From: Podarcis muralis
Taxonomy: Eukaryota
Assembly: GCF_964188315.1 (NCBI RefSeq)
Contig: NC_135661.1
Coordinates: forward strand, 43,958,001-44,022,000
Reading direction: 5' to 3'
DNA: 64,000 nt
Shown: piece after piece, positions 1-64,000 of the stretch
Layout: every line of letters begins with the position of its first letter
Numbering within the stretch: position 1 is the stretch's first letter
Position numbers and translations under genes: made by a program
The notes under the pieces: generated by a model
Databases searched by the model: none
Seen by the model: only the letters and a program-made list of their open reading frames with translations
What the model was told of the DNA's origin: nothing

Positions 1-2168
1 GGAGTCCAGGCGGCTGCCCACACCGCGCTGCAAGTCACGCTCAAGCACCAGCAGGAACTGGGAGACCTTCTGCAGGACCCACCCATGGAAGATGGCACTT
101 TCATTGAGGGTGTCCTGCCCAGGGGGAGGCACCAGCGGCTCCTCGTCAGCAAAAATGGCACGGTACTGCGTGACAATGTCAAAGAGGTGCACGCGGCAGG
201 CCTCAATGGTCTTGGTAATATGCACATAGGGGTCGTCACCAGGAACAGCAGCAAGGATAGAACGTAGCCAGATGTCCCGTGCCTGCAGGAAAGTAATCCG
301 TAGCTCAGCCTCAGTGAAGACATCCATGCAGCGAAGGTAGCCAATGATGCGCAAGCAGGCTGGCAGCTGAATGTTGGTACGAAGCTGCTGGATCAGCTGC
401 GTAAGCATGAGCTGTGTGGACTGGCGCACCTCTGCCACTATGCCCTGGGAAGGAGAAGAGAGACAAAATAAACTGTTACCCATGGTACCCAAACCAAGCA
501 GATCTCAATACTGCACAAACTATTTTATTTTCACTAGAGTCCATGTGATCACTTAAGAAAGGGTCTACAGGTCACTGGTAGATATACCTGCTTGATATAC
601 TATACTCTGGCTGCCAGAGTAGACAATACTGGGCTTAGTGCACAGTCAAACCTGGTATGAGGTAACTGCATGTTATAATGATGTGTACTTTTGGGAACCT
701 TTAAAGAGATATAACTTGCTGTTATCCTGAGTTCCTTTGGGAGGAAGAGTGGGATATAAACGTGGTAAATAAATAAAGTGTTGTGACCTTAAGAATGCAT
801 TCTTCTTTGCAGATAGAAGAAGGGCTTTACTGGATCAGAACAGGGCCTGCCTCATCTCAGCTTTCTGTACAAGAATCCCTGCAACTAGCAAATTAGACAT
901 TAGCCAAGAGTCATTAGTCAGTGATGGGGTGTGGTCTATCTTCTATCTATCCCTGCTTTACAGATTGCACTTAAGAGATCAGTGGCTTGTATCCTGCTCT
1001 TGTTGAAAGTCAAAGAAATAGATCACTACAGCACATGCACAAACCCTGGCTGCAATAAGCAACATAAGCACTTAGTCAAGAAAAAAAGCAACAAGAGAAG
1101 AAGCCTCAAATCCAGAAATACTCTGGCTTCTACAAACAGAACATGACAGCTCATGATGGTCCAGGATTGTGGGCCTCAGGTACCCTTAGGCAGTCAAACA
1201 ACCTGGATCAAACTTAGGAAACCAGCACAGAAGCCACCCCACCTCTGCCTCTGTGAGCCAAGGCAGAGAAAACAAATGCAAAGGGTTGGAGATGCCTTTC
1301 TTCACTAAGCTTTTGCTCAGGTCCTGAAACTCTAGTAGCAAATGGCTGGGACCTACTATCATCGTATGGCTTAAGGCAGCTCTGGCACCTGCCAGGCTCA
1401 GAACATGTCTGCACCTGGATGACAGGGATGGTGGCGTGTTTCTTCTCAAGGCGGCGGACGTAGGACACCAGCTCCAGGGCCTCCTCGTAGTAACTGTTCC
1501 GGACGCAGGTGTCCATCAGCTGGGGGATCTCCAGCACTTCCAGGATCTCTGTGTGGAGGTTCAGGGTCAGGCTGTTCATACGTCGGTTCTGGGCGATCTG
1601 TTCAGCCTCCTGCATGAAGTTCCTGGAGGCAGGAGCAAAAGAAGAAGAAAGCAGGTTAGGCCAGGAAAAGCAAAAGGGGAAGCCAGCCAGCCTCCTCTAA
1701 CCCACCCATTCCAATGGCAGTGAGTTCCATAAGTTAACGGTGGGGCGCCCCAGGATTATTCCTGCCCCCAAAAGGAGTGTGGCGGCAGCCTTGGCCGCCA
1801 ACTCCTCCTGCTCACCGGCAGGCCTCGGCGAAGGGTGGGAGGCGGCCCAAGAGGCGGTCGAGGCCCTGCTCGATGCCACCGAAGCCGCGACGCGTCTCAG
1901 CGGTGCATTCGGCGGAGCGGATGAAGGTCTTGTAGTGGGCGAATGCCAAGGCCCGCGTCTGCGCCCCGAGCTGCGCTCGTTCCTCCGCCAACCGGCCGGG
2001 TTCCCTCCGCAAGGCCTCCAGGCCCAGGCCCGCCAGCGCCGACAGGTATGTCGCCAGCTCCGCGTCCCCCGCCGCCAGGGGCGGAGGCAGTGGCGAGGTC
2101 GCCCCGCGGAAAAGCCATGCCAGCAGGCTCGCTTCCTCTAGGTCCGCCGAAGGCTCCTGGGCCGCCAT
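1..2168 (-). CDS. COG8: Conserved oligomeric Golgi complex subunit 8, 5' part (exons 1-3; gene continues beyond the left edge)
   Basis: Coding exons 2168-1816, 1622-1415, 444-<1. All junctions are GT-AG with consistent phase (353+208 nt = phase 0). Translation includes [55 protein letters not shown] and [38 protein letters not shown], recognised as COG8. Confidence 0.96.
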
Positions 2169-2503
2169 CGGGCCTCCCTCGACGTGGACCAGGAAGTGAT
2201 CGCTATGGCAACCGGGAGGCCGCGCTAGCCAGAGGCAGAGGCTAGTCCTCCGTGGCAGATCCGGGTGCCGCTCTGCCCGAAACCTCTGTGTTCGTATGAC
2301 GTAACCAGGAGGTCACGCAACGACGCTCCGACATGAAGATCACTTGCACTCTATTGTGACCATAGACATATTTCTGTGCCTAGAAAGGGAGTGTAGGACA
2401 CCCGAGCGTAGTTTGATGTTGCAACTTCCGCTTCACGTCTTTGATCCGAGGCTTCCTTGAATTGGAACCACGCGGGTCTCCGGCGTCTGTCTCGGAAGGT
2501 GCG
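2169..2503. promoter_or_regulatory. Bidirectional CpG-island promoter shared by COG8 and NIP7
   Basis: Only 335 bp between the divergent ATGs (2168 and 2504). CpG-rich from ~1800 to 2560, with GGAAGT/ACTTCCG ETS-type motifs and a TGACGTAA CRE-like motif near 2297. Confidence 0.8.
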
Positions 2504-5500
2504 ATGCGGCCCCTCACGGAGGAAGAAACGCGTGCGCTCTTCGAGAAGCTCTCCAAATAGTAAGCGGGGTGGCTGTGGTGGCATTTGTGTTCTCTGGGTT
2601 CATTTTGTTGTTGTTTAGTCGTTTCCGACTCTTCGTGACCCCATGGACCAGAGCACGCCAGGCACCTCTGTCCTCCACTACCTCCCGCAGTTTGGTCAAA
2701 CTCATGCTGGTAACCTCGAAAACACTATCCAACCATCTCGTCCTCTGTCGCCCCCTTCTCCTTGTGCCCTCCATCTTTCCCAGCATCAGTGTCTTCTCCA
2801 GGGAGTCTTCTCTTCTCATGAGGTGGCCAAAGTACTGGAGCCTCAGCTTCACGATCTGTCCTTCCAGTGAGCCTGGGTTCATTAGGCTTTATGATTAACC
2901 CATGGAACTCACTGACACAAGATACCCGGATCCCCACCCAATGGACAGAGGGAATTAGAGAAATCAGTGAAGGAGGGGAAGTCTGTCTCTTGCTGTTGGC
3001 CCAGAAAGTAAAATGGAAGCGTCATTGAACCATAGCGGTGGAAGATACCGCAAAGGTCCTCTAGCCCACCCCAATGGATGTAGAGAATCACAACATTATA
3101 GGCAGGCAGCAACCCATGCTCTGTTGCGAGGAAGGGGGCACCCATCTTCCCATACAGACTGTACCAGTGTGGAATAGCTCTTCTTAATCTTCCACGGAAT
3201 ACCACTAGCTGGGAGACAACAGCAGGAGAACTAGATGGGTCGTGTTTAATGCAGAAAAATGATTACAGGGATTATAGGGAAGTCAGTATAATAGTTTAAA
3301 ATTGAAGTCTTCATATACAGGGGCAGTATGTCTTAGAAATGGCTGCTGTTCTCCAACCCTGCTTGCTGGCTCCCTGCAGGCGTTTGACTTGCTTTTGCCA
3401 GGAGGAGGAGGCTGAACTAATTGGGCATTTGGTCAAATCTAGCATAAGAGGGCAGTTCTCATGTTTTCTGGGGACTGGCTGACAGTGTGTCTCTTTGTTC
3501 CAACCTTTTTAAGTATTGGTGAGAACATCCAGCTCCTGGTTGACCGGCCAGATGGTGCCTACTGCTTCCGCCTGCACAAGGACCGTGTCTATTACCTCAG
3601 GTGAGGAGGCCCTACATTCACCCTGGGGCATGTTATTAATGTTAACACCTTCATCCATAACACACATTAAGTAAAAATAAAAGGATGGATCTTTGAACAT
3701 ATGTAAGGCTCTCTTCCTCTTCCAGAATGTACCCACGTCTTTGTGGGTGGGGAGAAGAGTAGAGGCATCTATGGGGGAAAGGAAAGGGCCTGTTTTCTTT
3801 TGTAAGATGCTGCTTGTTCTCACTACAGAGCTGCAAGGTGCTGGGAAAGAGATCTTGCTTCCCTTGTGTTTTTAGCAGCAGAAGAGCAAAAGATGTAAAA
3901 GGAGCAGAACTGAACTAAGGGAAGCTGTACTCATGGAGTCTTTCATATGCAAATGAAGGACAGAGAGGAGGGACTTGGTCTCATAATTTAACTCTGAGCT
4001 CCCGTCTTGTCTGATCCAGTTTTTGGCACATTTTATCACTTCCAGTGCAAGTGCACCACATTGTATTTGGGGACCAGGAGTGGCTATAAGGTCTTTCTTG
4101 TTTTAGGGTTGCTTGGATTAAATCCCCAAACCTGCCTTTCCATCATCTCAGTATCCCCAATTTGGTCTAGGTACCTTAAAGCTTCTCCTCTCCCCTATGG
4201 AAGCATATGACCAAAAAGCCACAATATTGGCTGCAGGTACTTGAAGTGTGCCTCAGGCCACAGCATGGTTCAGTGATGCTCTGATGGTGACTTCGGAGCT
4301 TCTGAATCTGGAGAGACTGAGTCCCAATGATAAGTCTTTGCTTTCTGTTTCTTAGTGAGAGGATTCTGAAGCTTGCTACAAACATCCCCCGAGAGAATCT
4401 GGTATCTCTCGGCACCTGCTTTGGAAAGTTCACCAAGAGCCAGAAGTTCCGACTCCACATCACTGCCCTCGATTACCTTGCTCCCTACGCCAAGGTAAAG
4501 ATGGCACAGAGGAACACTGATTTGAGGGGCACTATCGTACCAAAATAGGGGACGCGGGTGGCGCTGTGGGTAAAACCTCAGCGCCTAGGACTTGCCGATC
4601 GCATGGTCGGCGGTTCGAATCCCCGCGGCGGGGTGCGCTCCCGTCGTTCGGTCCCAGCGCCTGCCAACCTAGCAGTTCGAAAGCACCCCCAGGTGCAAGT
4701 AGATAAATAGGGATCGCTTACCAGCGGGAAGGTAAATGGCGTTCCGTGTGCTGCGCTGGCTCGCCAGATGCAGCTTGTCACACTGGCCACGTGACCCGGA
4801 AGTGTCTGCGGACAGTGCTGGCTCCCGGCCTATAGAGTGAGATGAGCGCACAACCCTAGAGTCTGGCAAGACTGGCCCGTACGGGCAGGGGTACCTTTAC
4901 CTATCGTACCAAAATAGGTTCCGCTCTGGCAGGAAGGTAAACGGTGTTTCTGTGCGCTGCTCTGGTTTCGTCAGAAGCGGCTTAGTCATGTTGACCACAT
5001 GACCCGGAAGCTGTACGCTGGCTCCCTCCGCCAATAAAGTGAGATGAACACCGCAACCCCAGAGTAGTCCGCGACTGGACCTAACAGTCAGGGGTCCCTT
5101 TACCTTTACCTAGCCTACCAAAAAAGTCAAAACACCTGTAGTGCTGTGTGGGGTGGGGACCTGCTAGCTGTTTCTTGGGAAGGAGGGTATTGTTTTTGAT
5201 TGTGCTAATCTAAGGAGGACACAGAAAGGGAACCCGTGTAGTGGTACATTTCATCTAACTCAAAGAGGATATATCTCATTTTTTTCTCATGCAGTACAAA
5301 GTGTGGGTGAAGCCTGGGGCAGAGCAGTCCTTCCTTTACGGGAACCACATACTGAAGTCTGGCTTGGGGCGCATCACAGAGAGCACTGCCCAGTACCAGG
5401 GTGTGGTGGTATATTCCATGGCTGACGTCCCCCTGGTGAGTAACACCTAGTGGGTGGGTGGGATAGTTGGACCTGAGTGAATTTGAAGTTAAGACAATGC

Positions 5501-5669
5501 CCCCCCCCCAAGGTCTTAATTCCTTCCTTGTTCCAATTGACCTTCTTAGGGCTTTGGAGTGGCAGCCAAGTCCACCCAGGAGTGCCGGAAAGTGGACCCC
5601 ATGGCGATCGTGGTTTTTCACCAAGCGGATATTGGAGAATACATACGGCATGAAGAGACGCTGACATAA
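2504..5669 (+). CDS. NIP7: 60S ribosome subunit biogenesis protein NIP7 (180 aa, 5 exons)
   Basis: Exons 2504-2559, 3514-3600, 4356-4494, 5295-5435, 5550-5669 total 543 nt. Translation [54 protein letters not shown]...[29 protein letters not shown]...[11 protein letters not shown]. Confidence 0.98.
2605..2872 (-). mobile_element. 5'-truncated BovB (RTE-clade LINE) 3' end in NIP7 intron 1
   Basis: Encodes [12 protein letters not shown]-type RTE C-terminus ([40 protein letters not shown]) with a (CAA)n tail. 11-bp TSD CTGGGTTCATT at 2594-2604 and 2873-2883. Confidence 0.9.
3020..3200 (-). mobile_element. Degraded CR1 LINE 3' fragment
   Basis: CATAGCGGTGGAAGATACCGCAAAGGTCCTCTAGCCCACCCC resembles the reverse complement of the CR1 3' end (recalled consensus CATAGAGTTGGAAGGGACC...GGTCATCTAGTCCAACCCC). 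Boundaries approximate. Confidence 0.45.
4550..4900 (+). mobile_element. Full-length young Sauria SINE
   Basis: Starts GGGACGCGGGTGGCGCTGTGG, has a tRNA-like head with GGTTCGAATCC B-box and a GGTACCTTTACC tail. 18-bp TSD CTATCGTACCAAAATAGG at 4532-4549 and 4901-4918. A near-identical copy lies at 20360-20721. Confidence 0.92.
4911..5111 (+). mobile_element. Older 5'-truncated Sauria SINE directly after the young copy
   Basis: Diverged match to the 3' half of the preceding SINE (GGAAGGTAAACGG...CACATGACCCGGAAG...GTGAGATGA...CAACCCCAGAGT) ending CCTTTACCTTTACC. Confidence 0.8.
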
Positions 5670-6231
5670 ATGGCAGGGCAGAAAGCCCCAAAGACTGACT
5701 TTCCCACCCTCCTCAGATAGAAGCTGCAGGCTTTCAACCAGCCTGTGCCCCTTTTCATGCAGACTGTGGAAGGCGCAACTGTGTGTGAGTCACAAAACTT
5801 TGGGATGTAACTGCAGGCCTGGCAGTTCTAGGGACACAGCTACAATTCTGACACAGTAAAGCTATTTCATTTTTCTCCTTTCATTGTCTTGATTCATCTG
5901 GTGTTCAGGGAACTGATTGCATTACAGCCTCTTTTATTTTGCCCTGGGCTTTGGGGCTGGGGAACCAGAGCTGTTTCACAAAGCCACGGAGAACCAAAAG
6001 CTAGAAGTTCTCTTTTCCTCCCACCTTCCCTACTGCAGCTGCCTTTGCTTCCAAGCTGGCTGCCTCTAAAGGAAGAGGAAGGAATCTTGTGTTTGGTGGT
6101 GGTGGAGATTGTCTGTGTCTGCCTGCGCACCCCCATTTATTAACTTTGCCCTTAATGTACCTCTTGCTCAATGTAAAAATCTCACATACCTATGCTGTGG
6201 TTGCAGCAGGACTCCTGCATTTTGAGTCATG

Positions 6232-6237
6232 TTTATT
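6232..6237 (-). terminator. Candidate polyadenylation signal of TMED6
   Basis: AATAAA on the minus strand ~240 nt after the TMED6 stop. A second copy is at 6136-6141. Confidence 0.5.
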
Positions 6238-6475
6238 TTAACTTGGGGCAGTTTCATTTCAAGTCAACCACCCCCCTGTGGCTCCTCTGGAAGAATACTT
6301 GGATTTTTCAGCCAACACCCCTCTCCCCACCAAAAAAGAAGCCGCACCAGCAGGTGGACATGCCCTTGCTCTCCTTTGCGGCTTGCAGGTATTTAGTCAG
6401 TTGGGTGTTAAGAGGGTGGCAAGGAGAGAGCAGTTTGGCTTTTCAGCCTGGCATAAATAGCCTTCTGAAGCAGCC

Positions 6476-10686
<4,211 letters not shown>

Positions 10687-12039
10687 CTACCTGCTGCTTG
10701 CCAGACTTCTTGGACTGCAATTCCCACCAGCCCTAGTCTCAGATGGTTGTGCTGATGTAACCTGTAGTCCAAGAGATCTGGAGGCGAGGGGAGGCAGTGG
10801 TAAAGTGTTCCTTCAAGCACAAGCCTCTTGCAGCAGTTGAGCAGCAGAGCACTAGGCCCTGTACAGGTGAAGCAGCCGAGGGGCAGACAGAACATTGATT
10901 CCTCACCTTTCCTCCTAAGATCTCCAGGTGGCATACCTGGTTCCTCCAGCACCACCTTTTTCATAACCACCACCCTGTGACCAGGCTGACCCAGGGAGTT
11001 TTCCTGCTCAATGCTTTGAACCTGGCTGGAACCAGTTCCTCATAGCCTGACATTCTGGCTAATTCAACCACCACACTGCTACTCTTTGCTGCAGGTTTCC
11101 TGTTGGGGCATTTGGCTGGCCGCTTTGAAAACCAGGTGCTGGACTAGATGGGCCCCTATTTGACCAGATTATTCAGCTGCTGCAGGGTTCTTCTGATGCT
11201 TTTATGCTAAAAGGCAATAGGAAATGGTCATATCTATTCTGTCTTAGATGAAGGCAGGTTACCCAACAGCAAAAAGCACAGAGCAATCAAATCTGCTATA
11301 CTAGAGGGTAAGCAGGTCACACTTTCATTACTGCAACTCACACATACTGCATTTTAAGTCCCAAGACTGCAGTTTGATTTAAATAGTATCTCCTTTCCTA
11401 CTAAAGCCCTTTGTTGGGAAGAACTGCCCTAACTAGTTTGCCCTTTTCTTTGCCCAGAGTATGGCTGCATTCCATTCCACCCACTTCAGCGCAAATCCTT
11501 CTTGTCTCCTTGTTACTCAAAAGTTCTCCCAAAGCACAAACTCTGCTTGCTTGTAGCAGCTGGTGCTTGAAGGACAAAGTGTGTATCGCAGGAGGAAGTT
11601 TTCCCAGCAGCTGAGATAAGAGAGGGGGGCACCTCTGGGATAAAATCTGCTCATGGAAAAAAAAGCTAACCACTTTCAAGATCTGTGTAGTTTTGGTAGT
11701 GAGGCAGAGGGAGAGCACAGCCACAACCCATTTTGCATGTGGTGTCTGGCTCCATCCACGCTACACAATCAACCGCTTCTTGGACTCACAGAAGCCAGCA
11801 TGTCCTCCAACACATTTGAAGTTCAAGCAGTACCACCAGCTAAAAAAAGGAACAGGAAAAACAGTGGTGACGGGAACAGTCTGCCCCAATGGGAGAACAA
11901 CTAGCAACACCTTTGTCCTGCCTCAGAACACATGGAATGCTAGTGCCAAACTAAATAGCATGGTGGAGATTCCTTTTACGTAACTATCATGGGAAGCAGC
12001 GCCTGTTAAAGGAACATGAAACACAGAAGTTGGGGGGGG

Positions 12040-14950
12040 GGGAATGCACTTTGAAACAAGTTCTAATGAAATCCTTAGAAAATTGGAACACAAAAGATCA
12101 GAATTAGAAGTGTTATATATGGAGAAAATAGGCAAATCCATGCTCTTTGTGAGTCAAAAATTATATGAACATGGTAATAAACATTCCAAATGCTAGCCAG
12201 TGCTCTCAAAAGTAAGCAATTTATTTAAATAATTACTTTAAATATGACTAAAATCAGATTAGCAATATGTTTATGGAGTTTTATAAAGAGCTATATAACC
12301 CAAATAACCCTTTACCTGAAAAAAATAAGTGAGATGTGGTATCAAACCTTTAATAAAGAAAGCACAACAAAAGATAACATTCTGCAGAAGAAATTGATCA
12401 AGCTATTTAAAAAACTGAAATACTGTATAAGAGCCCTTGACCCTATGGGCTTGGCAACACATTTTTTTAGAAATACAGAGACCAACTCACACTTTATTTT
12501 TGTCAACTTTATCCATCTGGCAAGAGCAATCAGGCACTGATCCAGAATAACTGTCCTTTTAAAGCCAGGCAGAGTTAAAAGCACAGGTGTGCTCATACAG
12601 GCCAATTACCTTATTGAATCAGGATCAGATTATATTCTTCTCAATTTTAGTTGCACATTTAAATCTAATAATTAGGAATTTAATCCATACAGATGAAACA
12701 TACTCCTTGGGCATATCTTGGATCCCATAAGAAGACTGTTCGTTGAACATGATTCACAATTCCTCACCAAACCATTCACACTTTATATTTGTCAACTTTA
12801 TCCATCTGACAGGAGCAATCAGGCACTGATCCAGAATAACTGTTCTTCTAAAGCCAGGCAGAGATAAAGCACAGGTGTACTCATACAGGCCAATTACCTT
12901 ATTGAATCAGGACCTGGATTTTCTTCCTGGATTTATGTTCCTTAGATATTTACAAAGCCTTTGATGGTCTGGAATGGTGTTATCTCTTAACATTTTGCAG
13001 ACATGCCAGCTAGGCAATCACCTTATTACAGCAGTAGCTAAACTCTATTCAAATAATTCAGCTACTCTAAGAATAACATGGACTCCTCAGCAATTGCAAT
13101 CTGGAGGGGGACAAAACAAGGTTGTCCCTTGTCACCACTGCTCCTCGCCTTCTCTTTTGAACCATTCGCTACTATCTTACGTCTTAATCCAAATGTAAAA
13201 GGATATTCAAGAGAGGGCGAAGAGCATCTGTTGACAATGTACGTAGATGATATTGTTGTGATCTTGAAAAGCCCTAAGGGGTCAGCCTGTGCATTAAAGG
13301 AATAATTAACATCTTTTTCTAAAGTGGCAGGCTTAAAAGTAAACATTGGAAAATCAATGATGTTTTTCAGTCTTCCACCGATTCAAATACACACTTGTCA
13401 TATTCTTAATACACCTATGTGCTGCTCTGCATCTGAGACTCGGGTGTGCCAATTCTAAAAAACATGAACCATGAATCTAAACTGAATTATCCCATTATTT
13501 TAAAAATGAACATGGACTTTAAAAAATGGAACAAATTTAACCTTTCCATTTTAGGCTCTATTGCAGCAGTACATATCATGTTAATTCCCCGTTTTCTGTC
13601 CCTCTTTCAGGTCCTCCTTACTTTTCTCCAACGTCCAAATGGCAAACTAAAATTGTTTCATATTTCAAGATAAGTCTTCAAGGTTGCCCATGAAATCTTA
13701 TTTTCTTTTCTTTTTTTAAATCAAAGTTGTTGGGGTTTACCAAACCTCTCGGTATACCATGATGCGTTCCAATTGAGACAGCAGACTTTTATGATTATGA
13801 AGGATGGTAAGAAATGGATCAATTTGGAAGAAAAACAAATAGCCCTGGGTCTGCTATGTGCTTTATCTTTCAAAAACCTTAAAATTATCGCTCAAATGAA
13901 TAACCCATATTTACAAACTAAATTGAGGATATGGAAAAAATGGAAGTTGACTCTCCCCAGGTTGTTCACCACTCACTTCTCTGCAGACATATGCCAGTCT
14001 GAAAGATGATACTTTAAAAGCTAAAATAAAGAAAAGGGTAAAATTGGGTTATTTCAGACACTGATTTTTTTTACAGGAGTAAGACCAGTAACTTTAAATG
14101 TACCAAAAATGGGAATTAACTTTAAAGAGGCTTCAAATTCTACAAATTAAACATTTACTAAAGGATCTGATAGTTAAATTACACGCAACTAATTTTGAAT
14201 GATCCAAGGTGCCACTAGGTAATGGAGGTAAGGAAATAGTATCAAAATTTTATGGTTACTTAAAACAGGACTAATTTGGGGACTTGTCTAGCCTAAAATC
14301 AATATGGGAATATGATGTAAAAGTAACAATGGAAGACTCAATTTGGAAAGGCATATGCATGAAGAAACCCTTTAAGTCGGTGTCTGCAAATATTAAAGAA
14401 CTTTCACTCAAAATCTTCCACAGATGGTATAGGACTCCATCCCAACATCACATCAACTATAAGCCCCTTATGTTGGCGTAGATGTGACACTAAGGGGACA
14501 AATATACATTTATGGTGGACTTGTTTTTGAATACAAGTTGTTTGGTCCCTGGTTCACATAGAACTAACAGCACTAATAAAGAAAACAACTGAATTCACTC
14601 CATAGCTTTTTATTTTAACAATGTTCCAAGGTACAAATAAAAAAGTACTATCTAAAGAACTCATCACTTTACCAACTGTAGCAAGGCGGTGTATTGTCCA
14701 ACACTGGAAATATTTTGTGGCATAAAAACATGTACAACACTGCAATTTCAGCAAAAATTACATTTAGTTTTCAATTAATTCAAGTTGAGGCATAACCTAT
14801 GGGTTTTGGTGCAGTGTGGTGGGATTTTATATAGTATGTTATTAATACTAATTGAAGTAACTTGATTCCACAAGTAAATATGAATGTTTGCCTATCGTGA
14901 GACTATAAGATGTTGTCATCCTGTTTGTGGATAGAATATATCTTATTCTA
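12040..14950 (+). mobile_element. Degenerate 5'-truncated L1-clade LINE (ORF2 remnant)
   Basis: Collinear ORF2 motifs: linker (SQKLYEHGNK..MLA, ~12150), PITLLNQD..IL..LIHTD (~12600-12700), RGTKQGCPLSPLLLAFSFEP...MYVDDIVV (13105-13260) and C-terminal ARRCIVQHWK (~14690). Many stops and frameshifts. Ends approximate. Confidence 0.85.
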
Positions 14951-15009
14951 CGTCTTTTTACTTTAACCTTATAGCATTTGTACTCCAGATGATTATGGCA
15001 TAATAACAG

Positions 15010-15015
15010 TTTATT
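15010..15015 (-). terminator. Candidate polyadenylation signal of TERF2
   Basis: AATAAA on the minus strand ~330 nt downstream of the TERF2 stop at 15347. Confidence 0.5.
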
Positions 15016-15346
15016 AATATCACAGCAGACCTACAGTGAAAAATAACATTTATAAGAAAATAAAAAATTGAAATGACGTATTTTTTATACTGTAAAACGT
15101 GCACTTTCCATACCAATTGTTTACACAAGGTTGAATCTGTATTTTCAGTACTGAAAACTAAAAGAAAGAAAAAATAAAAAATGGAGGGAGGGGGAGAGCC
15201 TATGTCAGAAAGCAGAGGGAGAAGCCTCCAGTGATGATAAGAGATTGTGGCCATCAGCCTGCTGGCCCAATGCAATACACTGCAAAAGTACCTCTGGCCC
15301 ACCCTGTGTCCACATAGCGTTGGAGCTCAGGCACTTGCCCCCAGGT

Positions 15347-18300
15347 TCACAAGAGCCCCAGATTCTTCATCGTCCGCCATCGGTCCTTGATCGCCACAGG
15401 AGTGCGGTTCTTAAAGGGGAATGCCTGGGAAATGGCTTTCCACCTCCCTTCCCCAAACTTCTTCACGCCTTCCTTAATCCACTGAGACTCTTCTGAAGTC
15501 CAGATCTAGAAAGAAGAGGGCATAGGCTCTCATGAGCAACCATCAAGTGCTGCAAAACTTGCCCCTTGTCCCCATGACAGAACAACAGATACCCCACCCT
15601 CTGGAGATGGTTCCATGGCTGTTGCTAACAGAGGATTGCCACTGACATGGGATGTAGCTCAGTAACTCACAGCAGGCAAATATCCAGCCCATATTTCAAG
15701 ACATTAAACCCAACTTGGTGGAACACTTAGTCCTCCTTCTGCAATATGTGGGTAATAAAAATAAAATTCAGCCACCTTACAGTGTGGTTGAAGAGGCCAT
15801 CAAAGATAGCAGATATCATGTGCTGAGATTGCCCAGGCTTCTTTGAAACACCTGGGTATCCAAGACCCTTGATTATTTAATTAATTAGGAGAGGCCCCTT
15901 AGTCCAGTGGTTGAACATGCAGAAGATCCCAGCTTCAAACCTGTGACATCTCCAGGTAGAGCCACGAAAGAGACACCGGGCCTGAAACCCTGTAGCACAG
16001 ACAATACTGAGCTAGATGGACCAGGATTCAGCATAAGGCAGCTTCCTATGTTCCCATTAATGGGGATTTCATCAGTTCTTTCATTTGGGAGAGGGGTCCT
16101 CATCAACTGGCCTCCATTTAGAGGGGTCTTGTCAAGGCAGGCCTATTTCTCCCCACTGGAGTGCTCAGCTCCAGACTGGGTGTAGGCTTGGTTACCTTCT
16201 TTTTCGAACCAAAGAGGGAAGTGTTGATGCTGCTGCTGCCTTCTTCCTTTGATTCTGAAACACAAATTCATTTACAAACTTTATGGAATGGATGGAACCA
16301 CTCGGTAAGCTGGTTATTGCTACTGGCTCAGCAGTTGGGAGGTTTTACCACTACTGCACCTCATCAGAAATCCAGGGTAGTGGTCAAATTCCACCCAGCC
16401 CTTGGCATGATGTGTAGAGTCAACTACTGATGGAACTATGTTAGGGTTGCCATAAATCCAGGGCATCCCAGACATGTCCTCTTTTGGGGGGCCAACAGGC
16501 CCAATTCAGGGGGGGTTTTACATTTTAAAGGACATGTCTGGGGTTGTAGGGAGGGGTTATTTATTCATTTATTGCTTGGCCAACTCTACACACCACTGCC
16601 GCCGCCAGCCCAAGCTGGGAAAAGAAGAATGTGGGTGCACTTCCTTCCCTGGCTCAAGCTGTCCTCTTTTATGCTCTTCAAGATCTGGCAACCCTAAACT
16701 ATGTGGCAAACAGTCATCCATGTTCACTCACAGTTGCCATCTCATTTTAGCACAGTTCACAAAATGGATCACTTTGTTTTGCAAGATGTTTACCAGGTTT
16801 TGAGAGTTTTGCCTTTAGCTAGTCTGGGCATTGCCTAAGCAAGCCTCCTGAAGGACCGCAGTTAACAGTTCTCTTTGCTTGCCATGCTGGCAATGTTTTT
16901 CCCCATATCATTGTGATGTCACTGGGTAATGCAATGTGAGAAGCCATCAAAACTGCACAGGTGCTTTAATTAGAAGAGTGCATGGAGCTACAATTGAGCA
17001 TCATGCAGAGCAAGAAGCCAGTGCTGCTGCTGTGCACTTGCGAGTAGGCAGTCCAAATATTTTACTTTTCTGATCCAAGAGCTGTGCCCCCAAATCCTTA
17101 CTGTGTAGAGGATACTAGCTGCTTCACCAGGCTCCAATTAACTTCTCAATTCTATGGAGCAGACAATGGGAACTCAAAGCTCCTGGCCTGACATTCAGAC
17201 ACTCACAGAGGAGAGCCTCAGCTGCTTGGCAGCTTTGCTATTTTGAGAGTAGCTTCGCTATATTTCTGCAATAGCATCTTTGCAGCAAAGAACCCTTGAT
17301 CATGCCGAGCACCCAAAACCAAGCAGACAGATTCAAACATTTGCTGCTTACCAAAAAGTTCATCCTCATCACTCCAGACCTCCTTTTCTTCATCCTGATT
17401 TAAACAAATTAGTCTCCTCTTTGCTAATCTGAATGGAACAGAGAAACACAAGTAAGGAAAGACCTACCCCACAAGGAGATGAGACGGGACTGAGCTGCAT
17501 CAATTAATGTCACACACAACCAGGATTATGGAGATGCTGGGTTAAGTATCAGACAAGGAGCGAGGTTAATTTGTCCCAGCAAACACACCACTGCAGAGAC
17601 CTATGGCAGCTTAAATATGAGCAAATAGCTGGTGGCAGAAACACAAACCCTTATCCTTGGTACAGACGGAAGGGGGGGGGCGAGAGAAATAACATTTTCT
17701 ACCTTCTGTCTGGCAACTGAAGCTAACATTCCAGGCATCTGACAAAGCAGAGTCCGGCACAGGTGTTTCTGCCACAATAAATCTGTTTAGCAATCTTTAA
17801 TGGGGCCAGAGACCGTATTGTCAATTCTGCTATCTTTGCAATCTGAGTAATAAAAATTAAGACAAGGTATGTGAACCAGATTCTCTTGCCAGCTGCTTCT
17901 ACTAGCTGGGGGAGAAGATGCACAGCGATGCAACCCTACCACTGCAAACCACCTTTGCCTTCCTTGGAGCTTCTGGGCTGAGGCCTAAGGCCTTCTAATG
18001 GATTCCTTGCAAAGGTGAAAGTTGCACCAAATGCCTCATGCTATGCCGGTTCCCCAGCAGACCCCACAGCAGTCATGGCCTCTTACCTGGGACATCGGGA
18101 GGTATTATCAGGCTGGGTGGGTATTTGGGGCTGTGCAGGCCGGACAACCAAAGTTGCCACAGGCCTCTTGGATGGAACTCGGGAGGAAGTTGGGGGGTTC
18201 CAGCTCTCTGACCCCATAACCAGTGTGCTTATGGACACTGAGCGTTCACTGGGGTGCGGCCTGGAGGCATCACGGTTCTTCTCCGTTTGGCACTTGGCTG

Positions 18301-21300
18301 CGTGGAAATCAGAAGCCAAACATGGCTTGGGGAAAGTCCAGTCCAACTTGTCCAGTTTTGAAAACTCTTCACCTGCATCTGGGGAATTGGAGAGGATCTT
18401 GAAAGCATCCCTCAGAGTAGAAAACCCATACGAGCCCATCCTCTTAGGCGAGCATCTGCAAAATAAAGAAACATCAGAAGGTTGCTCCACAAGTTTTGCT
18501 GATTTATGTTGCTGACCTCACCCCCAAGACCTTGCTCCCCTGGCATCAGGTGCAATTTGAGTCTGAGTGCTGAGAGCCAGAAGTTGTATGGCAAAACAGC
18601 TGCCCAGCAGGGCAAAGGGAGTCAAAACTGTAAGAGGCCATAGGCTGCTAACCTGTCAGAGTCACTGGAAACTGCTGAGACAGTGGCAACAGCAACCACA
18701 GCAGGCTCTGCAGCTCCACTGGTTTCTTCTTCTGGCTTTGAAGCTGCCTGGCACTCATCAACCACTTTGGCAAGCTCCAAAACAGCTCCCTTTGCCTCCA
18801 TCAAAGGCCTTGCAACTGTCTCACGGCCTCCCTCCAGAGACTTTGGCTGTTCTTCCACTGTATTTCTAGGCCCTGCCTCAGGCCGGGGCTCTTCCAAAGT
18901 CTCATCAGATCTTCCTACAGATTCAGGTTTATCTGCTGCCGCCACCTCTGAGGTTTCTTTCACCATTTCCTCCTTGCTGGCCATTTCCAAAGGATTGAGC
19001 CTGGTCTCTATCTGATCATCTGAATCCCTTTTTGCCATCTTAAACAGAGAATGTGAACACAGTTACTAGAGAACACTTCTCAACTTTATTTTCTTTTTTC
19101 TAGTTATATACAGCAGCCATTCCCAAGCTGGTGCCCTGAAGATGCTTTACCTACAATTCCCCTAAGCCCCAGTCAGCACAGCCTTATGATGCTGGAGCTG
19201 TTGGGAATTGATAGTCCAAAACATTGTCAGGTTACAAGCTTGATATATGTCAAATGTGACACTGGAGCCCTGTGCTGTTCTGCTGTGGGGTACTTTGCTC
19301 TTCACAAAAATATTTCCCAAACACATAACAGTTTGGCCAGGGAGGCTTATGTCTTAAGCCTCAGGTGCTGAATGTACTTTTTTGATCACAGTGTTTAGAC
19401 AGCAAGAGTTCTGCTGTGGCAATGTGGGTGATATTCAAGTGCTCCAGCAACACACAGAAATATATGAAGAAAGCAAGCTGCCTTATGCCAAGCCAGACCA
19501 ATGGTTCATATAGTTTCCTATCACCACACATTGAGTGACAGCGGCTCTCCAGGGTTTCAAGCAGGGGACATTCCCAGTCCTACCTAGAGATGCCAGGGAT
19601 TGAACTTGGGACCTTCTGCATGCAAAGTAGATGTTTGACTACTAAGCTATACTCCCACTACAACATCCCACATCTCAATCAAGCAGCACTCCACACCCTT
19701 GCTTACCTCTAAGAGAAAGGGCTCAGAGTCACTCAAGCAGCTTTCTAAATACAGAAGTATTCTCTGCTGGAAAGCTTTATAGGAGAAGTTCCAGATGGCT
19801 GGATGAGCGAAGTTTTTTTCTCGGATAATGCTCTGGAACATCGACCTCATTTTCTAAGCAAGGGGAAATGTTTTTAAGTACTTGCAAGCAAATTACAGCA
19901 CAGGGCAGAGGTAAAAGCAATTTTTGCAGTCATTAGAAGTTCAAACAAAACAAGCCAAGCCACCAGAGCAGTCTAGGCAATGTCAAAAATGCATGAAAGT
20001 AATGATGACTAGAGATGTGGACCACAATCTGTAGCAACATGGGCTGCTTGTGGATGCAATTTTTCTCATTGCGTAAGGGGGACAATAAACTCTCAAGTAT
20101 TTAAGACACTCACTGAATTGGAGAATGTGGGAAAGACAAACCATGACTCTGCTTTGCAGTGAAATGACCCTATAAGAGGCACATTTCAACAACAGCGACA
20201 TGAACTCATACCTGCTGAAAGCTCACCTGGGAACTTGGGTCCTTTGACATGTGTTTCCTCAAGATCTTGCTGGCTTGTTCATATTCTTTGTTTTTTAGAC
20301 AGGTTATAACAGCCTGGAGAAGAAAGACAAAATAATGGTTTGCAAGGAAGACTTTAAAAGGGACGCGGGTGGCGCTGTGGGTAAAAGCCTCAGCGCCTAG
20401 GGCTTGCCGATCGAAAGGTCGGCAGTTCGAATCCCCGCGGCGGGGTGCGCTCCCGTTGCTCGGTCCCAGCGCCTGCCAACCTAGCAGTTCGAAAGCACCC
20501 CGGGTGCAAGTAGATAAATAGGGACCGCTTACTAGTGGGAAGGTAAACGGCGTTCCGTGTGCTGTGCTGGCTCGCCAGATGCAGCTTGTCATGCTGGCCA
20601 CGTGACCCAGAAGTGTCTTCGGACAGCGCTGGCCCCCGGCCTCTTGAGTGAGATGGGCGCACAACCCTAGAGTCTGTCAAGACTGGCCCGTACGGGCAGG
20701 GGTACCTTTACCTTTACCTTTAAGGAAGACTTTGGGGGAATGTTCCTAATCTAAGAAGATACTGTTCGAGAGATATCCCTCTGGCAGTTTTCATTGTGTA
20801 ATATTAGACCACTTATTAAAGAATTAAAAAAAATTCAAGTAAGGCAAGTTAATTAAAAGTCTGTAGGCTAACAACATTGAAATAATGTATGCCAGTCAAG
20901 AAGCCAGCTTTTCCTGGATTGCCCCCGAAGGAAACAAGTTTTCAAAACATGCTGAGTTCCAATAAACTCAGGCACTCTGAGGAGACATTTCTCTCTCATT
21001 TCATCCCAGCATATAGGAATCTTGCCTCCTTGCTTCTATTAACTTCTGTGAACTTATTTAAAAGTCCAATTTAAGCATGGAGAAAAATAGGCAAGAGTTC
21101 ATCCTGGCATTGAATTAGCACCTTAATTAAACCCTTTCCTAAATATAGTTACAGATGGGTAGCCGTGTTGGTCTGCCATAGTCAAAACAAAAAAAATTCC
21201 TTCCAGTAGCACCTTAAAGACCAACTAAGTTAGTTCTTGGTATGAGCTTTCGTGTGCATGCACACTTCTTCAGATACACCTATCTGAAGAAGTGTGCATG

Positions 21301-22020
21301 CACACGAAAGCTCATACCAAGAACTAACTTAGTTGGTCTTTAAGGTGCTACTGGAAGGAATTTTTTTTGTTTTTCCTAAATATACTGCATTTTGAAACTT
21401 AAGACAGCTGTCCTCATACTAACTAGGCTGAGAAACAGTAATCAGTGCCTACAGAAGAGGAAATGCTAACACTTACTGCTTCCTTTATTTTTGTTCTTAT
21501 TTCTTCTATTATATCAATGTCTATGTCCAATTCATTCTTCATCTTATCCAAAAGAACAAGGGCATATTCAAGAGGTGTTAACTTGGTCTTGGTATCAATG
21601 GTCCAATCTTCTTCAATCCTAGACAGAAGCTGGATAATCCGCAGCTGAATGCCAATGCGTTTCTCTAGCACTAGGGGCCTTGCAAGCACAGCTGGAGAAG
21701 AACAAGACAGTCAAAACAGCCACTAAGCAAAATCAGATAGTTCAGCAAACCAGGTGTAACGAGGTTTGGGCCAGGGCACCAAAGCCTTGTCCCATATCTT
21801 GTATCCCTGGCCATATACAGACAGACAGCTTCATCCCAACATGCCCTTTGGCTCAGGAGTCACTTTGCATTTGCTTGTTTTTTTGTGTGTGATCTAAAAT
21901 ATCCTTTAGTATCTATATATACACAAACACACACATTTTTTTTTAGTGTCTTAATCTTTGTGGTGAGTGATCTTGCTGGAGCTCCCGTTTTGTGGGGCAG
22001 AAATGCGGTATGTACAGATT

Positions 22021-22073
<53 letters not shown>

Positions 22074-23424
22074 TTTTATTTATACCCCGCCCTCCCCAGC
22101 CAAGGCCGGGCTCAGGGCGGCTAACAAGCAATAATAAAATCAAGTTGAATGATTACAACTTAAAAACAAAATTAAAATACAACATTAAAATATTGAAACA
22201 TTAAAATATTTATAGACACACGGAAGTAATTACTGTAAGAAAATGAATGGTAAAGTACAGTAGTTGAGTTTCTTAGAACTACACTCCAAAGGTGCTAGGC
22301 CATTCCTAATGGTTGGCTTCTGGAAACCATCACACTCAACTACAGGCCACAGCCAAAACTCATTAAACTCAATCTCTTAATACACACATCAACATTCTCC
22401 AATTTGAAATAGATTTCAAGAGGGCTCTGAAGTTTTCAGGTACTTAGGAGGCTAAAGGCGGGTGGGGGGGGAATCCTAACCCTTCTCCTGACCATCTGTG
22501 ATGGGCTTTAGGAAGCATTCATTTAAGGGGGGATGTATGTATCCTAACCATCTTCCTGAGAATCACAGCTGGCTGTTTTCAGACCTTCCTTCTGGGTTCT
22601 GTGCTGTTGGTTAGTTGTACTTTGTGCATTTTCTTTAAAAATCATTATTGGATGGATTCCCCCCCCCCCAAATTGATTTTAGAACTTTGAATTTATTGTT
22701 ATTCACGCTTTTATACTGTATTTTATGCTGTTTTTTGTTGTATCACAATTGTTTTAAATTTGTTAGCCACCCTGAGCCCGGTTTTCTGAACCGGGAAGGA
22801 CGGGGTATAAATAAAAAATTATTATTATTTCCCTTAATTTCTAAAGGCAAATGACAAACGTTCCAGGGACACAGGCTGTATTATATTTTAAGTTGCTTTA
22901 GGTTCATTATTTCTTAAATGAAAACATCTAATGACTATTAAATGTAATATATAAATGTAAATAAGTAACAGTGACATAAGTGGAACCAGGGCTATTACGT
23001 GACATATTTTAATGTTTGATGTTTTAGTATGTTCTGATAGGTGCTGTGAGCCGCCCAGAGTGGCTGAGGAAACCCAGCCAGATGGGCGGGGTATAACTAA
23101 TAAAATTATTATTAGTTATTTACACTCACGTTCCTTAGCAGGAAATACCTTTACAGTTATTTAACCCAGCGAGAATGTTCCCCAAATGCCCCTTTCGTAA
23201 AACAAACTGGTCTCCCCACCGTATATGACGTCCCGCAGCTGGCGAAAGTCCTGGCTGCGGCCGGCCCGGAAAGCCTGAAGGGCCCGGTGGGCGTAGAAGA
23301 GGATGGCCCACCGGTTCACCGCCTCCTCCAAGGCCTTTTCGCGAGCCTCCGCGGCTCCTTCGGGCGACGCAGCAAGAGACTCTCCACGGCCACCGCCCGC
23401 CATCTTCCCTCTCCCGCGCGCCAT
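15347..23424 (-). CDS. TERF2: Telomeric repeat-binding factor 2 (567 aa, 9 coding exons)
   Basis: Exons 23424-23220, 21691-21477, 20313-20227, 19853-19707, 19038-18653, 18455-18087, 17428-17352, 16254-16196, 15505-15347 total 1704 nt with consistent phase. TRFH domain ([13 protein letters not shown]...LTPLE...[16 protein letters not shown]), RAP1-binding motif ([12 protein letters not shown]...FSKLD), iDDR-like [13 protein letters not shown] and telobox Myb ([51 protein letters not shown]). Confidence 0.96.
15888..16054 (+). mobile_element. Degraded tRNA-derived squamate SINE (Squam-type)
   Basis: A-box-like TAGTCCAGTGG, B-box-like CTTCAAACC and a 3' part GACAATACTGAGCTAGATGGACC...TAAGGCAGCTTCCTATGTTCC shared with other copies in the window. 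Confidence 0.6.
16442..16696. mobile_element. hAT-type MITE
   Basis: TIRs TAGGGTTGCCA / TGGCAACCCTA with a perfect 8-bp TSD AACTATGT (16434-16441 and 16697-16704). Confidence 0.9.
19475..19650 (-). mobile_element. Degraded tRNA-derived squamate SINE (Squam-type)
   Basis: Reverse strand reads ATAGCTTAGTAGTC...GGTCCCAAGTTCAATCCCTGGCATCTCTAGGTAG...TAAGGCAGCTT, matching the 15888 copy. Confidence 0.6.
20360..20721 (+). mobile_element. Full-length young Sauria SINE in a TERF2 intron (antisense to the gene)
   Basis: Near-identical to 4550-4900, with a (TTTACC)n tail. TSD AAGGAAGACTTT at 20344-20355 and 20722-20733. Confidence 0.92.
21148..21371. mobile_element. Penelope-like retroelement terminal fragment forming a perfect inverted repeat
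   Basis: 93-bp arms 21184-21276 and 21281-21373 with a 4-nt loop (CACC). TSD TTTCCTAAATATA at 21135-21147 and 21372-21384. Sequence (GTAGCCGTGTTGGTCTG...AGCACCTTAAAGACCAAC...AGCTTTCGTG...CTTCTTCAGATA) recalled as a squamate Penelope terminal repeat. Confidence 0.75.
22023..22130 (-). repeat. (AAT)17 microsatellite attached to a LINE-type 3' tail
   Basis: AAT run 22023-22073 followed by TTTATTTATACCCCGCCC...CTCAGGGCGGCTAACA. Its reverse complement recurs at ~22755-22830 and ~23045-23120, each ending in ATT repeats. Confidence 0.7.
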
Positions 23425-24611
23425 CCCGCCGGGAAGGGGGCGTTGGCGTAAGTGACGACATTTAACGGGTCCTTCCCCTGACGTAGTCGGTGGGCGGGAC
23501 AGGAGCGGGGAGCGCGGAGGGCAGCGTTGGCTCAGAGCCTGGGACCCTGTAGTCTCAGCACCGTCCCGGTCCCAGCGGGGCGATCTCTGCTCGCTCCTCT
23601 GCCTGGAGGCCCACAAAGTGCAGAGGGTGGAAAGGAAGGTTATGGGCAGCTCGCCCTTCGCCGCGGCGCTGCTTGCCCAGGGAAATCAAGGGGGCAGCCG
23701 GGCAGGTTCTAACAGACAGTGGCAGAGAAAGCGGACTTGGGGAGGATAGAGGACGGAGCACGAGGGCCGAGACCGGGACACTGTCTCTGGCAGGGGGTTT
23801 CTAGGGTGATGGTTGCTGCTGCAGCTGCGCTGCACGTGCGAAGTCACCAGAGGGAGGGATCAAGATGCCCCGACGGCTGGGGGGTGGGATCATCTGCAGC
23901 AGTTGCCAGATGCTCCCGCGTTGTCTCTTGTGCCTCTTCAGCCAATCAAAGGGAGCTGCTGTTTCTCCCTCTCTCGTTTCATGCTGGCCAACTCCAGGAA
24001 GGCGCCCTACGCCTCTGCCTCGGGCAGCCTGGGGAACAGGGGTCCCGGAGATCGGTCCTGCTTGGTTGGCTGGAGGAAGGGACTTGGAGATGATGGCGGT
24101 GGGGTAAAGCCCCACCTGCGATTTCTGGGTCGGGAGACGGGTTGTATATGGGGCTGGGGTCCATAAGGACTTTTCGGGCAGCCCATAATATTTCTTCCGT
24201 TGTTAATATCATTTTCTTTTCATATCACTCTGCGAAGTCTTAGCACCCGACACAACATTGCGAAAAAAAGATGGGCAACTATTCAAACTGGACCAAAAAG
24301 AGCGAAGCTGCATTAAAAGGGTTTTATTTTGCATGGGAAATGCGAGCGGTTTTTAAATACTATAAAACGCAACTTTTCGGTATGCACACGTCTTTCGGCT
24401 GCCCCTGAGCGCTCGATCTGCAGCCCTGCTGGGATCATTTCGGGGGGGAAGGCAGAATCTAATCGAGGCTGCCCCTAAACTCGGGAATTGAGAGACTATA
24501 AAAGAAGACGGAAGTTTTGCCTCTTGTCTGTTTATAGTGCAGCGCGCTTTGTAGCTCAGTTTCCGGCTCTCTGCCGGAAGTGGAGCCCATGTGCATCCTC
24601 CTTTTGCTGCC
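23425..24611. promoter_or_regulatory. Divergent CpG-island promoter region between TERF2 and DHODH
   Basis: The two ATGs point away from each other 1,187 bp apart. CpG-rich blocks at both ends, GC boxes, TGACGT near 23479 and CCGGAAGT (ETS/GABP) at 24574-24581. Confidence 0.7.
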
Positions 24612-27600
24612 ATGGCGGGAGCTGCGGGCGCGTCGCTCTGGGTGAGGAAGGTCGCACAGTGGGCGGGCGCTGGGCTCAAGGGTGGGCCGTAGCTTCGTGC
24701 CAGAGCAGGCATTTTGCAGGTCGAGGTACCCTGTGAAGAAAGAGCCTTTGCTCTGCCGGGGAGAATTTGGAGGGAGGCCCGCCTTTGCCAGACAGCGCGG
24801 GCGATACTCGGTGGGCAACTTATTTGTCTCCCGCAGTGCTCTGCGCGCGCGCACCCACCTAGCCACCCGTGTTGCTGGTTTGAAGCAACTAATGGGGAAA
24901 TGCGGAGTGGATTCTTCTGTCTTGAGGCGGGGCTAGATGCGCTGTAGGACGACATGCAGTCTTGCAGCTGTGGTTGCCTAGAAATAGGATACCAGCCTCC
25001 AATTCAAGGGGAAAGTTGCAACTCCTTCACTACCTATGAAAGCGCTTAACTCCTCTTACTGCTAGAAAGGGACTAAGCGAAGTTTGCAGGGCAGGTATCA
25101 TGCCTTCGAGAGAGGAAGGAGCCGATGCCAGTCAGAGCAAGCAGCCCTGACCTAGGTGGTCCAAAAATCTGTCGGGGGTGGGGGGGGGGGAGCAGCTCCT
25201 TGCCGTTCCTTAGTGAACCGTGCAGCTTGAACGTAGTTGCTGGGAGGACTCCAGTGGCCAGCTGTGAGAGCAAACCCTCCTTTGGGGTAGGCTGGAGCAA
25301 CAGCCAAGGCAAGCAGAGGTTGAGCCGGTGCAGCTTTTGCTGAGCAGCCGTGGTTCTCGTGCCTGCCATGCAGCTGCTGAAGGGCTTGAGGCAGATTCCT
25401 CTACCAAAAGGCCTCCTGTCAGATCCGGCCAGTCATTGCCAGGAACCAGTAGTAATTGGAAGCTATGCCTTCCTTGTGTTTTGGCATCTGAAATCCTCCC
25501 CTTTTGCCATCCCAGGTAGTACCAGCAGCTCTTCAACAGGATTCCTGCTGCGTTTAGCCCTTTCAGAGTGCCCCATACGGACCAGCTGCTTTCTCAGTTT
25601 TAGGGTCAGTATTTATCCCAACTGGGGTGATGAGGCAGGGTAGCTTGGCCAGGTCTAGCCAAAGCCAACTTGGGCTTTAACCCAGATATTCCAGACAGAG
25701 TTCTGTGGGTGTGTTAGGGTGGAGCAGGGTGGTAGACCTTCCTCCTCCCGTTCCCCAGGGTTTGGGTGGGCTGTAGGCTTGGGGGTGTCTCTCACTCTCT
25801 TTGCTCTCCCAGCGACGCTTTAAGGAGGCAACAGTGATTCTCGGTGGGGGCAGCCTGATCTTCACCTCATACCTGGTGGTCAAGGGAGATGAGCACTTCT
25901 ACGCTGCGCAGCTGATGCCACTCCTGCAGAGAGTGGTGGGCCCTGAGACGGCCCACAGGCTGGCTGTGCGCTTTGTGGCTCTGGGGATCCTGCCCTGCTC
26001 AAGCCAAGCTGACTCGGATGCATTGGTGCGTAAACTATGCAGGTGACTGGCGGCCAGAGGCTGCTGTGCTGCTGCTTTGGGCCCTGCCTCTCATCCTGCT
26101 CCCAATCCCTTCCTGTGGGCCTGGCACGCCCTTTCTCTCCTGGGGCAGGATGGGGCCTTGCCTGTCTCTTCTGCTGCCTAAGGCTTTCTGCTGGTTAACA
26201 GGTGCTTAATTGGCTCCCCAGGCAGTGGAAGTCTTTGGGCGCCGGTTTCGGAACCCTCTTGGCCTGGCTGCTGGTTTTGACAAGCATGGAGAGGCTGTAG
26301 ATGGACTCTACAAGATGGGATTTGGCTTTGTGGAGGTGGGGAGTGTCACCCCAGAGCCCCAAGAGGGGAACCCCAGGCCCCGCGTCTTCCGGCTGCCAGA
26401 GGACCAGGCCATTATTAACAGGTAGGAGGCTGGAACAGAGGTGGGTGGCGAGGGTGAGCCTTTGACAAGCCTCTCCTGCAGTGGAGGAGGAGGTGATGCA
26501 TTGGGGAAGGGAGGGGTGGTGGTATTCACCTGAGCTGTATTCACCTGAGCTGTGTCCACCACTTCCTAGGTATGGGTTCAACAGCCACGGGCATGCAGTG
26601 GTGGAGCACAGACTTCGAGCCCGACAAGAAACTCAGCGTCAGCTCAGCTCAGGTGAGGTGGCTTGTGTCCTCCCTGCCCATGAGCCATGGAAAATCCCGG
26701 CCCCCTTCTTCCCCCCACCCAATTGCTGCTGTGCTAGTACATGTTTGTGGCAGTCAGATCTGGAGAGGAGCTTTCAGGGAACGTGAAGAGTGGCAAGGAG
26801 CAAATAATGTTGCAGTTGATTAGTGGAGGATTTCTGGATCCTGCCCTGAACCCTTCCCAGAGCAACTCTGGTCAGGAGCAGTGCCTGCCTGAGTGCCAGT
26901 AGCTGCTTCCTTTTGCCCAGCCCTAACAGGCCCCCCGTGGCCCTGTGCTCTCCCTGGGGAAATCTCTTATGTGTCTGCCCCCTCATCAGGGATTCCTCAC
27001 GTAGTAGTCATCTTTGCTCTGGCCCTCCCTGTCTGACTGGCTTCTGTTTGTGCATCCTCTCCCTTCCTAGCGGGGATGCCTCTTGGAATAAATCTTGGCA
27101 AGAACAAGGCCTCTGCAGATGCAGCAGCTGACTATGTGGCAGGTGTGCGTGTGCTGGGCCCGCTGGCTGATTACCTGGTGGTGAATGTTTCCAGCCCCAA
27201 CACGCCGGGACTGCGGGCCCTTCAAGGCAAAGCGGAGCTGCGCCTCCTGTTGGCCAAGGTGGGTCTCTTGCCCAAGAGCATTACCTGTCCTCTCGGTCCC
27301 CTCCAGTAAGCAGCCAGGGCAGCCTCTGACGCACATTTAAGCACCTGCTTTCTGGGCGGAGGGCAGCAGCTGCTTGGAGCAAAGGAGAAGCAGCCTGCTG
27401 CTCCCATTTCACATTTATTGAACAGTGCCTGGCAAAGGAAGGCCAGGGCTTTGCTGGTACATTGTTCACAAATCCTACTGCAGGAGTTGAGTGCATGCCT
27501 GATTGAGAACCTTGTATAAGTGCGGCAGCCTTGCCTCCAGATGTTGGCGGTGGACCAACAGGAGGCTGCTTCTATCTCGCCCTCCTTCCATACCTGCCCT

Positions 27601-28960
27601 TTGGATCCTGCTGTTGAGCCTCTCCTGCTCTGCAGAGCTCCGCTTCTGTCCCTAGTTCATAGCAGGGGCAATTCCCCTCTCCTAGGTGTGTTGTGCTGCA
27701 CTCCATGGCTTGTAATCATGTGCCCTTCTGGGCAGTGTGAAACTTATGCCCTTCTGAGCAGTGTGAACGTGATCTTTGGCCAACGGCTGTGTGCTTCTTG
27801 GCAGGTGCTGGCTGAGAGGGACACCTTGGCATGCAAGCACAAGCCGGCTGTACTGGTGAAAATTGCTCCAGATCTCACGGCCCAAGACAAGCAGGACATT
27901 GCTAGTGTCGTCTCTGAGGTGATGCAGGGGTGGGTGGGCAGGAGTGGTTCTGTCTGGCTGCTGCCTCAATTATTCCTGGTTGGTTTGGCCTTTTATGCCT
28001 TGTTCTAGAGCAGCTCCCTTAAGAGATCACCTTGCCCCATGTGGGCCTCTTTGATCACTTCCATCTGTGGAACTTGCACTTTTACACCTGCCGCTCTGCA
28101 CTCCTCGCAAGAGCAATCTTGTGAACATAGCAGCACTTGGAACTCCCTGCCTCTTGATGCTGGGCAGGCACCCTCACCACATTGCATTTGGCAAGCATAC
28201 CCAGACATGTAATTTAGTCACCTATATTGGCTTTAAATATTTATTGAATTTATCATTTTTTTGAATTGAGGTGGCTTTACATACCTTTCCTTTAGGGAAC
28301 TGTGGATTTCAGCTGTGATTTAGCTTAAGCTATATTTGTATGCTACTTGGGAGATATATAGATTTTTGATCAAGTGGTCTTATGAATTTCCTTTAAATAA
28401 AAGTGAGAATGGGGTAGGGCTAGACTTTCAGGGCCACCGCTGTGGGAAGGAGGGCAGCGCATAGGAGGAGGCTGTGGCTCTGAGGCTTGACTGGGCTCCC
28501 TTTTTCCCAGTTAGGCGTTGATGGACTGGTGGTCACCAACACCACTGTGAGCCGCCCCAGCACCTTGCGTGCAGCTCTTCGTGGGGAGGCTGGGGGTCTA
28601 AGCGGAGCTCCCCTGCGAGAGCTCTCCACTCAGCTGGTCAGCGAGATGTACTCTCTCACCCAAGGTAAGGAGACGGGCTGGAGGGAGGGAGGGGATGTAG
28701 GTGGGAGGGACTCCAGAACCCCTCCCACTAGCAGCCTCTTCTTGCCCCCCAGGACGGGTCCCCATCATTGGTGTAGGTGGAGTCTCCAGCGGGCAAGATG
28801 CCTTGGACAAGATCCGTGCAGGGGCCTCCTTGGTGCAGATGTACACTGCCCTCACCTACCGTGGGCCACCTGTGGTGGGTGTTGTGAAACAGGAGCTGGA
28901 GGCTCTGTTAAGGTGAGTAACAGGCGGGGCCCAGCTCCCAGCTTCTTGATGGCCCAAACT

Positions 28961-29029
<69 letters not shown>

Positions 29030-30048
29030 GGTGCACCTAACAGACCCTCAATCCAGCTGTGTTTTGCAGATACATTATGATGTTACTTCAGATTCAAGCA
29101 AAGTTGTGCTGATTAGAAAGCACAGCAGAATGAGATTGCTGCCAGCATGAGATTAGGCTGTAGAGGGAGCTGAGCAGACCACAAAACTGTCTGTCTCCCA
29201 CCTAGGTTTGTCATGCTGGGCTCCTTATTGCATGTATGCTCTCCATTTACACTGCAAGAAGCTGATCCCTGCTACTCTTTACATCAGCTTCAAGTACCTT
29301 GTCCTCCTTGCTTGATGTTCTGTGTCTCTCGCTCTGCCTCTTACACCCATTTCTTCTCTTCCTCCCACGTTCTGCATGCCAGCCGGCCTGCCTTTCCTCC
29401 AGATCTGCTTCCTAGCCCCTGGCACATCTCCTCTTGGAAGCCCCTGCTGCCGCCTGTTCTTCCACCTGTCCCTTCTCTCCAGTCTCAAACTACCTTCCAC
29501 TTACACCAAGACAAATTACCTTATCTCCACTACAGTTCTTTTGTGTCATTTTGTGGTCTGTGGAGCCTTGGTGGCTTTGCAGCAGTTGATGTCTGGGACA
29601 ACAGTAGTCCCCAAACAAGTAAAACAGACCTTGCTTTCTATTCTTTATACCTGTGCATCTGTTGTCTTATCCAAACAATCAAATATGTACTATGTAGAGG
29701 ATAAAGTGGTCTTGATCCTGTGGGTATTTCACATCCTTGGTTTCCTGTGACTCGCCTGCAGGTCACAAGTCCCCTCCCCACAATGTACAAGGATCTGCTC
29801 TACAGGCATAAGCTTTTCTGGTTACCTTTTGTAGTTGGGGAGGGAGATGGGGACCCAAGTGGGGAGCTGGTATCTTAAGCAAATAAGGACTTTGCTTGGG
29901 TTGAGGTTTTATCTTTCTAGGCGCCAAGAAGACTGCAGGGCCAGAGACAGCTAGCTGGTCTACTCACTCTGTGCTGTTTTCTTCTGTGTGCAGGGAGCAA
30001 GGATTCCAGAGTGTGCAGGATGCTGTGGGTGCAGATCATGGCCTCTGA
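24612..30048 (+). CDS. DHODH: Dihydroorotate dehydrogenase (quinone), mitochondrial (398 aa, 9 exons)
   Basis: Exons 24612-24641, 25813-26025, 26222-26421, 26570-26652, 27071-27258, 27805-27918, 28511-28664, 28753-28912, 29994-30048 total 1197 nt. Motifs [84 protein letters not shown] and DAVGADH. Confidence 0.98.
28963..29026. repeat. Compound (GT)n(GA)n microsatellite
   Basis: Directly visible in DHODH intron 8. Confidence 0.95.
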
Positions 30049-30691
30049 GGACTCCTGACATGGGCTTAGTGTGACAGCAGGCACTCTGTGGGCACAGAGA
30101 TGCTTGTTTGCCCAGGTCACCGTGGGAGCATCCAGCATGTTTCTGCTTGTAGTCCTGCTGGCCCCCTCGTCTTCCCCTACATGAGGGCAGGGGGGCTTTC
30201 ATCAAGATCAGCTGGGTCCATTGTTTTTCCAGCAAGGAACAAAAAAGTGTCTCCCTTAAGAGCTTCACAGTGTACTTCTTAATGCAAACTTTTGCAGTCC
30301 AGCAGGTACTAAGTGTCCCTGGAACAGGATGAGCAAACATTGACACAAGTCAAGTAGGCCAGGCTCGGGCTGGCTTCTTTCAACAGAAACTATCAAGTAA
30401 CACAGAGGATCAGGATCTGTGTGTATCCTCAGCCAGGACAAAGTGAAGGAATTCCCCTCATCTGCTGAGACCCAAGAGTCAGGTCTGCAGTGTAATTCAG
30501 TCCCTCTCAGATGGGATTAAGTAAAATGGGAGTATGGCAGAAATATTTTCTGTTTCATCCCAGAGCCCCACTCTTGATCTTAGGACGCTGAAGAGGATGG
30601 GGGCACGATCAGCATTGCTCTGAGGGGCTGTGGGATTTTGTTCCCTGCCTTGCCTTCGGCAGGAGGTGGATCTTTTTCTGGGTGGTCTTTC

Positions 30692-30697
30692 AATAAA
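30692..30697 (+). terminator. Candidate polyadenylation signal of DHODH
   Basis: AATAAA followed by a T/GT-rich downstream element, ~640 nt after the stop. Confidence 0.65.
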
Positions 30698-31199
30698 GCT
30701 TTTGTTTATTTGTTTAAACTTGTTATTTTTATTTAATATTTATTTTTTATGTTTTTATTTATTTATTACAATGCCATATGACAAGTGCATTTCACTTCTT
30801 TTATGATTGAGATCAGCATGCAAAAGGTTAAAAACATTGCCAATGGTGGGTGGGACTTCTCTTTAATTATTAAAAGTAAATCTAAAGGAGAGCATATTGT
30901 TTCACTTCTACGGCCAGACACAGGCACCTCCCAAGGGTAGAAGTTCTCTCATGGAGAAGGCCCCTGCATCTGCCCTCGGACCCGTGGCTTGAGGAAGAGG
31001 TGCCAGCTCTGGGGGTAAATCTGCAGAGTCCTGAGAGCTCTGGTGAGGGGAGAGGGGCATTTTTTGAAGACCCAGTTTGTTTGTCTTTCGGGGGTAAGGG
31101 GGTTGTGCCCTGGCACCCAATGCAGGCTTTGCAGCAGTGACTGGGAGGTTATCCTAGGAATTGCACCCATGCAGAATAAAAGGGAGGCAGCTGGACGCA

Positions 31200-32289
31200 A
31201 AAGGCGTCAGACAAACCCCCCGCCCAAGGAGTGACTCGCAAGGCCTCGAACAGCATAAGTTACCCCACCAGACTCTCCAGCCGCGGGAAGAGGGGCTGAT
31301 TTGTCTCTGGCGTAGGAAGGGCGGGAGGAGGCGGACCTGGGGAAGCCCCGCCCCCGGTCCAAGAGGCTCGTCTGTCGCCGGGGCAACGGGTTATGTCACC
31401 CCAGACATAAGAAAGGGTAAGAGCGGCCCTTCTGGTGCGCGGGATTTTCGGGCTCCTGAAAGCCCATCCGGCTGCAATCCGAGCCGCTTTGGGTAGAGAG
31501 CGCGGGACTCGCGTTTGCCCCTCTGTTGGCTGCAAGTCTCCTAGACCCGCAGTCTTCCACCTTTTCAGTCTCCAGACCCGCCTTTAACCAAACATGCATT
31601 TGGGGACCAATCTTGTAATCGTTTACCACATATTTGCATAGCGGTGGCGCTGCTGTTGCGACCCACCTCGGATCAGGCCGTGACCCACAAGCGGGTCTCG
31701 ACCCACCACTACTTGGACTAGATGACCCCCGCGGCCCCTTCCGACTCTACTATTCCACGATCTATGGCTGGGGAACTTCCGGCCCAGCAGAGGAGGGATG
31801 GACTACAATTCCCATCCTCGCCTTTGGCCACGCTGGCTGCTGGGAGCTCCGCTCTCTAACAGCACCTGGAGGACCATGAGTGTCCCCGCACAGCTCCCCA
31901 TCCCTGCATTAGCCCCGTTCCCGCCCATGATCTCGAACTGCTTTCGCTGCTGTCTGAGGGAGCGGCATCCCCCTCCTCTTCTGAGGGGAAACTGCTAGTT
32001 CTGCCGCCTTCCGCTCCAGCTGTGCGGAAGTCCGGGATCTCCTTGCGCAGTTTCCTGTGGGTGGCTTTTACGTTCCCTCCTCCAGGCGGCTGCAATCCGG
32101 AAATCCCGCCTCCGCACAAGGACTCGGTCGGTCGGTCTAGGAGCCGCGCTGCTGCACATTCTATAACGACTCTATGGCGCGGGGAGAGGCCGTCGCAGCT
32201 GCCGTCGCGGGGCATTGTGGGGCGGGCAATGGCGGCGCCCGGCAAGCGGAGGGTCAGGCCTTGAAGCGGCGGCCGCGCGGCGGCGGAGG
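31200..32289. promoter_or_regulatory. CpG island / promoter and non-coding first exon of DHX38
   Basis: CpG-rich. ATTTGCAT octamer at 31632-31639, ACTTCCGG at 31775-31782, ZNF143-type ACTACAATTCCCA at 31802-31814, YY1-like ATGGCGGC at 32229. Probable donor GAG|GTGAGG at 32289/32290 and acceptor CCCCGCAG at 32548. Confidence 0.7.
31713..31766 (+). mobile_element. CR1 LINE 3' terminus embedded in the DHX38 CpG island
   Basis: TTGGACTAGATGACCCCCGCGGCCCCTTCCGACTCTACTATTCCACGATCTATG matches the recalled CR1 end TTGGACTAGATGACC...GGTCCCTTCCAACTCTA...(ATTCTATG)n. Confidence 0.65.
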
Positions 32290-32559
32290 GTGAGGCTGAG
32301 GCGGGCAGGGCTCTGTCCCGTCTCTGTCCCGAAGGCGAAGCGAGGCCGGGACAGCGGGTTGGGCGGCGCTGCTGCTTCCGCTGCCGCTTTCAGCGCGGTG
32401 TGTCGTCCAGTGGCAGCGCGTCCCGCGGGACTCTGAACGGCCGAGCAGCCCCTCCAGCAGCCCGATTTCCCCCGCCGCCGTTAGGCGCCACCCCCCTTGC
32501 CGCCCGGTCCCCGTCCCGCTCACTCGAGTGCCTCCTTGCTCCCCGCAGAGAGCCCTGCA

Positions 32560-44675
<12,116 letters not shown>

Positions 44676-46224
44676 CCCCTGCTCTCCCAGCTCTGTACAG
44701 AAGATCCTGCTGTGCTTAGTTGGGCAGAGCCCACCTTGGATGGACATGGAAAAAATAATTTTATTGTTTATATAAATGTTGCTGCTTCCTGACCTGATTT
44801 TGAGCAGTTGCTTTTGTTTGGCCTCTTCCTTGGTGCAAGGTGTGTTTGGGGTGTACCTGTGGGCAGCCCTACCCTCCCTCGGCCCATGAATGGGCTGTAA
44901 GACATCCTGCTTTCTGCCACCTGCCTCCCTTTTGCCTTATACACACTCACAGCACGACATGTGGTTTTTTGGGGAAAGTGGCTCAGCACTTCCCCATTTA
45001 TTAGCTTAGTATCTGCACAAGTTCTTTTTTTCTTTCTTCTTCTGCGTAAGAAGTCACATGATTAGTCGACCGGCCGGTCCCCATCCAAATATTCACTGGA
45101 GCCTGGCGCGACAGGCACCAAGGTGTGTCCTCTGCTGGGCAGGGAGGGGGCCAGCATGTGTGGCGAAGAATAGGTATCCAGCAGCCGTGGTGGGGCTAGG
45201 ACAGGTTCCACTTTGTAGCCAGCACTTTGCTTTGTTTCCGGCTCAAGCAGTGAGAGCTGCAAATGGTAATAATGATGATGATTTGGGGTGGGTGGGGGAG
45301 GTGCAGCAGGAATGGCTTTCTACATCCATGCTGCTTGACTTGACTAACAATTTTCTACGGGAGACTGAAAATAAGATGGCATATATTTGAATGCCATTAC
45401 TTCGAGTGTGGAAATGGCTTCTGTACACCCAAGGACTAAAGTCAGTTCTAGACATAATGTTGGATAAAGAGTTTATTTAAATACTTTCCCCTCCCAATAT
45501 TGGTATGTAACTCCATTAGAGGTCGGTTGGGGAACTGTGGCCTGGTCTGCTACCAGCCCCTGGCTTTAAGCATGTGGCCCTCTGGATGATGATAGATTCC
45601 ATCAGCCCCAGCCACTATTGCCAGGAGTGAGGGGAGCCAGAACTTCACAATAGCCAGAGGACTACAAGCTCCCCACCCTTGCAGGAAAGCTGGGGGGGGG
45701 GGAGGCAAATGCCCAGGGCCCATCTCGCTGGCTGCTGGAAAAAGATTGCTGTATATCAGAACCCCATAGTCTGCTATACCAGGCAGTTCCTTACAGAGGC
45801 TTCACCACACTGTGCTTTTGCAGGCTTTTCAGAGGTTTCTGGTGCCTTGTGTAGGGTGCTATGATGCCCCAGCCTGCATGTGTGAGCCGAGAAAATAACC
45901 TTTTAAGCCAAGCTTGTGCAAAGTGCCTTCCTGCCATCCTACCTTGCCTCAAAAGATTGGTCCAGGCAGTCCCTGGCTTGGAAGTTAACTCATGTCACTG
46001 AAGGAGGCTGTGAGTCAGAAAGTCCCCTGAAGGCAGGGAAGCTCCTTGGTGCTGGCATTGTCCAAGGGGAGGAGTGGGGGAGAACAGAAGGACTTACTCA
46101 TCCGCTGGGAACGTAGGCCAAGGCTGTGGTAGTACAGCACCTGGGTCCAAATCACTGCTGTGGAAAGCCTGCAACGAGAAAGAGGAGACTTTGTGTGTGT
46201 GTGTGTTATTTCCCTTAAGATTTC

Positions 46225-46800
46225 ATTAAGGCTTTTTTTGTAATATACAATACAATACAAAATGAACAAAAATGAAAAGAGAAAGAATAATCTCAATAAT
46301 GTCCCAGAGTAGAAGACAACAAGGAAAACAAAAGGAAAAAAGAGGAAGGAATATAAAAGGAAGAGAGATGTGAAAGGGACTTCTGATTTTCTGTCTCTGC
46401 CAGCTCAGGATGTCCATGGCTTCATTCCATTCCTTCAACATCATAACTCGTGCCATTTGGGTGTTTCATTCCTCTAGACACTGGTGCAAAGGACTTCTCC
46501 ATTTCATTATCTGCTACCTCCAACTCTACGATTTCACTCTCCTGTTCTGGAAATCCTTTTTTGATATTGTTCACCAAAGTCTCTGTGCCCTCTTTAATAC
46601 CATTTTCCATTTCATCCTTCTCTGGTCCATTTTCATTCACCATTTTATCAATCTCAGCTCTGATCTCTCTTAACTGCTCATCCAATAATTGCTGTAAGAT
46701 GCCAACAGTCAATGGAGTGTCCAACAATGTATTTCCCATACTGAGTGTTCTTAATCTTATTAACAGTTCAATACGCATTTTAAAAACTTAAGACCTTAAG
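46225..46800 (-). mobile_element. L1-like remnant (ORF1-like coiled-coil start joined to an ORF2 3' end)
   Basis: Minus ORF 46422-46778 has an LQQLLDEQLREIRAEIDKM coiled coil. It is followed by KEWNEAMDILS (cf. EDWSKFMDYLK at ~41660) and an A/T-biased 3' UTR. Confidence 0.4.
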
Positions 46801-47752
46801 GTCTTCACAACATTCCTTATCTAACCACATTTCTTTCCCACAGTGACATAGAAAAAATACTTCCAGTTTGAAGTCAACAGTTTTGTCAAAACAGAATTAA
46901 AAATAAAAGATTTCTAACAATCCGAACACCCTTGATCGTTAAATGATAAACTCTTCTTAAGAAGGTAGCTCACACACCAGATGTAAATTTCAACTGGCAG
47001 ACAGAGAACCTCTCAGTTGTAATTTATAGCAGTCTTGAAGGTAATTAGAGAAAGGGAGGCTTTGCTGACCTTATGCCCTGAGGGCTGTTATGTGGTTTGG
47101 GGACAGAATGAAAATTCTTCTCTGTCACTCACCTCCATCTGGGTTCTCAGCTGCTCAGTCTCCAGACATGGAAAGCAGCTTTTCTTATTCACACTATTTT
47201 TCCAAAATAAATTCAATAGCTAAGATTTATGGCTTTGGCTATCATGAATCACTATGTAATCATCTCTGTTGGTGAACCATCCGCTGTTCCTCCTCCGGCA
47301 GTCCGAGGATCTGTGTTTTCAAGGAGTGGATTTGCCCAACACACAGGCTCTGTGGTCACTACCAGGCACTCATTGTGGGTTGGATGCAGGAAGCCTACTT
47401 CTCTGTGCTCTTGCTGCAGAACTGCAAAAGCCTCCACAACAGCACTTGTTCAATGCCTTCTCATTAAATGACATGGGTGGTCTGGGGAATCCTTGGGGTT
47501 GTCCCATCTTCTGCCATGTCTCCTGTTATGGCAATATTGGCCCACTCTGCATTTGTGGGTTTAGGGTTCCAGAAGTACTTTACTTCAAATAATGCCTGCC
47601 TGCCTTGCAGGCTCACAGAACACCTTGCCACTCACTCATTACTTTCCCTGCTGGGAAACTGAGGCAGCCTACTGAGAGTGCCTCAGGGTGTCACACTCTG
47701 CCATCTGGACCCCTGGGATTATTGGCTCTTCACTACCGAGCCTTCCACTCAC

Positions 47753-50700
47753 CTTGAGGCGCTCACACTCAATACGCCGCTCATCCACTTCACTTTTCAA
47801 GCGTTTATTCTCTTGCTGGAGTCTCTCCATTAGCCCATGGAGGTGGCTGTGGAAAGAAGCTGCCTTAACAAAGGCGAACAAACAGCCATGCAGCAAGCTT
47901 TGGACTTTACACATGAGGATAATAGGACAGGGAAAGGAGGAGCGCCTGAATTTTAAAAACACCTCTTGTCCTGCACAATATTTGGAGATGTGGGGTGGAG
48001 GCAGGGGAAGTTGGGACCAGCAGGTGAGCCTACTGCCCACCCCTTGAGGAAGAGCAGAAGTGTGGGAGGCCTGGAGGCACTTACTCCCTCTCGCCCGTCA
48101 GCTGAGCAATTTGCTTGATCTGGTCCCGGATCTTGTCGCCCAACTTCTCGTTCACCTGCCTGCAACGAGACACCAGTTGGGAGGAAGTAACAAGAGGCAA
48201 AGAAAGGTGGTAAACAGTACTGCTAGAGCCCATTCCCACCCACCCACCCCAGGAGGAGAAGGCTGCCACAGCCAGGTGGCACAAACTCACTTCTGCTCCT
48301 TCACCCACTGGCTGACGTTGGCCACCACCAACTCACTCTCATGATGCAGGCGGTAGCTGTCGGCCCGTGCTGTCTCCAGGGAGGTCTGCAGGGATTCCAC
48401 CTGCCAGGGAAGAAGAGGGCAGTCTAGGAAGGCCACCCTGGCATGGTTCCAGAAGTGCAAAGCAACCTCCACTGGCCCCTCCCCGCTATTGCCCCTAAAC
48501 TATTCTGAAAGGGCCAAAGAATGAAGAGCAGAGCCAGATGCAAACAAGACTCCCAAATGGCAACCACAAGGTCTCTGGTGAGCCACAGACTAAGAGCCCT
48601 GCTGCAGCAGGCTTAGAGCTCCATCTGGTGCGGTATTTGGGGGTCCAAACCAGGTGCTGCCAGGAAACCCAAAGGCAGAGGATCAGGTCTAAAACATTTC
48701 CCAGTGCCTGGTATTCAGAGATAGATTGCCTCTGGACAAGGAGGTTCCACAAAGCTATCATGGCCAACATCTATTGGCACATCTCTTTGTCTTGATTGTC
48801 TACTCCCCCATTTAAACCATTCTAATTGGCAGCCGTCGTCACGCCCTGTGGCAGTGAGTGCTATCAACGAGTTCTACGTTGTGTGAAAAGGAACCTTCTT
48901 TGGTCTTCTGCAAATTCATTTGCTTGCCCTTGAATCTCAGTGGGTGGTCTCACTGTGCCACCAGCAAAACTTCAACCTTGGTCAAGTTCCACTTGAGGAC
49001 AGCACCAGACCTTAGAGAGGATGTGGACAAGTGGAAGAGGATGCAAAGGAGAGTATCAGAGATGCTCAAGAACTTGGCAGGGCAACCGGCCCTGAGGAAA
49101 GGCTGGAGAAGAGCAGCAGCAGGTGAAGGGAGGGACAAGACAAAGCTGGAGGAAGCTGAGCAACAAAGAGAAGGAAAGGAGAGAAAGAACGAGATCAGCT
49201 GAGCTCTAACTCTGGAGAGAAGAACAAACCAAGGCTTATAGGGGCCGAAGGGTGGGGAGGGGAGGGAGAGAGTATTTGCTGGGCAACCTCAGTGCATGGG
49301 GTGCAACCAGCTCTGGCTTTGAGGCTAGACAGGCCTGTTGCTTTCACAACTCCCTGAGGCAGCCAGGCCAGCCTGTTGTGACCTTTGTTGTCACCTCAGC
49401 TTGTGAATGTGCCACCCAGAGGCCATGAGGACTCTCTTAGGATGCTTCGCTTAGGGCCTTCTTCCCCAATGACTTGGGATCTGCTTTCCTCTAGGGGCAG
49501 CAGAGGTGGATGGTGCCCCTGGGGAGTCCGGGGGATGAGTCTCCTCCCCAAACTTTACTTACGTCCCGGCTGGAAACCACAAACTTCTGCCGGAGGACGT
49601 TGACTTCGTTCTGCAGCTCTTCTCTCTGCCAAAGCAGCCCCAGGAGAGGACCAAAGGAAAAGCATCAGCCACCTGAGGAGGACTTGGCTGTGTATCCCTC
49701 CACCCGGCAGGGAGCCCCTCGTCACCTCCTCTGTCGCCTGGTGACACTTCTCCTCCAGCGAGGCCAGCTCCACCTTCATCACCACCAGCTCCTCGTCCTT
49801 TTCGGCCAGAGCCCGCTCGGCCGCCCGGTGCTCCTGCTGCCAGTGCTGCACTTGGCTGCCCAGGGCGCTCAGCCGCTCCTCGGAGGCACAGGCCTGTGAA
49901 GACAGAGGAGTTGCCCACTGGGTGAGCTTGGGCTGAGCAAGAAGCCCCCTCCAGCCCTCCCTCCCTGGGCCAGGGATGCTCACCTCCTGCTCCCTCTCCC
50001 TCTGCATGGCCAGCAGCTGCTGCAGCTGCTCTCGGAAGCCGCTCAGTTCTTCCTCCAGATGGTCTGCCCTGTGCTGGGCAAGCTGCAGCTCCGCCTGCAG
50101 GCAGGACACCTCTCGGGTTCTCTGCTCCAGCTGCCAAGAAGGGAGGGTAGAGGTCATCTCCCGGCTGGCTGGCCTCCAGAAGGTGCCCAGGTTTGGCTTG
50201 GCCTTACCTGCTCCACCGCCTCCCTTTGGCTGGCCTGGCAGGACGTGGCCTGCAGCTGGAGGTCCTGGGCAATGTTCTTGGCTGCAGCCAGGGACTGGTT
50301 GCTCTGGCGCTCCTTCTCCTGGGCAGTGTGCAGCTCAGTGTGGAGCTGGGAGAGGGTGGCCTCCTGGCGCAACACCTGTGGAGTGGGGTGGGGGAGGCAA
50401 GCCTGGTCAACCTGCAGGAAGGCAGGTGAGGGCGGGGAAGTGGCAATGGCTGCCCGCACTCACCTCTGCTGTCTCCTGCTGCAGCTGCAACTGGGCGTGT
50501 TCATACTTTCTGCGGAGCACCTCCAGCTCCGTCTTCTGCTGCTTCACCTGCTCACGCAGAACACGGCTCTCTGTCTCCCGCTCTGTGGCGCAGGTGTGCA
50601 GGCTCTGGGCTTTCCACTCTTCCTCCTGCAACTGCAAGGCCAGGGGGCTGTCAGCTCCTGGGAGACTTGGGACACGCCTCCTCCCTGCAGGCCTGCCCAG

Positions 50701-53700
50701 TGGCTCACCCTGCACTGGCTGCTCTGGAGCTGATGCTGCAGCTCCTTGCATTGCTGTGCCAGCTGGCTCTCCTGCTCCTTGGCCCTTCGCAGCTGCCGTT
50801 GCAGCTCCTCCTCCTGGCGCTTCTGCTGGCCCAACTCTGCCTGCAACTCATCCAGCACCGACTGGTTCCCTTGCACCTGCGGGCAGCACATACCAGAAGG
50901 CTTCAGGCTGCCACCAGCTGAGCTCTCCCGCAGGCAGAAGCAATTGGCTTGGCTGGGATGGCAGTTGCCCTTCAGGCCTTCCCACTTTCCCCTTCCCCAC
51001 CTTCAGCTGCAGGCTCTTCAGCCCTTCCCGGCTGCTCTGTAGCTTCTGCTGCAGCCGAGATGCCTCCTTCTGGTGCTGCTGGGACTCTTGCATGGCTGCC
51101 TGGTGCTGCTGCTTTGACTGGCTCAGCTCTCCCATCAGTTGCTCCAACAGCTCTCTGGGGGAGGCAGAATCAGCAGCAAGAATAAAAACTCTGGGTCAAA
51201 GTGGTCCCATCTAGACCAGCCTCCTCTTGCTGACAGCAGGCAGCCCATTATGATGCCTCAAGAGAAGCCCCAAGCAGGGCCTGAGGACAACAGCTCCCTT
51301 CCCACCCCTCTTTGATCCTTCACAACTAGTAGCCACAGAGGGCGCCCTTCCTCTTCTGCAACCCTGTCCCCCCATAGAGACTCATGTCAGGGCCTAGGGA
51401 GACCCCCACCCCCTGCCATTTGCCACTGCAGCTGCTACCTTTTCTGCTCCAGCTCTGCTTCAGCAACGGAGAGCCTTTCATTGAGAACCCGGAGCTCTGC
51501 CTCCAGCCGGCGGCCAGCCTGTGTCTGATGTGTGAGCTCTGTGAGCCGCTCACTCAGCTGCTCCTGGGTGTTGTGCAGGCTGCTCTGGGTCAGCAGCACC
51601 TGCTCCTCCTGCTGCGCCAGCTCCCGGGCTGTGGGGTGGAGGGAGGGTCTGAGATGCTGGCAGGAGCCCCAAAGGGGAGCAGAAGAAACCAGCAGGTGGG
51701 CTGGCTGAAGCATCCCACAAGGCTCTGGGGAGGTGGGAGAGGGGATGGGTCCTCGGCTTGCTTCTCACTCCCACCTTTGCTGCTTTGCTCCAACTGTTGC
51801 CACTGCCCAGTATTCTAGTCTCAATGATACTGACAGGAATTTCTGGCTACGGAGCCTCCAGCCTCCTATGTCCTGGCCCCACTCACCAGTTTTCTGGTGC
51901 TGCTCCTGGCTCTCGTGCAAGCTCCGCCGCAGGGCCTGCACCTCGGCGCACAATGTGGCACACTCCGCTCTGCTGTGCTCCAGCTCCCGCTGGGCCTTCT
52001 GCAGGCTGGCCTCCAGGTGATGGGCACGGGCACGCTGCTGCTCCACTTCCTGCCCCTTCTCCTGCAGGGTGCTGCAGGCGTGCACCATCTCCGCCTGGGA
52101 CTTCCGCAGGATTGTATCTCGCTTCTGGATGGCCTGTGGGAGGGAGGGAGTCAGCCACAGACAAGGACCCACACACCCCAGCAAGCCTCCCAGCAAAGGC
52201 AGGCAGAGGTGCTCACCTGCTCCCTTTGAGCAACCAGCTTGCGGCTTTGCTTGAGCTCCATCTGCAGCTGCTGGACCTGCTGCTGCTGCTTGTCCCTCTC
52301 TGCTGCTGCCTCCTCATACAGGCTTTGCAAGTTCAGCTCCAGGTGAGCCAAGTCTGGGGAAAAAGGTGGCCTCTTGCTCAGCACCGGCCCAGCCCAGCCC
52401 GATGTCTGCTCAGGCCAAGAGTGGGAAGGTCTGGCCTATGTCCTTGCTACTTCCACTGGTTCCTACCGTTCAGAGCGCTGCTCTTCTGCTCAGTGACCCT
52501 CACCAGCTCCATTTTTAAATCCTGCACCAGGCTCTGGTACTCCTCAGCCTGCCGCTGGTGCTTAGAGCTCTCCTCTTCCTCTTTCAGCAGCTTCTGCTCA
52601 GAACAAAGAGAACCACGACTCAGCCTGGAGCCCTACATCTCCAGGGCTCCCCCCAGCACCCCCCAACAAGTGTTGTGGCCCGAGAGCAGGGCCTACCTGC
52701 CTGAGGGTCTCTGCGGCGACTATCTGGCTTTCATAGCTGCCGTTGGAGCAGCTGTGAGTTGCTTTGTAAGAAGCGAAGTCCCTGTGCAACGTGGACAGCG
52801 CCGCCTCTTGGTCTAGGAGCTGAAGAGCACACAGCAGTCAGTCAGAGGTGGCTCCCTCTTCTGCTGCCCGTGGGGTTGGGGGCCGAGGCAAGGCTCACCT
52901 GGACACGGTTGGCAGCCAACTCCTCCTGCAGCGCCTGGATGGTCTCTTCAGAATGGCAGGCGAGCTGCTGGCTCTGGGCCAGCTCCACCTGGGTGTCGCG
53001 CAGCTCCCGCATCAGCTTCTCAGCGGTGTCTTCCGCCCGGCTGGCCTGCCAGCATTTGCCCTTCAGCTCCTCCTGCAGGATCTGCTGCTCTGCTTGCAAC
53101 CTATAGAGGGCCTCGTCCTTTTCCTTGGCCTGCGGCAACAGGGCAAGCACAGCTTAGGGCCAGGTGAGCAGCCAGGCCCCCATGGCCACCGCCTTCCCCT
53201 CTAAACCAGGACCCCTACCTGGCAGGCGGCCTCCTCCTCCAGGCGCTGCAACTGGCACTCCAGCTCCCCGGCTCTGCTCAGCGAGGCCTGGAACTTCTTC
53301 TTGTAGAGCTCCAGGCTGCCCTCCAGGAGGGTGCTGCTGCTCTCCACCTGGCCCAGCTGCTCGTGCAGGTGCCGCTCTCGCTCGCTCTGGCAGGACAGCT
53401 CCCGCTCCTGCTTCTGGGTCACTTCCTCGTAGTAAAGGAGCTGCGGGGGGAAAGGGAGGTAGGCAACTCTGGGTGGGAGGGTAGGAGTGGGGTGTGGGGT
53501 GCAGCCAGCTGGCTGGGCTCACCTGCTCCTTGAGGACCTGGCACTGCTGAAGCAGCATCTCCAGGTCCAGCGTCTGCTTCTCGATCCGGCACTCGCGGGA
53601 CTGCAGCTTGCTGAGGTTCTCCTGGTTGCGCCCCTTGCAGATATCCAGCTCCTGCTGCAGGCGCTGCAGCTTGTCTTGCAGCTGGTCCATGTTGGCCTGG

Positions 53701-55052
53701 TGGTTCTGCTGGGCGGAGAGCTGTTCACCCCGCAGCTGCTCCAGGAGGGCGGCCTTGCTCTGGCTCTGCAAATAGCATGGGGGGGTGTTGTCATGTGAGT
53801 AAGAGGAGGGGTGCCTTGGAGCCTGGTCCCCTCTCTTCCCCATGCAGCAAGGAATGGATCTGGCCCCAAACTGGCTCCTTCCCCCTGCAGTCAGGGGTTC
53901 TGGGTGAGCACCTGGAGGAGAGGCAGCCCACAAGGATGCAAGGAGGCTGCAGACCGTTGAAGGGAAGGGAGTCAAACTTTAGGGGGTGGCAGGAAACTGA
54001 GATCAGCTGGTAGGGAAATGGGGGCCAAACTGAATTTGCAACCACCCCCACCCCCCACCAGAGGGCACGGACCTTGCTGAGGGAGGACTCCTTCTCGTGC
54101 TGGAGCTGGCAGATGAGCCGAGTCTGCTCCACTATTGCCTTCTCCTGCTCAGTGCAAGAGTCTTGCAGGCTCCTCAGCTCATCCTGCAGGTGGTGGAGCT
54201 GCCCCCTGAGGTGGTTCACTTCGGCCTCTTTACCTGCAAGCTGGCAGTGGAGGGGACAGATGAGCATCCTCAGGAGGCTGCCGGGCAATCCACACATTCA
54301 GACCATCTCATCCTGCCCCTTCTCTCCCTCCCCTGGCCTGGCTCTTTTCCTCTGTGCTATGTGAGGCAAAGCCCCCGGACCCTCATCCTTGCACTACTGC
54401 TGCTTGTCAAGATAGATCCTGAGCTGCCGACTTATAGTCAATCCAGCTTCTGGAACAGGTGAGAGCCCAGAGAACTTCACTGTGTGTTGCCCTGCGATTT
54501 GCCTGCTTGTTTCCAAACAACCTGCTGAGGACACACAAGCACCTCCTGTGACCTGCCCTTTGGTGATTGATCCTCTGCGGGGGGACAGTCTGCTGTCCTT
54601 GGGACTCTTCCCCTGCTCGGAGAACACTGGGGAGGGAGGGAGGAGGGCCTGGTTGCTGGTCACCTTGGGAGCTCCACCCTTTGTGGGCTACTTTTTCAAG
54701 ACTGCGGCAAGGAGGCTCTCCATCCCCTAAATGTCACCTCATCCTTCCCTTGCACCCGCTCCTCCTCAGCTGCTTTCAGACATCCCTGAAGTTTCACAAT
54801 CGTCTGGTCACGGAGATCGACCTAGGGGAAGAAGGGCCTGACTAAGAACTGGCAGCTTGGGGGGTGGGGATTCCAGAGACAATGCCTAGAACTTGGAACC
54901 TTCCTTGGGTGCTGCTGCAGCAACCTTCTCCCTCTGGCAGAAAGAGAGCAGGAGGCTGCTGGGCCACGAAGAGTCTCACCTGGGAGTCCTGCAACAGCTA
55001 GCCAGCCTACCTCTCGCTTGGAGGCTTCCTGCTGCTCCACCAGCGCTGCCAT
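47753..55052 (-). CDS. PMFBP1: Polyamine-modulated factor 1-binding protein 1 (sperm head-tail coupling coiled-coil protein), intact core
   Basis: In-frame GT-AG exons: (55178)55052-55011, 54821-54738, 54240-54073, 53765-53523, 53440-53219, 53129-52899, 52819-52697, 52593-52467, 52353-52217, 52133-51887, 51628-51439, 51154-51001, 50876-50709, 50631-50464, 50375-50208, 50130-49984, 49893-49726, 49625-49563, 48400-48291, 48159-48085, 47846-47753. Recalled human matches: LEGSLELYKKKFQASLSRAGELECQ, LHRDFASYKATH, EEYQSLVQDLKMEL..VTEQK, NEKLGDKIRDQIKQIAQLTGER. Syntenic position tail-to-tail with DHX38. The start codon (55052) and the terminal exon (possibly 47595-47464) are uncertain. Confidence 0.85.
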
Positions 55053-55384
55053 GCTCTGGGCCAGTTGTTGGTGCTCTGCGTGGGCGTCAGACAGCTGCTT
55101 CTGGCATCGGGAGAGCTCGTCCTGTGCTGCTTGGAAGTCAGCCTCCTTCTGCTCCGCCCGCTCTTCGCTCTGCTGCAGCTGCATCCAAGGCCAGGCAAAG
55201 CACCACGTGAGAGGATGTGGAGGGAAGGAGGCCGCAGAGAGGCACACCAGGGGGAGGTCCCGCCACACACAGAAGTCCCAGTTTAGAGGTGGAAGAAACT
55301 GGGGCAAGCTGGGCTGGGATTTGGAACAGAGTCTCTCTGGGCTTGGAGTGAGAGAGGAGCAGGAGGAGGAAGAGGAAGGCTCAC

Positions 55385-57808
55385 CTGAGTCTGGCAGGTG
55401 GAAAGCTGCTCTTGCAAGGAGGCCAGCTGCTCCTTGGTCCTCTGGGCCTGGCAAGAAAGAGAGAGAAGGGCTGAGCAGAGGCCTCAACCCCTGAGCACTT
55501 GGCAGGGACGTTGCAGCTTCAATTGCCCAGCCGTCTCCCTCCAGTGTGCCTCTTGCTCACGCACAACCTTCTGCAGGGCACTTAGCTCCTGGTCTGTCTG
55601 TCTGCAGCTCCTCCTGGAGGATGTGGGACACGCGCTGCTATTTGCTCAGCAGCTCCTTCTGCTGCCCCACCTGGTTCCAGGAAAAAAGGGCCAGGCCAAA
55701 AAAACATCTTTAGCTCCTGAGTGGGTGGGTTTCTCTGGCCCCTCCCAATTCACACTGGGCTGTACCTCACTCTGCAGCATCCTCAGCTGGTGACGTGCCA
55801 AGGACTCTTTCTGCTGAAGGTCCTGAATCTCCTCCTCCCTGCTGCGGACTCTGGACTCGGAGGCAGCCTGGGAAGCCCGAGAGGCTGCCAAGTTTTCCTG
55901 CAGCTGGTGGATAATGTCCTTGTACTGCTGCACCTGCCATGGCAACAGCGTTTTAAACAAGGTAAACACAGAAGAACCCTGCAAAGAGGCTTTGCTGCTC
56001 GGTTAACCCCAGAATTTCCCCTCCTCCAAAAAGTAGCAGTGGCAAAGGTTTTGAGACCTGCTGTTCCCGCCCCCCACCCCATATCAGTTTTTAGATGAAG
56101 GTTTTGGAGGGTATTTGGGAATTACTGAGCCTTTTTTTTTGTTTTTGTTTAACAGGCATTGCTTTTCTTGATTTCCTGGCTTTAAAATTATTTAATGGGT
56201 TATTATTGTTTGCTAATAAGGTCAGAAAGGTCCTGCTGGATCAGCCCCACTATAAAGCTACCTTATACAGTGGTACCTCAGGTTACAAACTTAATTCGTT
56301 CCAGAGGTCCGTTCTTAACCCGAAACCGTTCTTAACCTGAGGTGCACTTTGGCTAATGGGGCCTCCCGCGTTGCGATTTCCGTTCTCATCCTGGGGCAAA
56401 GTTTGCAACCCAAGGTAACTACTTCCAGGTTAGTGAAGTTTGTAACCCGAAGTGTTTGTAACCCGAAGCATTTGTAACCCGAGGTACCACTGTAATGAGT
56501 AAGGTCAATGGTCCATCTAGCTCAAGATTGACACAGACTGGCAGCAACCAGTAGGAAATCTCTCCCGGCTCCACCTAGTGATGCCACCAGGAATTGAACC
56601 TGTGTCACCCGAGCATACAAAAGCATATGGCCTAGCCCAGCCCCATCTGGTCCTCAGTGGCCAACCAGATGCCCCCAAAGGGAAGCCCACAAGCAGGGCG
56701 AAAATACAATAGCTTCGCTCCTCACTTGTGATTCTCAGCAATTGGGATCCAGAAGCATTTACTGATTCTGAGGCCAGAATTCAGCCATCTTTGTCCTTCC
56801 TAGAGTGTGTATCTGGAGACAACAGTTTCCCTCGGGATCTTTCCCTTCCACCAGGTTTTGGTTTTGCCCACAATATCTATGCTCCCCTCTAAGACAAAGA
56901 GCTCCAACTTATCCATCTTGTCTCAGAGGCTTCTAGCATTATATCGTTATCACTGGGAGCCTCTGGGAGGAACCCAGGGATGGAAGCATTTAAAAGAAAA
57001 CAAAAGAGCCCAAATGCCCAGAGACTGCAGGGAAGAGAAGGGCACGTGGTCCTCTTGGGACAAACCTCCTTCCCTCAAGCACCTTGGACTAGGGCCAGGA
57101 GAGGGACACATGGTACCTGCTGCTCTGCTGCTTGGCTATCAGCTGCTGCTCTTGCCAGCTTCGCCATTTGCTGCTTTTGCTGCCAGATATGGAAGACAAA
57201 TTGGGCACCTGCAGCTCTTTTGTGGCAGCCATGGCCTGAAAGCGAGCATCTAGCTCAGGGGATCCTCAGGCAGGCCAGCCAGCCATGAGGGTTTTCAGAC
57301 AGGAAAAGCAAGGTGTGAATGCCAGAAGCCATCAGTGGGCTCCCAGGAGGTCTTTCCAAGCCTTTCGTCCTGCTCACTTGGCTCTCTGCTCTCTCTAGCA
57401 CTAGGCCTGCCTCCTCCACTAGGGCTTGCTACATTTCCAACTCTTGCACAGCCTGCCTGCGTTCATATGCCTGGGGGCAAGGAGCGTAGGCTTGGGTAAG
57501 GCCCCCAGCATGGCTCTGTGGGGTGGGATGGCAGCTCACAGGGGGTGACAATAAAACAAGCTCTGTGGCTCCCACTGCCTCCCACTCTACCAGGTTTCTG
57601 CCTGCCCCCAAGTCCTTCATTCTGGGGGGGGGGGCTGTCCAGCTGGTCCAGCACTCTATACCTGCTCTCTGGTTCCCTGCAGGTCCTCCTGCTGCTCCTG
57701 GACTTGGATCTCCAGCTGGCAGATGAGGCCTTCCTGTTCGGTCATTTGCTGCTGCAGGGCGCTGTGGGTCTCCTGGAGTCTGTGCAGTGCCTCGCTCTGC
57801 TCCGCAGC
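55385..57808 (-). pseudogene. PMFBP1: Decayed upstream coiled-coil exons of PMFBP1
   Basis: Exon-like blocks with AG/GT ends: 57808-57662 (open), 57470-57378 (in-frame TAG at 57431-57429), 57235-57117 (119 nt, breaks phase), 55933-55766 (open), 55670-55499 (TAG at 55640-55638 plus 4-nt insertion), 55447-55385 (open). All are Q/E/L-rich like the core. Confidence 0.75.
56268..56492. mobile_element. Tc1/mariner (Tigger-like) MITE
   Basis: TA|CAGTGGTACCTCAGGTTACAAAC ... TTTGTAACCCGAGGTACCACTG|TA with internal TTTGTAACCCGAAG repeats. Same family as 9343-9557. Confidence 0.9.
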
Positions 57809-60407
57809 CTGGAAGGGAACACAATGGCATGAGGGCCTCCTCCCACTCCCTCTGGGTCTTTGGCAGGGCTATGAGCTCCCTGCCTCAGCCATGAACCTGA
57901 CTACTTCACTGGGCAAACCTGGCACCCTTCCAGGTCAATGCAGGACTGCCTCTTCAAACAGAAATTGGACTCAGATGTGGAGGGGGTAGAGGAGAAAGGG
58001 GCCCTTTCAGAACGCCCTCTGCAGGGAAGCTTGCCTGGGGCCACATCTGATGTCTTTCTGGTGCCAAGCAGAGACCTTTTTAAAAAAATTAGCCCAGCAC
58101 ACCATCAGGCTGGTCTCAGCCTAGCATTTAAAAAAATGATGTTATTGTTTCTGTTCTGAAGAGCCACCTCCTCACTCATGATGTGCTGACTGCGTATCTC
58201 AGTGCAATATTCAGATGAAGGTCAGTGAGAGGCAACCCCACTGGAAAGAAGCACAGACCTCTCGATGGGGATGCTTCCTCGCCTTAATTGGGAGCATCAA
58301 TGAGGAAGCAGGGAAGGTACTCCCAGCCCACGCAGCCCACAGTCACTCTTGCATTCACACACATGCCTCTTGGGAGCAGTTCTCATGACCTACAGGTAGA
58401 GGAGGCTTGGGTCAGCCATGAACTCCTGGGCAAAATGAATACAGTCATTCTGGAGGGAAGGGCGAGGAGGCTATAGGGGCCGAGAAGGCAAGGATGATGG
58501 CAACCTCCTGGACAAAGGCCAGAAATGCAGATGGAGGCACCCACTTTCCACGGTCGGAGGACCACCTGTCCTGGCAGGAGCCTCTTGGTCTGCCAGGGAA
58601 GTGTCCAAAACAGATGCAATCCAAAGAGCCTTTAGATGAAATGGACCTGTTGTGGCTCTTGGAAGCACTAACCTTCTTTGCCAGATGCAAGACAGGCCAA
58701 CGGCTTTCCACCGGGGCCCTCCCTGCCACTCCAGAAGAAGAGGAGGAAGCTGCCTTGGCTCCCCTTTTGTGGCCCTCCTGCTCTCTCTGCTCAGCCACCA
58801 AAGAAGAAGTTGTCGGCAGTGAGGTTTTAATCCCTTCCTCCTTGCCAGCTGCAGGCCCAGCGGAGGATCAATAGTGTTTAGACAGCCAAGGAGATCCCTT
58901 TCCCTCCTAAAGCACCCGATCAATAGCAGCCTTTCCCCTCCTTTTCCCCTCCCTCCACGCACGAAAGAACAAGCGTCAAATAACTGGCGCCTTTGGGCTG
59001 ATTGGGATGCCCAAAGGCAAGGAGTGGTTGCTGGCCATATGCGCCCACTGGGAATCACAGCGCAAGTCCTGGCTGCTTCAGACCCAGCAGGTCCAACGTG
59101 ACATGAGGTCTCATTTCTGGGCCAGATCCTGAATCCAGAGTGCTCCCGAGAGCTGCAGGAGTTACTTCATCCTCTGGGCTTTTCCGAACTGCAGCACGTG
59201 GGATGGGTAGCTAAGCCTCCTCAGGAAGAGGCAGAACAACATCCTCCTCATCACGTCCTTCCACAAGGAGGGCTCCAAGCCCCAGGCATCTTCTCCCCTG
59301 GTTCTCATGCTTTGTATGGGCGGACCAGTCCAAGGTAAAGGACAGGCAATGTTGTGTGAGGCTGGTGGGTCACCTGGGAGCACTGCCACTGCACCTTGTG
59401 GAGAAGGATGCTGAAAGCAGGAGGCACCTGGAGGAGCCTGCAGCGCCAAGCGAGAGGCACGTCCCACCCACCCCCCTTGCTGTGGAGCGACTCAGGCAAC
59501 GGCAAGAAGCCACCAAGGAAATCCCGCCTCCCTTTAATTGCTGCCTTCATGTTATTCTTTTCAAGGCTGTGTTAATTGAAATTAAACAGCTGCCACGTTC
59601 TGGCTGGGACAAAAGCTGTCTCTGCTCTGCTCCTTCGTGATTTAATGAAGACTGACACGCGGTGAGAAAACAACAACGGCTCACATCTTCCCAGATGCCA
59701 ACAAAGCGAGGGGGGGAACAGGGGGCTGCCCCTCCCCACCCCAAAGAACCGCATCCCTCGGTTGGAACCGCACCCCCAGGGCACAGACCACATTACCTCT
59801 GAGTTCTGGGCAGCTCTTAACACACCACCAGCCTTAAGGAAAGATGTGGGAGTATCAGGTGGCAACTGCCAGGTGCCCTGTGCTTGCCATGCCAGGCACA
59901 GACCTGTGAACTACATCCTCAGGTGTGCTGCTGCTGGCTTGTGCCATCGCTCCCTGGTGTGTCCTCTTGGGAGGATGGAGCCTGTGTGGTTCACTCATTG
60001 CCTGACCTTGAGTGCTCTTCACATCCCCAGTCAACCCCAAGCTGGGCCTCTTCTTTTCTACCAGAAGGGGTTCCCCTGTTGGCACTTAGCCAGCATCTTG
60101 GCAAGTGGGGTGGTGTCTAACCTAGGCAAGAGGGAGTCCCCTGACTTGGCCTTGGTCTGAGAGGTTGCTGCTGCTCTGTTTGGTCTGGGCAGTCCCACCC
60201 AGAGTTGTTGGCTCAGTGGGCCCTGCTTGGAACCACAGAGGCACAGGGAGCACTTTCACATCTGCCATGGACATCTGTTGCTTCTGGGCCAAAGCACACA
60301 AGGAAGGCCTTCAAGGGCCTGCTCACAGGATCACAACTTGCTGAAGGGTGAGGAAAGTGTACTGCTGTCTGCTTGGGGATTTCACCATTGTGTGGAAAGA
60401 GATAGAT

Positions 60408-60732
60408 CAGGGGTCAGCAACCTAAGGCCCATGGGCCACAAGCGGCCCATGGGGATCATTTAACCAGCCCACGGACCCCTGCCGCCCGCTCGGTCGGCTC
60501 CCATGCACTGTGCTAAACTGGTGTGGAGCAGAGTGGGGACTGCCTTCCGCGACGCTGGCCAGCTTCCCATTGGCTGCAGGAAGCTCCTGCAGCCAATGGG
60601 AAGCTGCGCACGCCTCCTCCGCACCGGAAGGAGCGCCAGAAATAGTGTTTGCATGTGCGTGAACACTCTGGCCCACTGCGGCATCTGCGGGACTGTGAAC
60701 CGGCCCAAGCCACAAAACTTTGCCAACCCCTG
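60408..60732. mobile_element. hAT-type MITE with central 21-bp hairpin
   Basis: TIRs CAGGGGTCAGCAA / TTGCCAACCCCTG. 8-bp TSD AGATAGAT (60400-60407) / AGACAGAT (60733-60740). Perfect hairpin at 60560-60606. Confidence 0.85.
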
Positions 60733-61139
60733 AGACAGATGAAGAGAGAAGCCCAGGACAAGGGTGTGGGGCACCTAGCTGGCTGGTTAGATGGTGGGCT
60801 GATCCCACCCAGGACCTTGTGTGCTTCCCGTGTCAGAGGCTGTATGAAGCCTCTGAATAACACTTACAGGGGAATCCAGGCAGGCAGAATGCTGTTGCCC
60901 TCAGGTGTACATCCCTCACAGGGCCTCTGGCTGGCCAATATTAAGAACAGAAGGCCTCCATTGGTCTGATCCAGCAGCCAGGCTCCTCTTAAACCTGAGT
61001 CTCAACAACAGACTTGGATCGTGAGCCTTTGCTACTCCTCGCGTCTTCAAAAATGGGAAGGAGAACCCCCTTCCTCCCCTCTCCTCCACAAATGGGCCTG
61101 GCAGGCACAGCACTGTTCAGCACAGCAAAATATGCAAAA

Positions 61140-61460
61140 TGACGTATGAGCACAGACCTCATTAACACCCGCCTCCAACATCATTAAGATGTTTCCAAGA
61201 AAATTAATTGAGAGACTCATTAAAAATAAATTAAGAAAAATGTGTTGCAGAGCGCTTGCTCTGAGCTCGTAAATCACAGCTCGAAGCTCCGGGCTGCTGT
61301 GCAGACAATTAACGCCGGCCAATTTGTTTTACCCTGACTGCGAAAATTAGAAAGCAGACGTGGAGATTAGATTAGGGGTGTCTGTCGAGCGGAACTCAGA
61401 GTGCATATTTTAGGATACAAAATGGAAATTAGGAAAACAACAAAGGCCGGCCAGATTTTA
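61140..61460. promoter_or_regulatory. Candidate conserved non-coding enhancer element
   Basis: Unique non-repetitive block dense in TAAT/ATTA cores, with CTCGTAAA (61266-61273) overlapping a minus-strand TGATTTAC. Lies on the presumed ZFHX3 side of PMFBP1. Conservation not tested. Confidence 0.35.
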
Positions 61461-64000
61461 GTCCATCCGAGGGGCTGATGGGCAGAGATGGGGAAGGACA
61501 GCAAGAGTCAGGCTTGGCTGGTGGAGAGCAGCCCCCCCCCCGCAAGATGGTAGCTATCAGGGGCCGATTTGTGCAGAGATACCAGCTGCCCACCACACAG
61601 CATGGAGGGAAGGGGGTTCCCAGCCCTTTGGGCTGTAAGACATGTTCCAATTCCCCCAGCAACATGAACAGAAAGAGTCTCTGTCCTGCACTCAGGCCCC
61701 TCCCAGCTCTCCAGAAAGTCAGTTACTGGAAGATCTGTAAAACAAGTCTCAGAGATCTCCAACCCCAAAGACTGCTTGATGCAGGAAGCAGGAGACCAGC
61801 CCTGGTACAGCAACTCCCACGCAGTCTAGAGAAGCACATGATCCTCTGGGCACCCCATGGGCCTTGGAACAGCACACCATGAAGTTGTTGGCTGACTTGG
61901 TACGCAAGTCAGAGAAGAAGGAAGGGGAGCAACTTGTCCTTAAGCTCAATCCTACACTCTGGCCCTTGGTCATAGCCCTTGCACAGGCTGGAAGAGGCAT
62001 TTTCCTGCCCGTCTCAGGACTGCAGCCTGACCTGAGGCTTTCAGAGGCTCTTGCAAAGTTTAAAGAATCCAGGAAGCATCAGCACAAGGAGGAGCAAGCT
62101 GCCTGTGCCAGGGAGAGGCTTGACCGAGTGCCAAGGAAGAGAGAATGGCCCTCTCACCCACCCCAACCCTGGATTGGCAGCAACCCCCAAGTACCCAAAG
62201 CAAGAAGAGAGAAGAGTGGATGTTGAAGTCATTTCTGTACTTCAAAAGTCAGGCAGCTGCCAGAGAGGCAGGCAGAGTGTTAGAGGAGGACAATGCAAAA
62301 GGAAGGAAATGGCAGAAGGTTCTCCACTGAAGGAGCATTTGAAGAGGTGACATTAAACTCAAAAAGGAATTAGAACAAATTATCTAATTAAGCATACACT
62401 TCGCAACAGAGCACTGGGGTCAGGTGGCATCAGCCCAAAAGGTGAATGGGACTGGAAGACAGCCAAACACAGCACCCATTTTTCTTTTTTTAACAAAAGA
62501 AAACTGAGGAGGAATCCAGAAAGTCCAAGGCAAACATCTACACAACAGAATTAAGCCAGATGAGATTTCATCCTGTGGTGAAAGTCTTGCTCCATCATAA
62601 TGCGCCAAGAGAAGAGGTGGACGGGAGAAATGAGCAGGTAGCATTTCCTAAGGAAAGGAGTCAGCTGTGTCATTTCAGAGAAGCCCTGAGCTCAGATCTC
62701 AGTGCCTTCCTGCCTTACACTGTGGACCACCATGGCTGGCCCAGAGCGCTGGCAGCTTAGCACTGAAGGGCCAAAGAACTGCTGTTTATTACTAAATCCA
62801 ATACTAAGGGGTGCTTGATACTCAGGCCACTGGGGGCGGGGGGTGGAAAGAATGCAGTAAGATTAGCAAGAAGTTTAAGGGGCTGTGAGCACAACCACAA
62901 CCACACACCTATAATCCCTCATTGCCTCTGGTACTCTTTGCTCGCTTCTGGCTGGTGTCTGGAAAACATTTTCAGGGCCCAGCTACAGTGGTGGAGGGTG
63001 GCAGGCAGCCCTGTGGAGCAAAAAATCTTCCTAGCAAGGGCCCCTGTTTGATGCACCCCTGGTGCATAAAAGCATAAGCAATGGGAACCTGTGCGTAGCT
63101 GCCTCCATTTTGGCTGCAGTTAGTAATTAATACAACTCTTGCCTGTCCTTTCCTGCACATTGGCAATGCTGGGGGTGGGAGGATTGGAGTTCCTGAAAAG
63201 GACAGCAGGGGTCTCCCTCAGCCTTTGCAAGCTCTGCCTCTGCTGTTCCCCCACACCCCACCGCATCCACTGCATAATTTCAAAATGGCAGCTTTTTGAA
63301 AATTCACCTTGATTGCCAGACATGAGAAGTGACTCATCCCGCAGTGACTGTCTGGCAGAGGGATGGGATCAGACAGCAGACAATGAGGGACGGGACGCAT
63401 TAACAGTGTCTATTACAGAGCTCTCAAAAATACCTTTGTTCTGTCAAAGATCCCATCATTTGCTAGTTGTGTTCCTCTGAAAGCAGGGAATTAAACACAC
63501 ACACACAGATTCTGACACACACACCCTCCCAGGGATGCTGTGGGGAGAGGGGGAAAGAGGCAATGGTGCCCCATATCTGTGGATTCTCAAAAGCCAGAAA
63601 GAAAAGACGGCAAGTTGCTCCCTGTAAATTCAGCAGCTGACAGGCACAGAATAAAAGGCAGCCATCCGCAGCTCCATTCCCACCTAGAGCAGAGTTTCCT
63701 CACCAGAGGCAGAAGACAAAACAGGGCTCATCCTCTCAGCCATTGGACCTCCTGGTAGAAGCCCAGCACTTGCCTGTCCCATTGCCCTCCCTCCTTCCCA
63801 GGGTTGGGGAGCTTCAAGGAAACCTTGACTGGGGAAGCAGTCAAAACTCACACTTGGCACCTCTGTTTTTGCAGGAAACGGCAGGCAGTTCCAAATGCAG
63901 GCATGTACACACCTCTGCCATGCCACACTGGCTGCAAGTGCATGCCTTGAGCAGTCACAGCGACACACCCCCTGGCTGGTGCTCAAAGACAGGAGGAGGG

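Follow-up and report, generated by a model that had tools for sequence, protein, structure and literature searches.

A splice-site shift and a later intron loss probably reshaped the docking-loop exon of TERF2 in squamates

In the lizard Podarcis muralis, the docking loop of TRF2 is encoded within a single 215-nt exon of TERF2, and the loop reads RIEE-DWTID. We think it probable that this exon arose in two events (a splice-site shift in the stem lineage of squamates and a later intron loss), and that the docking site that it encodes has likely been remodelled and still works. As judged from the sequences that we compared, the change in the loop appears to be a trait of all squamates, from geckos to snakes, and to be derived relative to other amniotes. 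The intron loss appears to be a second and later event, on the way to Lacertidae plus Amphisbaenia, that was neutral at the level of the protein.

The fused exon of Podarcis muralis TERF2

TERF2 lies on the minus strand of the window (the whole 64,000-nt stretch of Podarcis muralis DNA that we analysed). Its features, with positions in the window, are:

23220..23424, minus strand: TERF2 exon 1, coding part; ends in ...RDVIY plus G, with the donor GT at 23219-23218
21692..23219, minus strand: intron 1, retained, 1528 nt (37 joint reads and a contig)
21477..21691, minus strand: TERF2 exon 2, fused, 215 nt; TRFH helix 2/3, loop L34 and helix 4 (splice signals, RNA-seq and alignment to human TRFH)
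21608..21691, minus strand: the part of exon 2 that matches the 84-nt squamate exon (96 nt in turtle and bird); ends in the G of the split Asp codon
21477..21607, minus strand: the part of exon 2 that matches the 131-nt exon of all other amniotes examined (exon mapping)
between 21608 and 21607, minus strand: position of the lost intron (exon mapping across amniotes)
21603..21605, minus strand: Trp codon (TGG) at the human C118 position
21597..21599, minus strand: Ile codon (ATT) at the human F120 position (F162 in the 542-aa numbering)
20314..21476, minus strand: intron after the fused exon, retained, 1163 nt, with dispersed-repeat copies (33 joint reads and 2 contigs)
20227..20313, minus strand: TERF2 exon 3, 87 nt, ends in ...DPSSQ (RNA joint and tblastn)
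19853-19707, 19038-18653, and 18455 to ~18087, minus strand: later TERF2 coding exons, defined by RNA
~17430-17341, ~16255-16193, and the Myb exon at 15505-15350, minus strand: later TERF2 coding exons, from tblastn only

This locus is the TERF2 orthologue. When we compared the 71 amino acids of the exon to 1.8 billion representative proteins, we found a 457-aa protein that is 99% identical to the exon. The matching UniProt protein, A0A670IM68 from Podarcis muralis, is named Telomeric repeat-binding factor. It contains the TRFH dimerisation domain (Pfam PF08558, TRF; E = 9.5e-15), the RAP1-binding motif in the hinge (PF16772, TERF2_RBM; E = 1.2e-15), and the C-terminal Myb/telobox domain (PF00249; E = 7e-13). 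Where we sought a Gly/Arg-rich basic domain at the N-terminus, there was one short 14-residue stretch; the basic domain of TRF2 is described by Myler et al. 2021 (PMC8653790) as having arisen around the origin of mammals.

The structure, phylogeny and gene neighborhood give the same answer. For an AF2 model of residues 33-235 of A0A670IM68 (pLDDT 83), the top structural matches are crystal structures of the human TRF2 TRFH domain (TM 0.84-0.85, ~54% identity), and the TRFH domain of TRF1 matches with TM 0.70-0.75 and 24-27% identity. The 12-residue stretch with the docking loop is modelled as a loop between two helices. In a tree of TRFH domains, the Podarcis sequence clusters with the named TERF2 sequences. 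Finally, the gene order in the window is COG8-NIP7-TMED6-TERF2, with ORFs of DHODH and DHX38 on the opposite side.

The fused exon (21691-21477) is preceded by ttctccAG, with the AG at 21693-21692, and it is followed by the donor GTAAGT, which starts at 21476. It is entered in phase 1 and left in phase 0, and its translation ends in ...KIKEA. Using phmmer against the PDB, we found that it aligns end to end with human TRF2's TRFH domain (3bua 45-119; E = 2.6e-7). The alignment has a single 4-residue gap, which faces GENL, and DWTID is aligned with DCSFD, so that W faces C118 and I faces F120.

We examined RNA evidence over positions 17700-23650, using the raw reads of two Podarcis muralis runs and the contigs of two further runs. 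(One of the two contig sets, X13, is from a second, closely related organism.) The joint 23220>21691 is present in 37 reads (8+29) and in one contig, and the joint 21477>20313 is present in 33 reads (17+16) and in two contigs. Read on the plus strand, the skipped segments are bounded by CT..AC, which corresponds to GT..AG on the strand of the gene. No joint falls inside the 215-nt exon in any of these reads or contigs, none of the RNA joints point to an alternative exon between exons 1 and 3, and the RNA reads do not vary at the Trp or Ile codon. Podarcis muralis RNA departs from the assembly at only one position of this exon (21493 G>T, Thr>Lys), and the contig from the second organism (X13) has a further difference at 21659.

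The original prediction, which was made from the letters of the window alone, had read 21477-21691 as one continuous exon, with Trp at 21605-21603, Ile at 21599-21597, and a gap that faces GENL in human TRF2. All of these readings hold, given the splice signals, the RNA joints on both sides and not within, the two codons, and the alignment to 3bua. The RNA-seq data also support both junctions, and no other exon supplies GENL or Phe. The proposed arithmetic, with the fused exon as two ancestral exons minus 12 nt, is correct as well.

Some other aspects of the locus are worth describing. Position 21493 is T in all of the reads from the two runs and in both contig sets, and G in the assembly. The context is ...EEIR[T/K]KIK, and most squamates, like the UniProt protein, have Lys here. 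Exon 1 has two in-frame ATGs, at 23424 and 23403. Position 23408, which lies between them, is where nine transcript 5' ends from one RNA-seq run cluster, so some mRNAs may begin translation at the second ATG. Intron 1 includes a perfect (TAA)17 microsatellite at 22022-22073. Three intronic stretches (20287-20883, 21083-21480, and 22874-23271) have read depths that are tens of times those of the exons, with reads on both strands and many loose ends; they are dispersed-repeat copies that are expressed elsewhere, not exons of TERF2. A similar string of ORFs occurs at both 4578-4790 and 20206-20664. Also, a protein from Sceloporus undulatus (P0006) is labelled as an isoform of TMED6, yet it has the TRFH domain and the RAP1-binding motif of TRF2; the model either merges the neighbouring TMED6 and TERF2 genes or stems from read-through between them.

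Distribution of the shortened loop

To see which organisms share this loop, we took the region between L-S-R-I-E-E and T-P-L-E from all of the homologs that were returned, and we aligned 133 distinct TRFH segments. The squamates in this set are geckos (Gekko, Heteronotia, Paroedura, and Eublepharis), skinks, a cordylid, lacertids, the amphisbaenian Rhineura, the teiid Salvator, Varanus, Elgaria, iguanians (Pogona, Anolis, and Sceloporus), and nine genera of snakes.

GENL is missing from all 35 of the distinct squamate sequences. Of these, 34 have Trp at position 118, and the lone exception is a paralogue, so that every squamate TRF2 orthologue that we sampled has this Trp. At the F120 position, 26 of these sequences have Ile, 7 (from geckos) have Thr, and 2 have Val. 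Six further squamate sequences conform to this pattern, with the loops DWPID, DWAID, DWSMN, and NWITD. Across the sampled squamates, then, I, T, V or M occupies the F120 position, with Val or Met in some iguanians. In contrast, GENL, C118, and F120 are all present in 67 of 67 distinct sequences from turtles, crocodilians, and birds (GENLDC[ST]F), and in 29 of 29 sequences from mammals. Because mammals and archelosaurs bracket the squamates, the squamate state of the loop is derived.

The original prediction had described this as a change in the lizard's own lineage. It was right that the state is derived, and too narrow in its scope: the loop is not restricted to lacertids but is shared by the 35 aligned squamate sequences and the six others. 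The prediction had also allowed that the same configuration might be general in non-mammals. Our search with the 71-aa exon hinted at this, as the hits were almost only to squamates, but the sets of named full-length sequences showed the opposite, with GENL and Phe kept in turtles, crocodilians, and birds. We did not find TERF2 from the tuatara among the best 120 hits of either homolog search, so the loss of GENL could be lepidosaur-wide.

A few gene models have unusual loops. Two Ensembl models from Varanus (P0009 and P0029) have the loop GECGEP, which we rejected as a true variant because the DNA shows a read-through into the intron. An Anolis-like protein of 696 aa (P0052; UniParc UPI0002C89EA2) has the loop RIEE-DENK-DWTVD, whose 4 additional residues at the junction are missing from the other Anolis models. 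DENK could come from an alternative 3' splice site that lies 12 nt upstream. In Anolis sagrei, terf2 is reported to have been positively selected on the branch leading to it, using codeml and aBSREL (PMC7882966). Among the archelosaurs, two sea-turtle isoforms (P0141 and P0145) skip the 96-nt exon (VMQ/DCTFD, with the slash at the junction), and two manakin isoforms (P0214 and P0216) have an 18-residue insert between GENL and DCTFD.

A probable splice-site shift and a later intron loss

We compared the exons at the DNA level in Podarcis, Lacerta agilis, Rhineura floridana, a paralogue from Zootoca, Gekko, Pogona, Varanus, Crotalus, Chelonoidis, and Poecile. In the region of the Podarcis fused exon, human TRF2 presumably has two exons, of 96+131 nt. 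The tortoise Chelonoidis and the chickadee Poecile have this same layout, and in both, the intron splits the codon for Asp117 (phase 1). Pogona, Varanus, Crotalus, and Gekko also keep the intron (~470-960 nt), with an upstream exon of 84 nt and no GENL. The ends of the upstream exons, with a slash at the splice junction, are:

Chelonoidis, end of the 96-nt exon: GGA GAG AAC CTA G/GTAGAG
Poecile, end of the 96-nt exon: GGC GAG AAT CTC G/GTAGGT
Pogona, end of the 84-nt exon: GAA GAA G/GTGAGT
Varanus, end of the 84-nt exon: GAG GAG G/GTGAGT
Crotalus, end of the 84-nt exon: GAG GAA G/GTGAGC
Gekko, end of the 84-nt exon: GAA GAG A/GTGAGT

In the four squamates that keep the intron, its first bases are the former codons for Gly113 and Glu114, which are still recognisable. 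This implies that the four-residue "deletion" is really a shift of the 5' splice site: GENL was apparently lost when the donor moved upstream by 12 nt and kept its phase, with no deletion from the genome. The prediction had put the missing residues down to a genomic deletion, which is at odds with where the donor lies in these four squamates. Because the donor is common to Gekkota and the other squamates, the shift predates the divergence of crown squamates.

We propose the following mechanism. In the stem squamate, the third base of the Gly113 codon would have changed to T (GGN GAG to GGT GAG; now AGT GAG in Gekko). This would create a near-consensus donor (G/GTGAG) in the same phase as the old one and 12 nt upstream of it. 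Splicing at the new donor would drop exactly GENL from loop L34 and would regenerate the codon for Asp (or Asn). A single substitution at this third base may have sufficed for the switch of donors. C118 would have been replaced by Trp, and F120 by a non-aromatic residue, in the same stem lineage.

The fused exon has a narrower distribution. An 84+131 = 215-nt exon, flanked as usual by AG and GT, is found in Podarcis, in Lacerta agilis, and in the amphisbaenian Rhineura floridana, and the junction in all three orthologues is GAA GAA GAT TGG. This is a precise loss of an intron: the lengths of the two exons add up; Gekko, Pogona, Varanus, Crotalus, turtle, and bird all have the intron; and the adjacent introns of Podarcis are spliced. 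Because the intron persists in Gekko, Pogona, Varanus, and Crotalus, which are without GENL, the loss of the intron and the loss of GENL are separate events. The prediction of an exact intron loss was thus correct as to the intron (84+131=215) and mistaken in joining it to the loss of GENL.

The intron loss appears to have come after the split from the lineages that led to Pogona, Varanus, and snakes. It could be older within Lacertoidea, of which the loci that we compared at the DNA level cover lacertids and an amphisbaenian. The intron would have been excised precisely in the ancestor that lacertids and amphisbaenians share, so that the 84 and 131 nt were fused and the protein was unchanged. 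This could have happened by recombination with a spliced cDNA, or by a deletion between the short AG repeats that lie at both junctions.

Compared to Podarcis TERF2, the orthologous genes of turtles, crocodilians, and birds have the same exon phases and the same downstream length of 131 nt, but they still have the 96-nt exon and the intron, together with GENL, C118, and F120. The genes of Gekko, Pogona, Varanus, and Crotalus share the shortened loop with Trp and no Phe, but unlike Podarcis, Lacerta, and Rhineura, they retain the intron after the 84-nt exon. The shortening of exons by shifts in the 5' splice site and the precise loss of introns are both general phenomena. What differs here is that both steps would have struck the same junction in succession, within a docking loop whose function is characterised. 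These are two rare genomic changes, and they could be useful as phylogenetic characters, with the splice shift marking Squamata and the intron loss marking Lacertidae plus Amphisbaenia.

Other histories of the exon seem very improbable. In the window, the loss of 12 nt and the missing intron coincide at one junction, which might suggest a single event that is a novelty of lacertids or of Podarcis. We rejected this because the loci already refute it: the same change in the protein is found in geckos, skinks, anguimorphs, iguanians, and snakes, the intron persists in four lineages without GENL, and an amphisbaenian shares the fused exon. Nor do we give much credence to an artefact of assembly or annotation, or to a processed or retro-copied pseudogene. 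The loss of a single intron can hint at a partial retrocopy, but the neighbouring introns are retained and are spliced in the RNA-seq data, at a depth like that of the other exons; the genes lie in the order seen in other vertebrates; the reading frame is unbroken; and Lacerta and Rhineura have the same structure. It is also hard to believe that the squamate state is ancestral and that GENL and F120 arose elsewhere. We found no support for this scenario, while mammals and archelosaurs share GENLDC[ST]F as well as, presumably, the 96+131 layout, and the start of the squamate intron still reads as the old Gly-Glu codons. A stem-squamate splice shift with a later intron loss probably accounts for the exon instead.

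The docking groove, and a TERF2-like gene in lacertids

The closest known system is the human TRF2 TRFH domain, whose structures have been determined with Apollo (PDB 3BUA), SLX4 (4M7C), NBS1 (5WQD), and MCPH1 (7C5D). In human TRF2, the Tyr or His of the docking motif is held by E94, S98, L101, and R102; its Leu sits in a pocket formed by helices 2 and 3; R109 and D81 form hydrogen bonds; and F120 stacks on the Pro (PMC7672075, PMC4334113). S98 forms a hydrogen bond with the motif Tyr (PMC7672075). The mutation F120A abolishes the binding of SLX4, MCPH1, and Apollo (PMC7672075, PMC4334113).

Podarcis TRF2 is like human TRF2 in its fold, in the order of TRFH, RAP1-binding motif, and Myb domain, and in having D81, E94, L101, R102, and R109. 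Given the list of contacts from PMC7672075, at least 32 of the 35 squamate sequences retain each of these five residues. Podarcis differs in that its loop L34 is 4 residues shorter and in having Trp for C118, Ile for F120, and Gly for S98, which is variable among squamates. The canonical Phe at 120 is absent from all of the squamates sampled, and the loop retains the pattern D/N-W-x-(I/T/V/M)-D/N.

The original prediction had listed Apollo, SLX4, NBS1, and MCPH1 among the partners of this site. As described by Myler et al. 2021 (PMC8653790), only the motifs of Apollo and PNUTS are amniote-wide, while the motif of NBS1 arose in placentals, that of MCPH1 in primates, and that of SLX4 in haplorrhines. 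Because these three motifs arose within mammals, most of the partners that had been listed are irrelevant to the lizard. The same paper describes the F162 site (F120 in our numbering) as present in vertebrates. Its main text does not mention an exception in squamates, and we found none in other literature.

It is possible, though we think it rather unlikely, that the docking site was lost. Squamate TRF2 would then not bind Y/H-x-L-x-P motifs, and Apollo would reach telomeres in some other way or be dispensable for the processing of leading ends. This would fit with the effect of F120A in the human protein, with a loop that is 4 residues shorter, with the variability of S98, and with a residue at the F120 position (I/T/V/M) that has not become fixed among squamates. 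It does not explain why the Apollo and PNUTS motifs are reported in amniotes (PMC8653790). It also does not explain why D81, E94, L101, R102, and R109 are kept across squamate lineages that diverged long ago, or why Trp118 is nearly invariant within a D/N-W-x-x-D/N loop that is kept. Had the surface become functionless, it should have drifted in the long interval since crown squamates diverged. With the groove preserved, and a Trp that has become fixed two residues ahead of the former Phe, we favour a remodelled site that is still in use.

The conservation of the sequence leads us to consider it somewhat probable that the docking site of squamate TRF2 was remodelled and still functions. Such a site would still dock Apollo and PNUTS, via a hydrophobic platform that was remodelled, and the affinity or specificity of this docking may have changed. 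Beyond the remodelled site and the lost site, the Trp may have a purely structural role, or there may be new partners. A bolder version, which we regard as doubtful, is that all squamates (over 10,000 species) lost F120-dependent docking, so that the recruitment of Apollo and the formation of leading-end overhangs would involve a different mechanism, or that a Trp-based site has a different specificity for partners.

F120 has been treated as essential to the docking of accessory factors by TRF2, yet a whole order of reptiles goes without this Phe and without four residues of the loop. The squamate TRFH domain is a natural variant for testing how Y/H-x-L-x-P motifs are read, and whether the recruitment of Apollo depends on this reading in non-mammals.

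Lacertids also have a second TERF2-like gene, which contains introns. In Podarcis lilfordi (P0003), this copy is on a different chromosome-scale contig from TERF2. The copy from Zootoca vivipara (L008:3001-11162) encodes 439 amino acids, keeps the fused exon at 209 nt, and has the loop DFTID; Pfam did not identify a RAP1-binding motif in this protein. We considered the Zootoca gene as a processed cDNA donor, which its introns rule out. Both of the lacertid TERF2-like copies fall within the lacertid clade of the TRFH tree.

What the first reader, a model, noticed from the sequence alone, without database searches (positions are those of the whole stretch)
55385..57808. A gene losing its N-terminus: six upstream PMFBP1 exons with intact splice sites but nonsense and frameshift lesions
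Seen: exon 57470-57378 reads AYERRQAVQELEM*QALVEEAGLVLERAESQ (TAG where CAG is expected). Exon 57235-57117 is 119 nt between phase-0 neighbours. Exon 55670-55499 reads VGQQKELLSK*QRVSHILQEELQ, then a 4-nt AGAC duplication shifts the frame before QELSALQKVVREQEAHW. Three interleaved exons remain open. Inference: more than 250 codons of ancestral coiled coil are being pseudogenised while the ~1,040-codon core stays intact. The dead exons may persist as a uORF-laden 5' UTR or be skipped. PMFBP1 loss causes acephalic sperm in mammals, so a length change may affect sperm neck structure.
Basis: partly seen in the sequence, partly recalled or inferred. Interest (0 to 1): 0.7.

Follow-up and report, generated by a model that had tools for sequence, protein, structure and literature searches.

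The report
Two dead exons in lizard PMFBP1
In the wall lizard's sperm head-tail coupling gene PMFBP1, two old coding exons carry real stop and frameshift mutations, but the assembled RNA skips them and stays in frame, so the gene has lost two small coiled-coil modules, not its N-terminus.

Summary
The gene on the minus strand is PMFBP1. This rests on collinear matches to annotated squamate and turtle PMFBP1 and on the same helicase neighbour as in Pogona.

**Lesions**
- Two of the three reported lesions are real: a TAG in exon B (57431-57429), and a TAG (55640-55638) plus an extra AGAC unit (55603-55592) in exon E.
- The exon E lesions are unchanged in a DNA run and in three RNA-type runs from other studies. 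The exon B stop is unchanged in one RNA-type contig and probably in the DNA run.
- The third lesion, the "119-nt exon C", comes from a mis-set acceptor. RNA contigs start this exon at 57188, giving 72 nt in frame.

**Transcripts**
- Spliced contigs join A to C' to D, or A directly to D, then D to F (skipping E), then F-G-H-I.
- All used exons are phase 0 and multiples of three. Together they give 290 open codons (1 of 20,000 shuffles does as well).
- One contig carries 780 more bases upstream of exon A, which lie outside the stretch laid.

**Verdict**
Pogona has deleted exons B-F and keeps a stop-bearing relic of G, so exon loss in this region recurs among squamates. The finding is ordinary and modestly interesting. 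The scan had not noted it on other DNA.

The parts
57662..57808 (-). Exon A of the PMFBP1 N-terminal extension: 147 nt, 49 codons, open, phase 0-0, used in mRNA
   Evidence: Translation. 51-53% identity to Pogona and Sceloporus PMFBP1. Joints from 57662 to 57188 and to 55933. X17 contig 13 continues 780 nt upstream of 57808-57810.
57378..57470 (-). Exon B: dead exon, 31 codons, in-frame TAG at 57431-57429, skipped in all spliced contigs
   Evidence: Translation. Weak but collinear match to the turtle segment between the exon A and exon C homologues, with the stop aligned to Glu/Lys. Stop unchanged in X15 colinear contig 5 and probably in X2 contig 29. The A-to-C' and A-to-D joints bypass it.
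57117..57188 (-). Exon C': the exon actually used, 72 nt, 24 codons, open; present in X15 and X19 contigs, skipped in X17
   Evidence: Joints 57188 to 57662 and 55933 to 57117. Translation. Its 3' part matches turtle PMFBP1 residues just before the exon D homologue. The acceptor dinucleotide in the reference reads AT.
57189..57235 (-).
   Evidence: The joint places the exon start at 57188. The 119-nt version is out of frame.
55766..55933 (-). Exon D: 168 nt, 56 codons, open, used
   Evidence: Translation. 42-46% identity to turtle, Sceloporus and Hemicordylus PMFBP1, E 3e-10. Joints to C', to A and to F.
55499..55670 (-). Exon E: dead exon, 172 nt, TAG at 55640-55638 and a frameshift from an extra AGAC unit at 55603-55592; skipped by the D-to-F junction
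   Evidence: Translation. The two frames match adjacent parts of Sceloporus PMFBP1. Lesions unchanged in X2, X15, X17 and X19. D-to-F joint 55766 to 55447 in X15 and X17. Exon E is seen only in contigs colinear with its flanking introns.
55385..55447 (-). Exon F: 63 nt, 21 codons, open, used
   Evidence: Translation. 71% identity to Hemicordylus. D-to-F joint, and the F-to-G junction inside X19 contig 18.
55011..55178 (-). Exon G: 168 nt, 56 codons, open, used
   Evidence: Translation. 53% identity to Sceloporus. G-to-H joint in all three RNA runs. Its Pogona counterpart is a stop-bearing relic.
54738..54821 (-). Exon H: 84 nt, 28 codons, open, used
   Evidence: Translation. 57-72% identity to Hemicordylus and turtles. 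Joints on both sides in three RNA runs.
54073..54240 (-). Exon I: 168 nt, 56 codons; first exon shared with mammalian PMFBP1; the Met of the MVEQTR motif is Ile here
   Evidence: Translation. 46-60% identity to reptile orthologues, and Macaca residues 8-57 align here. H-to-I joint in three RNA runs. X17 and X19 contigs of 1369 and 1564 nt run on into the core.
47753..53765 (-). Core PMFBP1 exons (J onward), collinear with orthologues and free of stops in the aligned pieces
   Evidence: tblastn of Hemicordylus and Eublepharis PMFBP1. blastn of transcript L001. Exon 52133-51888 found the orthologues.

Best explanation
[quoted passage not shown] In reptiles it carries an N-terminal extension built from short, symmetric phase-0 exons, each a multiple of three bases.

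In this lizard two of those exons are dead. Exon B has a nonsense mutation. Exon E has a nonsense mutation plus a 4-base tandem-repeat slip. Exon C now starts 12 bases inside the ancestral exon.

Because every exon in the series is phase 0-0, leaving an exon out does not disturb the frame. The mRNA found in RNA assemblies joins A-(C')-D-F-G-H-I and runs on into the core, so the protein keeps its N-terminal extension minus two modules (about 87 codons).

Shown: the lesions, their presence in several individuals, the splice junctions, and the open frame. Inferred: that the upstream 780 nt is coding, that inclusion isoforms are rare or removed by nonsense-mediated decay, and that the shortened rod is functional.
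For: Gene identity: exon 52133-51888 retrieves annotated PMFBP1 of Hemicordylus, Anolis, Pogona, Eublepharis and turtles. The core is collinear and stop-free. The 3' end of the neighbouring helicase at 43532-44669 matches the gene next to Pogona PMFBP1.

Exons A, C', D, E, F, G, H and I align collinearly to N-terminal parts of reptile orthologues; exon B does so only weakly, to the turtles.

Lesions: the exon E lesions are present in the reference, in X2 (DNA) and in colinear contigs of X15, X17 and X19; the exon B stop is present in the reference and X15, and probably in X2.

Junctions with GT..AG ends, absent from the DNA run:
- A to D (X17)
- C' to D (X15, X19)
- D to F, skipping E (X15, X17)
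- G to H and H to I (all three runs)
- F to G (inside X19 contig 18)
- A to C' (X15, X19), whose acceptor reads AT rather than AG in the reference

X17 contig 13 has 780 nt upstream of A.

The used exons are 147, 72, 168, 63, 168, 84 and 168 nt, all open. That is 290 codons with 0 stops, against 7 and 11 stops in the other two frames, and 1 of 20,000 shuffles is as open.

In Pogona the N-terminal exons upstream of A spread over about 40 kb. This explains why none lies in the 6.2 kb of window upstream of A.
Against: All RNA evidence is from assembled contigs, which show presence, not proportions. Five joints and many loose ends were not listed, so minor B- or E-including isoforms are not excluded.

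The 780 nt upstream of exon A could not be read, so an open frame back to a start codon is not shown.

X19 contig 18 runs colinearly from exon F through the 51-nt intron and dead exon E to 55705. That could be a transcript with an internal start.

The C' acceptor reads AT in the reference, which is non-canonical.

The orthology of exon B rests on a weak alignment (about 110 of 1000 shuffles score as well), supported only by its collinear position.

No lacertid PMFBP1 protein appeared in the protein search. This could mean that annotators treat the gene as broken.
Confidence: 0.75

Rival explanations
1. N-terminal truncation in progress. The upstream exons are effectively 5' UTR, and the protein starts at an internal Met, for example in exon G. 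This could arise through transcripts that begin near dead exon E.
For: X19 contig 18 is spliced H-G-F but colinear through the E-F intron and exon E up to 55705.

Other lineages do have short forms. Mammalian PMFBP1 starts at the exon I homologue. Gecko models start at MVEQTR. Transcript L001 of another squamate carries stop-laden N-terminal exon homologues ahead of a 1077-aa ORF.
Against: Junction contigs in three runs link A, C', D and F in frame to G-I. The 290 codons are open, far beyond chance. The Met of MVEQTR, used as the start in short gecko models, is Ile here. A contig end is not a transcription start.
Confidence: 0.13
2. B and E are regulated 'poison' cassette exons. They are included in part of the transcripts to trigger nonsense-mediated decay and tune PMFBP1 dosage, and so are kept for that purpose.
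For: Both exons keep good-looking acceptors and GT donors. Colinear low-depth contigs cover them.
Against: No listed junction uses their splice sites. The lesions sit in formerly coding sequence that is intact in Sceloporus and turtles. Pogona simply deleted the same exons, which argues for loss rather than regulatory retention.
Confidence: 0.07
3. The lesions are assembly or sequencing errors, or the exons belong to a separate gene or a duplicated fragment.
For: None found. The (AGAC)3 tract is the type of sequence where indel errors occur.
Against: The exon E stop and the four extra bases appear in contigs of four other runs from four studies, and the exon B stop in one of them and probably a second. 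Splice junctions tie exons A, C', D and F to G-I of PMFBP1. The exon order is collinear with orthologues.
Confidence: 0.02

Closest known systems
Annotated squamate and turtle PMFBP1 (Sceloporus 1468 aa, Anolis 1405 aa, Pogona 1425 aa, Hemicordylus 1324-1352 aa, Mauremys 1769 aa)
   Same: Same gene: collinear core, same helicase neighbour, and the same N-terminal extension of short coiled-coil exons.
   Different: Each species' model uses a different subset of exons A-H. The wall lizard has stop or frameshift lesions in B and E, whereas Sceloporus keeps E intact.
Pogona vitticeps PMFBP1 locus (L002)
   Same: Exon loss in the very same region, with the frame kept by joining phase-0 exons (A directly to H).
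   Different: Pogona has deleted B-F outright and keeps a stop-bearing relic of G. The wall lizard still uses D, F and G, and keeps B and E as recognisable dead exons.
Mammalian PMFBP1 (about 1010-1025 aa; mouse 1023 aa, whose residues 1-282 and 750-1023 bind CENTLEIN, PMC8363609)
   Same: Homologous core from exon I onward. Presumed role in sperm head-tail coupling (from the literature, not tested here).
   Different: Mammals lack the whole N-terminal extension. The wall lizard keeps most of it in its mRNA.
Exon death (pseudo-exons) in modular genes with symmetric phase-0 exons, a general and well-known mode of gene evolution
   Same: Inactivating mutations in an exon whose omission keeps the frame, with the mature mRNA skipping it.
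   Different: Nothing unusual. Only the non-canonical AT at the C' acceptor is odd.

Membership tests
PMFBP1 orthologue | Collinear sequence similarity to annotated PMFBP1 along the coiled-coil core | tested here: met
   Exon 52133-51888 hits PMFBP1 of six squamates at E 5e-19 to 3e-8. tblastn pieces are collinear from 54243 to 47753 without stops.
PMFBP1 orthologue | Conserved gene neighbourhood (convergent DEAH-box helicase downstream) | tested here: met
   The Pogona locus has a DEAD/HA2 helicase gene after PMFBP1. Its last exons match window 43532-44669 on the + strand at 97-100%.
PMFBP1 orthologue | [quoted passage not shown] | not testable with these tools
   Tissue of the RNA runs is not on record. 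The function is known only from mammals (PMC8363609).
N-terminally truncated gene (5' exons turned into UTR) | No in-frame spliced path from the upstream exons into the core | tested here: not met
   Joints A-C'-D-F-G-H-I and A-D-F. All used exons are open and multiples of three.
N-terminally truncated gene (5' exons turned into UTR) | Sequence upstream of exon A is non-coding or absent from transcripts | tested here: inconclusive
   X17 contig 13 carries 780 nt upstream of exon A, but its letters could not be read. No upstream exon lies within the window.
Dead exon (pseudo-exon) within a live gene | Homology to a coding exon of orthologues, disabling lesion fixed in the population, exon left out of mature mRNA | tested here: met
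   Exon E: homology, lesions in five genomes and a D-to-F junction. Exon B: weaker homology; stop unchanged in the reference and X15 and probably in X2; bypassed by the A-C' and A-D junctions.
Poison (NMD-triggering) cassette exon | Regulated inclusion through its own splice sites | tested here: inconclusive
   No listed joint uses the splice sites of B or E, but five joints were not shown and contigs drop rare forms.

The most novel reading that the evidence does not exclude
The N-terminal extension of PMFBP1 is being dismantled exon by exon, independently in different amniote lineages. The wall lizard has lost B and E. Pogona has lost B-F and G. Another squamate (transcript L001) and geckos have apparently lost the whole reading frame upstream of exon H or I. 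Mammals lack the extension altogether. The wall lizard would then be an intermediate stage, perhaps already making a short isoform from transcripts that begin near dead exon E. The length of this rod might track differences in sperm-neck architecture.
Probability: 0.3. Interest if true: 0.5.

Novelty: new member of a known kind. Interest (0 to 1): 0.3.

Why it matters
The finding corrects a tempting misreading. Stops in exon-like sequence of a live gene do not mean the gene end is dying when the exons are symmetric and can be skipped. For annotation, a correct wall-lizard PMFBP1 model must leave out B and E and use the short exon C'. No lacertid PMFBP1 protein turned up in the protein search, which may mean annotators treat the locus as broken.

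Biologically, this is a small documented case of modular shortening of a sperm structural coiled coil. Together with Pogona and the short gecko and mammalian forms, it suggests that the N-terminal rod of PMFBP1 is evolutionarily expendable, piece by piece.

Tried and rejected
- **Upstream exons in the window.** Sensitive tblastn with N-terminal parts of nine orthologues, blastn with the 5' end of L001, and a motif scan for the conserved RSKY exon found nothing convincing in 57809-64000. In Pogona these exons spread over 40 kb, so they lie beyond the window.
- **Genomic loci of other species.** Look-ups for Hemicordylus X7, the old Pogona model and Sceloporus X2 were not on record. Only Pogona X1 gave DNA.
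- **Wall-lizard ORFs from assembled transcripts.** A profile of the N-terminal extension that included exon A gave no lizard fragment, only turtle, gharial and bird proteins. The open frame over exon E gave no candidate at all. The lesions therefore could not be dated in other lacertids.
- **Assembly error:** rejected.
- **Separate gene:** rejected, because junctions link the exons to the core.
- **Exon C frameshift:** rejected as a mis-set acceptor.
- **Joined spliced protein model.** This was deliberately not built or searched. All searches and translations were exon by exon, by reference.

Full report
**What is in the sequence**

- Exon A (57808-57662), exon D (55933-55766) and exon F (55447-55385) are open.
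- Exon B (57470-57378) has TAG at 57431-57429.
- Exon E (55670-55499, 172 nt) has TAG at 55640-55638 and three tandem AGAC units at 55603-55592.
- Downstream follow further open phase-0 exons: G (55178-55011), H (54821-54738), I (54240-54073), then J onward.

**Gene identity**

A core exon (52133-51888) searched against 1.8 billion representative proteins returned 19 hits at E 0.001 or better; the best-scoring full-length ones carry the source name polyamine-modulated factor 1-binding protein 1. They come from Hemicordylus, Anolis, Eublepharis, Pogona, Paroedura and Phrynosoma, with a turtle hit near the threshold. These proteins align collinearly to the window from 54243 down to 47753 without stops.

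The gene next to PMFBP1 in Pogona is a DEAD/HA2 helicase on the other strand. Its last exons match window 43532-44669 on the + strand at 97-100%.

**Are the upstream exons ancestral coding exons?**

Most of them clearly are.
- Exon A aligns to Pogona, Sceloporus, Anolis and a turtle at 44-53% identity, at the place that follows the conserved RSKY motif.
- Exon D aligns to turtles, Sceloporus and Hemicordylus (E 3e-10). F aligns to Hemicordylus (71%), G to Sceloporus and turtles, H to Hemicordylus and turtles, and I to all of them.
- Exon E: the part before the AGAC tract matches Sceloporus with a score reached by 0 of 1000 shuffles. The part after the tract matches the directly following Sceloporus residues in the other frame. 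This is what a 4-base insertion predicts. The stop aligns with Glu.
- Exon B aligns only weakly to turtles (about 110 of 1000 shuffles do as well). It does so at the collinear place between the exon A and exon C homologues, with the stop opposite Glu/Lys. I treat its orthology as probable, not proven.

**Exon C**

The frame at its 3' end, which matches turtle PMFBP1 just before the exon D homologue, is the frame of a 72-nt exon C' (57188-57117). That is where the RNA junctions put the exon start. Turtles have 28 codons there and the lizard 24, so the acceptor has moved 12 bases inward. There is no frameshift in the used exon.

**Are the lesions real?**

One run set was laid on 54000-59900.
- The DNA run X2 comes from a different study than the best holder. 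It covers exon E in one 6172-base contig with three base differences, all listed, none at the stop, and no gaps.
- Colinear contigs of X15, X17 and X19 also cover exon E with the stop and the AGAC tract unchanged.
- X15 covers the exon B stop unchanged. X2 spans it with no gaps, but one of its eleven base differences is unlisted.

So the exon E lesions are present in at least five genomes from four or more studies, and the exon B stop in at least two, probably three.

**What the RNA does**

X15, X17 and X19 were only guessed to be RNA. They carry junctions with GT..AG ends that the DNA run lacks, so they are RNA. The junctions are:
- A (57662) to C' (57188), in X15 and X19
- C' (57117) to D (55933), in X15 and X19
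- A (57662) to D (55933), in X17
- D (55766) to F (55447), in X15 and X17, skipping exon E
- F to G, inside X19 contig 18
- G to H and H to I, in all three runs

X17 contig 13 (1125 nt) has 780 nt upstream of exon A that do not lie on 54000-59900. X17 and X19 contigs of 1369 and 1564 nt run from exon I on into the core.

Exons B and E appear only in contigs colinear with their flanking introns. No listed junction uses their splice sites. Five joints were not listed, and contigs drop rare forms, so minor inclusion isoforms are not excluded. Following the tool's warning, I draw nothing from contig depths.

**Reading frame**

The used exons measure 147, 72, 168, 63, 168, 84 and 168 nt, all phase 0-0 and open. 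That is 290 codons without a stop, against 7 and 11 stops in the other two frames. Only 1 of 20,000 shuffles leaves all seven open.

Any of these exons can be dropped without disturbing the frame, and that is what has happened to B and E. I did not build or search a joined spliced protein; all work was exon by exon.

**Where the true N-terminus is**

In Pogona the eight exons upstream of exon A spread over about 40 kb. The window has only 6.2 kb upstream of A and holds no recognisable upstream exon. The start codon is therefore outside the window. Whether the 780 upstream nucleotides are open could not be read; this is the main gap in the argument.

**Comparative context**

Every squamate model uses a different subset of exons A-H.
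- In the Pogona locus, exon A (48574-48723) is followed after 483 bases by a relic of exon G with an in-frame stop (49207-49374), then H and I. Exons B-F are gone.
- A transcript of another squamate (L001) carries homologues of a far-N-terminal exon and of exon A in different frames with stops. Its 1077-aa ORF starts shortly before the MVEQTR motif.
- Gecko models start at that motif, and the macaque protein starts at the exon I homologue.
- In mouse, the CENTLEIN-binding parts are residues 1-282 and 750-1023 of the 1023-aa protein (PMC8363609). These lie in the core, not in the reptile extension.
- In the wall lizard the Met of MVEQTR is Ile. That fits continued use of upstream exons.

**Verdict**

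The transcripts skip the broken exons and keep a long in-frame N-terminal part, so this is loss of two coiled-coil modules (about 87 codons), not loss of the N-terminus. It is a new example of a well-known process.

**Open points**
- The AT dinucleotide at the C' acceptor in the reference and X2. It is either non-canonical splicing or a polymorphic acceptor; X17 skips C altogether.
- X19 contig 18, which runs colinearly through the 51-nt E-F intron and exon E to 55705. It is either a retained intron or an internal start.

Noticed in passing
window 57188-57190 (minus strand): The acceptor of the used exon C' reads AT, not AG, in the reference and in DNA run X2. Even so, RNA contigs of two runs splice exactly there, and a third run skips the exon. 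It may be a polymorphic splice site or a rare GT..AT intron.
   Followed up: partly
window 56265-56495: An interspersed repeat in the C-D intron with tandem 'gggttacaaa'-like motifs. Contig depth is 10^3 to 10^5 in all four runs, with many chimeric joints.
   Followed up: no
L002:48574-50506 (Pogona vitticeps PMFBP1): Pogona has no exons B-F between exon A and a relic of exon G that carries an in-frame stop. Its model joins A directly to H.
   Followed up: partly
L001:1-700 (Logan transcript, run SRR12656980, unidentified squamate): The transcript has homologues of a far-N-terminal PMFBP1 exon and of exon A in different frames with stops. Its 1077-aa ORF begins just before MVEQTR. This looks like a true N-terminal truncation in another lineage.
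   Followed up: partly
proteins P0086, P0088-P0093: Gharial and several birds have short annotated proteins (113-312 aa, 'uncharacterized' or 'Hook homolog 2-like') that match the profile of the PMFBP1 N-terminal extension. In archosaurs the extension may survive, or be annotated, apart from the core.
   Followed up: no
window 43532-44669 (+ strand): The last exons of a DEAH-box helicase, 97-100% identical in protein to the gene next to Pogona PMFBP1. The synteny is conserved, convergent with PMFBP1.
   Followed up: yes
window 54150-55866: Base differences between individuals inside exons. Three are in exon D in X15 (55826, 55845, 55866; two at second codon positions). Also 55642 (Lys to Thr, next to the exon E stop, in X15 and X2) and 55634 (Arg to Cys, in X17).
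   Followed up: no
protein search: No lacertid PMFBP1 protein appeared among 66 hits, although many other squamates did. Annotation pipelines may treat the lacertid locus as a pseudogene or omit it.
   Followed up: no
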